This document shows, piece by piece, positions 1 through 64,000 of a stretch of 64,000 nt of DNA. The position numbers and the translations under genes are program-made. The stretch comes from an uncultured archaeon (GTDB lineage Archaea; Iainarchaeota; Iainarchaeia; Iainarchaeales; 1-14-0-10-31-34), in assembly GCA_964608675.1 (NCBI GenBank), contig CAZSOZ010000002.1, positions 160,001 to 224,000 on the forward strand, in the 5' to 3' direction. Within the stretch, counting starts at the first letter, position 1. Each line of letters begins with the position of its first letter. Below the pieces are notes generated by a model. It was not told the DNA's origin. It did no database searches and saw only the letters and a list, made by a program, of their open reading frames with translations.

Positions 1-222
1 AAAACCTAAAATATAGGCCATGTCAGAAGTCCAAACTTTAAAAAACTCTTCATTGACTGAATTCTTTTCAATGAATAAACCTAATTCTTGACACCACCTG
101 TTTATTGTAGTGCTGCCAACCCTTAATTCTTGTGCTATTTGTCTATTAGAAAGTTTTCCGAAATTTGACTTAATAAAAGACAGCATTTTTTTCTTTTCAG
201 ATTGTTGGATTATGGCACCCAC
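1..222 (-). CDS. Partial HTH + LAGLIDADG-family endonuclease-like protein; runs off the left window edge
   Basis: Not in the ORF track. My translation of the minus strand from GTG 222 (or ATG 186) is open to position 1: ...KLSNRQIAQELRVGSTTINRWCQELG (HTH) then VNEEFFKVWTSDMAYILGF, the typical lead-in to a first LAGLIDADG motif. Confidence 0.7.
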   Translation of the reverse strand, partial: MGAIIQQSEKKKMLSFIKSNFGKLSNRQIAQELRVGSTTINRWCQELGLFIEKNSVNEEFFKVWTSDMAYILGF

Positions 223-391
223 AAAATAATCACAGTAATGTGATGGATGAACCTTATTAAAAATACATTGTTCTGAAAAACTAGTTTGGAAAGAAATATC
301 AGGAAACATTACAATAACAAAAAAAGCAGAGATAGCTTTAAAAGAATAATTTTAGAACAAAATATTCTTATACGAATAAAGTGTTTTTTTT

Positions 392-940
392 ATGCTTCCT
401 GAATTAAGAGAAATCAAAATAAGAAGAAAAGAACTGGGATTAACCCAAAAAAAACTCTCTGAAAAAAGCAAAGTGCCTCAATCAGTTATCGCAAAAATTG
501 AAACCCAAAAAATTCTGCCATCATATGAAAGTGCAAAAAGAATTTTTGACGTGCTTGACACAGAAACAAAAAAAGAACAAACAGCAAAAAACATTATGAC
601 AAAAAAAATTATTTCTATTCCTGAAAAAGAAAAAGTAGCTTATGCAATTCATTTAATGAACAAATACGGCATAAGCCAGCTTCCTGTTTTAAGAAAAAAA
701 ATTCCTGTAGGAACAATAACAGAAAAAACAATTATAGAAAAAATAGGTTCAGGGAAAATCAGCAGTACAGGAAAAATTTCAGAAATAATGGAAGAATCTC
801 TTCCTATAATTGAATCGAATTCAAAGCTTGAAGCAGTTTCTTCAATGCTCAAATACTATCCAGCAGTATTAGTAAAAAAAGAAGACGAATTAAAAGGAAT
901 TATCACCAGAACAAACATTCTGAAAAAAACCATTAAATAA
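392..940 (+). CDS. XRE-type HTH + CBS-pair transcriptional regulator
   Basis: N-terminal RKELGLTQKKLSEKSKVPQSVIAKIE HTH; CBS motifs ISQLPV...VGTIT and LKGIITRTNIL. Confidence 0.9.
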   Translation: MLPELREIKIRRKELGLTQKKLSEKSKVPQSVIAKIETQKILPSYESAKRIFDVLDTETKKEQTAKNIMTKKIISIPEKEKVAYAIHLMNKYGISQLPVLRKKIPVGTITEKTIIEKIGSGKISSTGKISEIMEESLPIIESNSKLEAVSSMLKYYPAVLVKKEDELKGIITRTNILKKTIK

Positions 941-1036
941 AAGAAAAAAAGGCTTTTTTTAGGATTCAGTTATATTTAAATATTTGTTTTAACTCTATAG
1001 TAATAACATTATATACATAAATTGTTGTGGAATTCA

Positions 1037-1591
1037 ATGAACTCAAAATTAATTATTTTTTCAGCGGCATTCTTGTTTTTTTCATTAAATATACATGCTT
1101 TAAACGTTGATTTACCTAATTCTATTACTTTTTTTGAAGAAGCAAGAAGCATTAATTTTGAAGTAGAAAATGTTTCCGGAAAAACACAGGAATTAAACAT
1201 TGAAGTTTTTGCTCCAATTGCATTTGAAATAAAAGGAGAAAAACAATTCCTTGAAAACGGAGAAACTGCTTTTATTGAATTAACTTTTTTTCCTCAAGAC
1301 AAATATCTGAATTCTGTTTATGAATCAACTGTTTTAATTAAATTAGGAAGAGAAATACAAAAAGAAAAAATTCCATTATATTTTGAAGAAAAAATAGAAG
1401 AAAAAAGAGAAGAAACAGAAGAACAAAAAGAAACATTCAATCCTGTGACTGCTACAGGAAACATTTTTTTGGCAGGAATAACTGAATTTCTTAATCCAAT
1501 TAATTTTATTTTAACTATTATTGCAGCAATACTGCTTGTATTATTTATTTCAAGGCTTACAAAAAGACTAAACAAGGAGGAAATCAAATGA
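1037..1591 (+). CDS. Secreted, C-terminally membrane-anchored protein with one Ig-like domain
   Basis: Signal peptide MNSKLIIFSAAFLFFSLNIHA, beta-rich body, C-terminal TM and basic tail; overlaps the next start (ATGA). Start chosen at ATG 1037. Confidence 0.75.
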   Translation: MNSKLIIFSAAFLFFSLNIHALNVDLPNSITFFEEARSINFEVENVSGKTQELNIEVFAPIAFEIKGEKQFLENGETAFIELTFFPQDKYLNSVYESTVLIKLGREIQKEKIPLYFEEKIEEKREETEEQKETFNPVTATGNIFLAGITEFLNPINFILTIIAAILLVLFISRLTKRLNKEEIK

Positions 1592-3369
1592 AACACTTAA
1601 TTACAGTAATAGCATTAATACTGGTTTTATCAGGAGCACAAGGATTAATTCAGCCCGAAAAAAGCGAGATAAGCATTTCTGCAAAAGAAGTTTTTTCTCT
1701 GCCAATAAAAATAAAAAACGAGTCAAACGAAAAAAAATTAATTCATTTGATTTCAAAAGGTCCTTTAAAAACTGAATTCAGGGCAAACGATTTTTATTTG
1801 AATGCAGGAGAACAAACAGAAATTGCTTTGGATATTTTTCCTTCATTTAAATCAGAAACTTATTTTATTGAATTAAGAATGGAAGCAGACGAAATAACAG
1901 AATACTCTGGACTAACAGTTAATACATGGTTTGCTTCAGAAGAAATACAATTAAAATATTACAGGCAGAATATATGCAGGAACCGACTTGACAAAATAAG
2001 CTTGTTTGTTAAAAACACTTCATCTGAATCCAAAAGAATAAAATTAAGCGCTGAAACAAATTTTTTTATGGCAAACATTGAACCTAATGATATTGATTTG
2101 GATGCAGGAGAAGAAAAATTCGTGGAAATAGAAATTCTTTCCAATACTTCAGTTCCTTTAAATAATTATTCAATTGTAGTTTACGCTGAATCCAACAACA
2201 CAATTGTATCAAAAGAAGTTTTCTTTGATTTAGTTGAATGCACTGAAATAAAAAATGAATTCAGGTTAAGTGCACCTGCAAGAATTTCATTAAGAAAAAA
2301 TGAAACAAAAAGAGTTTATTTTACAGTAAAAAACCTTGAAGACAAAGAAAATGAAATACAGTTTGCAGTAAGAAGCAATCTAATAACAGAATTACAGCAA
2401 ACCAAAACAGTTCTGGAGCCGTTTGAATCAAGACAATTTTGGATTGATATTCAAGCATTAAAAAGCAACAAAACAGGAATACACAAAATAGAATTATATG
2501 CCTTCAACCCGTTTTATGAAGAAAGAAAAACATTCAACGCAGAAGTAAGAGGAATTCATGAAATAAAATCTGTTTTATTAAACAACAATATTGAAATTCA
2601 AAGAGGGCATTCAAAAATTTTCACTTTATTAATTGAAAACAAAGGCGATTTCAAAGAAAAAATTGAATTAAATTTCTTTGAACAAGAAAACATTAACCTG
2701 CATTTTTCTGAAACAAGATTTTATTTAAATGAAAAAGAAGCAAAAAAAGTTTATATTTCTGTTAATCCTTCAATTACTTCAAAATTAAAGGATTACAAAA
2801 TCAAAATTAAAGTTAACGGAAAAGAATTATTTTTGAAGTTCAAAGCAATAAAAGAAGAAAAACCTTTGCAGACAGAAGGAATAATTGAATTTTTGTCTGC
2901 ACCTGAAAGAATAACTTTAAACCAAAAACAACAAAAATTAGAGATTGTAATTAAAAACATTTCAGGAGAAAAGATTGAAAACACAGTGTTTTGGATTGAA
3001 GGACTTCCAAAAGGAACAGCTTTTGAATCCAATATAATAAAAGAACTGGAAACAGGAAAAACAAGAACTGCAGGAGGAACCTTATTTTTAACTGAAGACG
3101 CAGTAAAAGGAACCTACAAAATATTTCTTGTAATTGAAGGAAATGAATTCAGGCAAAAAAAACAGGTTTTATTGAATGTACTTGAAGAACCAGAAGAAAA
3201 AGAAACAGAAAAACAAGAAGACAGTTTTTTTGCAGGGCTTGCAGGACTCGCATCACTTGGAACAGAACAATGGATTGGATTAATAATAATTGTCCTGATT
3301 ATAATCATTTTATTATTGAATCCAGGAACCCAAACAAAAAAAGGGAAAAAAACCTGGGTGAACTATTAG
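1588..3369 (+). CDS. Surface protein with repeated Ig-like (NEW3/CARDB-like) domains and C-terminal TM
   Basis: GGAGG RBS, signal peptide, recurring 'I.I.N......I.L' beta-sandwich units, C-terminal TM WIGLIIIVLIIIILLL. Confidence 0.75.
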   Translation: MKHLITVIALILVLSGAQGLIQPEKSEISISAKEVFSLPIKIKNESNEKKLIHLISKGPLKTEFRANDFYLNAGEQTEIALDIFPSFKSETYFIELRMEADEITEYSGLTVNTWFASEEIQLKYYRQNICRNRLDKISLFVKNTSSESKRIKLSAETNFFMANIEPNDIDLDAGEEKFVEIEILSNTSVPLNNYSIVVYAESNNTIVSKEVFFDLVECTEIKNEFRLSAPARISLRKNETKRVYFTVKNLEDKENEIQFAVRSNLITELQQTKTVLEPFESRQFWIDIQALKSNKTGIHKIELYAFNPFYEERKTFNAEVRGIHEIKSVLLNNNIEIQRGHSKIFTLLIENKGDFKEKIELNFFEQENINLHFSETRFYLNEKEAKKVYISVNPSITSKLKDYKIKIKVNGKELFLKFKAIKEEKPLQTEGIIEFLSAPERITLNQKQQKLEIVIKNISGEKIENTVFWIEGLPKGTAFESNIIKELETGKTRTAGGTLFLTEDAVKGTYKIFLVIEGNEFRQKKQVLLNVLEEPEEKETEKQEDSFFAGLAGLASLGTEQWIGLIIIVLIIIILLLNPGTQTKKGKKTWVNY

Positions 3370-3379
3370 GGGGAGTGAA

Positions 3380-5848
3380 ATGAAAAACAAGACTTTAATT
3401 GCATTAGCATTAATTTTTTTGAGTGCAATAGCAAACGCTCATACAATGGAAGGAGACTTCACAGGATTAACTTTTCAAGGGCAGACAATTGAAAGAACAT
3501 TTCTTTTATGCAATACCTTAAACTTTCAGGAAAATTTTAGTTTATCCAGCAACAACGAATGGATGGAAGTAAGGCCTTTAACCGCATCTGTTCCTGCTGA
3601 ATCATGCAAAGAAATTTATGCATTTATTACTCCTTTGCCTTATTCTGAATCAGGAGAATACCAAATAGAAGTAAACGCAGAAGGAGAACATGAAAGCACA
3701 ACAAAAACATTTTATTTAACTGTATTAGAAGGACACAAAATAAAAATTGAATCACAAAACAGCATTACAACAACTCAATGCAAAGAAGAAGTGTTCAACA
3801 TTGAATTAGAAAATACAGGAATATTTGATGAAAGAGCATTATTTTCAGTTCAAGGATTAAACAAAAACTGGTTTGAATTAAGTTCAAAAGAAATTTTTCT
3901 GCCAAAAAATTCAAAAAGAAACCTTGAATTAAATGTATTAATTCCCTGCAATCAGGAAACAAAAAGATATGACTTCACTTTGCAGGCTGAATTAAAAAAC
4001 ACAGGAATAACAAAAGAAAAAAATTTGTCAATTAACGTTGAAAACGCACAGGAAATATTAATTGAAAGCAGGTCATTTAATGCATGCAATGACTTAACTG
4101 CAATAAATTCACTTTCAATTACAAACAAAGGATTAATGCAAGAAGAATTAACTTTACAAATTGAAGGTCCAACCTGGATTAAATTACAGGAAAATTCAAT
4201 GCAATTAGAATCCGGCCAAACAAAAGAAATTCAAATTAAATTCCTTGAAAACAACCAGGAAGAAAAAAATTATTCATTCAAACTAAAAGTTTACTCAGAA
4301 AAATTCAATCAATACTACAAAAAAAACTTTACAGTTAAAGCAGAAAACTGCTTTGATTTAAGCATTGAAAACGGTCAAATGCAGAATTCAGCCTGCATTG
4401 AATCAAATCCAGAAATTTCATATATCCTGAAAAACACTGGAACAAAAAGAATGCTTTTAAAATTAAGAATAGAAGGAATTAAAGCAGAACTAGAAAAAAA
4501 TTCAATTGCCTTAGAGCCAAACCAAAGCACAGAAATAAAAGCGCAATTAGATTTCAGTGCAATTTCAGCAGACCAGCTTAAATTCATTTTAATTGCAGAC
4601 TCAGAAAATTATTCAAACACAAAAGAAAACACAATGCAATTAGAAAACTGCTATGAAATTCAGTCAGTTGTTCCTTCATTAAAAGTATGCAGAGAAGTTC
4701 CATTAAAAAACCAGTTCATTAAAATATCAAACACAGGAACAAAAAAACAGTCTTTTTCACTTGAATCAAATGTTAACTGGATTAATTTAACAGAAAAAAA
4801 CTTTTCACTTGAAGGCGGACAAACAAAAGAAATAGAATTAATTATTATGCCAAAAAAAACATCACAAGAAGAAACTTATGCAGTAAAAACAACCACAGAA
4901 AACAACCAGTATACAATGACAGGAAACATTGAATATTTAGATAAAGAAACCTGCTTTGGATTAAATATGCAAATAACAAAAGAAATAGAAGTCAATGCAG
5001 GAGAAGGAGCAATCACAACCATACAAATAACCAACCAAGGAAAAACATTACAGCACGTAAATTTTTTAGTTGAAAACTATTCATGGGTTTTCTTTAATCC
5101 AAAAAAATTTGATTTAATGGAAGGAGAAACAAAAGAAGTATACGTTTACTTTAATCCTCCCTTTGATTTTGAACAAGAAAAAGTTTCAGTTCAAGTAAAA
5201 GCAATAACAAACTATGATTTTTTAGTTCAAAAAGCAGTCAAAGTAATTGTTTCAGGAGGAAGCGTGATACTGACAATTGATCCAGAAAACATAAACGTTT
5301 CTCCAACAGAAATAGGAACAGAAGATACAAACGAAAACAAAATTGAAATCACAATACAATTAGAAAACAATACAGAAGCAAACATGAAAATACTAGATGT
5401 AAAAACAAATTACCCTAAATCAAATTACTTTATTAAAGAACCAGTAATCAAAAAACAAACTACAGGAGAAATAATTCTAATTTTTGTTGCAAACCAAAAA
5501 CTTGAATTAAAAGGATTAGAAGTGCCAATAGAAATAGTTACAGACAAAGGCACATACTATAAAGTAGTTCAACTGCCAAAAGAAACAGAAAAAACAGAAG
5601 ACGGAGAAGAAACCACTGGATTTATTTTATTCGGAGAAGATGAATACATTTTAGTTATTCTGATTGTATTAATTGTAATTCTCATAATACTAGCTGCAGT
5701 CAGAAGCGACAAAGAAGAAACAGAAGAACAAATAGTGGATTATTCCCCTGAACAAGATTTTCAAAAAGAAATCAAATCAATAGTAACCAAAAAACCAGAA
5801 AAAAAGAAAACCAAAAAGAAAACCAAAAAAACAAAAAAGAAAAAATAA
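3380..5848 (+). CDS. Large surface protein with Cys-linked Ig-like repeats, C-terminal TM and Lys-rich tail
   Basis: Signal peptide; repeated 'I.N(T/K/Q)G....F.L....WI.L' units with ENC(F/Y) junctions; TM ILVILIVLIVILIILAAV; KKKTKKKTKK tail. Confidence 0.75.
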   Translation: MKNKTLIALALIFLSAIANAHTMEGDFTGLTFQGQTIERTFLLCNTLNFQENFSLSSNNEWMEVRPLTASVPAESCKEIYAFITPLPYSESGEYQIEVNAEGEHESTTKTFYLTVLEGHKIKIESQNSITTTQCKEEVFNIELENTGIFDERALFSVQGLNKNWFELSSKEIFLPKNSKRNLELNVLIPCNQETKRYDFTLQAELKNTGITKEKNLSINVENAQEILIESRSFNACNDLTAINSLSITNKGLMQEELTLQIEGPTWIKLQENSMQLESGQTKEIQIKFLENNQEEKNYSFKLKVYSEKFNQYYKKNFTVKAENCFDLSIENGQMQNSACIESNPEISYILKNTGTKRMLLKLRIEGIKAELEKNSIALEPNQSTEIKAQLDFSAISADQLKFILIADSENYSNTKENTMQLENCYEIQSVVPSLKVCREVPLKNQFIKISNTGTKKQSFSLESNVNWINLTEKNFSLEGGQTKEIELIIMPKKTSQEETYAVKTTTENNQYTMTGNIEYLDKETCFGLNMQITKEIEVNAGEGAITTIQITNQGKTLQHVNFLVENYSWVFFNPKKFDLMEGETKEVYVYFNPPFDFEQEKVSVQVKAITNYDFLVQKAVKVIVSGGSVILTIDPENINVSPTEIGTEDTNENKIEITIQLENNTEANMKILDVKTNYPKSNYFIKEPVIKKQTTGEIILIFVANQKLELKGLEVPIEIVTDKGTYYKVVQLPKETEKTEDGEETTGFILFGEDEYILVILIVLIVILIILAAVRSDKEETEEQIVDYSPEQDFQKEIKSIVTKKPEKKKTKKKTKKTKKKK

Positions 5849-5850
5849 AA

Positions 5851-6576
5851 TTAAATTAAATCAGACAAATAATCTGCAATAAAAGGGCTTTCAATAAAGA
5901 TTGCCTTTTCATTGTCTTCTTTTTTTTCATTCAAAAACAACAAAACTTTCTGTCTGTCAAAAACAATAAACCTTGCTTTTGCTTTGGATTTAACTGCATT
6001 AAATTCCCTTAATTTTTTATGCAAAGAATCTTTATCAAAAGAATTCAAAGCAAATTTAACTTCAACACCCTTAGATTTTAAAGCCTTTAATTTCGAAGAG
6101 AAAGCATTAATTTTCTTTAAAGCATTCTCTTCAGAAGTAGAAATTATAATGCTTTCCTTTGCATTTTTAAGTGAATCAGCTATTATGTTGTTTATTTGGT
6201 TGCTGGAAACACTCCAGACTCCAGAAAAAGAATTGTTTTCTTCTGTTTTTGAATTAAATTTTTTTTTGAGTTCTTCCTTTAAAGAACACATTTCATTTAA
6301 TTCTCTTTCAAAAGAATTCCTTTTCTGTTTTTCATAATTAACTAAAGCTTTTTCAGGCTGAACTGCTTTAAATGAAACAGGTCTTCCAACTGAAACCATA
6401 ACAAAGCCTTTTTTTTCCAAAGACATTAAAACATCATAAACTCTTGCTCTAGGAATTCCTGCTTTTCTGCTTATTTCAGAAGCAGTGGATTCACTTGATT
6501 GATTCAAAGAAGAATACACTCTTGATTCATATTCATTTAATCCAAGCCTTTTAAGCAAAGCAATCAGTTCAGCCAA
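5851..6576 (-). CDS. TrmB-family transcriptional regulator
   Basis: LKRLGLNEYESRVY...EISRKAGIPRARVYDVLMSLEKKGFV...GRP TrmB wHTH and a PLD-like C-terminal part; probable TTG start at 6576. Confidence 0.9.
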   Translation of the reverse strand: MAELIALLKRLGLNEYESRVYSSLNQSSESTASEISRKAGIPRARVYDVLMSLEKKGFVMVSVGRPVSFKAVQPEKALVNYEKQKRNSFERELNEMCSLKEELKKKFNSKTEENNSFSGVWSVSSNQINNIIADSLKNAKESIIISTSEENALKKINAFSSKLKALKSKGVEVKFALNSFDKDSLHKKLREFNAVKSKAKARFIVFDRQKVLLFLNEKKEDNEKAIFIESPFIADYLSDLI

Positions 6577-6703
6577 AACAAAAAACCCCAAAAAAACCTT
6601 TCTCAAAAAAGGTTTAACAAAAATTCAGTTGAATAAATAAAGGTGTTTTGCTTTAAATTCTTTTCTGTACGCTTTCAAAAAAAAATAAGCAAAAAAAAAC
6701 ATT

Positions 6704-9700
6704 TTATTCAAAAATTCCAGAAACAAACTTGTAGTCAACACAAGCAAGGCATTCCCTTATTGTCTTACATGTCTCGCATGCTTCAATTACAGTTATTTCT
6801 TCCACAGGCTTTACAGAAACCACCTTAGTTTCCGTTGGCTTGCAGTAATCTTCTCCTAATTCATTTTTTCTTCCATAATTTTCAGTGAAAATTCTAAACC
6901 AAGCCAAAACTTTTGCAGTATAATCCCCTGCTTTTCCTAATGAAGTGCATCCAGCTGAACTAGAATTATATCTTGCAACAGTAATTGCATTCTTCCAAGT
7001 TGCTTTAGCAGAAGCAGTTGAAGGCAAAACAGTATTTAATTCACTATCACAGGCAGATTCAAATTTTTCTTCTAATTCCCTAAAGTATGTGGTTCCTGCT
7101 TCAATGTTTTTTTCTGAGTTTTTCCATGTTCCATTTTCTTTCCAGTCTAAACCAAAAATATCGCTCCAATTATCCAAATTGTCTTCATACAACTGCATTA
7201 AACCATAAGACTTTTTTGTTCCTTCATCCCCCACTGCTTCAGGATCAAAACTGCTTTCAGCATAAATTATTGCTCTGATTAAATCAGCATCAATTTCATA
7301 TTTTTCTGCATACTTGTTTATTTCTGATTCAAAATCCCTTGCATCCTGCATTGCATTAACACATTCAGTACTTTGTTTTCCTGTCCTGACTGTTGTTTTC
7401 TTTTCTGAAACCTGTGCCTCAAAAACAACTGTTTCTTTTTTTCCTTCACTTAAAACAACCGAAGATTTATCAGGCTTAAAATTATAAATATAAACAGTTC
7501 CTTCAACTATAATGCTCTCAATATTTATTTTTTCTGCATCAACATTAATCACATCTCCCATAGTATTGCACACAGATTTTCCTTTACAAATCTCTTCCCT
7601 GATTTTGTCTTCTGCTTTGTTTTTTATGTCTTCAGGAACAACACAGCTGTCTTCATCAGGTTTAACACAAAGTGTTTTAATCTGAACATCAAGTTCTGCC
7701 AAAACAGGCTCTGGTTCAGAGGAAAGCCTTACTTCAATTGAAGCCGCCTCAAAATTTGGTTCAGAAAAAGTTCCCCCTAAAATTTCTTTTCCGTCAGAAG
7801 AATAACCAATTAAATCGCATTTGCTATCTCCTGTCTTGTCCTGACAGACAAAAAACTGAAGAGTGCTTCCGTCCCAGTTATTAACCGTAATTTTCATTTG
7901 CTCATTTAAAGGAAAAGATTTAACTGAAAAAGTTTTTCCGTTCTCTATTTCACTGAAATCAAATTCAAGCAAGCCGTCAATGTTTGGATAAATTGAAGTA
8001 AAATTTGTTTTTGTGGTTTCAGGAATTATTACTTTTCCTGTTTCTCCAACTGAAAAGAACGCTTGTCTGTCATTTTCATAGTTTTCCAAAAGAATTTCAA
8101 TTGTTTGTGTTTCTTTTGGCAATTCAACGTAATAAGAAGGAACTCCTTTCAGTTTAGTAACAGTTTTATTGTTAACCGACTTAACCTGCAGGTTTTCATA
8201 AACTGCAGGATTCTCCCTGCTTAAATTCTTAAAAAACAGCAGTTTTTCTCCGGTTTTAGATTTATCTAAAACAGAACTGCTTTTACCAAACACAACATCT
8301 TTCAAATCAATTTCTGAAACAGTTTCATCAATTAATTTATTTGTACGACTATAATACCCCCACAATCTTGTTTTTTCTGAAAACAAAATAAAAAAATCAT
8401 ATTTTTTTCCTTTAGTTAATTCAACAGTAAAACTGTTTTCCTTTTCATTTTTTTCAATAACAGTAAAATCACTTTTGCTTTCAGCGCTATCAACAAAAAC
8501 AATTTGCTCCCAATTAAGAGAATCCAACAAATCAAAATTATTTTTTCCGACAAATACTTTTACTTTAAATTTTTCTGTTGGAATAACTGTTTTTATAACA
8601 TTTTCAGGAATAACAACAGTATTTTCAGTGATTTTTTCTTCAAAAGCATTAGTCAAATAACTTTCTAAAATCTTTATTTTATAAGAATCTGCAATACCAG
8701 AAACTTTCACAGGAGAAACAATTAAATTTTCTTTTTCAGAACAAAAAGTGTTTTCCTGAAAATTACACCATTTATTCATTCCATACAATTCATTCAAGTA
8801 TTCTTCTGCAAAACCGCCTTTTCTTGCAGACAAAAATTCAGCTTCAATTTTATTTCCAGAATCATCCACTACAATAGATTCAGTTCCTGCTTGATTTAAT
8901 GCACTAAACACATCAGAAGTCATAACTAAATCAAATTTAAATGAATCAAAATCAAATTGTGTGTCCTGCAAATCAATTTGAGTTGGCTGGGTTTCAACAA
9001 CAAATTTTTCTGACACCCATTCAGGGCAGTCGGAATCAAAAACTCCCGGTTTAATACAATATTTTGGCTGAACTTTAACTTTGTATTCTCCCTGCTGGAC
9101 TTCAGCCAAAAGAGTTTCGCCTGACTGAATTAACTCTGTATTTGTTTCTTGTTCTTCAGGCATTTCCAGCAAACTGAAATCCAGTTTGCTTAAATCAGCT
9201 TCTGAATACTTTAAAGCAGGATACAATAAAAGCGTTCTTTGGTTTGTTTTTTTCATTCTGCTTAAAACATTTTGTTTTGAAGGCGGTTTACTCAAAGAAT
9301 CAATTAAATGAGGTTTAACTGAAAAATTAACAAGGTTTGCAGAACCATACCAAGAATAAACAATAAAATCATCTGTTAAAATTAAAGCTTTTCCAAAAAA
9401 ATCTGTATTTTCTTTGTAATTGGGAATAAAACTGAATTCAAGAGAAGGAATTTTTTTGTAAACATCTTCTCCAAAATTAAAAACATAAAAAGGCAATCCT
9501 TCAAGCTTTAATTCTTTTTCAGAAAAATTAAAAGTGAATTTGTTTTCTTCAGAATTCAAAGCCAAAGGAAATTCCTTTAATCTTTCACTGTATTCTATAC
9601 TAAAAGAAACATTCCTATTATCTGAATCAACAGAAACAACAGTAATTTTTATTTGGGCTCCAAACAAATCTTCAGAAGAACATGATTTGCTTTGTCCTTC

Positions 9701-10153
9701 AGAAATTTCCAGTGCAGAATCACTTAAAAATCCTTGATCGCAGTCAAAAACAATCATTCGGCTTTTAGATGAAATATAACTGAATTCAGGAACAAAACCA
9801 ACCAAAAATTCTGCTTCTGAACCACTAACAGAATTCACAGCAACCCAATAAGGAGAAAATTCATTTTCATTTTTTATTAACCTGTAAGCTCTTCCAGCAG
9901 GAACATTCAGCAAAACAGTGTTATTGTTTTCAAAATAATATTGTTCTGCAAAAGAAGCCTGATAAGAAGCAAGAGAAAAAGCAGTTCCTGCATTCTTCAA
10001 TAAAGTATCTGAAATAATTCCTGCAGAAACATCAGGTTTAATTTGAGCTTGACCTAAAGAATCATAATAAAAAACATTTGAATAAACTTCAGAAAAAACA
10101 ATTGAAGAAAACAAAACCAAAAACAAAACAAACACAATTTTTTTCATCAGCAT
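6704..10153 (-). CDS. Large secreted protein with a C-terminal lytic transglycosylase (SLT) domain
   Basis: Signal peptide MKKIVFVLFLVLFSSIVFS. SLT motifs: INKYAEKYEIDADLIRAIIYAESSFDPEA (catalytic Glu), SYGLMQL, NIEAGTTYF, ARYNS, YTAKV. C-terminal CxxC-x5-CxxC. Confidence 0.85.
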   Translation of the reverse strand: MLMKKIVFVLFLVLFSSIVFSEVYSNVFYYDSLGQAQIKPDVSAGIISDTLLKNAGTAFSLASYQASFAEQYYFENNNTVLLNVPAGRAYRLIKNENEFSPYWVAVNSVSGSEAEFLVGFVPEFSYISSKSRMIVFDCDQGFLSDSALEISEGQSKSCSSEDLFGAQIKITVVSVDSDNRNVSFSIEYSERLKEFPLALNSEENKFTFNFSEKELKLEGLPFYVFNFGEDVYKKIPSLEFSFIPNYKENTDFFGKALILTDDFIVYSWYGSANLVNFSVKPHLIDSLSKPPSKQNVLSRMKKTNQRTLLLYPALKYSEADLSKLDFSLLEMPEEQETNTELIQSGETLLAEVQQGEYKVKVQPKYCIKPGVFDSDCPEWVSEKFVVETQPTQIDLQDTQFDFDSFKFDLVMTSDVFSALNQAGTESIVVDDSGNKIEAEFLSARKGGFAEEYLNELYGMNKWCNFQENTFCSEKENLIVSPVKVSGIADSYKIKILESYLTNAFEEKITENTVVIPENVIKTVIPTEKFKVKVFVGKNNFDLLDSLNWEQIVFVDSAESKSDFTVIEKNEKENSFTVELTKGKKYDFFILFSEKTRLWGYYSRTNKLIDETVSEIDLKDVVFGKSSSVLDKSKTGEKLLFFKNLSRENPAVYENLQVKSVNNKTVTKLKGVPSYYVELPKETQTIEILLENYENDRQAFFSVGETGKVIIPETTKTNFTSIYPNIDGLLEFDFSEIENGKTFSVKSFPLNEQMKITVNNWDGSTLQFFVCQDKTGDSKCDLIGYSSDGKEILGGTFSEPNFEAASIEVRLSSEPEPVLAELDVQIKTLCVKPDEDSCVVPEDIKNKAEDKIREEICKGKSVCNTMGDVINVDAEKINIESIIVEGTVYIYNFKPDKSSVVLSEGKKETVVFEAQVSEKKTTVRTGKQSTECVNAMQDARDFESEINKYAEKYEIDADLIRAIIYAESSFDPEAVGDEGTKKSYGLMQLYEDNLDNWSDIFGLDWKENGTWKNSEKNIEAGTTYFRELEEKFESACDSELNTVLPSTASAKATWKNAITVARYNSSSAGCTSLGKAGDYTAKVLAWFRIFTENYGRKNELGEDYCKPTETKVVSVKPVEEITVIEACETCKTIRECLACVDYKFVSGIFE

Positions 10154-10758
10154 ATCCTCTCCAGTTCATTCAATACAGTCTGATTTTCTAATTCAGTTGA
10201 AGAAAAACTTGTTTCATCAGCTAAAAAAGAAACAAGATTTGCTTTTTCTTCAAAACCAGAATGAAGTTCATTAAAAGCATAAATTAATTCATTAACAGAA
10301 TGCATTTTCTGGTTCAACAAAAGAGTGTTTTTTCCAATAAACTCTAAATCAGTTTTGTTTTCACACAAACTGCTTCCATTAATGTTTTTTGATTCAAGCA
10401 AATCCTTTTTTTCTTTTATTTTTAAAGCCAAATTTAGTTCATCTGCCAAAAGAAGATGAATTTCAATTAAATCCTTTAATGCTTCAATGTCTTTTGTTTC
10501 CTGCATTTCATCCAAAGAACTCTGATAAACAGTTAAATCATCATACAATCCTTCTAAATCCCCAGAAGAAAACTTTATTTCCTGCGAATCATTAATCAAA
10601 TAATCAGGATTAACATTATTTTTCTGCCATAAAGCATTTATTTCATTCACTCCATCAGAAAAAGAAATTGTTTCCTTTTTTTGTTCAGAAAAAAAAACTA
10701 AATAAAAGCCTGCCAAAACAATCAAAACAATCAAGCCTGCAAAAACCTTTGAATCCAT
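10147..10758 (-). CDS. N-terminally membrane-anchored helical protein (paralog of 11796-12395)
   Basis: N-terminal TM, helical body, internal LC and terminal Cys; aligns by eye with the 199-aa ORF. Confidence 0.75.
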   Translation of the reverse strand: MDSKVFAGLIVLIVLAGFYLVFFSEQKKETISFSDGVNEINALWQKNNVNPDYLINDSQEIKFSSGDLEGLYDDLTVYQSSLDEMQETKDIEALKDLIEIHLLLADELNLALKIKEKKDLLESKNINGSSLCENKTDLEFIGKNTLLLNQKMHSVNELIYAFNELHSGFEEKANLVSFLADETSFSSTELENQTVLNELERIC

Positions 10759-11802
10759 TCAATCACTCACCGCGCAATTCATTACATCACAATATTTAAT
10801 AAGAATATTTTCATTCAACAAATTTTGGATTTCAATAAGGTCTGCACCAGAAGGAATAGGTTTTAGTTTATCTCCTAAATCATTATCAGTGTCATTATCA
10901 GTGTCTTCAGATGGTTTTTCTTCGCTTAATGCATCAGAATCATTTAATTTAACTTCAATATTAAAAAAATATTCTTTTCCTTTGCTTGAATCCTCAGTAT
11001 ATTTTTCTGTTTCCTCTGCATTAAAAGAAATTTTCACTGAACCAAAAGAATCGCAATCAACTTTTTTTCCGTCAGAATCAAACAATACTTCAATGTTTTC
11101 GCAAAAAACATTATTGGTTTCTCTTTGCATTATTTTAAAAACAGCCTTTTCTTCTTTCTCAAATGAAGACAAATGAATGTCTGCATTTGTTTTAAGGTTT
11201 CCGCTTTTAATTCTTGTGATTCTGCCTATTTCACTTGAATCAAAAATACTAAATTGTTGTGAAATGCTCCGAAAATCTGCTTCAGAAACAGTTTTTCCAA
11301 ACACCAAAGCCAAATACTCCTTAAATGCATCTTCAGCATACAAATTTATTTGCAATTCAAGGGCTTTTGAATCAGGTTTTTCAGAAACAGTTAAACCAAC
11401 TAAATCCACATCTTTTCTAAATATTCCACGCTGGGTATCACATACAACGCTCTGGGGATACTTATCTTCGAGGTATCCGTAAATATTCCAATTTTCATAA
11501 CCCAAAGGACCGCAGTCAAGTTTTTTTTCAGAAAAAAATCCCTGAGGATCAAATTTAGAGGAAATCTGAAAAGAAGAATAAATTGAAAACTCAAAATTTC
11601 CATTTGAAGGAAAAACGCTTTTGCTTACTCCAACTTTTACTGTTCCCCTTTCATTCAAAACAGGAATTTCACAAAAAGAATCAGAAGGAAAAACACCAGA
11701 ATAAGAAGTGCCTGAACCTTGACACGTTACTCTTGTTTCAGCAGAAACAAAAGAAAAAATTAAAAGAAAAACAAACAATAAAAACAATTTTTTCATCAGC
11801 AA
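10759..11802 (-). CDS. Secreted Cys-containing protein of unknown function
   Basis: Signal peptide MKKLFLLFVFLLIFSFVSA; several Cys; acidic linker DTDNDTDND near the C-terminus. Confidence 0.75.
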   Translation of the reverse strand: MLMKKLFLLFVFLLIFSFVSAETRVTCQGSGTSYSGVFPSDSFCEIPVLNERGTVKVGVSKSVFPSNGNFEFSIYSSFQISSKFDPQGFFSEKKLDCGPLGYENWNIYGYLEDKYPQSVVCDTQRGIFRKDVDLVGLTVSEKPDSKALELQINLYAEDAFKEYLALVFGKTVSEADFRSISQQFSIFDSSEIGRITRIKSGNLKTNADIHLSSFEKEEKAVFKIMQRETNNVFCENIEVLFDSDGKKVDCDSFGSVKISFNAEETEKYTEDSSKGKEYFFNIEVKLNDSDALSEEKPSEDTDNDTDNDLGDKLKPIPSGADLIEIQNLLNENILIKYCDVMNCAVSD

Positions 11803-12395
11803 ACCCCCTGCAGGACCAAAAGAACTGCTTGTAATTCAGACAGGTTTTCCTGAGAATTCACTGCAAGCTCAAGACGTGATATTTCAGCTTTCTCTGCTTC
11901 TTCTGGGAATTCAGAAGAAAAAATAATTATTTTTTCATTAAATGAATCAGAAAAATTTTTCTGCAAAATAAGATTCTGCTGTAGTTCTTCTGCTTTATTC
12001 ATCGAATCACACAAAACATCAAAATCATATTCAGAGGACTCAAAAAAATCAATTAACTTAAAATTTTTTTTTTGAAGCAAAGCATTCTCCACTAAATCCA
12101 AATGAGTTTCTGTTAACATTAAAAGTTTTTCTTTGTCTTCAGATTTTTCCTGTTTTTCCACCAAAGACTGAAATTCAATTAAATCAGATTTTAATGCATT
12201 TAATTTGCTTTCATTCAAAGAATTAACTTTAATAGGATTAATTAAATCCTTTGAATTTAATTCCTGTTTTTCATAAAAAGAATTGATTTCAGTTAAACCT
12301 GAATCAAAAGAATACGCTTGCTGAGAAAAAAAAACAAAATAAAAAGCAACAGCAACAACTGCAACAGCCAAAACAACCAAATAACTCTTGTTCAT
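11796..12395 (-). CDS. N-terminally membrane-anchored helical protein (paralog of 10147-10758)
   Basis: N-terminal TM LVVLAVAVVAVAFYFVFFS; SFDSGLTEIN...DLIN; LC; terminal Cys. Confidence 0.75.
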   Translation of the reverse strand: MNKSYLVVLAVAVVAVAFYFVFFSQQAYSFDSGLTEINSFYEKQELNSKDLINPIKVNSLNESKLNALKSDLIEFQSLVEKQEKSEDKEKLLMLTETHLDLVENALLQKKNFKLIDFFESSEYDFDVLCDSMNKAEELQQNLILQKNFSDSFNEKIIIFSSEFPEEAEKAEISRLELAVNSQENLSELQAVLLVLQGVC

Positions 12396-12531
12396 TAAAC
12401 CACTAAAAATAATTACACAATAGATAGATATAAAGGTTTTTTCTATTTAAAGCTTTCCTTGCCCCTCCAAAAACAGCAAAAAAAAGGTTTATTAATAAAG
12501 AAAAGTGTTTTTTTATTAAGGTGAAAAAAAA

Positions 12532-13035
12532 ATGCATGTAAAAGATGCAATAAAAGAAAGAAGAAGCATAAGAAAATTCAAAGAAAAAGAAATTGAATCA
12601 GAAAAAATTGAATTATTAAAAGAAGCATTAATTTGGGCGCCAAGTGCAGCAAACCTGCAGGCAAGAAAGTTTTATTTTGTTTCAGGAAAAACAAAAGAAA
12701 AATTAAATCAAGCATTTCACCAGGAATGGGTAAAAAAACTTCCTTTAGTAATTGTAGCCTGCGGAAACAAAAAAGAAACAACAGAAAAATTTGGAGCAGA
12801 AAATGCAGACAAATACAATTATCTTGATACAGCTGCAAGCATTGAAAACTTCATGCTTCAGGCAGTAGAATTAGAATTAGGAACCTGCTGGATAGGAAAA
12901 ATAGACAAACAAAAAGCAAAAGAAATACTCGAAATTCCAGAAGAATTACAAGTAGTGTGCGGTTTAGCAGTAGGATACCCTGCAGAAAAAGGAGAAAAAA
13001 AAACAAGAAAAAGCATTTTTGAAGAAAAAAAATAA
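12532..13035 (+). CDS. Nitroreductase family protein
   Basis: AIKERRSIRKF, APSAANLQ, LQAVELELGTCWIG, AVGYP. Confidence 0.92.
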   Translation: MHVKDAIKERRSIRKFKEKEIESEKIELLKEALIWAPSAANLQARKFYFVSGKTKEKLNQAFHQEWVKKLPLVIVACGNKKETTEKFGAENADKYNYLDTAASIENFMLQAVELELGTCWIGKIDKQKAKEILEIPEELQVVCGLAVGYPAEKGEKKTRKSIFEEKK

Positions 13036-13051
13036 AACAAAGGCAAAAAAA

Positions 13052-13513
13052 ATGGCTTGGAAAGAAGACAAACAAAAACTTGAAAGATTTATTGAAGTGC
13101 ATTACAATAGAATTAATGCTTATGTTCATGCACAAAAAACACAAGCAGACAAAAAAGAAATAAGAAAACATTTATCTGTAGCAGAAGTAGCATTAAGAAA
13201 AGCAGAAGAACTCGCAAAACAAATAAAGAAAAAAATAAACAACCCAAAATACTATATTAACAAACAAAACAGAAAAGAATTAATCATGCTTTTAAATAAA
13301 ACAGAAAGATTTCAAGCAGAAAAAAAAATCAGGGATTTAAAAAAATTACAGGAAAAAGGAAGACAAAAAATAAAAGAAACAAGAAAAAAAGAAAAACTAG
13401 GAAAAGAAAGATGGAAAAAAATAAAAGAAATTAAAAAAAAACACAGGCTGTTTCCTTACACCAAACAAAAACAAAAACAAAGAAGCAGAATTCTAATAAT
13501 AAAACCAAAATAA
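13052..13513 (+). CDS. Lysine-rich hypothetical protein
   Basis: Open frame, very basic, no family motif; ATG 13052 chosen as start. Confidence 0.55.
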   Translation: MAWKEDKQKLERFIEVHYNRINAYVHAQKTQADKKEIRKHLSVAEVALRKAEELAKQIKKKINNPKYYINKQNRKELIMLLNKTERFQAEKKIRDLKKLQEKGRQKIKETRKKEKLGKERWKKIKEIKKKHRLFPYTKQKQKQRSRILIIKPK

Positions 13514-13518
13514 GTCAA

Positions 13519-16383
13519 TCAAAAACTAAAATAAAAATCTCTTTCCAAAAGCTTTTTTTTCGAGTCTTCTTTTAAAATTATTTTTGTATTAGTGTTTTCT
13601 TCAATTTCTTTTTTGAATTCATCCAAAAACTTTTTGTCAGAGCAGTCAAATTTCATTTCAACGATTTCATTAGGATTAAATCCTTTCTTTTTTCTTTCAG
13701 ACTGAATTAATCTGGTTAATTCAGCGAGCTCCCATTCTTTTTTTAAATCAGAATCAGCTTCAATATTCAAATGCACACAAAGCTCTTTGCTTAATTCCAA
13801 AGAAGAATAATTTCCTTCAGGTTTTGATTTTGAAACTAAAACTTTTTTTACGTTAACCATCAAAGCAAGAATGTCTTTTGTATTAGAAAAATCTTTTTTT
13901 GTTTCCAAAACCAGTTCTTTTAACTGCCACCTCAGCCTTAATTTTTCTTTTTCCCTTAAAGACAAAACAGCCTGAGAAATTTCTTTAACCAAAGAAAATT
14001 CTTTCTCTAAATCCAAGTCAATCAATTTTTTGTTTGCTTCAGGGAAAGCAAGCAAATGAACTGACTCAGGAAAATTTTTTTCTTCAGAGTAATCCAAATA
14101 AATGTATTCAGTTAAATGAGGCAGAACTGGAGCCATCAGCTTAATTAAATTGCTTAAAACATAATTCATTACATTAGAAACAATTTTGTCTTTTCTGTTT
14201 CTAATTAATTTAATGTAAGTCCTGCTGAATTCCTCTGAAACAAACCAATTCAAATTTGAAACCAATTTAGGATAAACATATTTTTCATAGGAATCAAATG
14301 AATCCTTAATCAAAGAATTCAATTTAGAAACAATCCATTTGTCTTCAGGCCTTAAATTTTTTAAATGCTTTTCTTCAATTAAAGGATTTTTTTCCAAATA
14401 CAAATTCAAATAATTATATGAATTAAATAAAATACTAAAAAACTTGTTTACTTCCCTGAAAGCATTCCAGTCAAAAACAATATCTTCTCCTTTTGACTGA
14501 GAACAAAAATAATACCTCAAAAAATCCCTGTTATATTTCTGAATAACTTCTTTGGGCTGAATTGCATTTCCTTTTGATTTAGACATTTTTTTTTTGCCTA
14601 AATCCAATACCATTCCATGAACCATAATATTTTTGTAAGGAGATTCATCAAAAGAAATAGTTGAAGTAATTAACTGGGAATTCCACCAGCCCCTAACCTG
14701 TTCAGTTGCTTCGATGTTTAAGTCAGCAGGCCAAAATTTTTCAAACAAATCTTTTTTTTGAGGATAATTTAATGCAGCCCAAGAACTGACTCCTGCATCA
14801 AACCAAACATCCAATACTTCCGAAACCCTCTCAAAAATTCCCCCGCAATCACAATTAAATTTAATTTCATCAATTTCAGGTTTATGCAAATCAATTTTTT
14901 CAGGAACATCTGCTTCTTTTTTTAATTCATTCAGTGAACCAAACACTTTTCTTTGACTGCAGTCACTGCAAACCCAAATTGGAAGCGGAGTACCCCAATA
15001 TCTTGCTCTTGAAATAGGCCAATCAGACAAAGATTCAATCCAGTTTTTCATTCTGTCATGCATCCAAGAAGGAACCCAATTGTTTTCTGAATTCAATTCA
15101 AGCATTCTTTTCCTGATTGAACTCACCTTAAAAAACCACTGTGGAACAGACACCATTAACAAAGGAGTTTTGCATCTCCAGCAAACAGGATAATCATGAG
15201 TATAAAGATGTTCAAATACAAGAAAATTCATTTCCTTTAAATCAGAAACAATTTCTTTGTCAACAATTCTTGCTTTTTTTCCTTTATATTTTCCTGCTTC
15301 TTCAGTCATTTGGCCGTTCAAAGAAACAGGAGACAAAGAAGGCAGATTATTTTCTTTTCCTACTTCAAAATCTTCTTTTCCGTGGCCCGGAGCAGTATGC
15401 ACTAAACCGGTTCCTTCTTCTAAATTAACATAACGGGAACTCAAAACAATTCTGTATCCTTGGCTCATGTCAGGCAAACTCAAATTTTTTGTTAAAGGAT
15501 TATCATACCTCCAGCCCTCCAAATCTTTTCCTTTCCAAACTTTTTTTTCAGTAAACCCTGCTTCAACTGCATCCATTAATTTCTGAACAAGCTCTTTTGC
15601 AATAATCCAGTGTTCACCAGTGGATAATTCAATCTCTGAATACTCGTAATCAGGATGCGCCATTACTCCAGTGTTTGCAGGCAAAGTCCAAGGCGTAGTA
15701 GTCCAAATAATCAAAAAAGTGTTTTCTTTTTCTTTTAACGGAAATTTAACGTAAACTGAATTATCTGTCTGCTTAATGTATTCAATTTCATTAAATGAAA
15801 CAGCTGTCTCGCATCTAGGGCAGACATGAACAGAATATTTATCCAAATACAATAATTTTTTTTCTTCTGCTTTCTTAAACGTCCACCAAATGCTTTCAAT
15901 GTATTCATTTTTAAGTGTAATATAAGGATTATTCCAATCCATCCAAACTCCAAGGTTGTCAAACTGCTGGTTTTGCTGGTCAATAAATTCAGTTGCATAC
16001 TTTCTGCATTTTTCAACAAACTTTTTTACTCCAAATTTTTCTATGTCCTGCTTTGATTTTGTTTTTAATTCTTTTTCAACCTGAAATTCAATCGGAGTTC
16101 CATGAGTATCATATCCTGCTCTGTCAAAAACATTAAATGAATTCATTCTCTTATAGCGGATTGCAGTATCCTTCAAAATTTTGTTTAAAGCAGTACCCAT
16201 ATGAATATGGCCTGTTGCATAAGGCGGGCCGTCCATAAAATAAAAATATTTTTTTTGTTCAGCGCTCTGCTTTCTTACTTTTTCCGGGACCCTATTTTTT
16301 TTCCAATACTTTCTGATTTCTTCTTCTTTTTTCAAAGAATAATTTTCCAACACTTTAAACCACTGTCTTGTTAGTTTTCGCAT
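13519..16383 (-). CDS. ileS: Isoleucyl-tRNA synthetase
   Basis: DGPPYATGHIHMGT (HIGH-like), WTTTPWTLPAN, GTGLVHTAPGHG, DWPISRARYWGTPLP, KMSKS. The true start is probably about 30 nt downstream of 16383. Confidence 0.97.
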   Translation of the reverse strand: MRKLTRQWFKVLENYSLKKEEEIRKYWKKNRVPEKVRKQSAEQKKYFYFMDGPPYATGHIHMGTALNKILKDTAIRYKRMNSFNVFDRAGYDTHGTPIEFQVEKELKTKSKQDIEKFGVKKFVEKCRKYATEFIDQQNQQFDNLGVWMDWNNPYITLKNEYIESIWWTFKKAEEKKLLYLDKYSVHVCPRCETAVSFNEIEYIKQTDNSVYVKFPLKEKENTFLIIWTTTPWTLPANTGVMAHPDYEYSEIELSTGEHWIIAKELVQKLMDAVEAGFTEKKVWKGKDLEGWRYDNPLTKNLSLPDMSQGYRIVLSSRYVNLEEGTGLVHTAPGHGKEDFEVGKENNLPSLSPVSLNGQMTEEAGKYKGKKARIVDKEIVSDLKEMNFLVFEHLYTHDYPVCWRCKTPLLMVSVPQWFFKVSSIRKRMLELNSENNWVPSWMHDRMKNWIESLSDWPISRARYWGTPLPIWVCSDCSQRKVFGSLNELKKEADVPEKIDLHKPEIDEIKFNCDCGGIFERVSEVLDVWFDAGVSSWAALNYPQKKDLFEKFWPADLNIEATEQVRGWWNSQLITSTISFDESPYKNIMVHGMVLDLGKKKMSKSKGNAIQPKEVIQKYNRDFLRYYFCSQSKGEDIVFDWNAFREVNKFFSILFNSYNYLNLYLEKNPLIEEKHLKNLRPEDKWIVSKLNSLIKDSFDSYEKYVYPKLVSNLNWFVSEEFSRTYIKLIRNRKDKIVSNVMNYVLSNLIKLMAPVLPHLTEYIYLDYSEEKNFPESVHLLAFPEANKKLIDLDLEKEFSLVKEISQAVLSLREKEKLRLRWQLKELVLETKKDFSNTKDILALMVNVKKVLVSKSKPEGNYSSLELSKELCVHLNIEADSDLKKEWELAELTRLIQSERKKKGFNPNEIVEMKFDCSDKKFLDEFKKEIEENTNTKIILKEDSKKKLLERDFYFSF

Positions 16384-16427
16384 AGCGAAAACCTTTTTTG
16401 ATAAACCTTTTTTGCAAAAAAAGGTTT
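16374..16427. repeat. Two palindromes between the tRNA and ileS (dispersed repeat copy / possible terminator)
   Basis: gttttcgc-ata-gcgaaaac (16374-16392) and aaacctttttt-gca-aaaaaaggttt (16403-16427). Confidence 0.6.
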
Positions 16428-16501
16428 GGGCACGGGAGGATTTGAACCCCCGACTCCTGGTGTATAAGACCAGTGCTCTAACCAGGCTGAGCTACGCGCC
16501 C
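16427..16501 (-). tRNA. tRNA-Ile, anticodon UAU, intronless, CCA not encoded
   Basis: Reverse complement GGGCGCGTAGCTCAGCCTGGTTAGAGCACTGGTCTTATACACCAGGAGTCGGGGGTTCAAATCCTCCCGTGCCCA folds as a cloverleaf. Anticodon arm CTGGT-CTTATAC-ACCAG; T loop TTCAAAT; discriminator A. Confidence 0.95.
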
Positions 16502-16768
16502 AACTATCACGCCCAATTGACATGCGTGCACGGCATTCGCTTCGCTCAACCGAGCTGTCATAGTCAATGAACATGCATAAACAAAATAAAATCAATAAAA
16601 TCCTTAAATAACTATCCAAATCAAAAAAAGAATCTAAGCCTGTGTATTTCTTCATCCCTTCTCATAAGCAACAATAAAAAATTGGTTGAAATTTGTTTTT
16701 AAAGTTATGCAAACTAAAAAAACAAAAAAAGAATCAAAGAAAAATTAGGAAATGCATCAAAAAAAACT

Positions 16769-17419
16769 TTAGAATTGCTCTTTATGTTCAACTGAATGCA
16801 TTATTAAGTCTGCAAGAGTCTTCAAGCTTAAAAATAAAACAACAACAAAAGCTGAACCAATTCCTGTCGCCAAAAAGATTCCTCCAAAAATAATAGTTAA
16901 ATGCATTGGAATAATTCTAGCATAAGGAAACATCATAATTTTTCCAAGATTTGGTTTTATTTTCTTGGGCTTGTTTCTGAAATACAAAAAAGAAAACAAA
17001 TGATTAAAGAAAAAAATTATTCCGCCTAAAACCACAAAACCAAAATCAAAAAAAATAGTTCCGGAAAAAATTGCTGAAGCAAAAGAAAAACCGCTTAAAA
17101 AAACTGCATAAACTAAATGAAAAAAACCGTAATGAAAAACAAAAAATACTGCTGAACCAAATTTGGCGGCCTGAATTGAAAGAAGTGGTTTTCCATTAGA
17201 TAAATAGCTTTCAGTTGAAAAATCCTTTAAAGTCAAAATCCTCAAAAAATTAAAGAAACCAATAATAACGCTTTGAAGCCAGTAAGTCCACAAAATAATC
17301 ATTACACTCCAATTAAAAGCAACAGCCAAAAAAATTGTAATTAAATTAGATAAAACCAAAACTTTTGCTGAAGCATCTTTTTGAACTGCTTTAATTAAAT
17401 TTGAAAAAGAAAAATTCAT
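16769..17419 (-). CDS. Multi-pass membrane protein (DUF6498-like)
   Basis: YWLQSVIIGFFN, FFVFHYGFFH and PYARIIPMHLTII motifs. Confidence 0.8.
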   Translation of the reverse strand: MNFSFSNLIKAVQKDASAKVLVLSNLITIFLAVAFNWSVMIILWTYWLQSVIIGFFNFLRILTLKDFSTESYLSNGKPLLSIQAAKFGSAVFFVFHYGFFHLVYAVFLSGFSFASAIFSGTIFFDFGFVVLGGIIFFFNHLFSFLYFRNKPKKIKPNLGKIMMFPYARIIPMHLTIIFGGIFLATGIGSAFVVVLFLSLKTLADLIMHSVEHKEQF

Positions 17420-17520
17420 GATAAAAAATACTAATTAGATAAATAAAAAGTTTTGCATAAAAAAAAAGCATTAAAATAAATAACAATGGAAAAAAAAAGA
17501 AAAAGAAATTAAAAAAGGAA

Positions 17521-18168
17521 TTACTCCTTTTTTTCTTCATCTGAATCTTCTTTTTCTTCTGTGTCTGCTGATTCCTGTTCAGGTTTCTTTTCTTCTTCTG
17601 GTTTTTTTTCCGGTTCAGTGTCTGTTTCTTCTGAAGATTCTTTTGATTCAGATTCTGTTTCTTTTGGTTCTTCAGATTCTTTTTTTTCTTCTGATTCATC
17701 TGAAGAATCGGTTTCATCTGATTCCTGTTCAGAGGCATCTGATTCCTGAGAGGATTCCTCTCTTCTTTCAAATCTTCTTCCTCCACCAAATCTGTTTCTG
17801 TTTCCAAATCTTCCTCTTTGTTCAAATTCTTTGTCTGAAAGATTATTGTCTTTGTTTACTTCAGAAACTTCTTCGTCAGAATCACTTAATTCTCCATATC
17901 TTCCAATATTCAATCTTAAAGTGTTTTTGAACAAGGAAGTATAAGCATTGTTTATTTTGTAGGTTTTATCTGTTTCAACTCTGTCAATCATGTCGTCCCA
18001 TAAAGTCAACAGAATTGTTCCTGTTTCATCTCCTACTAATGCTTCAGTCACTTTGTGGCTGGAATTATCCAGTTTTGAAGTAACTTCCCTTATTTCATTT
18101 TTTTCTAAAACTTTTACATTTAATTCAACCTTTTTCTGAAAAGGTCGTAGTTCGTTAACTTTGTTCAT
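17521..18168 (-). CDS. Single-stranded DNA-binding protein (one OB fold) with RG-rich segment and long acidic tail
   Basis: VTEALVGDETGTILLTLWD...INNAYTSLFKNTLRLNIGRYG; GGAGG RBS before ATG 18168. Confidence 0.88.
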   Translation of the reverse strand: MNKVNELRPFQKKVELNVKVLEKNEIREVTSKLDNSSHKVTEALVGDETGTILLTLWDDMIDRVETDKTYKINNAYTSLFKNTLRLNIGRYGELSDSDEEVSEVNKDNNLSDKEFEQRGRFGNRNRFGGGRRFERREESSQESDASEQESDETDSSDESEEKKESEEPKETESESKESSEETDTEPEKKPEEEKKPEQESADTEEKEDSDEEKKE

Positions 18169-18307
18169 GTTAATCCTCCAGTTAAACAACGAATTGAAAT
18201 CCTAAAAAAAAAAAGAATAAAATTCGTTTAGTTAATAGTAAGAAACCTCATAAAAAAACTTTATAAAGATATTTAAAGCTGAATGCCGATAAAAAAAATA
18301 AAAAAAG

Positions 18308-18397
18308 GCACGACTTAAGCCGTGCAGGTTTTGGCGGTAATGCCTTTTTTTAAAAAAGACACTTGATTTTAGCAACCTGCTTTTTCTAAAAAAAGCA
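18308..18397. repeat. Cluster of short palindromes (REP-like or terminator)
   Basis: gcacgacttaagccgtgc; gcaggtt...aacctgc; gcttttt-ctaa-aaaaagc. Confidence 0.5.
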
Positions 18398-18398
18398 C

Positions 18399-19082
18399 TT
18401 AAAATCCTTTTCTGATTTCCATTACAAAGTTTTTGATGTCTTTTTTGAAAGATAACCCAAAAGCAATTCCAAAAATCACTGCAATTACAATAACCAGTAC
18501 TGTAAAAGCTATTTTAAATGCTTCAACTAAAATAGTTGTGTCAAAACCAACATGGGTTAAAGCCATCACTACAACCAAATACATTACTATTATTTCTGCA
18601 ATTAATCCCAGTATGTTTTTTCTTGGATAATTTGTTTTGTTGATTGTGTTTCTAATGTATCTTGCTAAATAAAATCCTACTGCAAGAAGGAGTACTGCTC
18701 CAAGGACTAACGGCACTTCAAGTACAAGCATTTGGATGAATCCTGCTAAAACATCTAATGAAAGGAATCCTGCTGCCTGAGCCAAAAATAATATCACTAC
18801 ATACCATTTAACTAATTCTCCTATAAGAACAGAAAAAGGCACTCCCCCAATTGCCTGAGGCAATTCATGGGATTCAAGAAAGTGGTCAATTTTAAAGTAT
18901 TGAATTATCAATATTACAGCTTTTTTAAGAACTAAAGCAAAAACATATCCAATAAACAAAAGGACAATTGCAATTGCTATGCCGGGAACCACTTGAATTG
19001 TTTTTTGAACTAATGCATTGATTGAATCATAAACTCCCTGACCTAACAGTCCTACAAAATCTACTGCTCCTTCACCTACCAT
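18399..19082 (-). CDS. Membrane protein, CmpX/TM_helix (MscS-associated) family
   Basis: VPGIAIAIVLLFIGY and VPLVLGAVLLLAVGFYLA repeats, ending FGIAFGLSFKKDIK. Confidence 0.8.
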   Translation of the reverse strand: MVGEGAVDFVGLLGQGVYDSINALVQKTIQVVPGIAIAIVLLFIGYVFALVLKKAVILIIQYFKIDHFLESHELPQAIGGVPFSVLIGELVKWYVVILFLAQAAGFLSLDVLAGFIQMLVLEVPLVLGAVLLLAVGFYLARYIRNTINKTNYPRKNILGLIAEIIVMYLVVVMALTHVGFDTTILVEAFKIAFTVLVIVIAVIFGIAFGLSFKKDIKNFVMEIRKGF

Positions 19083-19129
19083 TTTTTTATCACCCTAAAA
19101 AAGTTTGTTTCGTAAATACATCTGCTTTT

Positions 19130-19663
19130 CTATTTAAAAAGGTTATACATCAAAATCTTAATTTTTCGGAATAAATCATTCAAAGAACTGTTATTTTCCA
19201 GTTTAAAGTCAGCTAAAGAAAAAACTTTATTCATTCCTTTTTTTTCTTCATCCAGTTTGTCTCTTAAATAAAACTTATTTAAATTATCTGAATCCAATTC
19301 ACTTCTTCTTTCAAATCTTTTTTGTTTTTCTGCTTCAATTAAAATCAGTTTGGCTTCAGGAAATCTTTCCTTAATCAAATCAATTTCTTCAATTGAACGT
19401 GCTCCAACAAAAACAATCTTGTTTTCATCAGAAATTTTTTCTAAAAGTTTTACTGCAACAACATTCATTCCAAATTTTTTTCTTAATTCATCTCCAATTA
19501 AAGCCATGTTCTGCTTTGAAATCTTTTTTCCCTGTCTTTTGAGTTCTTTTTCCAGTACAGAAGAAAAAACAAATTTTTTGAAGCCAAACTCTTTAACTAA
19601 AAAATCTGCAGCAGTGTCTTTTCCTGAACGCGCTCTTCCAAGCAGAACTAAAACTTGAACCAT
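19130..19663 (-). CDS. P-loop nucleotide kinase (archaeal dephospho-CoA kinase-like)
   Basis: GRARSGKDT Walker A; RFERR; LENNSSL. Start chosen at MVQVLVL. Confidence 0.8.
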   Translation of the reverse strand: MVQVLVLLGRARSGKDTAADFLVKEFGFKKFVFSSVLEKELKRQGKKISKQNMALIGDELRKKFGMNVVAVKLLEKISDENKIVFVGARSIEEIDLIKERFPEAKLILIEAEKQKRFERRSELDSDNLNKFYLRDKLDEEKKGMNKVFSLADFKLENNSSLNDLFRKIKILMYNLFK

Positions 19664-19743
19664 AAAAAAAATAAATGAATGAAAAAGTTTAAATAAAAAC
19701 AAACCCTTATTTTTTCATTTAATTCAAAAGAGGAAGATAAAAA

Positions 19744-20202
19744 ATGAGAAAAAAATTGTCTTCAGCAAAAAAAAGAATTCCTGCAAAAAAACTTTTAGGA
19801 AAAAAACCAAAATCCTTAGGAGGAGGCTTAAATAAAAAGCAAAGAAATTTATATAAACAAATTAAAGCAAGCAAAACCAGAAAAAAAACAGCATTGAACT
19901 TGTCTAGACAAAAGCCTACAGGAAACACCAGAAGAAAAACAAAACAACTGAAAGTTTCCCCAAAAAAAAAATCAAGAAAATTAACTCAAGCAAAAACAGA
20001 CTATTTAGTTAACGAAATCACAAAAGAAATTAAAGCATACTGGGATGCATGGAAAAAATTATATAAAGGCGCAAAACTTGGTTTTCACAAATATAATAGA
20101 AAACAAATACGAAAAGAAGCAGAAACAACATTAAAAAGAAAAGGATTTAAAGAAAAAGAAATTGAAGAAAAATTAAATAAAACTTGGCTTGGACAAAAAT
20201 AA
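19744..20202 (+). CDS. Lys/Arg-rich hypothetical protein
   Basis: GAGG RBS; extremely basic N-terminal half, short helical C-terminal part. Confidence 0.6.
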   Translation: MRKKLSSAKKRIPAKKLLGKKPKSLGGGLNKKQRNLYKQIKASKTRKKTALNLSRQKPTGNTRRKTKQLKVSPKKKSRKLTQAKTDYLVNEITKEIKAYWDAWKKLYKGAKLGFHKYNRKQIRKEAETTLKRKGFKEKEIEEKLNKTWLGQK

Positions 20203-20214
20203 CTTATGAAATTG

Positions 20215-20286
20215 AGCACGCCTTAAAGGCGTGCTAGCACCATCAAAAAAGATAGTGCATAGCACTGCACAGATAAAAACTATGCA
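20215..20286. terminator. Hairpin cluster between convergent genes
   Basis: Perfect agcacgcc-ttaaa-ggcgtgct (20215-20235) plus weaker stems, between the stops of the 19744 ORF and the thermosome. Confidence 0.55.
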
Positions 20287-20287
20287 A

Positions 20288-21946
20288 TTACATCATTGGA
20301 GGCATTCCGCCCATTCCTCCTCCCATTGCTTCAGGAGGCATTCCTCCATGGCCTGAACCTTTACTGCTTCCTGCAATAATGTCGTCAATTCTCAAAATCA
20401 TTTCAGTTACTTCTGCTGCTGAAATAATTGCCTGAGTTTTTACATTCAATGGTTCAATTACTTTTGAATCCTTTAAATTCACTAATTGAGCTTTATAGAC
20501 GTCAACTCCAACATATTTTCCTGCTTTGTCTATGTGTTTTGATTTCAAGCTGACTAAAGTGTCAATTGGATCCATTCCTGCTGTTTCAGCCAAAGTTCTT
20601 GGAATTATTTCAAGGGTTTCAGCAAAAGCATCAATTGCAAGCTGTTCTCTTCCGCCAACAGTTTTAGCGTATTCCCTTAATTTGATTGCAACTTCTATTT
20701 CACTGCTTCCGCCACCTGCAACAACTTTTCCTGATTTAATTGCAGAAATTACTGCACCTAAAGCGTCATTCAAAGCTCTTTCTGCTTCGTCCATTATATG
20801 ATCAGAGCCTCCTCTAACTAAAATAGTGACTGCTTTAGGGTTTTCGCATCCTTCAACAAAAACCATGTCTTCGTTTGCAACTTTTCTTGAAGAAACTGTT
20901 TCTGATTTCCCTAAATCATCCGAAGAAATATCTGAAACTCTTGTAACAATTTTTGCTCCAGTTGATTTAGACAGCAAACCCATATCAGATTTTTTTACTC
21001 TTCTTACTGCAAGAATTCCTTCTTTTGCAAGATAATGCTGTGCTAAATCATCGATTCCTTTCTGGCAGAAAACAACATTTGCTCCTGCTTGTTTAATGCT
21101 TTCAACCATGTCTTTCAGCATTTTTTCTTCCTGGTCAAGGAAAGCCTGCAATTGGTCAGGGGAAGTAATCTGAATTTTTGCATCAGTTTCTGTTTCTTTT
21201 ACTTCCAAAGCTGAATCAATTAAAGCAATTTTTGCGTTCTTCATTTTTTTTGGCATTCCTTCATTGACTACTTCTTTATCAACTACAACTCCTTTAATTA
21301 ATTCAGAGTCAGTTAAACCTGCTCCTCCTTTTTTTTCTATTTTAATTTTGTCTCTGTCCACTGAAGTTTTTCCATTTTCTTCTTCTGCAACAGTTTTAAC
21401 TGATTCAACAACCAAATCAGCTAATTCCATTGAAGCTTCAGCAGCTTTTCCTGTCATTGAAGTGACAGCAATGTTTTTTAGTATGTCTCTGTCTTTAACA
21501 CTGACTGGATCAGCTAAATCAACATACAGTTCTTTGGCTTTTTTTGCAGCCATTCTATAACCTTTAATTATAACAGAAGGATGAATTTCGTCGTCAAGCA
21601 TTTTTTCTGCTTTATTTAATAATCCTCCTGCTAAAACAACAACAGTAGTGGTTCCGTCTCCCACTTCATTATCCTGTGTTTTTGCTACTTCTACAAGCAT
21701 TTTTCCAACTGGATGATCAATGCTCATTTCACTTAAAATTGTTGCTCCGTCATTTGAAACAGTTACATCCCCCAAGTCATCCACAATCATTTTATCCATT
21801 CCTTTTGGACCCAAAGTGGATTTCACTGCATTTGCAACAGCTTTTGCAATCAAAATATTGATTCTTTGTGCATCTCTTCCTCTGGTTCTCCTTGAACCTT
21901 CAGGAAGAAAAACAATCTGCTGATTCATATTATCGTCTTTTGCCAT
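20288..21946 (-). CDS. ths: Thermosome subunit (group II chaperonin)
   Basis: [42 protein letters not shown] tail; GGAGCG RBS before ATG 21946. Confidence 0.97.
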
Positions 21947-22089
21947 TAAATCACGCTCCTTTTTAAAACTCAATTCTGTTCATTAAAATCAGATTAAATT
22001 ATTGATGGATATAAATGTTTAAAAATGTTTTTGATGGATATGCGTGCTTATAAATAAATGTTGGAAACTGATTAAAATTAATGCAATTA

Positions 22090-22550
22090 CTCTTTTTTTA
22101 TACTGCAATTAGAGAAGCGCATACGGCATTTTCTTGAAGCCATTTGGCAGGGAATAGAATTATTTGGGTTAGAAAAATCAACGCGCATAATATTTAGAGA
22201 TTCAGGTTGGTCACAAGTTACTATTATTTTGTGTCCTTCTTTTAAGCCAATTAAAGTTTTAGTTCTTATTTTATAATTATCCTCCTGTCTTACAATTTCA
22301 GTTAAAAATTAGAGACAGAAGTCAAAAAACCTTTAAATTCAACTGCAGTAATTGAATTCATAACCCAACACAAAGCCTCTTCAAGTACAACTGCACTGAA
22401 CTTCATTTTAGCTGCATCATCAAAAGGTTCTTCTGATTCTTTATTTTCTTCTATTTGATTATTTGGTTCAGTTTCCTGTGATTCATTTGAGTCAATGCAT
22501 CCAAAAAAACAAAAAAATAATAAACAACAAAATTAATGCATTTTTTTCAC
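22090..22550 (-). pseudogene. Degenerate lipoprotein-like gene
   Basis: Across shifted frames: basic start, hydrophobic ALILLFIIFLF, then GCIDSNESQETEPNNQIEE. The frame breaks lie in T/A homopolymers and there are later stops. Confidence 0.4.
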
Positions 22551-22593
22551 ACTAAATAATTAAATCGATTGTGATTAGTGATTAATAAAAATT

Positions 22594-23553
22594 TCATTTA
22601 TAGAGTTTGTCTTTGATTAAAGTGTTGTAAAAAGAGATATTAATTATTTCTTCTTCAATGTCCACTAAATGGCGGAGCATTCTGAAAAGTTTTTCCCTTA
22701 TTTTAATCGGATGCTTTTGAATAATTTTTTCTAATTCTTTTTCTTCTTCCTTCGGAATTGCCTGAAAATTTTTTTGATTAGATTTTGTCAGAAAAGAAAT
22801 GCTTTTGTTTATTTCTTTTTTAAAAAACAATAAAACCGGCTCCAATTCTTTTCCTTTAACTTTATCTTCTATTTCAAGCACTGCAAGCTGTTCAAGAGAA
22901 TCACCTAAATTTTCAAGTTTTTTTGTAATCATAAACAAAGCAGGAATCAAAGTATTGTTTTTTATTCCACTTGAATTCAAAATATTAAAATCAGTCTGAG
23001 AAAGAGTAACAATTTTAGCGCTCAAATGATACAGTCTGTCTAATTCATCTTCATCTCTTTTTACGTCATTCAAATTCCTTCTTTCAAGACAATTGTAAAT
23101 TAAATCATTTAAAATTAAACCGATTCTTGAAAGAAGCTGGCTGAATTCAATTTTTGTTTTATCATGAAAAACCTTTACAACAATATCTTTAGGAGATTCA
23201 CTTACAATCTCTGAACCGCTTAAATGCCTTAAAGATTCTTTAATTTGAGCTCTTTTTTCAGAAGTCATTTCCTTAGAAGAAAAAATTTTAATTTTTTCAA
23301 AACCCAAATAAAAAGCAGAAAAAATTGTATGATAAAGATTTTCTCCTAATTCATCAAAATTTAATTCAATTTCATTAAAAGAACTTAACTCAGACTGTTT
23401 TGGAGACAAAATCAATTCCCCTGTATGAAGCTCAGATAAAAACAATTCGTTTTTTTCTCTCAGATTAGATTTCAAAACCCATTTCTTTGGCAAAGAAACA
23501 ACATAAGTAGAATTTCCAACAAACTGAATTTTTCTTGAATCCATTAAATCCAA
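22594..23553 (-). CDS. AbrB-PhoU family phosphate uptake regulator
   Basis: RKIQFVGNSTYVVSLPKKWV (AbrB-like) and PhoU-like DEDELDRLY...KKLENLGD. Confidence 0.9.
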   Translation of the reverse strand: MDLMDSRKIQFVGNSTYVVSLPKKWVLKSNLREKNELFLSELHTGELILSPKQSELSSFNEIELNFDELGENLYHTIFSAFYLGFEKIKIFSSKEMTSEKRAQIKESLRHLSGSEIVSESPKDIVVKVFHDKTKIEFSQLLSRIGLILNDLIYNCLERRNLNDVKRDEDELDRLYHLSAKIVTLSQTDFNILNSSGIKNNTLIPALFMITKKLENLGDSLEQLAVLEIEDKVKGKELEPVLLFFKKEINKSISFLTKSNQKNFQAIPKEEEKELEKIIQKHPIKIREKLFRMLRHLVDIEEEIINISFYNTLIKDKLYK

Positions 23554-23604
23554 TGAAAAGAAATTAATAGAAAAGAATTAAAATATATTGAAAAAAAATA
23601 AAAA

Positions 23605-23631
23605 CTATATAGAAAATTTACTGCTATATAG
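23605..23631. promoter_or_regulatory. Paired CTATATAG palindromes, candidate operator
   Basis: ctatatag at 23605-23612 and 23624-23631, upstream of the PhoU-type regulator. Confidence 0.4.
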
Positions 23632-24223
23632 CTTAAAGTGGTTTTGTTTTTAAAGAGCAAAATCAAAACATAATAAAAAAATTAAAGGAGGAAACAAAAT
23701 GAATGAAATAATTTTTGGAATAAGCTTAATGGTTTTTTCCATGACAAAAATTTTTGTCTGTATTGGAACAACCATAAAAAAATAAAAAGAAAAAAAATAG
23801 AAAAAAAATCTAGTTAAAAAATTGATTTAATCAGAAGCAAAACATAAAAAAAAAATAATTAGTTTGAAAAGAAAAACAAATGGCTTTTGCATTTACAGTC
23901 ACTGCAACCAAAACATTTAATTGAAAAAGCTTTTTTTGAAATTCTTTCAGCAGCAATACATTCTTTTTTTTGTTTGACTCCTTAAAAAAAAAACTTCTTT
24001 TATATTTCAGTGTTTTGTTTGCAAGAAAAAAAATCAATATGCCAGTGCTTTTTCTTTTTCTTTCTTAAATGCCTTTGAATTCTTTTTTCAAGGTTATTTA
24101 AAGCAGAACAACATACAAATAGTTTTTCTTTTTAAAGTCAGTTTTTCTTAAAGTTCAGATTTTCATTTTAGTGTTTTTTCTTTAAGTGAATTAAAAGACA
24201 ATAAGTTCCTTTCATTTTATCTT

Positions 24224-24565
24224 TTATTTAATTTCCTCTAGTTTTTTTTCAGCTAACTGCATTACTGCTTCTTTTGCTGAAATTCCTTCTGCCTTAAATG
24301 CCTTTATTTTTGCCTGACTGAAAACCATTAAAGAGTTTGGGCCAAAATTCCTTGAAATAACTGCACCAATATTTTCTTTCAATAAATTTTGTGCTGCTTT
24401 TGTTCCTGCTCCTCTTTCTTCTAAACTAACAGGATTCTCAACAAAATTTTTTTCCTTAATTTCTTTTCCTGCTAATTCAATTATTAGAAAACCTTTGCAT
24501 CTGCCAAAAACACTGCTTATTTTTGCATTCAAATCATCTTCCTGAACGCTGACTGCAACCCTCAT
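24224..24565 (-). CDS. NifB/NifX-family (FeMo-co biosynthesis-like) protein
   Basis: ISSVFGRCKGF, GAGTKAAQ, VISRNFGPNS. Confidence 0.88.
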   Translation of the reverse strand: MRVAVSVQEDDLNAKISSVFGRCKGFLIIELAGKEIKEKNFVENPVSLEERGAGTKAAQNLLKENIGAVISRNFGPNSLMVFSQAKIKAFKAEGISAKEAVMQLAEKKLEEIK

Positions 24566-24629
24566 TCAACCACCTCAATTAAATTAAACTTAAATCTTTT
24601 TTAATAGATTTTCTTTCAGAAATGAATGC

Positions 24630-25802
24630 ATGAAAACAGAAAAAAAAGCTTTAGAACTGCATGAAAAGCTTAAAGGAAAATTAGAGGTAAAATCAAAAAT
24701 TAAAATTGATTCAAAGGAAACACTTACATTGGCTTATACTCCTGGCGTGGCAGAACCATGCAAGGAGATTAACACAAATCCAAAAAAGGTTTGGAGTTAT
24801 ACAATTAAAAGAAATACTATTGCAGTAATAACTGACGGAAGCGCTGTATTGGGATTAGGAAACATTGGCGCACAAGCATCTCTGCCTGTAATGGAAGGAA
24901 AATGCGCTCTATTTAAGGAACTAGCAGGATTAAATGCTTTTCCTATTGCATTAAAAACACAGGAAACACAAGAAATCATTCAAACAATAAAAAATATTTC
25001 CCCTGTATTCGGAGGAATCAATTTAGAAGACATTAGTTCCCCTAAATGCTTTGAAATAGAAAAAAAACTGCAAAACTTGGGAATCCCTGTAATGCACGAC
25101 GACCAGCACGCAACAGCAATAGTTGTGTTGGCAGGACTAAAAAATGCATTAAAAGTTGTTGGAAAAAAAATGAAGAACTTGAAGATTGTCTTGAATGGAA
25201 TCGGAGCAGCAGGAACCGCAATAACAAAAATTCTGTTGGCAGAAGAAAAACCAAAAGAAATCATTTTATGCGACAAACAAGGAATTCTTTTCAAAGGAAA
25301 AACAAGAATGCTAAAGCATCATGAAGAACTAGCTGAACTGACTAATGAAAAAAAAGTTCAAGGAAATCTAGCTGATGCTTTGGCAGGCGCAGATGTATTT
25401 ATTGGCGTGTCTGCTCCAAACATTTTATCAGAAAACATGATTAAATCAATGAATTCAAAACCAATAATTTTTGCTTTAGCTAATCCAATTCCTGAAATAA
25501 CCATGGAAAAGGCTTTGAAGGCAAGAGTTGGAGTTTATGCTTCAGGCAGAAGCGATGACCCAAACCAAATCAACAATGTTTTAGTGTTTCCAGGGTTATT
25601 CAAAGGAGCATTAGAATCAAAAGCAATTAAAATAAATGAAGAAATGAAGCTGGCTGCAGCAAAAGCTTTAGCTGAATGCATTAAAAATCCTTCAAAAGAA
25701 AAATTTATTCCTTCTCCTTTAGATAAGATTGTAGTAAAAAAGATTTCTGAAGCAGTGGAAAAAGCTGCAGTTGAATCAGGGGCAGTTGGAAAAGAATTAT
25801 AA
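24630..25802 (+). CDS. NAD(P)-dependent malic enzyme
   Basis: AYTPGVAEPC, TDGSAVLGLGNIG, GGINLEDI, HDDQH, GIGAAG, FALANPIPEI, NQINNVLVFPG. Confidence 0.95.
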   Translation: MKTEKKALELHEKLKGKLEVKSKIKIDSKETLTLAYTPGVAEPCKEINTNPKKVWSYTIKRNTIAVITDGSAVLGLGNIGAQASLPVMEGKCALFKELAGLNAFPIALKTQETQEIIQTIKNISPVFGGINLEDISSPKCFEIEKKLQNLGIPVMHDDQHATAIVVLAGLKNALKVVGKKMKNLKIVLNGIGAAGTAITKILLAEEKPKEIILCDKQGILFKGKTRMLKHHEELAELTNEKKVQGNLADALAGADVFIGVSAPNILSENMIKSMNSKPIIFALANPIPEITMEKALKARVGVYASGRSDDPNQINNVLVFPGLFKGALESKAIKINEEMKLAAAKALAECIKNPSKEKFIPSPLDKIVVKKISEAVEKAAVESGAVGKEL

Positions 25803-25835
25803 ATAAACAAAACTATTAATTCTAATTGAGAAAAA

Positions 25836-26777
25836 ATGCCAAAAACACGACATAAAACAAAAATGAAAATTAAAATTAAACGAAAAACTGGGCCTAAAAA
25901 AAAAACTTGGATAGACCTGAATTCAAAAAAAGCACAAATAATGAAAGAACTCTACCACAACCCACAAAACCTAACACAAACACAAATAGCAAAAAAACAC
26001 AATACCTGCCCGCCATACATCATCAGAATAATAAAAGAAATGAAACAACAAGGAATACAACCAACAAAAAAAAGACCAGAAACAAAACTAAACTCAAAAA
26101 AAGCACAAATAATGAAAGAACTCCACTACAACTCACAAAACCTAACACAAAGACAAATAGCAAAAAAACACAATTTTAGTCCTCAACGAATACAACAAAG
26201 AGCAAAAGAAATGAAACAACAAGGAATAAAAATAAAATTTGTTTCAAGATTAAAACCTGCTCCAAAACTCACAAAAAAACAACAAAGATTAATGGAAAAA
26301 AACAAAAAAAAGATGTTATCACTCGCTAAAAACATTGCTTTACGAAAAAATTTTTCAAAAGAAGAAGCACAAGAATTTCAATCAGACATAGAAAGGCTTT
26401 TACCAAATTTCATTAAAAACTGGCAGGAAAAAAAATACACATTAGAACAATGGATTATAAGAAAAATTTACAGTTCCCTTACTGATTTCAGAATAACAAA
26501 AGAAATGCAGGAAACAGGTCTTTCAAGCATTGAAATAAAAATAAAGAACGCAATTCATAAAAAATTAAAAAAAATGAGTTTAGAAGACGCAATAAACGAA
26601 ATAAACAAAATGAAATTTTACAGAAAATCAATGAAACAATCCATCCGCGGAAAAAGAAAATTTCCAGAAGGAAAACTTACTTTTGAAATAGCAGAAGACC
26701 TTTTGAAAGCAGAAGAAATAAACAGAAAACAGAAAAATGTAAACTATTATAGAGAGATAAATGAAAAAAAATATTAA
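25836..26777 (+). CDS. Basic protein with two tandem HTH repeats and a sigma-70 region-2-like segment
   Basis: Two 57-aa repeats (LNSKKAQIMKEL..N.QNLTQ.QIAKKHN) followed by LMEKNKKKMLSLAKNIA...IKNWQEKKYTLEQWIIRKIYSSLTDFR. Confidence 0.6.
   Translation: MPKTRHKTKMKIKIKRKTGPKKKTWIDLNSKKAQIMKELYHNPQNLTQTQIAKKHNTCPPYIIRIIKEMKQQGIQPTKKRPETKLNSKKAQIMKELHYNSQNLTQRQIAKKHNFSPQRIQQRAKEMKQQGIKIKFVSRLKPAPKLTKKQQRLMEKNKKKMLSLAKNIALRKNFSKEEAQEFQSDIERLLPNFIKNWQEKKYTLEQWIIRKIYSSLTDFRITKEMQETGLSSIEIKIKNAIHKKLKKMSLEDAINEINKMKFYRKSMKQSIRGKRKFPEGKLTFEIAEDLLKAEEINRKQKNVNYYREINEKKY
25917..26228 (+). repeat. Intragenic direct repeat, 171-nt period
   Basis: tcaaaaaaagcacaaataatgaaagaactc... begins at 25923 and at 26094; aaagaaatgaaacaacaaggaata occurs in both copies. 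Confidence 0.9.
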
Positions 26778-26789
26778 AGTGAAAAAAAA

Positions 26790-27668
26790 ATGAAAGAAAA
26801 AAAAGATTTAGTGCAGGCATTAGTTGAATTGTATAGAATGACTTCAGTTTGCTTGCCAGAAGATGTAAAAGGAAAAATAAAAGAAGCAAGAGAAAAAGAA
26901 ACAAGTTTGCTGGCAAAAAAAGTAATGAAATCAATTGAACAAAATTTGGAAACAGCAGAAAAAAACAACTGGCCTTTATGCGAAGACACAGGAATTCCGG
27001 TTTTTTTTATTGAAATACCAAAAAGCTTTGATTACAAAGAAATTAAAGAAAGGATTTTGAAGGCAACAGAAATTGCAACAGAAAAAAATTTTTTGAGACC
27101 GAATGCAGTTGATTCTTTAACACAAAAAAATTCTGGAAATTGTGTTGGAAAAGGAATTCCAACAATTTATTTTGAACAAAAAGAAAGAGAAGGCATTAAA
27201 TTCAATTTAATGCTTAAAGGCGGAGGAAGCGAAAACATAGGGAAAACTTATTCTTTACCAAATGAAAAACTTAATGCAGGAAGAGATTTAAACGGAATAA
27301 AAAAATGTGTTTTAGATGCAGTAATAAAAGCACAAGGATTAGGGTGTCCGCCGACAATTGTTTCAGTTGCAATCGGAGGCTCAAAAGATGTTATATCATT
27401 TGAAGCAAAAAAACAGTTCCTGGAAAAAATTGAAGACAAAAAAGGAAAAGAAAAAAAAGTAATTGAATTTGAAGAAAACCTTTTCAATGAAATTAATTCA
27501 TTAGGAATCGGACCGATGGGTTTAGGAGGAAAAAACACTGTAATGGATGTAAAAACAAAGTTTTTGCACAGGCATCCTGCAAGCTTTTTTGTTGAAGTCA
27601 GTTTTATGTGCTGGGCAGACAGAAGGCATTCATTAACATGGAAAAACGGAGAAGCAAAATATGACTGA
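26790..27668 (+). CDS. Fe-S fumarate hydratase / tartrate dehydratase, alpha subunit
   Basis: PLCEDTG, LRPNAV, KGGGSEN, GCPP, GIGPMGLGG, HPAS, CWADR. Confidence 0.93.
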   Translation: MKEKKDLVQALVELYRMTSVCLPEDVKGKIKEAREKETSLLAKKVMKSIEQNLETAEKNNWPLCEDTGIPVFFIEIPKSFDYKEIKERILKATEIATEKNFLRPNAVDSLTQKNSGNCVGKGIPTIYFEQKEREGIKFNLMLKGGGSENIGKTYSLPNEKLNAGRDLNGIKKCVLDAVIKAQGLGCPPTIVSVAIGGSKDVISFEAKKQFLEKIEDKKGKEKKVIEFEENLFNEINSLGIGPMGLGGKNTVMDVKTKFLHRHPASFFVEVSFMCWADRRHSLTWKNGEAKYD

Positions 27669-28248
27669 AAAAATAATTAAATTAAAGACTCCATTAAAAG
27701 AAAAAGAAATAGAAAAACTTAATGCAGGAAATTTAGTTGAATTAACAGGAACAATTTTTTTGGCAAGAGACAGAGTTCACAAATTACTGGCAGAAAAAAT
27801 AAACGAAAAATTTCAAAAAAAACTAAAAAACGGAGTAATATACCACTGCGGGCCTATTGCAAGAAAAGAAAAAGAAAAATGGAAAATTTTGTCTGCAGGG
27901 CCGACAACAAGCACAAGAATGGAATCATTCGAAGAAAAAATAATTCAAGACTATCAAATAAAAGCTGTAATAGGAAAAGGAGGCATGAAAGAAAAAACAC
28001 TTAAAGCCCTGCAAAAATTTAAGGCAGTTTATTTGCTGGCAGTAGGAGGAACAGCAGCATTGTTAGCTGAAAGGATTATTAAAGTAAAAAACGTGTTTTT
28101 TTTAGAAGAATTTGGAATTCCAGAAGCATTATGGGAATTGGAAGTAAAAGATTTTCCATTAATTGTTTCAATGGATTCAAAAGGAAAAAGTCTGCATAAA
28201 GAAGTTCTTGAAGAATCACAAAAAAAATTAAAAGAAATCACCCAATAA
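27661..28248 (+). CDS. Fe-S fumarate hydratase / tartrate dehydratase, beta subunit
   Basis: ARDRVH, YHCGP, AGPTTSTRM, IGKGGM, GIPEALW, MDSKG. Confidence 0.93.
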   Translation: MTEKIIKLKTPLKEKEIEKLNAGNLVELTGTIFLARDRVHKLLAEKINEKFQKKLKNGVIYHCGPIARKEKEKWKILSAGPTTSTRMESFEEKIIQDYQIKAVIGKGGMKEKTLKALQKFKAVYLLAVGGTAALLAERIIKVKNVFFLEEFGIPEALWELEVKDFPLIVSMDSKGKSLHKEVLEESQKKLKEITQ

Positions 28249-28298
28249 AAAAACAAAAAAAAAAGAATTAAAAAATTGAATGAACCGGATGAAAAAAA

Positions 28299-29411
28299 AT
28301 GAAAGTTGAAGGAAAACATTACAGGACAATTTGGGTTAAAGAAGATGACGAAAAAATAATTCAAATAATTGACCAAAGAAAGCTTCCGCATGAATTTATA
28401 ATTGAAAACCTGAAAACAGTTGAAGACATTTTTTTTGCAATAAAAGACATGCATGTAAGAGGCGCACCATTAATTGGAGCAACTGCCGGCTACGGAATGT
28501 ATTTAGCAGTATTAGAAGCACAAGAAAAAAATAATGAAAAAATAATTCAGGAAAGCGCAGAAAAAATTGTTTCAGCAAGACCAACTGCAGTAGACTTGGA
28601 ATGGGCAGTAAAAAAACAATTAAATGAAATAAAAAAAAGACAAGACTTTCAAGAAAAAAAAATGCTTGCATTCATTAACGCAAAAAAAATTGCAGACGAA
28701 TCAGAAGAACAATGCAAAAAAATCGGAGAATTCGGCTGCAAAATAATTGAAGAAATTTCAAGAAAAAAAAACAAAGAAACAGTCAATATTTTAACTCACT
28801 GCAATGCAGGATGGCTTGCCTGCGTTAACTACGGAACAGCAACCGCACCAATTTATGAAGCCCACAAAAAAGGAATTAAAGTTCATGTATGGGTTGATGA
28901 AACACGGCCGAGAAACCAAGGAGCATTAACTGCATGGGAACTGCTTCAAGAAGACGTTCCTCATACAATAATTGTTGACAATGCCGGAGGGCACTTAATG
29001 CAGAAAGGATTAGTAGATTTATGTATTGTAGGAACAGACAGAACAACTTTTACAGGAGATGTCGTAAACAAAATCGGAACTTACTTGAAAGCCTTGTCTG
29101 CAAAAGACAATAACGTTCCTTTTTATGTTGCTTTGCCTTCCAATACAATTGACTGGAAAATGAAATCAGGAAAAAATATTCCAATAGAAGAAAGAAATCC
29201 AAACGAAATAAAATTTGTTCAAGGATTAAACGAAAAAAAAATAAAAAAAGTTCAGGTTTTTCCAAAAGAAAGCCCTGCAAAAAATTACGGTTTTGATGTG
29301 ACTCCTGCAAAATTAATTACAGGACTGATAACTGAAAGAGGGGTGTGCAAAGCAGAAGAAAAAAGCATTAAAGGATTATTCCCAGAACAAGAAATAGAAG
29401 AAATAGATTAA
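28299..29411 (+). CDS. mtnA: S-methyl-5-thioribose-1-phosphate isomerase
   Basis: DQRKLP, VRGAPLIG, ARPTAVDL, ILTHCNAGWLA, DETRPRNQG, NKIGTY, FDVTP. Confidence 0.93.
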   Translation: MKVEGKHYRTIWVKEDDEKIIQIIDQRKLPHEFIIENLKTVEDIFFAIKDMHVRGAPLIGATAGYGMYLAVLEAQEKNNEKIIQESAEKIVSARPTAVDLEWAVKKQLNEIKKRQDFQEKKMLAFINAKKIADESEEQCKKIGEFGCKIIEEISRKKNKETVNILTHCNAGWLACVNYGTATAPIYEAHKKGIKVHVWVDETRPRNQGALTAWELLQEDVPHTIIVDNAGGHLMQKGLVDLCIVGTDRTTFTGDVVNKIGTYLKALSAKDNNVPFYVALPSNTIDWKMKSGKNIPIEERNPNEIKFVQGLNEKKIKKVQVFPKESPAKNYGFDVTPAKLITGLITERGVCKAEEKSIKGLFPEQEIEEID

Positions 29412-29428
29412 AAAAAAAAAGTGAAAAA

Positions 29429-30019
29429 ATGAATGAAGGAGCCATAAAATTTAACTGCAGGATGATTAAAAGAAAAATAAAAAAAAAAGAAATAAAAGAT
29501 TTAAATAAATGGAGAAACAAATTATTTGAATTAAATTTAATCGGAGTTTATTCTAACGGAATCGGATTCGGAAACATCAGCAAAAGAACAGAAAAAAACA
29601 AATTTATTATAACTGGTTCAGCAACAGGCAGGAAAAAAAAATTGAATGAAAAAGATTACTGTAAAGTAATTAAATTTGACTTAAAAAAAAACAGTTTAAT
29701 TTGTGAAGGACAAACCAAACCATCAAGCGAATCATTAACTCATGCATCAGTCTATAAAACATTAAAAGAAGCAAACGCAGTAATTCACATACACAATCTT
29801 CAATTATGGAATCATCTGCTTGAAAAAATTCCTGCAACATCAAAAAAAGCAAAATATGGAAGCCTTCAGCTGACAAAAGAAATAACCAGTTTATTAAAAG
29901 AAAAAAAAACAAAAAAAATTATTTTAATGAAAGGACACAAAGAAGGAATAATTTCATTTGGAAAAAACTTGGATGAAACAGGAAAAATTTTATTAAAGTA
30001 TACAGAGGAAATTAAATGA
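29429..30019 (+). CDS. Class II aldolase/adducin family protein
   Basis: GFGNISKR, PSSESLTH..VY, AVIHIH, MKGHKEG. Confidence 0.85.
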   Translation: MNEGAIKFNCRMIKRKIKKKEIKDLNKWRNKLFELNLIGVYSNGIGFGNISKRTEKNKFIITGSATGRKKKLNEKDYCKVIKFDLKKNSLICEGQTKPSSESLTHASVYKTLKEANAVIHIHNLQLWNHLLEKIPATSKKAKYGSLQLTKEITSLLKEKKTKKIILMKGHKEGIISFGKNLDETGKILLKYTEEIK

Positions 30020-30591
30020 TTAATTTTCCAAAAAACTTGGCTGAATTCATGAAAAAACATGATTTAAAGCTTGAAAAAAAAATAGCCAAAGGATTTTCAA
30101 GCGAAGTTTTTTTAGTAAAAAAAGAAAAAAAAAATTTTGCTTTAAAAATAGAAAAAATTAAATCCAGAAGAAAAAAAATGGCTGAAAACGAAGTAAAAAA
30201 TTTAAGTAAAGCAAATTCAGTTCAAGTCGGGCCAAAATTAATTGATTTTGATTTAAAAAAAAGAATTATTTTAATGGAATACATTAAAGGAAAAACATTC
30301 AACGAATGGATTTTTTCTTTAAAAAAAAACAAAAAAAACAAAAAAAAAGTGGAAAAATTTATTGAAAAAATTTTTTTGCAGGCAGAAAAACTTGATGAAA
30401 TTGGATTAGACCATGGACAGCTTGCAGGAAGAGGAGTAAACATTCTTGTAAAAAAAAATTTGCCTGTAATAATTGATTTCGAAAAAGCCTCACAGAAAAG
30501 AAAAGTACACAACAAAAAAGTTTTAGAATCCTTTTTATTCAAAAACCCTTATTCAGAAATAACAAAAAAAGTAAAAAAAATATTAAATTAA
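30016..30591 (+). CDS. Small archaeal Ser/Thr protein kinase-like protein
   Basis: IAKGFSSEVF, ALKIE, ILMEYIKG, LDHGQL...NILV, IIDFEKAS. Confidence 0.85.
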   Translation: MINFPKNLAEFMKKHDLKLEKKIAKGFSSEVFLVKKEKKNFALKIEKIKSRRKKMAENEVKNLSKANSVQVGPKLIDFDLKKRIILMEYIKGKTFNEWIFSLKKNKKNKKKVEKFIEKIFLQAEKLDEIGLDHGQLAGRGVNILVKKNLPVIIDFEKASQKRKVHNKKVLESFLFKNPYSEITKKVKKILN

Positions 30592-31094
30592 GGTTTTTTA
30601 GGTCTTTTGGAGAGGGATTTTTTGACAGCATGTTTTTTTTGTTTTGGTTTTCCTTTAATTTTTTTAATTTTATAATTTAAAGGCAGTTCCAACTGCTTTA
30701 ATCTAAAATAAAATCCTTTTTTTAAGTGAAGAAATTTTTCAGCAAAAGGTTTTGCTTTAAAAACAATTTTTTGATTCCTGTACAAAGAAGGAGTCCTTAA
30801 AACAGTTTCCACTGCACCTTCAATTAATTCAGGTTTTTGGGTTGCTAAAATTAAATTCAAAGTTTTTTCCTGAGCTGTTTTTATTGCTTCAGGATGCCCT
30901 GAATGAAAAACCTGAGAATTCTTTGGGCTGTCTAAAACATTAATTAGTTTTTCAGAAACATTTTTGCCTTCACTGCTTCTCAAAAGAGAATTTGTTTTAG
31001 AAACAAGATTGCTCCATTCCCTTTGATTAATTGGTCTTTCTCTGTGCTTAAATAAGTCGTCGAAAACTTTTTTTAGTTCACTCACATAAGACAT
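30588..31094 (-). CDS. Hypothetical protein with basic C-terminal tail
   Basis: Open 168-aa frame ending ...KKSLSKRPKKP. Confidence 0.6.
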   Translation of the reverse strand: MSYVSELKKVFDDLFKHRERPINQREWSNLVSKTNSLLRSSEGKNVSEKLINVLDSPKNSQVFHSGHPEAIKTAQEKTLNLILATQKPELIEGAVETVLRTPSLYRNQKIVFKAKPFAEKFLHLKKGFYFRLKQLELPLNYKIKKIKGKPKQKKHAVKKSLSKRPKKP

Positions 31095-31158
31095 AAATGA
31101 AATATTATTTTACAAATATAAAAAGTTTTCTAAAAAAATAGAAAAAAAAAAGAAGAAA

Positions 31159-31662
31159 TCACTTTTTTTCAGGGATTTCTTCAGAGTATTTGTTAACAAA
31201 AGTTTTTCTTAAAACAAATTTTCTGTCAACTTCGCTGATTAAAACATCACAAGCAGTCTTGATTGCTTCCATTTCTTTTATAATTCGTTCTTTTTCTTTT
31301 TCTATTTCTGAAACGTTTTCATAAGTTTCAATTGCATCCCAAAACATGCTTCCATCAACATAAGTGTAAGGATGAGAATTCATTTTTTTTGCAATTCTTT
31401 CAACCATTTTTCCAAGCCATAAATTCATTTCAACTTTAACCTGGCCTTTAATTTGCTTTCCTTTATCCAAATGATTTCTAAGCATATTTACAATAGTTGC
31501 TTTAGGAAAAGGCAGATTCAAGTCATCAGATTCCTCTTCTTCAATGTCTTCAGGAATAGCAGTATCAGATTCTTCAGCTAAATCTTCAGCCTGTTCCTCC
31601 AATTCCTTTTTTTCTTTTTCTTCTCTTTTTGTTTCTTTATCAGATTTCTTGTCTTTAGACAT
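31159..31662 (-). CDS. Putative histone-fold protein with acidic N-terminal arm and C-terminal coiled coil
   Basis: LPFPKATIVNMLR (alpha1), KQIKGQVKVEMNLWLGKMVERIAKKM (L1-alpha2), YTYVDGSMFWDAI (L2-alpha3), then a heptad helix. Confidence 0.6.
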   Translation of the reverse strand: MSKDKKSDKETKREEKEKKELEEQAEDLAEESDTAIPEDIEEEESDDLNLPFPKATIVNMLRNHLDKGKQIKGQVKVEMNLWLGKMVERIAKKMNSHPYTYVDGSMFWDAIETYENVSEIEKEKERIIKEMEAIKTACDVLISEVDRKFVLRKTFVNKYSEEIPEKK

Positions 31663-31785
31663 GCAATTTTACCCCCTAAAAAAATAAACAATAAGCATTA
31701 AATTCTGCTTATAAAATAAACAAGGATTCAAAATATAAAGCCTTACTGCAAAAAAACCTTTAAGGATTTAAAAAGCTTTTGTTTT

Positions 31786-32100
31786 TCAGTTGAAACCGTA
31801 TTCTTTTGCAAACAAAAGAACTTCAATTGCAGTAATAATAAAGAAAAAACCTGCAATATAAGAAATCCAAGCACTTATTACTACTACCGGCAAAGCAGAA
31901 AAATCTTCAATAAAAGAAACAAAATTAAATAAATGCAAGAAAAAAAACATTAAAGAAGTCAAAAAAATCCATCTGGTTATTGCTTTCAATTGAGTTGAAT
32001 GAAATTTAATTGAACTCTTAAAAGAAACAACCACTGCAATCAAAATCAAAATCATGCTTGAAACATTCAGCAAAGAAGTGAAATCCAACTGCAAACCCAT
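31786..32100 (-). CDS. Small 3-TM membrane protein
   Basis: Three hydrophobic stretches; LDFTS at the start and FAKEYG at the end resemble the neighbouring ORF. Confidence 0.7.
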   Translation of the reverse strand: MGLQLDFTSLLNVSSMILILIAVVVSFKSSIKFHSTQLKAITRWIFLTSLMFFFLHLFNFVSFIEDFSALPVVVISAWISYIAGFFFIITAIEVLLFAKEYGFN

Positions 32101-32423
32101 TAAAACAACCTCTTGTTTTTCATTCCAAATTTTTCAGAAAAATTTAATGCCTCAAAAGAAGTTAAAATTAAGCCTATTGCTGTTGCAATAACAAAAAAAG
32201 AACGAATAGCATAAATTAAATTAATTGAATAATCCAAATAAACCATGACCATAATAAAAAACTGGCCTGAAACAAAAATTAAAAGAGAATAAAAAAAATG
32301 CCTTAAAACATTTTTTAAGTTTCCTTCGTTGAATCTGTGCATTGCCCCAAAAAACAAGGCAACAGTCAAAAACGCAATAACAAAACTAATTAAACTTGAA
32401 GTAAAATCAAACCCTAAACTCAT
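32100..32423 (-). CDS. Small 3-TM membrane protein
   Basis: Three hydrophobic stretches; FDFTS ... FSEKFG. Confidence 0.7.
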   Translation of the reverse strand: MSLGFDFTSSLISFVIAFLTVALFFGAMHRFNEGNLKNVLRHFFYSLLIFVSGQFFIMVMVYLDYSINLIYAIRSFFVIATAIGLILTSFEALNFSEKFGMKNKRLF

Positions 32424-32977
32424 TTTTTTACCTCAACAATTCTGTCACAGAACTGGCTTACTTGAGCAATAAGCCTTTCATCAACATTTTTTTGAAGAGA
32501 AATCAATACTCCTTTAATTTTCCATTCCCTCATTTTTCCTGTAAGAAAATGAGCAAACTTGGTAACGCTTTTTGATTGATTATAAATCAATAAAGTGCTT
32601 AAAGAATCAAAAAAAATAAATCTGTCAGTTTTTGTTTTCATAGACTTAAATGCTTCACCTAAAGCAATCCCCAACTCAGTTAAATTGTTTGGAGAATTAA
32701 TAAACAAACAATTTGGAACCTCTTTTGCTTCACCCACAACAGTTAAAGTGATTGCATCAATAAAAAAAATGTTTTTTGTTTTAATTTTGTTTTTTTCCAG
32801 CATTTCATTCAAAGAATTAAAAGGCCTGTTTACAGTAACATAAATTCCTTTTTCATTTAATTTGTTTGTAAGAATATCAAGTATTTTTAAGTTTGTTTTC
32901 AGATATTTTTTTTCATCAGATAAAATCAAAACAATTTCTTTTTCTGAAACCTTTTTTAATTCTTTCTCTAAATCCAT
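32420..32977 (-). CDS. Inactive KaiC/RecA-like ATPase domain protein
   Basis: GIYVTVNRP, IFFIDAIT, FIFFDSLSTLLIYN, FCDRIV; no Walker A. Confidence 0.8.
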   Translation of the reverse strand: MDLEKELKKVSEKEIVLILSDEKKYLKTNLKILDILTNKLNEKGIYVTVNRPFNSLNEMLEKNKIKTKNIFFIDAITLTVVGEAKEVPNCLFINSPNNLTELGIALGEAFKSMKTKTDRFIFFDSLSTLLIYNQSKSVTKFAHFLTGKMREWKIKGVLISLQKNVDERLIAQVSQFCDRIVEVKK

Positions 32978-33023
32978 TTTTTTTGGCTCCTAAAAAAAGA
33001 ATGCATTTCAGGTTAATAAAACT

Positions 33024-33698
33024 TTACTTTATTATTTGAAGGATTTCATTTACGTCATTTAATTCAAAATCAGATTTCACTTTCTTAGAAAAAAACTTTT
33101 GACCGTATTTTGCAAGACAGGTTTTCATTCCTGCTTCTTTTGCTCCCTGAATGTCTCTTTCAGGGTTGTCTCCAACAAACAAAATTTCTTCAGGATTTAA
33201 TTTAAGTTTTTCTATTGCTTTCTGAAAAGGAAGTTTGTTGGGCTTCAATAAGCCTGTGTCATCCAAAGTAATAACCACATCAAAATAATGAGTCATATTC
33301 ATTTCAGCAAGCCTTAACCATGCACGCATTCTTGGGGCATCAGAAACAATTCCCAAAACAATGTTTTTTTCTTTTAATTTAACTAAAGTGCTTCTTACAT
33401 GAGGATACGGAAACAAAAATCCTGCCTGAACCCTTCTATAAGAAGCAATTCCATTAGATAAAATCCTGTAATCAATTCTCTTTAGGGTTTTTCTTAAAAA
33501 TTTTTGAAAAATAGTCTGATCTTCAATACCATACTTTTTAAATAAATCAAACAAAATTTTTTTTGCTTTCTCTTCTTTTACAGGCAGTCCAGCATCAATC
33601 ATTGCCCTGACTGCAGCTTCAGAGCTTTCGGTTTTCATTCTCATGAAATCAATCAAAGTGTTATCCAAATCAAACAAAACCGCTTTAATTTTCTTCAT
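33024..33698 (-). CDS. HAD-superfamily hydrolase (subfamily IA)
   Basis: FDLDNTL, IVSD, KP, FVGDNPERDIQGA. Confidence 0.92.
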   Translation of the reverse strand: MKKIKAVLFDLDNTLIDFMRMKTESSEAAVRAMIDAGLPVKEEKAKKILFDLFKKYGIEDQTIFQKFLRKTLKRIDYRILSNGIASYRRVQAGFLFPYPHVRSTLVKLKEKNIVLGIVSDAPRMRAWLRLAEMNMTHYFDVVITLDDTGLLKPNKLPFQKAIEKLKLNPEEILFVGDNPERDIQGAKEAGMKTCLAKYGQKFFSKKVKSDFELNDVNEILQIIK

Positions 33699-34126
33699 TA
33701 CAATTCACTTTCCAAATCCAATAAAAACAAACCTGAAGGCTGTTTTGTTCTTTCAATTTTTTGTTCAAAAGGTTTAATAAAAACTTCCAAGGTTGCTCCC
33801 ACAGTTCCTGAAACAAAATGGCCTCCAATTACACTGAAATCTTTTTTTCCTAGAGAAACGTGGACATGAAAAAAAGGTTTTCCTTCTTTTAAAGAAATGT
33901 TTCCCAGAAAAGAAATTACTTCTAAATCGCCTTCAAAGGATTTTGTTTCATAACCGTTTTTTTCAGAAGAAAAAAACCCTAATTCGGCTTCCTGCAAAGC
34001 GCCAATCCCTTTAATGGTTCCTGAAAAAATTTTTTCTTTTTCAAGGAAATCAGTAAGTTCTTTTAACACATTTTCTCCTGAAATAAATCTCAAAAAAAAA
34101 CCATTTGAAATCTTCTTGTATTTCAT
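33698..34126 (-). CDS. PPC/DUF296 domain protein
   Basis: GIGAL, EVISFLGNIS, HVHVSLG, VIGGHF. Confidence 0.9.
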   Translation of the reverse strand: MKYKKISNGFFLRFISGENVLKELTDFLEKEKIFSGTIKGIGALQEAELGFFSSEKNGYETKSFEGDLEVISFLGNISLKEGKPFFHVHVSLGKKDFSVIGGHFVSGTVGATLEVFIKPFEQKIERTKQPSGLFLLDLESEL

Positions 34127-34241
34127 TCAACCCCTCAAAAAAAACTTGTTTTCAGTCCCGCCCATTCGCGATTTCGCTCGCCAGTAACCAAACATATGAG
34201 AGATTTCACTTTTTTTAATCTCTCGATAACATTCAAAATTA

Positions 34242-34312
34242 ATTGTGTTTTCAGTCCGCCCATCTATCATCATGATTTTCAGAGTCATCGTCAGTTCATC
34301 ATAAAACACAAT
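34242..34312 (-). ncRNA. Box C/D sRNA (2'-O-methylation guide)
   Basis: Minus strand: ATTGTGTTTT-ATGATGA (C)-actgacgatgact-CTGA (D')-aaatc-ATGATGA (C')-tagatgggcgga-CTGA (D)-AAACACAAT, with four perfect boxes and a terminal stem. Confidence 0.88.
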
Positions 34313-34721
34313 AAAATAAAATAAAAAAAAGTTTTTAAACAAAATAAAACACTTAATTATTATTAAACCAAAACAAAAAGCAAAAAACAACTGAATTTAC
34401 TTGAAAAAAAAAATGTTCAAGCTGTCTCTGGCAAGAACAGAAACAGAAGAATTAATGAACCTGCAGTTTTATGACACCAAAAAAAACACAATATGCTGGT
34501 AAGACATACAGGAAAAAAAATAAAGATTGTTTTATTTGATATTGGTTTAAATCTGCCAAAAAAAACACGCAAAATAAAAAAAAAGAATAATTGTGCTGGC
34601 ATCAAAGTTCTCTAAAGTTCCGAAGAACTTTATTGAAGGCCTCTGCCAACACGCAAAACATTAAGATTAAAATTCTATAAAAAGATTTGTTCTTAGGAAT
34701 CCAAACTAAAAGAAAAAAAAG

Positions 34722-36218
34722 TCACCAGTAATACTGGTGTTCAACAGAATAAGAAACTGTTTTGCTTGAATTTGCAGGAACTACTATCTTGAATTCAATT
34801 TCGCTGGAAGACTTTTTTTCGTATAGATCACTGTTTTGAATTATTTCCCAGCTGGAGCCAAGGTATTCGTGAACAATAACTTCGACATCAGAATCCTTAT
34901 GATTCCTTAACTCAATTTCATAACTGCTTCTATATTTTCCTTTACTAACATTAACTGATTCAGTTTGAGTTCTTTCTCCAACAACATCAAAGGAGTCCCC
35001 TAAATAAAGATTTGATTCCTCGTCTTTTGGAGTATGATCAATTCTGTCTTCTCCAACAAACTGAAGTTTTCCTGCAGAATCCTCTTTATAAACCCTGACT
35101 TTTCCTTTTGGCAAAGGAACACCCAAAGCATTTTCTTCTGAATTCTTAAAATTTAATTTAACTTGAACTTTAGTTCCCTGAAGTCTTCCATCAAAATAAA
35201 AAATTTTTTTTACAGGAATATTTTCAGAAGCCAGCAAAGAAATTTGTTTGACTTGATTGTTCATTACATCAGTTTTTCTATCCAAAGAATACATATGATA
35301 TTCAAACAAAGCTTCTTCCACAAAACCCCCTGATTTTGGCACAGCATCCTCATAAACATAATCATACATTTCCCTGTAAGTGTAATCATAAACCCTGTGA
35401 ACGTCTCCTGCAACTAATTTAAGAGAAGCATCAGAATAAGAGGTTCCAGATTGATTGTTAATGCTGACCCACCCAAAAAAATCCATTCTTGAATCAGAAT
35501 CATTTATTTTAGCAATGTATTCAGCATGCCATTTAATGCCGTCAGTCAAATAAGAAGTCTGCGTTAACCTATTTCCTTCTTCTGAAGCAAACACTTTCCA
35601 AATCAAAGTAGGTTTAACCCACAAGTTTTCAGGAAGAGAAGGAAAAACAATTTTATCTGCATTCAAAGAAACAATTCCATTAGAAGTCTGTAAAATTAAT
35701 CCATCAGAATAACTCAAAATTTTTCCAGTATAAGTACTTGAATCATTTCCTTCAATACTTGTAACAGTAATTTCTTTATCCAAATACTTTTCCAGCAACT
35801 TTGATTTTGAAACCAAATCATATTCATAATTCTGCTCCAATACAATAGTGTCAGCAAAATCCAGGTCTTCAAACAATACACTTGTAGAATCAATTTTTGC
35901 TGCAACATCCATAAACTTAACTAAATTAACTCCCTGTTTAAGCATTAAAGTTCTTATGTCTTTAACTAAAGCAAAATTCTGGTTATAGACAGTCAATTCA
36001 GTTCCATTTTTTGTTTCGCTTGTTTCTTGTCCTTCAAACATCAATACTGCTGATTCAGGTTTTTCAGTTGAAACAACATGAACAACATCATTAATGTTAA
36101 CATTAGGCACACTAATTTTTTTTGGGTTTAAATCATCTTCAGTTCCAGAAAACTGAATTAAAACACCAAACAACAATACAGCCAAAATAAAAGAAATAAC
36201 TAAATTTGAATTTTTCAT
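34722..36218 (-). CDS. DUF4139-family secreted/membrane-anchored protein
   Basis: LTVYNQNFALVKD, EQNYEYDL, SYLTDGIKWHAEY, LVAGDV, LGVPLPKGKVRVY, GEDRIDHTP. Confidence 0.88.
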   Translation of the reverse strand: MKNSNLVISFILAVLLFGVLIQFSGTEDDLNPKKISVPNVNINDVVHVVSTEKPESAVLMFEGQETSETKNGTELTVYNQNFALVKDIRTLMLKQGVNLVKFMDVAAKIDSTSVLFEDLDFADTIVLEQNYEYDLVSKSKLLEKYLDKEITVTSIEGNDSSTYTGKILSYSDGLILQTSNGIVSLNADKIVFPSLPENLWVKPTLIWKVFASEEGNRLTQTSYLTDGIKWHAEYIAKINDSDSRMDFFGWVSINNQSGTSYSDASLKLVAGDVHRVYDYTYREMYDYVYEDAVPKSGGFVEEALFEYHMYSLDRKTDVMNNQVKQISLLASENIPVKKIFYFDGRLQGTKVQVKLNFKNSEENALGVPLPKGKVRVYKEDSAGKLQFVGEDRIDHTPKDEESNLYLGDSFDVVGERTQTESVNVSKGKYRSSYEIELRNHKDSDVEVIVHEYLGSSWEIIQNSDLYEKKSSSEIEFKIVVPANSSKTVSYSVEHQYYW

Positions 36219-36335
36219 AAATACCCTTCAAAAAATTTTTTTCTCTGAAAAATAAAATGGAATTAGTTTTATTTAAGCCTATGTTTTTAATAAGTATAAA
36301 TAATAATTTAAAAAAAAAGAAAAAAAAAGAAAGTT

Positions 36336-37346
36336 TTACAATTTAACTTTCCATAAAACCAAAATTACTGCAAGAACAGCAACAATTAAAACTACTGGAA
36401 GTGTTGCGTTTCCCAAATTTAATCCAAATAAACCAGTAGGTGAAGGATTTAGATTCGTTGTATTATTTTCTTTTTGGTTTTGTGTTGTATCAATTTCATC
36501 TGAAGTAATTCCAAGAATTTCATTTGAAGGCGCTGGAGCAGGCCCTGTATCATCAATTAAAGGAATTTCTTTTTCTATAGGTTCATCTAAAACAGTACAG
36601 TCAGCCACAGAAAAACTTAATCTGTTTTTAGGATACCCTGGCTTATACACTTCCATTTTATAGTCTTTAATTTCACTTAAATTAAAAACAAAAATTCCTT
36701 CGTCATCTGTTTTTCCTGAAATAATTTTAGTTCTGTCGTCATTATCTTCAAAAATTACTATTGTTGCATCTCTTGCAGGACTGCCATTTGAAAGCTTTAC
36801 TTCAACTTCAATATCTTCATTAAGGCATTTTTCTGAAACAGAAACAGTAAGGCCTCCGCCTCCTCCGCCTCCGCCTCCTCTGGGAGTTCCGCCAGTGTCA
36901 GCTGGAGGAGTAGAACAATTACCGCAATCCTGCGGACAAGAAGAACAACTTTCATCTCCATTACAAATTCCATCACCACAAGAAGGAGGAACTTCAACTT
37001 CAACAGAAAAATTTAATTCAGTTATTTCTCCGTTAGCAAAAACTGATTCTCCTGCTTTAACATCAAAAACAAAAAATTCAATTGTTTTTCCTGCCCTGTT
37101 ATTATTTGGATCCAATACATCAAAAGTATTCGGAGCATAACCATAAGTTCCATTTAAACTAGTGGTTGAAGCAACTTCAACTCCAGAAATTTTTGCAACA
37201 ACATTAACTCCATCTGTTGCAGGTTCTCCATTAACAAGTATTGTTCCAAAAAACCTGTTTGGAATTCCAGGAACAGCAAAAACTGAAATACAAAACAATA
37301 AACAAAAAAAGAATACACTCAAATACTTTAATTTATTAATAAACAT
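36336..37346 (-). CDS. Membrane-anchored surface protein with Cys-rich motif and poly-Gly linker
   Basis: Signal peptide, PNRFFGTILVNG domain, CGDGICNGDESCSSCPQDCG, GGGGGGGGG, C-terminal TM. Confidence 0.8.
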   Translation of the reverse strand: MFINKLKYLSVFFFCLLFCISVFAVPGIPNRFFGTILVNGEPATDGVNVVAKISGVEVASTTSLNGTYGYAPNTFDVLDPNNNRAGKTIEFFVFDVKAGESVFANGEITELNFSVEVEVPPSCGDGICNGDESCSSCPQDCGNCSTPPADTGGTPRGGGGGGGGGLTVSVSEKCLNEDIEVEVKLSNGSPARDATIVIFEDNDDRTKIISGKTDDEGIFVFNLSEIKDYKMEVYKPGYPKNRLSFSVADCTVLDEPIEKEIPLIDDTGPAPAPSNEILGITSDEIDTTQNQKENNTTNLNPSPTGLFGLNLGNATLPVVLIVAVLAVILVLWKVKL

Positions 37347-37412
37347 CCCCCCAAGTTCTGCTTTAAATATAGTTAGTTAGTGAAGTGAAAAGAATAAAAA
37401 AAGAGTGGCTTT

Positions 37413-40400
37413 TTAATAGCCACCGCAATTTGTAGTGTATGCATAGAGTTCTTCTTCAGGAGTAAAAATCCAATAACCTGCTCCTGGATTCATATAACTC
37501 TCATACATTAATTCCTTCCACTGGTATGGATTGTCTGCTTCCCAGTAAGTCAACAAAGAAGTCCAGCCTTTATCCATAAAAGTGCTTCCTAAAGAATACA
37601 AAGCACAATAAGCAGGTCTTCCTTCTCCTAACAAATTTGGACCATCATAGACTTCTTCTCCTTGAGTTCCAAAGTGTCCAATTAAATTCCATCCTTGCGC
37701 CAACTGTTTATCTGAAGGAGTTGTTGCTGGACTAAACAGGCTTCCTCCTAAAATCATTGTGTCTGCTTCATATGCTCTAACCCAATAACCCCAGCCTGGA
37801 AGTATTTCAGTTAAATCTGTTGCCGGACTTCCTGGATAAAAAGCATGCCATTCATCTGCAAATGCATCATAAGTCCACACTGATTCAACGTTATCTGCAA
37901 CTGATTCAAACACTGTTTCAATACTGTCATCAATTAAACTAAATGGAACTGAAATCAAATTCCATTTCTTGTTTAATTCAATTTCAAATTTAGTTCCTTC
38001 AACCTTGAATTTCTCGTCATCAATTTCTCCTGCATTTCCTAAAGCATCAACACAATAATACTGTAAATTGTGTTCACTTTCTTCAAGGAAAAAGAACTCT
38101 GTTTCATCCATTCCCAAATCACAGAAACCATCTCCATTTGAATTATAGTCTCCTTCATAGAACTCACAGTAAACTTCTGTAATGTTTTGTCCTTCGTAGT
38201 CTCCTTCAAAAAATTCAGTGCTTCCATCTAATTCAAGATAAAAGTAAGCTGAACTATGGTTAACTGGATGCGGTTCAGGATCAGTGCAATCCAAACTTAC
38301 TGGAGTCAATAAAGTTACTTTCCAGCAGTTTCCTGGAGTCAAACAGAATTCCTCTAAATCATAGTAAGCTGAATCCATTCCATTCCAAGGACTTTTTGGT
38401 TCTCCAACCAATTTATTTGGTTCAGGAGGAGTATTATCCACATATACGCACTGTTTTTTGGTTGTTTCTGTTTTGTTTACATTGTCAACTGAATAATACT
38501 CTATCAAATGACAGGATTGTTCCGAAACACTGAATGCTTCAAAGTAAGTCATCCAAGCTCCTGTTCCTTCAGCGTTCCCGCAAACAAATTCTTCGTTTTC
38601 TGGATCACAATAATTGTTATTTACTTGAGTTATTCTAAAATGAGTTTCTGCTATTCCTGTTTTATGCGGTCCAATATCTTCTGCTGTTAAAGTAATTGGT
38701 GTATTAGAAGTAATCCATTCTTTTCCGTCTTCTTCATAGAAAGGTACACCGTATTCTTTTGTTGTTTCAGGAGGAGTTTTGTCTACGTAATATGTTTCCT
38801 CTTTTGTTGTTTCGTTTCCCAAAGCATCCTTGCATGTTATTGTAAGGTTGTGCTTGCATTCTTCAGGGAAATTAATTGGAAATACATCAAATGGACCGTA
38901 AACGGTTTCATTTTCATCCAAAGTATAACTCCATTCACATTCAACATCGTTAACCGGATGTGGTTCTGGGTCAACTGTAATTACTTCAATTTCAGTTATT
39001 CCATCTATATACATGCAGGTTGTTTCTGTTGGTTCATGAGTATTCATAGCAAACACATGGAATGCTGGAATTTCCTGCGGGTGTCCTTCAAACCAAGTCA
39101 TTGAAACAAAGCCTGTTGCAGTAAAGCCGTTTATTTGATCTGCATCTGAAAGATAAACTCTTGCCCCCTTGTAAGCTTCGCTTGAATAAATGTCTCCTAT
39201 TTCCATTCCATTTACATAGACATCAGATAACAAGACATCTCCTTTTTCTGTTCCACCTTTAACAAACAATACAAGGTATTCAAAGGCTTTTTCTGAATCA
39301 TAAATCCAAGTTAATTCTGTTCCATTTACATTATATGAAACTAGTCCTGTTGTTGGATCATAATTTACTTCAAACGGAACTGGTTCTCCTTCATTTATCC
39401 AAGCAAATTCTCCGCTTGATTCAACTTGCTCTGGATTTCCATTCCAAATTGCCACATCCCAGTTTGTTGTATCTGAACGACCGGTTGTAAAGAAATCTTT
39501 TTCTCCCTCTCCCAAACAACTCCATCCTTCACACATTTCATAATAAGATTCTGTTTGATTGCAAGCTAATTCAATTTGTGGGCCAACAATTTCTGTTTCA
39601 ATATCTGGACCTACTGTATCAACTACATCAATTTCACTGAAAGTTATTGTTGAGTTTCCTAAAATGTCTTCACATTTGTATTCAAGTTCATGGCATGAAT
39701 CTTCTTCAAAGAAAATTCTTACTTGTTCTCCTTCAGATGTTGTCCAATCAGTCCACTCACTCCATTCAAGACAGTCATTGCTTATTCTATACCTGTATTC
39801 TGTTGAAACAATGTCAACCGGATGAGGTGTCTGATCAGCACAAGTCAAAGTAATGGGAGTCTGCTGAGTGATATAATAATCACAATTCAATGGGTCTTCA
39901 ATGCATTCAATTTTTGGGTCACCAACTGTTTTGTCAATTAATGGCTCTGTATTGTCAACAAATACACACTGCCTATTTGTTTCTTCTGTATTGCCTAATT
40001 TGTCCACTGAATAAAATTCAATTATATGACATGACTCTTCCGGCAGACTAACAGTATCAGTGTATTCAATAAAATCAGGTAAAACTCCTTCATAATTTTG
40101 GCATCCACTAGCTTCTGATTCACACCATATGTCTTCAACTACAGAATACCTCCAAAAAGTCTTGTTTACTCCAACTTTGTTGTCTTCAGCTGAAAAGTCA
40201 ATCGAAGTTTGAGAGGTAATAAAGTGCGGGTAAGCTCCTCCATCATTAATGTTTGCCGGATAAGCCGGTATCCCATAAGTTTTTGTTGTAACCGGCGGAG
40301 TTGAATCCACTAAAAAGGTTTCTACATCAGATGACTTATTTTCTAATGCATCCCAACAAAATACATACAAGTCATGAGTTGAATCTTCAGCGAAAATTAT

Positions 40401-41906
40401 TTCTTTGTAATCAATGAATTCCCCTGAATCAACAAGACATCTTCCAGCATTGTATTGTCCATTACAATTTTCTTGTGCTGTATGCCACCATACACCATAA
40501 GTACAATAAGTGTTGCCTGAATTGCATCCTATTTGTGTTGGATCAGGATCAGAAACTGAAATCGCTACTCCCCCTCTTCCATTGTCTGCAACAAAGCATT
40601 CATCTGATTCATCCTGTGGCGGACAATCTCCCATCCAATCAACACCAGCCTCTCCAAGCATTGTTTTTGTGATTGTAGGAGGAGTGTCATCTACTCTGTA
40701 AGTTTGTTCATAAGGTTCTTCAACAGTTCCATCTGAATTGCCTAATACATCAACACAATAATATTGTATTTTGTGCACTGATTCTTCATTGAAATAAACT
40801 TCTTTATGAACTTCAGAACCTGTTGTATCAGTCCATTCAGCCCATGTTCCACTTAAGTCGTCCCAAATTCTATAGTATAATGAAACATTGTTTACTGGAT
40901 GGTTTCCTGTATCAGTGCAGTCCAAATAAATTGGAATCTGGGTTGTAGTCCAATCAAATTCACCTAATTGCTCCTCATAATCTGAAATCATTCCTTCTCC
41001 ATGAGTTTTTTCAACCACTGGAGGAGTGTCATCCACATATACACACTGGTAGTTTAAAGGTTCTTCATTTCCTAATTGGTCAACTGCAAAAAATTCAATT
41101 ACATGGCATGACTCTTCTTCTTTGAAAAAAGTAACTGTCTCTGTATCAACAATTGTCCATCCTCCATCAGGAGAGTACTGTACATAATTGTCTGGATTAC
41201 ATGCTTGTTCTGTTACACAAATTGAATCATCTTCAACCACAAAATCTCTATAATGAAGCTCTTTTACACCAATAGCACAATTTTCTGCTCCATCAACTGC
41301 AGTTAAAGTTACATCTGAATCAAATGCTGCAATCCAATGAGGATAAGAAGCTCCTGTGTTAATTCCTTCAGGGAAATAAGGGGTTCCATAAACTTTTGTA
41401 GTGGTTGGAGGAGTATTATCTATTTTTGTAACATCTTCTAAATATACTATTGAACCGTCATTTGGAAAAGTTTCGTCTCTTGTTTCAAAATCCCAAAAAA
41501 ATTCGCAACCTGATGCTGGAGCAGTAGCTGAAAAATTAAAATCTGTGCTTTGTCCTGGCTGAATAACTGCACTGGCATCTGCAGCCACATACATACAGGC
41601 CTGCTTTGCAGAAATAAAATATAAATCCCATCCAGCTTTTGCCTCACAAGGCGGCACAGTATAAGTATAATCTTGATTCATGTAAATTCTAACTTCATCA
41701 ATATTTTCATCACTTCCAGCCAGATTATTAAATGTAGCAGTATAATTATTCAAGCTGTTAGGCACAGTCCATTCAGGCTGTAAGTCTACAGTAGAATTGT
41801 GAATTGCAGAAACAAGACCTGCGAATAAAATTAGTGATAAAAATAAAATAAAAAATTTTCCTCCAAAAACAAATAAAGAATTTCCTTTAAAATTTAGCCA
41901 AGACAT
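37413..41906 (-). CDS. 1497-aa acidic secreted surface protein with repeated Ig-like domains
   Basis: Signal peptide; repeated VD.TPP...H.IEYY.VD.LGN units; C-terminal L..(G/K)WNLI(S/G)...G.GYW duplicated domain. Confidence 0.85.
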   Translation of the reverse strand: MSWLNFKGNSLFVFGGKFFILFLSLILFAGLVSAIHNSTVDLQPEWTVPNSLNNYTATFNNLAGSDENIDEVRIYMNQDYTYTVPPCEAKAGWDLYFISAKQACMYVAADASAVIQPGQSTDFNFSATAPASGCEFFWDFETRDETFPNDGSIVYLEDVTKIDNTPPTTTKVYGTPYFPEGINTGASYPHWIAAFDSDVTLTAVDGAENCAIGVKELHYRDFVVEDDSICVTEQACNPDNYVQYSPDGGWTIVDTETVTFFKEEESCHVIEFFAVDQLGNEEPLNYQCVYVDDTPPVVEKTHGEGMISDYEEQLGEFDWTTTQIPIYLDCTDTGNHPVNNVSLYYRIWDDLSGTWAEWTDTTGSEVHKEVYFNEESVHKIQYYCVDVLGNSDGTVEEPYEQTYRVDDTPPTITKTMLGEAGVDWMGDCPPQDESDECFVADNGRGGVAISVSDPDPTQIGCNSGNTYCTYGVWWHTAQENCNGQYNAGRCLVDSGEFIDYKEIIFAEDSTHDLYVFCWDALENKSSDVETFLVDSTPPVTTKTYGIPAYPANINDGGAYPHFITSQTSIDFSAEDNKVGVNKTFWRYSVVEDIWCESEASGCQNYEGVLPDFIEYTDTVSLPEESCHIIEFYSVDKLGNTEETNRQCVFVDNTEPLIDKTVGDPKIECIEDPLNCDYYITQQTPITLTCADQTPHPVDIVSTEYRYRISNDCLEWSEWTDWTTSEGEQVRIFFEEDSCHELEYKCEDILGNSTITFSEIDVVDTVGPDIETEIVGPQIELACNQTESYYEMCEGWSCLGEGEKDFFTTGRSDTTNWDVAIWNGNPEQVESSGEFAWINEGEPVPFEVNYDPTTGLVSYNVNGTELTWIYDSEKAFEYLVLFVKGGTEKGDVLLSDVYVNGMEIGDIYSSEAYKGARVYLSDADQINGFTATGFVSMTWFEGHPQEIPAFHVFAMNTHEPTETTCMYIDGITEIEVITVDPEPHPVNDVECEWSYTLDENETVYGPFDVFPINFPEECKHNLTITCKDALGNETTKEETYYVDKTPPETTKEYGVPFYEEDGKEWITSNTPITLTAEDIGPHKTGIAETHFRITQVNNNYCDPENEEFVCGNAEGTGAWMTYFEAFSVSEQSCHLIEYYSVDNVNKTETTKKQCVYVDNTPPEPNKLVGEPKSPWNGMDSAYYDLEEFCLTPGNCWKVTLLTPVSLDCTDPEPHPVNHSSAYFYLELDGSTEFFEGDYEGQNITEVYCEFYEGDYNSNGDGFCDLGMDETEFFFLEESEHNLQYYCVDALGNAGEIDDEKFKVEGTKFEIELNKKWNLISVPFSLIDDSIETVFESVADNVESVWTYDAFADEWHAFYPGSPATDLTEILPGWGYWVRAYEADTMILGGSLFSPATTPSDKQLAQGWNLIGHFGTQGEEVYDGPNLLGEGRPAYCALYSLGSTFMDKGWTSLLTYWEADNPYQWKELMYESYMNPGAGYWIFTPEEELYAYTTNCGGY

Positions 41907-42075
41907 ATAAATAATCCCCCCAAAACGAAAAAAATTAATTTTTCCATAACTATTAATCAGTAGTTCTTTAAATACATTAAGTTTTAGTCAAAAAATTATG
42001 TAGAGAAAAATGTTTTGTTGTCACTAAAAAGTTTAAAAAGATTATTTAATAGATTTTGCTTTTGAGAGGAAACAA

Positions 42076-42345
42076 ATGAATAAAGTGAATGAAATTTTTC
42101 ATGCAAAACTTTCTCCTTTACAAAAAAAAATTTTATTAGAGTTAAATGAAAAGCCTTTGACTTTAAATGAATTAAGCGAAAAAACTAATTCAAGTGTTTA
42201 TACAATAGGAAAACAATTGTCTGTTCTGCAGTGCAGAACTAAATGCAATTGCCTCAAAAAAAAAGGAATTGAATTTCCTTTAGTGAAAAAAATAAAGGAA
42301 GAAGGAATAAAAACAACTTATTTATTGAACGAAAAAAAAAATTAA
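42076..42345 (+). CDS. Small winged-HTH regulator (ArsR-like)
   Basis: LQKKILLELNEKPLTLNELSEKTNSSVYTIGKQLSVL; GAGG RBS; divergent from the 1497-aa gene. Confidence 0.7.
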   Translation: MNKVNEIFHAKLSPLQKKILLELNEKPLTLNELSEKTNSSVYTIGKQLSVLQCRTKCNCLKKKGIEFPLVKKIKEEGIKTTYLLNEKKN

Positions 42346-42347
42346 CT

Positions 42348-42601
42348 GTTAAATTTTTTTTTGCCAGCTTTAATACAGCTTCTTCTTGTTTTCTCCATCT
42401 AAATATTTCCGTTAATTGTTTTGCTCAAGCATCAACAAAAGAAGGCAAAACATTAAAATGAGAAGAAATTATTTTTGTTGCTTTTTCTTTTTTCTTGCAG
42501 TTCATTAATTGTCTGAAAACTTCATGGAAGTTTTCTGTATCCAAAAGAAATGCCTGCAAAAAAGGCTTGCTTTTTTGAATTTTTCTTTTATTGCCTGCCA
42601 T
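42348..42601 (-). pseudogene. Possible decayed gene remnant
   Basis: Protein-like stretches (MAGNKEKIQKSKPFLQAFLLDTENFHEVFRQL; EKATKIISSHFNVLPSFVDA*AKQLTEIFRWRKQEEAVLKLAKKI) broken by a frameshift and a stop. Confidence 0.3.
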
Positions 42602-42651
42602 GCATTGAAAACAAAAATGAAAAGTTAAATGATAAACAAAAAGAAATTGAT

Positions 42652-43524
42652 TTAAATAAGTTTTAACAACTGTTTTTTTGCTTGAAGAAAAGAAATTTTT
42701 TTGTTTTCAAATTGTTTAAGAGTTTTGTTTATTTCTTTTAGATTACTTAAAAGAAAAAAATTTAAGGAGATTTTTTCAAGAAAATTCAGATTGTTTTTTT
42801 CGGCAATCAATTCAGCAAAAAGATTTGTTGCTTGAGCTGAATTAATTAAATTATGCTTTAATCTCAAAAGAAAATCAATTGTTCTTACTTGAAATTTCTT
42901 AGAGTAATACAATGAAGTTTTATGCACTCTAAAAGAATACAAGGGTTCATTCAAATGATGTAAAAAAAATTTTTTTGAAACTCTAATCCAGTAATCAAAG
43001 TCTTCAGCCAAAATTGCTTCTTCATCGTATTCTCCTGTTTCTTGTTTAACTTTTTTTGAATACAAAAAACAGCCTCCAACTGAATTGCCTTTGCTTAAAT
43101 CAGGGTTATCCGAATACTTTACTATTCCATGAGAGTTCTTTTCAGTGTCAATCAAGAATAAATCAGTGAAAACAAAATCAAAGTTGTTTTCTTTCAGGAA
43201 AGAAACCATTTTTTTTATTGCATTAAGTGAATAAAAGTTGTCGTCTGAAGTCCAGCTCAAATAATCTCCTTTTGCATTAGAAAAACCTGAATTTAATGCG
43301 GTTGGCAATCCAAAATTTTTTTTGTGTTTAAATGATTTGATTCTCTTGTCTTTGAATTCATTTATGATTTGCTGGGTGTTGTCAGTTGAACCGTCATCAA
43401 CTATAATTAATTCAATGTTTTTATGGGTTTGATTTAAGCAGGATTCAATGGACTGCTTTAAGTAATCAGAGTATTTTGCCCTGTTGTAGGTAGGCAAAAC
43501 AATGCTGACTTTTTCTTTATTCAT
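42652..43524 (-). CDS. Glycosyltransferase family 2
   Basis: VSIVLPTYN, IIVDDGSTD, WTSDDN, AEDFDYWIR. Confidence 0.93.
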   Translation of the reverse strand: MNKEKVSIVLPTYNRAKYSDYLKQSIESCLNQTHKNIELIIVDDGSTDNTQQIINEFKDKRIKSFKHKKNFGLPTALNSGFSNAKGDYLSWTSDDNFYSLNAIKKMVSFLKENNFDFVFTDLFLIDTEKNSHGIVKYSDNPDLSKGNSVGGCFLYSKKVKQETGEYDEEAILAEDFDYWIRVSKKFFLHHLNEPLYSFRVHKTSLYYSKKFQVRTIDFLLRLKHNLINSAQATNLFAELIAEKNNLNFLEKISLNFFLLSNLKEINKTLKQFENKKISFLQAKKQLLKLI

Positions 43525-44617
43525 TTTTTATCTCCTTAAAACAGTCAAAGATTTTTTTTGATGCAGTTCCATTTCCAAAAGGGTTTTCAGCTGAAGCCAT
43601 TTTATTGTAAAGTTCTTTGTTTTCAAAAAGTTTTTTTGTTTCTTTCACTATTTTTTGTGTTTCAACTCCGACAAGTTTTGCTGCTCCTGTAATAACTGCT
43701 TCAGACCTTTCAGTTTTTTTCCTTAAAACCAGAACCGGCTTATTTAAGAAAGGAGCTTCTTCTTGTAAGCCTCCTGAATCAGTCAACAAAATAAAAGATT
43801 TTTTCATTAAATGAACAAAAGTTTTGTAATCCAATGGTTTTGTTAGCAAAACATTTTTTTTGTTTGACAAAATTGAATTTACTTTTTTTCTTACATTTGG
43901 ATTTAAGTGAACAGGAAAAACAATAAATGAATTCTCAAACTCAGAGATTTCTTTTATTGCATTGAAAATTTTTTCTAATGGTTTTCCAAAGCTTTCTCTT
44001 CTATGGCAGGTAACCAAAACAATTCTTTTATTTTTTGGGAGTTCATCAAAAAAAGTTTTTTTTAAAAAAGGTTGTTCAATTATCCAGAGAAGAGCATCAA
44101 TTATCGTGTTTCCGGTTACAATGATTTTTTCTTTTTTAATTCCTTCATTTAATAGGTTTTGCTTTGATTCTTTTGTTGGAGCAAAAAATAAATCTGAAAC
44201 AACATCAATTATTCTTCTATTAATTTCTTCTGGAAAAGGCTGAAGCTTATTATAAGTTCTTAATCCTGCTTCAATATGAGCTATTTTAATTTTTTTGTAG
44301 TACGCTGCTAAACTTGAAGCCATTGCAGTTGTAGTGTCTCCCTGCACTATTAAATAATCAGGTTTTTCTTTTTCTAAAATTTCTGAAAGCTGAATTAAAA
44401 CTGTTTTAGTTATATGTTCTAAAGACTGGTTTTCTTTCATTAAATTTAAATTGTAGTCAGGTTTGATTTGAAAAAGTTCAAGGAAAGGTTCAGCCATTTC
44501 TTTATGCTGGCCTGTTAAACAAATTTTTATTTCAAAATCTGAATTCTTAAATTCTTTGATTACTGGAAAAAGTTTTATTAACTCTGGGCGAGTTCCAAAA
44601 ACAAAAAATAATTTCAT
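43517..44617 (-). CDS. wecB: UDP-N-acetylglucosamine 2-epimerase (non-hydrolysing)
   Basis: FGTRPE, TGQH, VQGDTTT, HIEAGLRT, PEEINR, TDSGGLQEEAP. Confidence 0.96.
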   Translation of the reverse strand: MKLFFVFGTRPELIKLFPVIKEFKNSDFEIKICLTGQHKEMAEPFLELFQIKPDYNLNLMKENQSLEHITKTVLIQLSEILEKEKPDYLIVQGDTTTAMASSLAAYYKKIKIAHIEAGLRTYNKLQPFPEEINRRIIDVVSDLFFAPTKESKQNLLNEGIKKEKIIVTGNTIIDALLWIIEQPFLKKTFFDELPKNKRIVLVTCHRRESFGKPLEKIFNAIKEISEFENSFIVFPVHLNPNVRKKVNSILSNKKNVLLTKPLDYKTFVHLMKKSFILLTDSGGLQEEAPFLNKPVLVLRKKTERSEAVITGAAKLVGVETQKIVKETKKLFENKELYNKMASAENPFGNGTASKKIFDCFKEIKNE

Positions 44618-44837
44618 AATTAATTTATATTAAAATAGTTTTTTATAGTTTTTATCTTAAAGCAAGCAAAAAAAAAGCAAACTAATTTATTTTTTGGAGT
44701 GATAATTTTTTTGATGAAAATCAAAAAAAAATTTGGAGAACCCTGAATTGCGTTTAGCCAAAAAAAATAGGCGTGTGCCCAAAAAAAAATTTTTTTCCTT
44801 CAAAAAAAGTAATTTTGTCTTTCAGGCACTTGAATTT

Positions 44838-46466
44838 TTATTCACTGTATTTTTCTTTTATTTCCTTTATTTTTTTGTCCTGCATTTTTTCTGCTTCAAG
44901 TCTTTCTAATTTGTATTCCTTAAAGTCAACAAACTTTAATTGTTCAGTTAAAAGAGGATGCACTCTTTTTATTTCAGAAGCAATTTTTTGTGCGATTCTC
45001 CTGTAATCTGGATGGCCGTGCATTGTACTTCTTAATTCAGTTAAATGAAATGCTTCCCTTAAATTTAATTTCATGTACCATCTGATTTTGTATCCAAAAG
45101 GAACACAGTATTGAGCGCTCCAAGAATTTTTTGCTTCAATTCTTTCAAACAATTCTTTTGCGTTCTTCATCAAAGAAGTGAAGTCTTCTGTTAAAGCAAT
45201 TGAATCAAATTCAATTGGAGTAATAAAACCATGATGAGTTGACAATAACTGTCTTTCTTGTGTAAGAATTCTGTGCCTGTGCAAATCTCTGAAAATTCCA
45301 AAGTTGCCAAGCAAATCAAAAGTATAAAAAACGTTTTCAAAGGCTCTTCCAGGTTTATGCCTTCTGTTTGTCCTTAACTTTGAATAAGAATTAATTAATT
45401 CTTTTTTTTGTTCTTCACTTAAATTTTTTATTTTTTCTTTTATTTGAGTTAAAGAAAGATGTGAATTAGAATAAAGAACTGCAGAAAGCACTTTGTTTTC
45501 TGCATCAGAATCAAAATCAACTAAAACAACTTCTTGTAAATCAACAGGTTTTTCTTTTTCCAGGATTTCTTTTGTTAAATTATTGGTTTTTTTTCTTGTC
45601 CTGCTTAAAAATTCGGTTTGCTGTACTCCATATTCAGAGAAAGCTCTTTTAACAAAAGAAGGAATATAAAAAGTTAATTCTGAATGCAATTTTTGTGCAA
45701 TACTCTGTGTTTCCTGCAGAGAATAACTGTTTAGTTTTTGAATTAAGTATTCAAATGCACGTCCGTTTCCATACAAGCCGGTGTTAGTTAAAGTTGAAGC
45801 AGGCAGAAACACTCTTAAAACATCACAAGCTTTTGCTTTAACTGTTGAATTGTATGCACGGTCAGAAACTCCTTCTTCCTGAGGATTTTGTTCTTCAATA
45901 AATTTTTTCATTTCAGGAATTTTTTTAGAATAAACAGAAAACAATTCATCACACAATTCAACGTAAGAATCAGCAAACTCTGATTCCATTAATTCTTTTG
46001 GACGAAAATAAAAATAGTTTCCGTTTTCGTTTTTTTCATCAAAATAAATGTATCTAGTTGATTTTTCTAAAGGAGAAATTCCTAAACGGGAATCCTGAAT
46101 TAATTTAACTGCAATATTACTTACTTGTTCTGCTGCAACATGAGCTCCACCTAATTCTGCTACACTGTCATCTCCATAACCCAACAAAATTCTGTCATAA
46201 AATTCTTCTGCTTTTTTTATGGCTACTGCCTGTTCAATTCCTTTTCCTGTCTGATACCCAACAATTTCCTTAAAGCCGGTTTTTTCGTTTTCAATGAATT
46301 CATCTAAAAGAAGCTGTCTTAAAGGTTTAGGCGAACGTGAATAACGGGAAAATAATGCTCCCATTACTACTTCCGGAAGATTTTTTAATACAAAAATATT
46401 GTTTTTTGTACTGGAAACAAAAGCAGACAAAATTTTTTTTTGTTCTTCAGAAAAATTTTCTTGCAT
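44838..46466 (-). CDS. thyX: FAD-dependent thymidylate synthase, long two-domain form
   Basis: ALFSRYSRS, YGDDSVAEL, EKSTRY, FRDLHRHR, NLREAFHLTELRS...GHPDYR. Confidence 0.9.
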   Translation of the reverse strand: MQENFSEEQKKILSAFVSSTKNNIFVLKNLPEVVMGALFSRYSRSPKPLRQLLLDEFIENEKTGFKEIVGYQTGKGIEQAVAIKKAEEFYDRILLGYGDDSVAELGGAHVAAEQVSNIAVKLIQDSRLGISPLEKSTRYIYFDEKNENGNYFYFRPKELMESEFADSYVELCDELFSVYSKKIPEMKKFIEEQNPQEEGVSDRAYNSTVKAKACDVLRVFLPASTLTNTGLYGNGRAFEYLIQKLNSYSLQETQSIAQKLHSELTFYIPSFVKRAFSEYGVQQTEFLSRTRKKTNNLTKEILEKEKPVDLQEVVLVDFDSDAENKVLSAVLYSNSHLSLTQIKEKIKNLSEEQKKELINSYSKLRTNRRHKPGRAFENVFYTFDLLGNFGIFRDLHRHRILTQERQLLSTHHGFITPIEFDSIALTEDFTSLMKNAKELFERIEAKNSWSAQYCVPFGYKIRWYMKLNLREAFHLTELRSTMHGHPDYRRIAQKIASEIKRVHPLLTEQLKFVDFKEYKLERLEAEKMQDKKIKEIKEKYSE

Positions 46467-46557
46467 AATTCTGTTAAGAAAAGAATTCTTTTAAAGCAAT
46501 ACTTATTAGGAAAACCTAAAAAAAAGTATAAATACTTTTCCTTACCTTATTTTTTAG

Positions 46558-46998
46558 ATGAAAACAGAAATACAGGACATAGAATTAAAAGAAATAGCTC
46601 ATGAAAAATCAAAAGAAAACGAAGAAATGTACTTGAAAGTAATTTATATTTTAGAAGAAAAAGGAGTAAAACCTGTTTGTTCCAGTCATGTCGCAAAATC
46701 ACTGAAAATTGCTTTGCCTTCTGTCGTAGAAATGCTTGGAAAACTAGACAAAAAAAACTTAATTAAATACGATGGAAGAAAAGGAATAACCTTTAAACCT
46801 AAAGGAAAAAAAACTGCAAAAAAAATTGTAAGAAATTTAAGGCTGGCAGAACTTTTATTGACTGACATACTTAAAATGAAAGAAACAAAATATGCATGCA
46901 AATTTGAGCACTGCATGCCGGAAGAAATAATAAAAGCAGTAAACAAAAAATTAAATAACCCAAAAAAATGTCCTCATGGAAAAAAAATTCCAAAATAA
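46558..46998 (+). CDS. DtxR/MntR-family metal-dependent regulator
   Basis: EEMYLKVIY, SVVEMLGKL, RLAELLL, ACKFEH, CPHGKKIP. Confidence 0.9.
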   Translation: MKTEIQDIELKEIAHEKSKENEEMYLKVIYILEEKGVKPVCSSHVAKSLKIALPSVVEMLGKLDKKNLIKYDGRKGITFKPKGKKTAKKIVRNLRLAELLLTDILKMKETKYACKFEHCMPEEIIKAVNKKLNNPKKCPHGKKIPK

Positions 46999-47066
46999 TC
47001 CAAAAAAAAACTGATTTTATTCAAAAAAGTGATTTTATGCCTGCAAAAAAAACTAAAAAAAATGAA

Positions 47067-48206
47067 ATGCTGTCAAAAGAAAACAAAAACGAACTTAAAA
47101 AACAGCAATACAAAATTTTTTCGCAAAAAAGTTTGATCAAAAAAGGAACTCTTGCGAGTTCAAAAAAAAAAGATTTGATGTTAACAAAAGAAGCAAGAGC
47201 AGAATTAGAAAAACAGCAGTACAGGATTATTGGAAGCCATTCAGCTGTAAAAGTATGTGGATGGACAAAACAAATGCTGAGAGGAAAAGGAACCTGCTAT
47301 AAACACAAATTTTACGGCATTAAAAGCAATCAATGCCTGCAGATGACTACTTCATTAAGTTGCGCTAACAGATGTTTGTTTTGCTGGAGAGGATACAAAG
47401 CTCCTGTTTCAAAGGAATGGAAATGGCAAATAGACGAACCGGAATTTATTTTAGAAGAAAGTTTGGAAGAACAAAAAAAACTGTTGTCAGGTTTTAAGGG
47501 ATTCAAAGACGTAAAAATAAATTTATGGAATGAAAGCAATACAGTAAAACATGTTGCATTAAGCTTGAATGGAGAACCAATAATTTACCCAAAAATAAAT
47601 GAATTAATTGATTTAATGCATTCAAAAAAAATCTCAACTTTTTTGGTGACAAACGCGCAATACCCTGAACAAATAAAAAAATTAAAGCCAATCACTCAAT
47701 TATATATTAGCTTGGATGCACCAAACAAAAAACTCTTAAAAAAAATTGGCTTGCCTTTGTTTTCAGATTACTGGCAAAAGTTGAACAAAAGCCTGAAAGA
47801 ATTAAAGAAAAAAAAACAAAGAACTGCAATAAGAATTACTTTAATTAAAGGATTAAATGACGTTGAACCAGAAAATTACGCTGAATTAATAAAAAAAGCT
47901 GAACCTGATTTCATCGAAGTGAAAGCTTACATGTTTTTAGGGGAAAGCCGGAAAAGACTAAAAGAAGAAAACATGCCTTTGCATTCAGAAGTAAAAAAGT
48001 TTGCAGAAAAAATAAATGATTTTTTGGAGGAGTATGAAATTGCATCAGAACAAAAATCTTCAAGAGTAGTTTTGCTGGCAAAAAAATCCTTTAAAAAAAA
48101 AGGCAGATGGTTTACTTGGATTGATTTTGACAAGTTTTTTGAATTGATTTCAAAAAAGAAAAAATTTGAATCAAAAGAATATTTAAAAGAAATGAAAAAA
48201 GTTTAG
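47067..48206 (+). CDS. taw1: 4-demethylwyosine synthase (Taw1/TYW1), radical SAM
   Basis: HSAVKVCGW, CYKHKFYGI.S..C.QMT, CANRCLFCWR, ALSLNGEP, FIEVKAY. The canonical start is probably ATG 47178; ATG 47067 starts a duplicated N-terminus. Confidence 0.93.
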   Translation: MLSKENKNELKKQQYKIFSQKSLIKKGTLASSKKKDLMLTKEARAELEKQQYRIIGSHSAVKVCGWTKQMLRGKGTCYKHKFYGIKSNQCLQMTTSLSCANRCLFCWRGYKAPVSKEWKWQIDEPEFILEESLEEQKKLLSGFKGFKDVKINLWNESNTVKHVALSLNGEPIIYPKINELIDLMHSKKISTFLVTNAQYPEQIKKLKPITQLYISLDAPNKKLLKKIGLPLFSDYWQKLNKSLKELKKKKQRTAIRITLIKGLNDVEPENYAELIKKAEPDFIEVKAYMFLGESRKRLKEENMPLHSEVKKFAEKINDFLEEYEIASEQKSSRVVLLAKKSFKKKGRWFTWIDFDKFFELISKKKKFESKEYLKEMKKV

Positions 48207-49483
48207 CTTATTTTTTTTCCATTTAAATGAAAAGTTTTTGCATCAGTTATTTTTGCTTTAACTGTTTTTCCTAAAAGAATTTTTTCTTCAAACAAAACCT
48301 GCTTGTAGGAAAGGTTTCTTCCAATGCTTTGATTTGATTTTTTTCCTTTTTCGTCAATTAAGACTGAACAGATTTTGCCAATCCACTTTTTGTTGTTTTT
48401 TAAAGAAATTTCTTCAAACAAATTAGTTAGTTTCCTGGAACGGGATTTAATTTCGCTTCCAGTTAACTGAAACATTTTTGAAGCCAAAGTATTAGGGCGG
48501 GACTGAAAACGAGAAATATTCAAGACTTCAGGTTTAGTTTCTTTTACTAAATCAAGTGAATCCTGAAACTGTTTTTTTGTTTCAGTTGGAAAGCCCACTA
48601 TGATATCAGTAGCAATAGTCATTTCAGGAAATTCTTTTTTGAATTCTTTAATAATTTTTTTGTAGCCTTCAACAGAATATCTTCGATTCATTTTTTTAAG
48701 TATTTCATTGTTTCCTGATTGAACTGGAACATGCAGAAACTTAAACACTTTTTTGTTTTTGAATGACTGAATTAATTCAGAAAGGCTTTCAAGAATGTAA
48801 GTAGGATTGGTCATTCCAATTCTAATTAAAAAATTTCCTTCAAGCAAAGTGATTTTATTAATTAAGTCCGGCAGTTTTGATTTGCCGTTTTCTGTTCCAT
48901 AAGCCCCATTATCCTGAGAAGTAACCCAAATTTCCTTGCAGCCGTCATCCAACGCAGTCTTCACTTCTTCAAGGATTTGTTTTTCCGGAAAAGAAACCAA
49001 AGAACCTTTAATTAATTTAGTTGAACAATAAGAGCAAAAATCATTGCATCCTGAAAGAATTGGAATTATTCCTACAATTTTGTTGATTCTTTTTTTAGGG
49101 TAATTTAATTTAATTTTTTTTTTAAAAGAAATAAAATTTTTTTCTTTTTTTATTGCATCAAAAATGTGTTCAATGTTATGAGTATTAACTACAAGAATTT
49201 TTTCATTGATTAACTTAATTTGTTTAATTGTTTCTTTTGGAACACAACCAGCAACAACAATTCTTTTTTTTGGGTTTTTTTTCAGTAATTTTTTAATTGA
49301 ATTCAGGCAGTGGTTGACTGAAGGGCCTTTAACTGAACACATATTGAACACAATTATGTCAGCTGAATCAAATTCATTTGATTCTTCTGCTTTAAAGCCT
49401 TCTTTAATTAAAATGCCTGCCATGGCCTCTGATTCAGAGAAATTATTGCTGCAACCGTAAGTTTTAAAGACAACCTTTTGCAT
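48203..49483 (-). CDS. tRNA methylthiotransferase (archaeal MtaB/CDKAL1 type)
   Basis: TYGCSNN, NMCSVK, VAGCVP, GCNDFCSYC, HVPVQSG, TDIIVGFPTET, TRAM-like C-terminus. Confidence 0.92.
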   Translation of the reverse strand: MQKVVFKTYGCSNNFSESEAMAGILIKEGFKAEESNEFDSADIIVFNMCSVKGPSVNHCLNSIKKLLKKNPKKRIVVAGCVPKETIKQIKLINEKILVVNTHNIEHIFDAIKKEKNFISFKKKIKLNYPKKRINKIVGIIPILSGCNDFCSYCSTKLIKGSLVSFPEKQILEEVKTALDDGCKEIWVTSQDNGAYGTENGKSKLPDLINKITLLEGNFLIRIGMTNPTYILESLSELIQSFKNKKVFKFLHVPVQSGNNEILKKMNRRYSVEGYKKIIKEFKKEFPEMTIATDIIVGFPTETKKQFQDSLDLVKETKPEVLNISRFQSRPNTLASKMFQLTGSEIKSRSRKLTNLFEEISLKNNKKWIGKICSVLIDEKGKKSNQSIGRNLSYKQVLFEEKILLGKTVKAKITDAKTFHLNGKKIS

Positions 49484-49525
49484 TAAAAAAGTTTGGCAAA
49501 AAAAGTTTTTATAGAGGTGTTAAAT

Positions 49526-49747
49526 TTGACTGAATTAATTACAAGAAAAACAAATATCAGTGAACTTGTAAAAAAGTATCCTGAAGTAATCCCTGTTTTG
49601 TTTGAAAAAGGAATTCACTGTGTGGGGTGCCAGGCAGCAGCATTTGAAAACCTTGAACAAGGATTAAAAGCACATGGATTAACAGAAGAAGAAATACAAA
49701 AAACAATAGATGAATTAAATGCAAAAGCAGAAGAAAAAGAAAAGTGA
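49526..49747 (+). CDS. DUF1858 domain protein
   Basis: LVKKYPE..PVLFEKGIHCVGC.AA.FENLEQG..AHG; GAGGTG RBS before TTG 49526. Confidence 0.85.
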   Translation: MTELITRKTNISELVKKYPEVIPVLFEKGIHCVGCQAAAFENLEQGLKAHGLTEEEIQKTIDELNAKAEEKEK

Positions 49748-49751
49748 TAAA

Positions 49752-50699
49752 ATGAAAGTAGAAAAAGTTTTTTTGGTTTCTCCAAGAGGGTTTTGTGCAG
49801 GAGTAAAAAGAGCAGTGGAAGTAGTTGAAGATTGTTTAAAGCTTTTTGGAAGTCCGGTTTATGTAAAGCATGAAATAGTTCACAACAAAAGAGTTGTAGA
49901 AGACTTAGAAAAAAAAGGCGCAGTAACAATAGAGGATTTAAATGATGTTCCTGAAAATTCTGTTGTAGTGTTTTCTGCTCATGGTTCTCCGCCAAAACAT
50001 TATGAATTAGCAAAAAAAAGAAATTTAAAGGTAATTGATGCAACCTGTCCGCTGGTAACCAAAGTTCACTTGGAAGTAAAAAATTTTGCAAAAGAAGGAT
50101 TCAAAATCATTTACATTTGCCATAAAAATCACATTGAAGCAAAAGGAGTTATGGCTGAATTAAAAGAAGGAATTTATCCAGTGGAAACAATTGAAGACAT
50201 ACAAAAACTTGAAATAGGAAAACCCCAAAAACTTGTTTATTTAAGCCAGACAACCTTAAGCGTAAACGAAACAAAAAAAATAATTGAAGCAGTCAAAAAA
50301 AAGTATCCGTATATTACTGACCCCCCAAAAGAAGACATTTGTTATGCAACAACAAACAGACAGAAAGCAGTAAAAGAATTAGTGAAAAAAGTTGATTTAA
50401 TTTTAATTATAGGCTCAAAAACTTCATCTAATTCTCAAAGACTAAAAGAAACCGCTTTGTCTCACGGAAAAAAAGCTTTTCTTGTGGGCAGAATTGAAGA
50501 CCTCAAAGAAGAATGGTTTGAAGGAATAAAAAACGTTGGAATAAGTGCCGGTGCAAGTTCTCCTGAAAAAGTAGTTGAAGAAATAGTTGACTATTTTTTA
50601 AACAAAGGAGCAAAAAAAGAACAGCTTTTAATTTTAGAAGAAAAAATGCAGTTTGTTGAACCATTTGAATTAACTAAAATGAAAAAAGAGAAAAAATAA
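49752..50699 (+). CDS. ispH: 4-hydroxy-3-methylbut-2-enyl diphosphate reductase
   Basis: PRGFCAGVKRA, EIVHN, FSAHG, DATCPLVTKVH, H.E, SQTTL, DICYATTNRQ, SSNS, AGASSP; all three Fe-S Cys are present. Confidence 0.96.
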   Translation: MKVEKVFLVSPRGFCAGVKRAVEVVEDCLKLFGSPVYVKHEIVHNKRVVEDLEKKGAVTIEDLNDVPENSVVVFSAHGSPPKHYELAKKRNLKVIDATCPLVTKVHLEVKNFAKEGFKIIYICHKNHIEAKGVMAELKEGIYPVETIEDIQKLEIGKPQKLVYLSQTTLSVNETKKIIEAVKKKYPYITDPPKEDICYATTNRQKAVKELVKKVDLILIIGSKTSSNSQRLKETALSHGKKAFLVGRIEDLKEEWFEGIKNVGISAGASSPEKVVEEIVDYFLNKGAKKEQLLILEEKMQFVEPFELTKMKKEKK

Positions 50700-50711
50700 A
50701 GAAAAAATTAT

Positions 50712-51197
50712 TTACTCTCTTTTTGCCAGCTGAGAGTCAATCATCAGCAAACCGTTTTTTGAGTTTTCAACCATTTTTAGTTTTTCAACGATTTTTCCTG
50801 CGGTGTCTTCTTCTTCAACCTGCTCTGAAACAAACCATTGAATGAAAACTTCTGTAGCAAAATCTTTTTCTGTTTTTGAAAGCTCAAAAATATTGTTTAT
50901 CTGGGATGAAACAAGCTTTTCGTGTTTTAAAGCGTCTTCAAATGCATGCAAAGGAGACTTCCATTCTGTTTCAGGAGCATTAATTTCAGTTAAAATCATT
51001 TTTCCTCCTCTTTCATGCACGAAATCAAATATTTTCATTGCATGAATCCATTCTTCTTCTGATTGTTTTTTCATCCAATGAGCAAAACCCTCTAAATTCA
51101 ACGAATCAAAGTAGGCTGACATCGACAAATACAAATAAGAAGAAAAATACTCGCTATTAAACTGCTTGTTTAAAATTTCCTCTATTTTTTTATTCAT
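50712..51197 (-). CDS. ftnA: Non-heme ferritin
   Basis: EYFSSYLYLSM, EEWIHAMK, HEKLV, QWFVSEQVEEE. Confidence 0.93.
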   Translation of the reverse strand: MNKKIEEILNKQFNSEYFSSYLYLSMSAYFDSLNLEGFAHWMKKQSEEEWIHAMKIFDFVHERGGKMILTEINAPETEWKSPLHAFEDALKHEKLVSSQINNIFELSKTEKDFATEVFIQWFVSEQVEEEDTAGKIVEKLKMVENSKNGLLMIDSQLAKRE

Positions 51198-51268
51198 TCA
51201 TTTCACCTCAAATTTTTTTTGTTTTTTTTTATTTATTTTCATTTTATTTTTTAAGTTTTTTTTTGGCT

Positions 51269-51874
51269 TTATTTTTTTGCTTTTAAGTAGTGTTCGTTAA
51301 CTTTGTTCCAGTTAATTACATTAAAGAATGCTTCAATGTATTCAGGTCGCTTGTTTTGGTATTTCAAATAATAAGCGTGCTCCCATACATCCAAAACAAG
51401 CAAAGGAAACATTCCTGCAGTCAAAGGACTTTCCTGGTTTGGAGTCTGAATTATTTCAAGTTCTCCTTTGTTTAATACCAGCCAAGTCCATCCGCTTCCA
51501 AACAAAGTTCCTGCAGAATCAGAAAATTTTTTTTTAAAGTTTTCATAGGAACCAAATTTTTCTTTTATTTTTTCTGCGATTTCTCCTTTAAATTCAATGT
51601 CTTTTTTGAGGATTGTCCAAAAAAAGTTATGGTTGGCTACTCCTCCGCCGTTGTTTTTTACTGCAGTCCTTATTTCATTTGGAAGAGAATTTAAAGCTGA
51701 AACCAGTTCTTCAGGAGATTTTTTTTGCAGTTCTTCATGACCCTCCAATGCCTTATTTAATTTATTTACATATCCTTGATGATGCTTTGAATAATGCACT
51801 TCCATTGTTTTTGCGTCAATGAAAGGCTCTAATGCATCATACGAAAAAGTAAGCTTCATTAATTCATATTTCAT
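51269..51874 (-). CDS. sod: Fe/Mn superoxide dismutase
   Basis: YDALEP, HYSKHHQGYV, NGGGVANH, FGSGW, DVWEHAYY; GAGG RBS before ATG 51874. Confidence 0.96.
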   Translation of the reverse strand: MKYELMKLTFSYDALEPFIDAKTMEVHYSKHHQGYVNKLNKALEGHEELQKKSPEELVSALNSLPNEIRTAVKNNGGGVANHNFFWTILKKDIEFKGEIAEKIKEKFGSYENFKKKFSDSAGTLFGSGWTWLVLNKGELEIIQTPNQESPLTAGMFPLLVLDVWEHAYYLKYQNKRPEYIEAFFNVINWNKVNEHYLKAKK

Positions 51875-51934
51875 TTTTAATTCCTCCTTAAAAAATAATT
51901 TTTTTAATTTTTTATTTTTCATTCAATTTTAAAT

Positions 51935-52498
51935 TCAAATTTTTCCAACTAAATTCAAGCCGGGTTCAAGGGTTTTGTCTCCTTCCTTCCAGCCTGCAGG
52001 ACAAACCTGCCCTTTATGTTCTTCTGTAAATTTTGCTGCCTGAATTTTTCTGATTAATTCAGAGGTACTTCTTCCAATGTCATTGTGATGAAATTCAAAT
52101 GCTTTAATTATTCCGTCAGGGTCAATTACAAAAGTTGCTCTGACACTTAATCCTTCTTCTTCAATTAAAGTTCCAAAAGAAGCACATACTTTTCCTGTAG
52201 GATCTGCAACCATCGGAAAACTTATTTTTTTGATTGTTTCAGAACTGTCATGCCATGCTTTATGAACGAATTCAGTGTCCTTGCTTACACTTAAAATTTC
52301 GGTGTTCATTTCCTGAAATTTTTTGTAGTTGTCTGCCAGTTCTCCTAATTCTGTGGGGCACACAAAAGTGAAATCAGCAGGATAAAAAAATAAAACAACC
52401 CATTTTCCTTTGAAATCAGAAAGCTTTAATTCTTTTATTTTGCCGTCATGGAAAGCTTTGGCAATGAAATTAGGTGCTTTTTCATTAATTTTAATCAT
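51935..52498 (-). CDS. ahpC: 2-Cys peroxiredoxin
   Basis: FFYPADFTFVCPTEL, HKAWH, RATFVIDPDG, VCPAGW. Confidence 0.95.
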   Translation of the reverse strand: MIKINEKAPNFIAKAFHDGKIKELKLSDFKGKWVVLFFYPADFTFVCPTELGELADNYKKFQEMNTEILSVSKDTEFVHKAWHDSSETIKKISFPMVADPTGKVCASFGTLIEEEGLSVRATFVIDPDGIIKAFEFHHNDIGRSTSELIRKIQAAKFTEEHKGQVCPAGWKEGDKTLEPGLNLVGKI

Positions 52499-52893
52499 TT
52501 TTTTACCTTCTTTTTGCTGCATTCAGAACATAAACCATAAAAAATTACGTTAACTGAATCAGGCTTGAATTCTCTTGACTTGAATTTGTCAAGCAGGTCT
52601 TTTGGAAAATTTTTGTCAGTGTATTCAATTATTTTTCCGCAGTTCCTGCATACACAGTGTTCATGAAGATTACAGTCAGCATCAAATCTGAATTCCCCGT
52701 TAATTTCAAGCCTGCAGATTTTACCTAGTTCAGCCAGCTTGCTTAAATTCCTGTAAACCGTTGCACGGGTAATTGACGGAACCTCTTCTTTTACTGCATT
52801 ATAAATTGTTTCTGCATTAGGATGGGATTTAACTTTTTTCAGGTAATCAAGAATTTTATGCATTTGAACTGTGTTTCTTATTTCTAAAGACAT
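52495..52893 (-). CDS. Fur-family regulator (PerR-like)
   Basis: SHPNAE.IY, RATVYRNL, RFDA...HEHCVCRNCG, GLCSEC; first gene of the ahpC-sod-ferritin cluster. Confidence 0.9.
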   Translation of the reverse strand: MSLEIRNTVQMHKILDYLKKVKSHPNAETIYNAVKEEVPSITRATVYRNLSKLAELGKICRLEINGEFRFDADCNLHEHCVCRNCGKIIEYTDKNFPKDLLDKFKSREFKPDSVNVIFYGLCSECSKKKVKK

Positions 52894-52991
52894 AAACAAA
52901 CCTTATTTATAATAAATATTAATTAGTAGCAATTATTATTTAAAGCTTTTGGTTGGTTTTTTGGTTTAAAAGAAATTTTTTTCATAAATAT

Positions 52992-54050
52992 TTATCTATT
53001 TAAATATGCTTCAAACAAGATGTCTGAACCTGATTTGCAGAAAACCGGATTTTTTAATTGAATTGATTTGCTTATTTTTTTTGTTTCAAGCTGACCAAAA
53101 ACAGGAACTGCATCATTTCCAAAAATTTTTGGAGAAATAAAAAACATTAATTTGTCTGCAAGTTTTTCCTTCAAAAAAGAAGTAAAAATTTGAGAGCCTC
53201 CCTCAACTAAAACAGAAGAAATATTTCTTTTTCCGAGTTCAATTAAAAGTTTTTTTAAGTCAACTGAATTGTTTTTTCCTTTAATTTCTATTACTTTTTC
53301 TTTGAATTTTTTTTCTGGAAAAAGTTTTTTGTCTGTTCCTGCAATCAAAAAGTTTTTATCAGAAAAAACATTTAAGCTGGAAGAAATTTTTTTGGAGCAA
53401 ACAATTATTCTTAAAGGGTTTCTGCTTTTTGGAATCCTTGAAGTAAGTTTTGGATTGTCTTTTTTTGCAGTATTTTCTCCGATTAAAACTGCATCAATTT
53501 TTGAACGAAGAGCATGCACTAGTTTTCTTGATTCAAGGGAAGAAATCCATTTTGAATCAAAGTTTTTTAATGCTATTTTTCCATCCAAAGAAACTGCTGC
53601 TTTAAGGACTACAAAAGGCTTTCTTGTTTTTTGAAATTTAATGTATGCTTCATTTATTTTTTTTGCTTTTTTTTCAAGCAGGCCTGTTTCAACTTTTATT
53701 CCTGCTTTTTTTAATTCGTTTATTCCTTTTCCATTAACTAAAGGATTCGGGTCCTTTAAAGCAACTGCAACTTTTTTTATGCCTGACTGAATTATTGCTT
53801 TTGTGCAGGGAGGAGTTCTTCCGTAATGAGAGCAGGGTTCAAGAGAAACAAACATTTCAGCATTAACTGCTTTTTTTCCTGCTTTATTTAAAGCATTAAT
53901 TTCTGCGTGCTTTCCTGCGTTTTTTTCATAAAATCCTTCGCCAATAATTTTTTTGTTTTTAACTATTATACAGCCTACGAAAGGATTTGGAGAAACATTT
54001 GCTTTAAGGGAAATTTCCAAGGCTCTTTCCATGAATTTTTTTTTGTTCAT
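52992..54050 (-). CDS. ribD: Bifunctional pyrimidine deaminase/reductase (bacterial type)
   Basis: PNPFVGC, HAEINAL, LEPCSHYGRTPPC, SLDGKIA, VLVEGG. Confidence 0.95.
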   Translation of the reverse strand: MNKKKFMERALEISLKANVSPNPFVGCIIVKNKKIIGEGFYEKNAGKHAEINALNKAGKKAVNAEMFVSLEPCSHYGRTPPCTKAIIQSGIKKVAVALKDPNPLVNGKGINELKKAGIKVETGLLEKKAKKINEAYIKFQKTRKPFVVLKAAVSLDGKIALKNFDSKWISSLESRKLVHALRSKIDAVLIGENTAKKDNPKLTSRIPKSRNPLRIIVCSKKISSSLNVFSDKNFLIAGTDKKLFPEKKFKEKVIEIKGKNNSVDLKKLLIELGKRNISSVLVEGGSQIFTSFLKEKLADKLMFFISPKIFGNDAVPVFGQLETKKISKSIQLKNPVFCKSGSDILFEAYLNR

Positions 54051-55234
54051 AACAAATGGCCTAATTTTTCTTTTTTTGTCTGAAAATAATTTTTTGAAAA
54101 ATTTGTTGGAGAAATCTTTAAGGGAATTCTTTTGCTTACAGTTATTCCGTTTTCTTTCAACTGCTTAATTTTTTCAGGGTTGTTGGTCATTAACTTAATT
54201 TTTTTTGCTCCAAGTTTTTTGAGGATTTCAGCTGCAACAGCAAAACTTCTTTCATCAGGTTTATGGCCTAAAGCAGTGTTTGCCTGAACTGTATCAAAAC
54301 CCTGTTCCTGCAAATGATAAGCCTTAATTTTTTCAATTATTCCTATTCCCCTTCCCTCCTGAAACAAATAAACCAGAATTCCTGCGCTTTCCTCATTTAT
54401 TTTTTGAAGAGAAGATTCAAGCTGGCTTCCGCAATCGCATTTAAGAGAATGAAAAATTTCTCCAGTAATGCACTGAGAATGAAGCCTTACCAAAACTTCC
54501 TTGTTTTTTATTTCTCCTTTAACTAATGCAAGATGAACAGAATTATCAGAAGAAAAACTGAAAGCCATTAATTTCATTAAACCAAATTTGGTTGGAAGAA
54601 CAGCAGAAGACTCAATTTTAACTAATTCATCAAATTCTTTTCTGAATTCAATTAAATCATCAATTGAAACCATTTTAATTTTGTGTTCATCAGAAAACTC
54701 CTTTAATTCATTCAAGTTTTTAACTGAACCATTTTTATTTACAAGCTCTCCTATGACTCCTGCAGGATAATGCTCAGAAAGCCTTGCTAAATCAACTGCA
54801 GCTTCTGTGTGGCCTTCTCTTCCAAGAACTCCTAAAGGATGAGCAAACAAAGGAAAAACGTGGCCAGGGAAACCAAAATCCTTTTTTTCTGCAGAAAAAG
54901 AAATTAATGTCTTAATTGTTTGATTTCTGTCTTTAGCTGAAATCCCTGAACCTACTTTATTGACGGCATCAACAGAAACAGAAAAACTTGTATTAAAATT
55001 ATCTGAACTTTTTTTAACCATTCTTGGAATACCCAATTCATTAAGCCTTTTTTCCTGCATTGGAACACAAATTATTCCAGAAGTATGGTTGACCATGAAA
55101 GCCATTTTTTGTTCAGTTAATTTTTCTGCAGGAACAAACAAGTCTCCTTCGCTTTCCCTGTCTTTATGATCCACTACAATCAAAAAATTTCCTTTCTTTA
55201 ATTCATTCAAAGCTTCAGAAACAGACGAAAACAT
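54047..55234 (-). CDS. ribBA: Bifunctional DHBP synthase / GTP cyclohydrolase II
   Basis: DRESEGDL, GISAKDR, PGHVFPL, GHTEAAVDL; RLHSQCITGE.F.SLKCDCG, QEGRGIG, TNNPEK. Confidence 0.95.
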   Translation of the reverse strand: MFSSVSEALNELKKGNFLIVVDHKDRESEGDLFVPAEKLTEQKMAFMVNHTSGIICVPMQEKRLNELGIPRMVKKSSDNFNTSFSVSVDAVNKVGSGISAKDRNQTIKTLISFSAEKKDFGFPGHVFPLFAHPLGVLGREGHTEAAVDLARLSEHYPAGVIGELVNKNGSVKNLNELKEFSDEHKIKMVSIDDLIEFRKEFDELVKIESSAVLPTKFGLMKLMAFSFSSDNSVHLALVKGEIKNKEVLVRLHSQCITGEIFHSLKCDCGSQLESSLQKINEESAGILVYLFQEGRGIGIIEKIKAYHLQEQGFDTVQANTALGHKPDERSFAVAAEILKKLGAKKIKLMTNNPEKIKQLKENGITVSKRIPLKISPTNFSKNYFQTKKEKLGHLL

Positions 55235-56116
55235 TTATTTCACCTTTAATGATTTAAAAACTGATTCAACTGAATGCCTTGCATAAGATTCAATTCTTTT
55301 AACTGCCTGTTCCTTTGAAATCCCTGGACCAGAAACTCCAAAAGCAACAGGTTTATTGAATTCAAGACTTAAAGAAAAAACTTTGTCAGCACAAGTAAAA
55401 GCAACAACTTCGTCATGAAAAGTTTCTCCTTTAATTACTGCCCCCAAAACAATCACTGCATTAATATCCTTCTCCTTTAAAAGAAATTTGACTGCCAGAG
55501 GAGCATCCAAAACGCCTGAAACATGAATTGATTCTTTTACCAGCATTCCAAGTCTTTCTGCATGAATTAAAGCAGTTGACTTCATTTTATGAGTGATATC
55601 TGAATTATAATCCGAAACAACCAAACCAAGTTTTATTGTTTTACTGAAAGGAGGCTTAATTTGCCCTTCATCAGAAAAACCCTGGCGTCTTCCTTTTCCA
55701 GCAAATTCAGAAAGAACAGTTTTGCTTTCAAGTAAAGCCAAAGCATTCAAAACATGCTTTTTTGTTCTTTGTTCAGCTATACTGTAAAGTTGTTCTTCAG
55801 TTTTTGCTTCATCCATATGAACAAAAACTTCAAGAATAAACTTGTTTTCCGACAACTGCACGCGCTGAATAGAAAGAGAAGCTTCATGAGAACAAGTTTT
55901 ATCAATTTTTTCAGGACCGGGCATCCCCAAAGCAATAACCAAATCACAATTGTGTTGCTGGAAAAGTTTTTGACAGGCAACAGGAAGGTCTTTAATGCCT
56001 GGAACCGTAAATCTTTCAATGTCTCCCTGAAAACCTGATTCAGTTAATTGCTGTTCAACAAAATCAAACATGTTTACTCTGGAAAAAGTTGTGTCAGCAA
56101 TACCAATTTTAACCAT
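55235..56116 (-). CDS. Fusion of archaeal-type riboflavin synthase (RibC) and lumazine synthase (RibH)
   Basis: N-half KIGIADTTFSRVNM...TVPGIKDLPVAC...GMPG..IDK...EVFVHMDEA...GKGRRQGFSDEG. C-half LGLVVSDYNSDIT...GAVIKGETFHDEVV...KPVAFGVSGPG. One open frame. Confidence 0.9.
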   Translation of the reverse strand: MVKIGIADTTFSRVNMFDFVEQQLTESGFQGDIERFTVPGIKDLPVACQKLFQQHNCDLVIALGMPGPEKIDKTCSHEASLSIQRVQLSENKFILEVFVHMDEAKTEEQLYSIAEQRTKKHVLNALALLESKTVLSEFAGKGRRQGFSDEGQIKPPFSKTIKLGLVVSDYNSDITHKMKSTALIHAERLGMLVKESIHVSGVLDAPLAVKFLLKEKDINAVIVLGAVIKGETFHDEVVAFTCADKVFSLSLEFNKPVAFGVSGPGISKEQAVKRIESYARHSVESVFKSLKVK

Positions 56117-56217
56117 AAAATAAAAAGAAAACAGATTACTTAAAAATGTTTGGCTACTCAAAAAAGAGTAGATGCTTTGGGGAATGCATTCTGCTCAAAA
56201 ACAAAAACTTTTTTTTG

Positions 56218-57423
56218 TTATTCTTTGTCACGCAGTGCTTCAACAGGATCCATTAAAGAAGCTCTTCTGGAAGGAATAAAACCTGAAATCACTCCAACAA
56301 AAAAAGCAAAACCAAGAGAACCTAAAAAAAGAAATAAATTAAATTCAATAAACAAATCAACTCCTGATGAGCTTGCAATGATTCCTCCAATTAAAGCCAA
56401 AGCAAAACCAATTAAATAGCCGATAAATCCTCCAATTAAACCAATGATTCCTGATTCAGTCAAAAAAAGCGAAAGAACAATAGTGTTTGTTGCGCCCACT
56501 GCTTTCATTACTCCTATTTCTTTTGTGCGCTCAACAACAGACATAAGCATTGTATTCATTATTCCAATGCCTCCTACAACCAAAGAAATTGCAGCAATAA
56601 AAACCAAAACAATCTGAATTAAACCTAAAACACTTAAAGCAGTTTCCTGTATTTGGGATGCAGTTAAAATCTGAAAATCTTCTTGTCCGTGAGCTCTCTC
56701 TAATTCTCTTTTAATTCTTTCTTTTACTTCAGAAACATCTTCTTTATTTACTGCTTTAGCAAAAATTCTATAAGGAGTTAATTCTTTTCCTGTTATTTCC
56801 TCTAAAGTTTCATAATTCATTACAACCGCATTATCAAACATTGAACCAAAAGACTGACCTGTTGCCTTAGTGATTCCAACAACTTTTAATGAACCTCCTT
56901 CAAGAACAAGATTCTGCTTTAAATTTATTTTATTTTCAAACTTGTCTTCAGCAAAAGTTTCTCCAATTAAAACAGAATAGTTATCTGAAGAAGCCAAATG
57001 CCTTCCTTTATTTACAGTTAAAACACCCAAATCTTCAAGCAAAGACTGTTTTTTTACGTCAATTCCCAAAATCAAAGCAATTTTTTTTTCGTCTTTGAAT
57101 TCAATGTTTTCAGTTGACAAATACAAAGGAGTAGCTGATTCAACTCCTTTGACTGCTTCAACTCTGTCCGCATCTTTTTCATCAAGTTTAGCAAAAGCAG
57201 AACTCACAAAACTGGAGCCAGGCAAAACAATCAAAGTGTTTGAACCAAGTTTTTCAAATTCTTTTTCAACTGATTTATTAAATCCTTCTCCTATTGAAAT
57301 TAATGCAACAACAGAACCAATTCCAATAATTATTCCAAGCAAAGTCAAAAAACTTCTGAGTTTCTGCTTTTTAAGGTTTTCAAATGCATTAAAAAATAAT
57401 TCTCTGAAATCCATTTTTTTCAC
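56218..57423 (-). CDS. ABC transporter permease (MacB/FtsX family)
   Basis: LRSFLTLLGIIIGI, ISLVVGGIGIMNTM..SV.ERTKEIGVMKAVGA, DPVEALR. Confidence 0.93.
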   Translation of the reverse strand: MKKMDFRELFFNAFENLKKQKLRSFLTLLGIIIGIGSVVALISIGEGFNKSVEKEFEKLGSNTLIVLPGSSFVSSAFAKLDEKDADRVEAVKGVESATPLYLSTENIEFKDEKKIALILGIDVKKQSLLEDLGVLTVNKGRHLASSDNYSVLIGETFAEDKFENKINLKQNLVLEGGSLKVVGITKATGQSFGSMFDNAVVMNYETLEEITGKELTPYRIFAKAVNKEDVSEVKERIKRELERAHGQEDFQILTASQIQETALSVLGLIQIVLVFIAAISLVVGGIGIMNTMLMSVVERTKEIGVMKAVGATNTIVLSLFLTESGIIGLIGGFIGYLIGFALALIGGIIASSSGVDLFIEFNLFLFLGSLGFAFFVGVISGFIPSRRASLMDPVEALRDKE

Positions 57424-57449
57424 TTAACCAATTTTCTTTTTTTAATTTT

Positions 57450-58667
57450 TTATTCAAATCTTAATGCCTCAACTGGATCCATTTCTGCTGCTCTTTTTGC
57501 AGGAATCCATCCAGAAACCATGCCAACAACCAAAGAAAAAATTAATGCACCTGCAATTAATTCAATTGAAGGAAAAGCATTAAATGCAAAACCTGCATAA
57601 GAAGCAGTAAAAGACGCAAACAAAGCAATCAAAGAACCCAAAACTGCTCCTACAATTCCTCCAATTAAACCAATTAAAGCTGATTCAAACAAAAAAATCC
57701 CAAGAACTGTAGTGCTTGTAGCACCAATAGCTTTCATTATGCCGATTTCTCTTGTTCTTTCCATTACAGCCATTAACATTGTATTCATTATGCCTATTCC
57801 TCCTACTACAAGAGAAATTCCTGCAATCACAAAAACAATTAATCCTACCAAACCAAGTATTGCGTCTGCTCCCTGAAGCAGATTCTCTGAAGTCATTGTA
57901 TAAAAGTCTTTTGCCCCGTGCTTTTTTTCTAATTCGTCTTCAATTTCTTCCTGTATTTCATTAATTCTTTCAGTGTCTTCAACTGTAACCAGCAATTCAA
58001 CAGGATTTTTTTCATTAAAATAGTCTTCAACCACTCTTTTGTTTACTAACACCATATTAGAAACGCCAAAAGAAGAAGCAAAAGCATTAGGTTTGCTTAT
58101 TGCAATAACACGAAATTTTTTTCCGTTTATTTCAATGTTTTCTCTTACCTGAATTTCTTCATCAAAAGTTTCAGAAGCAAAATCAGAATACAAGCCAACA
58201 GAAAAATTGTCTGTTGAAGTAAATTCTCTTCCTTCAATTATTTGCACGTAACCCATTTGTTCAAGCAAATACATTTTGTCTGCTTCCATTCCAACTAAAA
58301 TCACTTCCACTTCCTGTCCTTTGTATTCAAGTATTGCAGAAGTTTCCCAAAAACCAGTAGCATCTTCAACTCCTCTAACTCGCTTAATTACATCCAAATC
58401 ATCTTCTTTTAAAGTACGGGCAATAGCAGTAGTGATTCCTGCTTCAGAACCAGGTTCAACAAAAATAGTGTTCATTCCAAGAGACTGAAGTTCTCCAGTA
58501 ATGAATCCCTGCAGACCCTGAACAATAGCAATCAAAGAAACAATTGCAGCAATGCCAATAATTATTCCAAGCAAAGTCAAATAACTTCTAAGCTTCTGGT
58601 TTCTGATGTTTGTAAAAGCAACAGAAAAGGTTTCAAAATCAATCATTTGCACCTTTCCTTTTTTCAT
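57450..58667 (-). CDS. ABC transporter permease (MacB/FtsX family), paralog
   Basis: Same family motifs: GGIGIMNTMLMAVMERTREIGIMKAIGA, DPVEALRFE. Confidence 0.93.
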   Translation of the reverse strand: MKKGKVQMIDFETFSVAFTNIRNQKLRSYLTLLGIIIGIAAIVSLIAIVQGLQGFITGELQSLGMNTIFVEPGSEAGITTAIARTLKEDDLDVIKRVRGVEDATGFWETSAILEYKGQEVEVILVGMEADKMYLLEQMGYVQIIEGREFTSTDNFSVGLYSDFASETFDEEIQVRENIEINGKKFRVIAISKPNAFASSFGVSNMVLVNKRVVEDYFNEKNPVELLVTVEDTERINEIQEEIEDELEKKHGAKDFYTMTSENLLQGADAILGLVGLIVFVIAGISLVVGGIGIMNTMLMAVMERTREIGIMKAIGATSTTVLGIFLFESALIGLIGGIVGAVLGSLIALFASFTASYAGFAFNAFPSIELIAGALIFSLVVGMVSGWIPAKRAAEMDPVEALRFE

Positions 58668-59863
58668 TTATTTTTTTTAATGAATTTTTTATAAACAAAC
58701 CTTCCTGCAAAAAACAATACAATCAAAACAACAATCCAAAACCATAAATTAAAATCGGAAACAGAAACTTCAGCAACATCATAAACTTTTAAAATTAAAT
58801 TTTTGGTTATTGTTTTATCTGCACCATACTGGTCTTTGTACTGCATTATAATTTGAACAGGATATTCTCCTTTCTGCAAATCAGAATTCAAGTTAATTGT
58901 TTCTTTAAAAGAATCAAAGTCATCCGCATTCATGGTTCCAATAAAATGCTTTGGATTCTCAAATTCTCCTATTTCAGTTGAAAGCAGTACAACAAGAGAT
59001 TTTGCATCTCCTACTCCAACATTAAATAAATCAAAAGTTAATTCAGTTGTCCCCCCAGAATAAGGCTTGACTGAATAATTACTTATAACTGCATCCATTT
59101 CAGCGTTCTCTGCTACCTTAATTCCAATGTATTTTGTTTCAGTGTAATCAGTTAATTCTTCGTCTTTAAATTTAATTGTAATCGGCACCATATAAGTTTT
59201 CTGGTCTGCTTCAGGATTAACCCCCAAAATAATTGCAACAGTTTTTTCCTGTCCTTCCTTTAATTCATTCAAAAAAACAAAAGAACTTCCCAGCTGTTTT
59301 ATTTCTCTTTCAACAACCACTCCGGTGCTGGTTACAGTTCGATCTTCAGTGCTTCCCACTAAAATATTCAAAGCTTTCCCTGAACCAACATTCTTTAAAT
59401 TAAGGTTTACTTGAATGGACTGCCCTGGAGCAATCTCTGTCGGTTGAGCAGAAACAACTTCAATCTGAGGAGAAATCCTTAATACATCAATAGAATAAGG
59501 AACGCTTTTTTTTATGCCGTCTTCTTCAAGTACTTTCATTCTAATACTATAACTTCCATTTAATGCTTCAGAATTAACTCTGACTTTAAATTTAACTAAA
59601 AGGTTTTCGTTTCCTCTGATTGTTCCAAGCTGTTTTTCAGCTGAAACCCCTGGATCCAAAGAAAAAGGGTAATCTAAATCCAAAACAAATGAAACAGGAT
59701 TTGATTCAGCAGAACTTTTATTTTTTACTACAATCCATAATTCAGTGTATTGTCCTGGAACAGCAGGAGAAGGCGAATAAGTAACAGAATTAATATCCAA
59801 ATTTACTGCAGAAACAATTCCTACAAAAAACAAAACCAAAAAAAACAATAAAAATTTCTTCAT
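58664..59863 (-). CDS. COG1361-like S-layer-domain protein associated with the ABC exporter
   Basis: Signal peptide, YSPSPAVPG, P.EIAPG...L.NVG.G.A.N Ig-like repeats, C-terminal TM; typical archaeal operon context. Confidence 0.8.
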   Translation of the reverse strand: MKKFLLFFLVLFFVGIVSAVNLDINSVTYSPSPAVPGQYTELWIVVKNKSSAESNPVSFVLDLDYPFSLDPGVSAEKQLGTIRGNENLLVKFKVRVNSEALNGSYSIRMKVLEEDGIKKSVPYSIDVLRISPQIEVVSAQPTEIAPGQSIQVNLNLKNVGSGKALNILVGSTEDRTVTSTGVVVEREIKQLGSSFVFLNELKEGQEKTVAIILGVNPEADQKTYMVPITIKFKDEELTDYTETKYIGIKVAENAEMDAVISNYSVKPYSGGTTELTFDLFNVGVGDAKSLVVLLSTEIGEFENPKHFIGTMNADDFDSFKETINLNSDLQKGEYPVQIIMQYKDQYGADKTITKNLILKVYDVAEVSVSDFNLWFWIVVLIVLFFAGRFVYKKFIKKNK

Positions 59864-59951
59864 TTTTTACACCTCAAAATGACTCGGGGTATTGCATTAA
59901 ATAATTTGAATCCTGCAATAATAATTTAAATCAATAATTTAATAAACGCTT

Positions 59952-60653
59952 TCAATTTTTTTTTAGTTTTTTGTCGTCAACAATTTTTCCGTCTTTTAAA
60001 AAAATTATTCTCTGAGCTTTTTCTGCAATATCCTGTTCATGAGTTACGATTAAAATAGTTTTTCCTTTCTTTGAATGCAAATCAGAAATTAAATCCATTA
60101 TTTGGTCTCCTGATTTTGAATCAAGGTTTCCAGTAGGTTCATCTGCAACAATAATATCAGGATTAACAGCTAATGCACGAGCAATAGCCACTCTCTGCCT
60201 TTGGCCTCCGGAAAGCTCGCTTGGCTTATGGTTAATTCTGTCTCCTAAACCAACATCAGACAAAATTTTTTCTGCAGTTTTTTCTCTTTCGTTTCTTGAA
60301 GTCCCCTGAAACCACAAAGGAAGCATTACGTTTTCTTTTGCAGTCAAACGATTAATTAAATTAAATGTCTGAAAAACAAAACCAATAGTTTGTCCTCTGA
60401 TTTTAGCTAATTCATTGTCATCCATTTTTGAAATCGGCTTATTATTAATAAACACTTCTCCTGAACTAGGACGCAGTAAAACACTTAAAATGTCAAGCAA
60501 AGTTGTTTTGCCTGAACCAGAAGGCCCCATAATAGAAAGAAATTCTCCTTCCTTTAATTCAAAGTTAACTCCATTCAAAGCATTAACTTTAACTTTACCC
60601 ATAAAATAAGTTTTAACTACATTTTCTGCTTTAATAATTGTTTTTCCTGCCAT
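59952..60653 (-). CDS. ABC transporter ATP-binding protein (LolD/MacB type)
   Basis: [35 protein letters not shown]. Confidence 0.96.
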
Positions 60654-60754
60654 CAGCACACCAAAAAAAAAAGTTTTTCAATAAAAAATGAAGTCAAATC
60701 AATTTAAATAATTTTTGAAATGTAATTTTTTTATTAAAAAAAAAAGAGAAAAAA

Positions 60755-62290
60755 ATGAATAAAAAAGATTTAATAAAAAAAATAAAAGAAAACTGCACTT
60801 TAATTAAAAATCCTTTACCAGAGGAATTAAGAGAAACTGCCAAGCCAATGGAAAAAACAACTGAATTTGGTTCAGCATCATATGTGACAAAAATAAGAAG
60901 CAGAAGCGCAAAAAAAACTTTTATTGTGCCAGAAATAAAACTGGGAATAAAACAACAGGAAATAAAAGAAAAAGAAGCAGATGAACTCGCAGAAAAAGTT
61001 TTTGAATACCTTAAAGGAAAAGAATTAATTCAATTAGACAAAACAATGTGTACAAAACAGGAATACGAAATTCCCTGCAGGCTTTATGTAAGCAAAGAAC
61101 AAGCAAAACTTGCTTTCATGTGGAATTATATGCTGTTTGAATCAAAGCCTGCTGAACCGGAAATGATTTCAATTCATATTCCTGAATGGCCTGAAACAAA
61201 AATATTTTGTTATCCAAAACAAAAAATTACTTTTTGTCTGGGTTCAGATTACTTTGGAGAAGTAAAAAAAAGTTTTCTGAGAATGGGCATGTTTTATCAT
61301 AAAGAAAGAACAAAAGGATTAGGATTTCATGCAGGAAGCAAACTACTTAAAGTAAAAAACAAAAACAATGAATTAAAAGAAACCGGTTTTATTATGTTTG
61401 GATTAAGCGGAACAGGAAAAACCACTTTAACAATCCACAACCATAACTTAACAGGAGAAGAAGAATACAGCATAAGACAGGATGACGTAGTGTTTATGAA
61501 CGAAAAAGGATTCTGTGCAGGAACAGAATACGGTTTTTTTATTAAAACAGAAGGATTAGATGAAAGCCAAAAAGTTTTATATGAAGCAGCCACAAAACCC
61601 ACTGCAATCTTTGAAAACGTAATGGTAAAAGAAAACGGAAAAATAGACTTCAAAGACTTAAGTTTGACTTCAAACGGAAGAGGCGTTTTGCCCAGAAATT
61701 CAGTTGAAGGCGCAGGACCAGAAATAAATTTGCCTAAAGCACACAAAATAATTTTTATTACAAGAAGAGAAGACATTGTTCCAGTAATAGCAAAACTTTC
61801 ACCAGAGCAGGCAACAGCATTCTTTATGTTAGGAGAAAGCATTGAAACTTCAGCAGGAGATCCTTCAAAAGCAGGGCAGTCAAAAAGAGAAGTTGGAACA
61901 AACCCATTCATTATAGGAAAAGAAGAAGAAGAAGGAAACAGATTATATGAAATACTCAAAAAAAACAAGGACATTGAATGCTTTGTAATGAATACAGGAG
62001 GCATTGGAAGAACAGGATTCGGAAAAGGAAAAAACATTTCAATTAAACTGTCAACCGATATAATGAAATTTATTGCAAAAGACATGATTGAATGGATAGA
62101 AGACTCTCACTGGAATTATTTAGTGCCAAAAAACATTCCTGGATTTGATTTCTCTGAATTTGATCCGGCAAAATATTATTCTCCAGAAGAATTCGAAGAA
62201 AAAATCAATAAACTAAGAACAGAAAGAAAAGAATGGTTAGCTCAGTTTCCTGGACTAAAAAAAGAAATAATTGAATCAATTGAAAAATGA
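60755..62290 (+). CDS. pckA: Phosphoenolpyruvate carboxykinase (ATP)
   Basis: RSRSAK, YFGEVKKS, GLSGTGKTT, QDD, GTEYGFFIKTEGL, FENV, NGR, NPF. Confidence 0.88.
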   Translation: MNKKDLIKKIKENCTLIKNPLPEELRETAKPMEKTTEFGSASYVTKIRSRSAKKTFIVPEIKLGIKQQEIKEKEADELAEKVFEYLKGKELIQLDKTMCTKQEYEIPCRLYVSKEQAKLAFMWNYMLFESKPAEPEMISIHIPEWPETKIFCYPKQKITFCLGSDYFGEVKKSFLRMGMFYHKERTKGLGFHAGSKLLKVKNKNNELKETGFIMFGLSGTGKTTLTIHNHNLTGEEEYSIRQDDVVFMNEKGFCAGTEYGFFIKTEGLDESQKVLYEAATKPTAIFENVMVKENGKIDFKDLSLTSNGRGVLPRNSVEGAGPEINLPKAHKIIFITRREDIVPVIAKLSPEQATAFFMLGESIETSAGDPSKAGQSKREVGTNPFIIGKEEEEGNRLYEILKKNKDIECFVMNTGGIGRTGFGKGKNISIKLSTDIMKFIAKDMIEWIEDSHWNYLVPKNIPGFDFSEFDPAKYYSPEEFEEKINKLRTERKEWLAQFPGLKKEIIESIEK

Positions 62291-62361
62291 AGCGGATTGA
62301 TTTAAATTTGTTTTGCGCATTCTATTTTATGAAAAATTATGAAGTTTTTTGGAGGGGTTGA

Positions 62362-63561
62362 ATGCCGGAAATAAGTAATAGAACAAAAAATTTAGGAACC
62401 GAAAATGCTTTTGTTGTGTTAGGAGAAGTCAACAAAAGAATTGCACAAGGAGAAAAAATAATTAGTTTTTGTATAGGCCAGCCTGATTTTGATGCCCCTG
62501 AAAACGTAAGAGAAGCAGCAAAAAAAGCAATTGAATCAAATAAATCAGGGTACACTTCTTCCTGCGGAGTGCCTGAATTAAGAAAAGCAATAGCAGAATA
62601 CGAAGGAAAAGCAAGAGGAATAGAAATTAACCCTGACTGGATTGTAGTTGATTCAGGAGCAAAAAGCTTTATTACTCATTCAATTATGACAACAACAGAC
62701 TACGGAAAAGGAGACGAAATAATGTACCCTAATCCAGGATACCCAATTTATTCAGCACAAACAGAAGTAAACGGAGCAACAGGAATCCCCTACAATATTC
62801 TGGAATCAAAAAACTTTAATTTTGATTTAGAAGAATTCAAAGAAAAAGTTTCAAATAAAACAAAATTAATTATAATTAATTCCCCGCAAAACCCAACAGG
62901 AGGAGTTCTCACAAAAGAATCATTAAAAGGAATAGCAGACATTGCATTAGACAAAGACATATGGGTTTATGCAGACGAAATCTATCAGCACATAATGTTT
63001 GACGGAAAATTTGAAAGCATTGCTTCATTAGAAGGAATGCAAGAAAAAACAATTATTGCAACAGGAGTAAGCAAAACTTTTGCAATGACCGGCTGGAGAA
63101 TAGGATATGCAATAAACGAAAAATTAGCTAAACCTTTTACTACCTGGGTTACAAACATTAATGCATGCGCAGGACACGTCAACCAGTTTGCAGCAATAGC
63201 CGCACTAAAAACAGCAGAAGAAGACGCAAAAAAAATGACTGAATCCTTTCACAAAAGAAGAGATTTAATTGTAAAACTAGTTAACGAAATTCCCGGATTC
63301 AAATGCTTGAATCCAAAAGGAACTTTTTACATTTATCCAAATGTAAGTGAAGCATGCAAAATGATTAACACAAAAGATTCAGAAGAATTAAGAAAAAGAA
63401 TTTTAGATGAAGCAAAAGTAGCTGTTCTGGCAGACATTCATTTCGGAAAAAAAATCCCGTCAGAAGGCGAACACTTAAGATTTTCTTTTGCAACATCAGA
63501 CGAAAACATAAAAGAAGGAACACAAGCAATAAAAGAATTCATGGAAAAAAACTCAAAATAA
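62362..63561 (+). CDS. Class I PLP-dependent aminotransferase (aspartate aminotransferase-like)
   Basis: IGQPDF, INSPQNPTG, DEIY, SKTFAMTGWRIGY, LRFSFA. Confidence 0.93.
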   Translation: MPEISNRTKNLGTENAFVVLGEVNKRIAQGEKIISFCIGQPDFDAPENVREAAKKAIESNKSGYTSSCGVPELRKAIAEYEGKARGIEINPDWIVVDSGAKSFITHSIMTTTDYGKGDEIMYPNPGYPIYSAQTEVNGATGIPYNILESKNFNFDLEEFKEKVSNKTKLIIINSPQNPTGGVLTKESLKGIADIALDKDIWVYADEIYQHIMFDGKFESIASLEGMQEKTIIATGVSKTFAMTGWRIGYAINEKLAKPFTTWVTNINACAGHVNQFAAIAALKTAEEDAKKMTESFHKRRDLIVKLVNEIPGFKCLNPKGTFYIYPNVSEACKMINTKDSEELRKRILDEAKVAVLADIHFGKKIPSEGEHLRFSFATSDENIKEGTQAIKEFMEKNSK

Positions 63562-63563
63562 AA

Positions 63564-63998
63564 TCAAGAAGAATTTGAATCCATGGGAACAACCTGTTCT
63601 TGAACATCCTTCTCCACTTGAGAAGAATTTAAACTGCATACAGCTATTTCAGAATAATCAAAGTCATTCAAAAAATAATTAAAAGTAAAATTTTCTTTTA
63701 CATTAAAAGAAGAAAAATCACCAGACAACGAAATTGCAGTAAAAACCCCCGGCTTTAAAGTATAAGGACAAACAACACATTCAGTTTCCAAAACAGAAGT
63801 TGTCACATCATTTAATTGAATTTCGTTTTCAGTTAAATTAATTAAACCAAAAACAAGAAAATTGTCCTGCAAAGAAACAGATTGAATTTTAATGTTAGAT
63901 GAAATAAAAGTGCATTCACTTTCTTTTTGAGGGCTTTCAGAGTTCATAATGCTGACTCCCATCATCAAAGCCTTAAAGCATGCTCCAACGGCTTCAAA
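63564..63998 (-). CDS. Hypothetical protein; 5' end lies beyond the right window edge
   Basis: The frame stays open upstream of 63968 to the edge (FEAVGACFKAL...). Confidence 0.55.
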   Translation of the reverse strand, partial: FEAVGACFKALMMGVSIMNSESPQKESECTFISSNIKIQSVSLQDNFLVFGLINLTENEIQLNDVTTSVLETECVVCPYTLKPGVFTAISLSGDFSSFNVKENFTFNYFLNDFDYSEIAVCSLNSSQVEKDVQEQVVPMDSNSS

Positions 63999-64000
63999 AG

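Follow-up and report, generated by a model that had tools for sequence, protein, structure and literature searches.

A family of predicted membrane-tethered helical proteins is co-inherited with anchorless secreted proteins, one of them a putative lytic transglycosylase, in Iainarchaeota

DPANN archaea are presumed to live in attachment to other cells. To our knowledge, very little has been learned of how they mount and hold their surface proteins, and no function is assigned to most of their lineage-specific families. Elsewhere, the SlaB-SlaA S-layer pair of Sulfolobales, encoded by neighbouring genes, uses a membrane-anchored stalk to hold a large outer protein; SlaB has a C-terminal anchor helix and is built of beta(-sandwich) domains plus a coiled coil stalk. 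Lif/LipB and CpaB (Acinetobacter type II secretion) are N-terminally anchored steric chaperones encoded beside their secreted substrate. In DPANN archaea, large extracellular SLT proteins (fam00969) have been proposed to act on bacterial cell walls, as described in PMC8204110 and mentioned in PMC10936187.

The window (the whole stretch of DNA that was analysed, 64,000 nucleotides) comes from a source genome that is archaeal and 1.2 Mb in size, that of a small archaeon of the symbiont type. On its minus strand lie four genes, A1, B1, A2 and B2, and in the window sequence all neighbours overlap or abut. The order, strand and sizes given in the initial annotation agree with the coordinates and translations:

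11796-12395, minus strand: A1, 199 aa (translation, paralogy with A2, family alignment, AF2 model)
10759..11796, minus strand: B1, a 345-aa secreted protein, counted from the coupled ATG
10147-10758, minus strand: A2, a 203-aa paralog of A1 (family alignment)
6704..10147, minus strand: B2, a 1147-aa secreted protein (1149 aa from an upstream ATG at 10153)
7055..7321, minus strand: SLT (lytic transglycosylase, GH23) domain of B2, aa 945-1033 (Pfam PF01464)
6707..6802, minus strand: C-terminal tail of B2, CxxCx5CxxC followed by DYKFVSGIF, kept in the window B2 and five relatives
12428..12452, minus strand: two TATA-like boxes (TTTAAATA, TTTATAT), 33-57 nt upstream of the A1 ATG
6677..6699, minus strand: two oligo-T runs, immediately 3' of the B2 stop

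The TATA-like boxes are a candidate archaeal promoter of the four-gene unit and the oligo-T runs a candidate archaeal terminator. Four sequencing runs, all from one study, contain this DNA, and none of those listed is an RNA run. Both A-to-B junctions (A1-B1 and A2-B2) read TGC TGA TG AAA AAA, which confirms the shared junction, with the MKK signal peptide of B, that had been noticed earlier: the A stop codon and the coupled B ATG overlap by 1 base in both pairs. The A2 ATG stands directly after the B1 stop (TGAATG). Open frames with upstream starts also exist (B1 10759-11802, with a TTG at 11802; B2 6704-10153). Because of the comparison of orthologs and the coupled ATGs, however, starts at 11796 for B1 (345 aa, rather than the TTG) and at 10147 for B2 (1147 aa) appear likelier.

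A1 and A2 align from end to end with 64 of 205 positions identical (31%, E 1e-18), and their proposed paralogy is thereby borne out. The AF2 model of A1 has an N-terminal membrane helix (aa 3-23) and a helical bundle as the remainder, with the ectodomain modelled confidently as all-helical (pLDDT 94.6); members have almost nothing on the cytoplasmic side (2-8 residues). The internal Cys of the LC motif and the terminal Cys, which in A1 are Cys129 and Cys199 and which probably form a disulfide, are invariant in 50 of 50 aligned A-family sequences. Because of these cysteines, an N-terminus that is a long h-region without a cleavage motif, and a lipobox Cys that replaces the membrane helix in four members (L062, L065 and L067 of a Bud32-linked clade, and the odd variant L070), A is, judged from its sequences, tethered outside the cell.

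Two other assignments were considered for A and rejected. Class III signal peptides consist of a short charged N-terminus and then a [KR][GA] cleavage site ahead of the hydrophobic stretch. A1 starts with MNKSYLVV and A2 with MDSKVFAG, neither with a G/A cleavage site, and the model is an all-helical bundle, at odds with an archaeal type IV pilin-like protein. A signalling protein was dismissed for want of a cytoplasmic domain.

The family comprises 553 cluster representatives and is present in 111 of 215 related genomes, and no Pfam or NCBIfam model matches it. The best Foldseek match had an E-value of 0.29. With VIA-align, a helical domain from a GH115 enzyme came out best, with Z 9.5 and an rmsd of 3.5 over 138 aa; this Z-score is below the value of about 13 that is typical of helical noise. 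The ESM Atlas search with A1 returned hypothetical proteins of Saccharimonadota with a top score of 0.78, below the level worth following. A search of the A profile against proteins of 379-2000 aa found no fused A-B form, which is weak evidence. In the literature on murein-acting and surface proteins of DPANN, Iainarchaeota and Diapherotrites, as far as its text was accessible, we found no description of the family. We conclude that A is an undescribed, unannotated family. The initial annotation had called the whole system undescribed; this stands for A and does not extend to large secreted SLT proteins of DPANN archaea, which have already been published (PMC8204110).

Both B proteins lack a membrane anchor. 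B1 (signal peptide MKKLFLLFVFLLIFSFVSA, with E as the next residue) is rich in beta structure, has an internal helix at aa 154-173 and another at the C-terminus, and contains no Pfam domain. Modelled alone it reached only low confidence (pLDDT 62), and fold searches gave Foldseek TM-scores near 0.1 and VIA-align Z-scores of at most 7.4, so that we assign it no fold. In B2, a signal peptide precedes some 900 aa of beta-rich sequence that match no known family, followed by an SLT/GH23 domain and a tail rich in Cys. In agreement with the earlier claim that B2 alone has a recognisable enzyme domain, Pfam detected the SLT domain in B2 (PF01464, 53.6 bits against a cut-off of 21.3, E 2e-14, aa 945-1033) and none in B1. 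In SLT/GH23 enzymes the catalytic Glu sits in an E-S motif, and a GLMQ motif is also characteristic. Both motifs are intact in B2, whose AESSF...GLMQL aligns to IESSF...GLMQI of the MltC chain 9vi7_A (also chain 4c5f). PF01464 also matches the B2 orthologs in L033, L034, L035 and L038 and the B proteins of L037 and L071.

Similarity between B1 and B2 is limited to the signal peptides, both by BLASTP and by profile-profile comparison of the ortholog alignments (hhalign). A Cys-containing tail had been ascribed to both proteins; the tail CxxCx5CxxC-x-DYKFVSG[IV]F is conserved only in the B2 lineage (the window B2 and five relatives), and the tail Cys is absent from B1 orthologs. Within the source genome, B2 alone matches the strict tail motif. 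A short aromatic/hydrophobic motif near the C-terminus is common to both tails.

Signal-peptide proteins encoded directly downstream of A range from 319 to 1539 aa (1147-1539 aa for B2 and its orthologs) and fall into at least nine B families that are mutually unrelated in sequence, with no docking module common to all B proteins found. None of the 32 complete B proteins has a C-terminal or internal hydrophobic stretch that could serve as an anchor; the same rough test was positive for 29 of 71 signal-bearing ORFs of at least 300 aa in the source genome, including the neighbours at 1588-5848 of the window. Peptidoglycan-hydrolase domains (SLT, or Amidase_3 plus glucosaminidase) occur in 8 of 37 B proteins, and none was recognised in the other 29. 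Variable cargo that sometimes carries SLT or amidase domains was thus observed as anticipated, and the M23 domain also anticipated was not seen among the 37.

These domains raise the reading that A is an inhibitor or immunity protein that restrains a lytic B, as in the effector-immunity pairs of bacterial secretion systems. A small membrane-tethered protein beside a peptidoglycan hydrolase does recall periplasmic immunity proteins, and eight B proteins do carry SLT or amidase/glucosaminidase domains. Yet an A of the same kind accompanies the 29 B proteins without a recognisable hydrolase domain, unrelated cargo is served by a single homologous A family, and the partner of A1 in the contact predicted below is B1, a protein without an enzyme domain. 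Nor do archaea of this kind possess peptidoglycan that would need protection. An immunity protein goes with one toxic enzyme domain, a pattern that the 29 proteins do not follow, and we consider this reading very improbable.

In a neighbourhood census of 55 A genes in 42 stretches, a gene for a signal-peptide protein directly followed A in 36 cases. It was reached less directly in four more, once after a further A paralog, once with the signal peptide visible before the contig ends, and twice past inserted opposite-strand genes. The remainder are 14 genes of a distinct clade beside Bud32, one per genome and with no adjacent cargo, and the odd lipobox variant L070 with neither cargo nor Bud32 adjacent. 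The claim that A homologs consistently precede secreted cargo is therefore supported, with exceptions that belong mostly to one Bud32-linked clade; this clade implies that the A fold needs no cis-encoded partner. Of the 36 B genes that follow A directly, 32 start at -25 to +13 nt relative to the A stop, and 22 overlap the A gene. Tandem A-B-A-B arrays were found in the window and at 10 further loci (L033, L034, L035, L041, L046, L047, L048, L049, L050 and L066), with three pairs in tandem at L048.

Every supported multi-genome A clade has a homologous B (A1/B1, A2/B2, L047/L048 twice, L046/L066/L069 and L037/L040). In the same genomes, A1 orthologs share 53-57% identity, compared with 25-28% for B1 and 33-35% for B2; by this sequence comparison, A evolves more slowly than B. 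The cargo had been called exchangeable. It is indeed variable, but exchange is doubtful, since A and B are passed on together in matched pairs and not reshuffled. It could still be that the two genes are merely co-transcribed and that A has a membrane-surface function of its own without binding B. This seems improbable for a pairing that persists over at least nine B families and from one family of the order to another, with overlapping codons and in tandem arrays, although compact DPANN genomes keep many unrelated genes abutting and the 14 A genes without adjacent cargo represent a paralog that must have its own function.

Complex prediction covered one cognate pair, A1(27-199) with B1(21-345), for which the B1 alignment held only 5 rows. 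Three runs gave ipSAE values of 0.86, 0.01 and 0.69 (median 0.69), whereas the best of three controls reached 0.01; the mark applied is reached by 116 of 157 solved complexes and by 2 of 215 mismatched pairs. Few contacts were common to the runs (between-run agreement at least 0% of contacts, partner pLDDT at least 64). With these qualifications an A-B contact is predicted, and the interface that the initial annotation had anticipated passes the controls. Two of three runs at 0.69-0.86 against 0.01 for controls argue against mere co-transcription, while the one run at 0.01 would agree with it.

The predicted A1 face comprises the long central helix, the Cys129 region and the C-terminal helix. 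It wraps around loops and an internal helix of B1, not around a terminal tag, and the aromatic/hydrophobic tail motif common to B1 and B2 falls outside the interface. Within the A1 clade, interface positions are about as conserved as the rest of the ectodomain (0.56 vs 0.59). Between A1 and A2 their conservation is half that of the rest (0.15 vs 0.30, Mann-Whitney P = 0.01), as expected of a specificity surface; this divergence also speaks against A and B being only co-transcribed.

We tentatively propose that A, tethered in the membrane, binds its cognate B and holds it at the cell surface, and we favor this reading without regarding it as established. A1-B1 and A2-B2 would be two copies of a lineage-wide two-gene module, in which A, a type II membrane protein, would span the membrane with a single helix and expose a disulfide-stapled helical bundle outside. 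B would be exported by the Sec pathway, lose its signal peptide and have no anchor of its own. The stop/start overlap may ensure that A and B are made in matched amounts. The A ectodomain would then bind its own B via a paralog-specific face, and B would be kept tethered on the archaeal surface; that the contact serves to retain B is what we infer from the predicted complex. The displayed B proteins would be fast-evolving surface proteins, some of which may cut bacterial peptidoglycan (B2 as a lytic transglycosylase), presumably so that the cell can make contact with bacteria or feed on them.

The main rival is that A is a membrane-tethered post-translocation chaperone or foldase, like Lif/LipB or CpaB, for a cognate B that is then released. 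The evidence fits retention and transient chaperoning alike: the N-terminal tether, helical ectodomain, coupled operon, co-inheritance and predicted 1:1 contact suit a chaperone equally, an anchorless B is also consistent with release, and a contact that surrounds an internal helix and loops of B1, not a terminal tag, adds to this. What makes us think it rather unlikely is that known steric chaperones serve a single fold, while the cargo here comes from families without sequence relationship. In addition, no Pfam chaperone family matches A up to E 1, and the NCBIfam model T2SS_chap_CpaB gave only a trace, far below cut-off and confined to the membrane helix (E 0.088, 12.8 bits vs a cut-off of 90). 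The matches listed by Foldseek (best E 0.29) and VIA-align (best Z 9.5) include no Lif-like fold but are too weak to place the fold of A.

Should A tether B, this could explain how anchorless giants, including the published murein-cutting ones, remain on the archaeal cell. About 550 clusters of "hypothetical proteins" become one family whose fold is modelled with confidence, whose topology is defined and whose partner can be tested. The A-B pairing recurs across the whole lineage, not just in the source genome, and the position downstream of an A gene is a place to find the fast-evolving surface proteins of these organisms, which are likely determinants of host or prey range. A bolder reading, which we regard as possible but doubtful, is that Iainarchaeota (Diapherotrites) own a modular surface-display system of A "sockets", each co-evolving with one fast-diverging secreted B "plug", and that tandem multiplication arms the cell with different adhesins and with enzymes that cut bacterial walls, for life on or off bacterial hosts. 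The two beta domains of B1 weakly resemble domain I of class II membrane-fusion proteins (VIA-align Z at most 7.4). That B1-type cargo acts in cell-cell contact, with A as companion and anchor, is a very long shot.

Compared with the systems described at the outset, B2 resembles fam00969 (PMC8204110) by its features, being a large protein (1147 aa) with a signal peptide and an SLT domain in an archaeal genome. The organisms here are labelled Diapherotrites in public records, whereas fam00969 stems from Woese-/Pacearchaeota; the accessible parts of PMC8204110 and PMC10936187 mention no partner gene, whereas B2 is partnered by A. With Lif and CpaB, A shares an N-terminal anchor, a helical extracytoplasmic domain, a gene adjoining that of a Sec-exported partner, and cognate specificity. 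It differs in showing no sequence match, in having many unrelated partner families instead of one enzyme fold, in lying upstream of its partner gene, and in belonging to an archaeon, which has neither an outer membrane nor type II secretion. Like SlaB-SlaA, the module consists of two genes, through which a small membrane-anchored subunit would keep a large secreted one, itself without an anchor, on the surface of an archaeon. A is not a SlaB-type anchor: its membrane helix is N-terminal (aa 3-23), the remainder is a compact helical bundle, and there is no homology. Unlike the S-layer pair, A-B modules occur in several diverged copies per genome, with different cargo.

The genome that carries the window (1.2 Mb, 30% G+C) is archaeal, with thermosome, TrmB, RIO and Bud32 kinases and archaeal-type synthetases as markers. 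Four of its genes follow one another without gaps on the minus strand, from window position 12395 to 6704, in the order and sizes that the initial annotation had described.

Four-gene unit of the window
11796-12395, minus strand: A1, 199 aa
10759-11796/11802 (alternative starts), minus strand: B1, directly after A1
10147-10758, minus strand: A2, 203 aa
6704-10147/10153 (alternative starts), minus strand: B2, directly after A2

Both A genes end in ...TGC TGA, and the ATG of the following gene (MKK...) overlaps the stop by one base. The claim of a common junction with a coupled MKK start held exactly, the same 14-mer, TGCTGATGAAAAAA, being found at the A1-B1 and A2-B2 junctions. The A2 ATG immediately follows the B1 stop (TGAATG). 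TATA-like boxes precede A1 by 33-57 nt, and a pair of oligo-T runs comes after B2. Given these junctions, boxes and T runs, it is plausible on sequence grounds that the four genes form one transcription unit. A TrmB-family regulator gene (window 5851-6606, minus strand) lies directly downstream of B2, past the oligo-T runs. Three abutting plus-strand genes (window 1022-5848) encode surface proteins of 189, 593 and 822 aa that bear signal peptides, Ig-like repeats weakly matched by Cep192/CFAP74 in Pfam, and C-terminal membrane anchors of their own, in contrast to the adjoining anchorless B proteins.

A1 and A2, proposed to be paralogs, align over their full length (31% identity, E 1e-18). A third paralog of 172 aa is encoded outside the window, at another locus of the same genome (L003 1483-2010; G000:C1:332190-332693, minus strand), where Bud32 and ribosomal protein S15 are encoded immediately downstream. 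A profile built from all three paralogs matched only 22 proteins in a word-indexed database, 22/22 of them Cys-terminated, and A-profile matches occurred in 55 of 196 genomes of the same order. We fetched 40 stretches of related genomes and counted 55 A genes across these, L003 and the window's first 20 kb; 50 full-length sequences make up the family alignment. Its only invariant columns are two Cys (129 and 199 of A1), the C-terminal Cys being the final residue or lying about a dozen residues or fewer from the end. An N-terminal hydrophobic helix, preceded by few residues, characterizes all members and is replaced by a lipobox-like LAGC/GGC in four (L062, L065 and L067 of the Bud32-linked clade described below, and the odd variant L070; all fetched loci). 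Considered jointly with the invariant Cys pair, this tether and its lipobox variants place the helical domain of A outside the cell.

The 50-row profile matched 111 of 215 genomes of a phylum sample (E 1e-5 or better) and 40 of its 58 most complete genomes; among the matches listed, every matching genome belongs to the same order. When 1.84 billion cluster representatives were searched exhaustively, 553 matched at E ≤ 0.001 and 309 at 1e-10. Source records name family members "hypothetical protein", from Diapherotrites or unclassified archaea. Pfam and NCBIfam hold no model for the family. Its length was 169-254 aa in 150/150 matches listed, and the profile search found no fused form of at least 379 aa, which is weak evidence. 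The AlphaFold2 model of A1 from the 50-row alignment (pLDDT 94.6, pTM 0.83) predicts a membrane helix followed by a bundle of long helices. Foldseek returned no match to this model below E 0.29, and the best VIA-align match, the helical domain of a GH115 enzyme (Z 9.5, rmsd 3.5, 138 aa), is below chance level for helical models.

That A homologs are consistently followed by genes for secreted proteins was largely borne out. A same-strand gene for a signal-peptide protein follows directly in 36 of the 55 cases (products of 319-1539 aa, some cut by contig ends), with overlap in 22/36 and, by heuristically chosen start codons, a B start -25 to +13 nt from the A stop in 32/36. Four further A genes are linked less directly: one is separated from such a gene by another A paralog, one shows a signal peptide before the contig ends, and in two, small opposite-strand genes intervene before signal-peptide proteins of 2007 and 955 aa. 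These inserted genes (loci L044 8866-9987 and L071 3589-4017) sit exactly at the boundary between A and its giant secreted partner; one is nucleotidyltransferase-like by sequence motif alone, possibly of toxin-antitoxin type. Tandem A-B-A-B arrays occur in ten loci besides the window, with three pairs in L048. Fourteen A genes are instead followed by Bud32 (TIGR03724, 201.7 bits; one after a 365-nt gap), and one lipobox variant of 285 aa adjoins neither kind of gene. In a quick maximum-likelihood tree excluding five truncated A genes, the 14 genes linked to Bud32 group in a single clade (SH-aLRT 96), and nearly all cargo-linked genes lie on the opposite side, the exception being locus L042. 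The A-Bud32 arrangement is conserved in 14/14 clade members, across many families of the order. As this clade shows, the A fold also functions where no cargo gene adjoins it.

The cargo is variable, as claimed, and some of it carries enzyme domains. All-against-all BLASTP separated at least nine mutually unrelated B groups. Pfam scans of 37 B proteins found SLT in seven, a MopE metal-binding motif in one, a sub-threshold CarboxypepD_reg match in one and no match in 27. One more (L049 3708-6755, 1016 aa) combines Amidase_3, PKD and glucosaminidase, and by its domains represents a second, independent kind of predicted peptidoglycan-degrading cargo after an A gene. Within the window, B2 alone has a recognisable domain (SLT/GH23, E 2e-14), whose AESSF and GLMQ motifs align with those of MltC. 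That B1 and B2 differ greatly was upheld; the suggested comparison of the two found likeness confined to their signal peptides, to which ortholog profiles added nothing. Close to their C-termini, 14 B proteins, which come from two families of the order and include B1 and B2, have a short motif in common: a hydrophobic pair, D/K and an aromatic residue, then ...[IV][FM]. CxxCx5CxxC precedes it in the B2 lineage. By a rough test, a C-terminal or internal hydrophobic stretch occurred in 0 of 32 complete B proteins and in 29 of 71 signal-bearing ORFs of at least 300 aa in the window's genome, among them two of the Ig-repeat proteins adjoining the module. When the B1 model, which is of low confidence (pLDDT 62), served as query in a structure search, class II membrane-fusion proteins filled all top 18 rows, among them dengue E, archaeal Fsx1, EFF-1, HAP2 and alphavirus E1. 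Each half of B1 matched a domain-I-like beta sandwich (Z 6.0-7.4, within the noise band), and Foldseek did not confirm the class II likeness.

Supported A clades spanning several genomes had homologous B partners in every case, judged from the A tree and B BLASTP (A1/B1; A2/B2; two L047/L048 clades; L046/L066/L069; L037/L040). Because A clades carry matching B partners, A1 and A2 are, on sequence grounds, an old duplication predating the genus. A evolves at about half the rate of B: in the same three genomes, A1 orthologs share 53-57% identity, compared with 25-28% for B1 and 33-35% for B2.

A cognate interface was also predicted, between A1 (27-199, 50-row alignment) and B1 (21-345, 5-row alignment). 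Three runs scored 0.86, 0.01 and 0.69 (median 0.69, best control 0.01), with partner pLDDT at least 64 and contact agreement between runs at least 0%. In calibration, 116 of 157 solved complexes attained the score threshold, compared with 2 of 215 mismatched pairs, counts that apply only roughly to user alignments. With one failed run and a thin B1 alignment, we regard the contact as predicted; the model supports, but does not show, binding. We know of no solved complex of this kind, and a score arising from memorised structure therefore seems unlikely. In the best run, A1 108-128, 135-145 and 178-198 (the long helix, the stretch around Cys129, and the C-terminal helix with Cys199 at its end) contact B1 155-176, an internal amphipathic helix, and two loops. 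Contact positions of A1 are conserved like the rest of the ectodomain among A1 orthologs (0.56 vs 0.59) and half as conserved as that remainder between A1 and A2 (0.15 vs 0.30, P = 0.01), a pattern that fits a partner-specific surface.

A signalling role of A is ruled out by the lack of a cytoplasmic domain, and a pilin is rejected, with neither class III signal nor pilin fold. An immunity role is unlikely, since 29 of the cargo proteins that this one family accompanies lack enzyme domains, and the producer archaeon, to our knowledge, has no murein. The overlapping, coupled genes suggest that A and B are made in matched amounts. Together with the diverse, anchorless cargo and the anchors on other surface proteins of the genome, this coupling leads us to propose, tentatively, that A may act as an anchor holding its B protein at the cell surface. 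Alternatively, A could be a membrane-tethered chaperone of B comparable to Lif or CpaB, with which it would share architecture and operon logic; the predicted contact on an internal helix and loops of B1, not a terminal tag, points the same way. We judge this reading less likely than the anchor. Anchor and chaperone both remain candidate mechanisms, and both include physical A-B binding, which we consider probable. We conclude that the feature is real and the initial observation confirmed, its interpretation being supported in outline.

Large secreted SLT proteins of DPANN are reported for Woese- and Pacearchaeota and interpreted as tools to bind or degrade bacterial walls (PMC8204110; PMC10936187). 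B2 appears to be of the same kind as those in PMC8204110, from a lineage labelled Diapherotrites in public records. No description of the A family was found in the literature searched. What is new is the partner. It belongs to a large protein family that runs through the lineage and lacks annotation, and its confidently predicted fold has as yet no match. Family members accompany a wide range of unrelated secreted proteins, frequently as tandem arrays; A and B are inherited jointly, and contact between A1 and B1 is predicted. The module is a variation on a known kind of arrangement that rests on an undescribed protein family.
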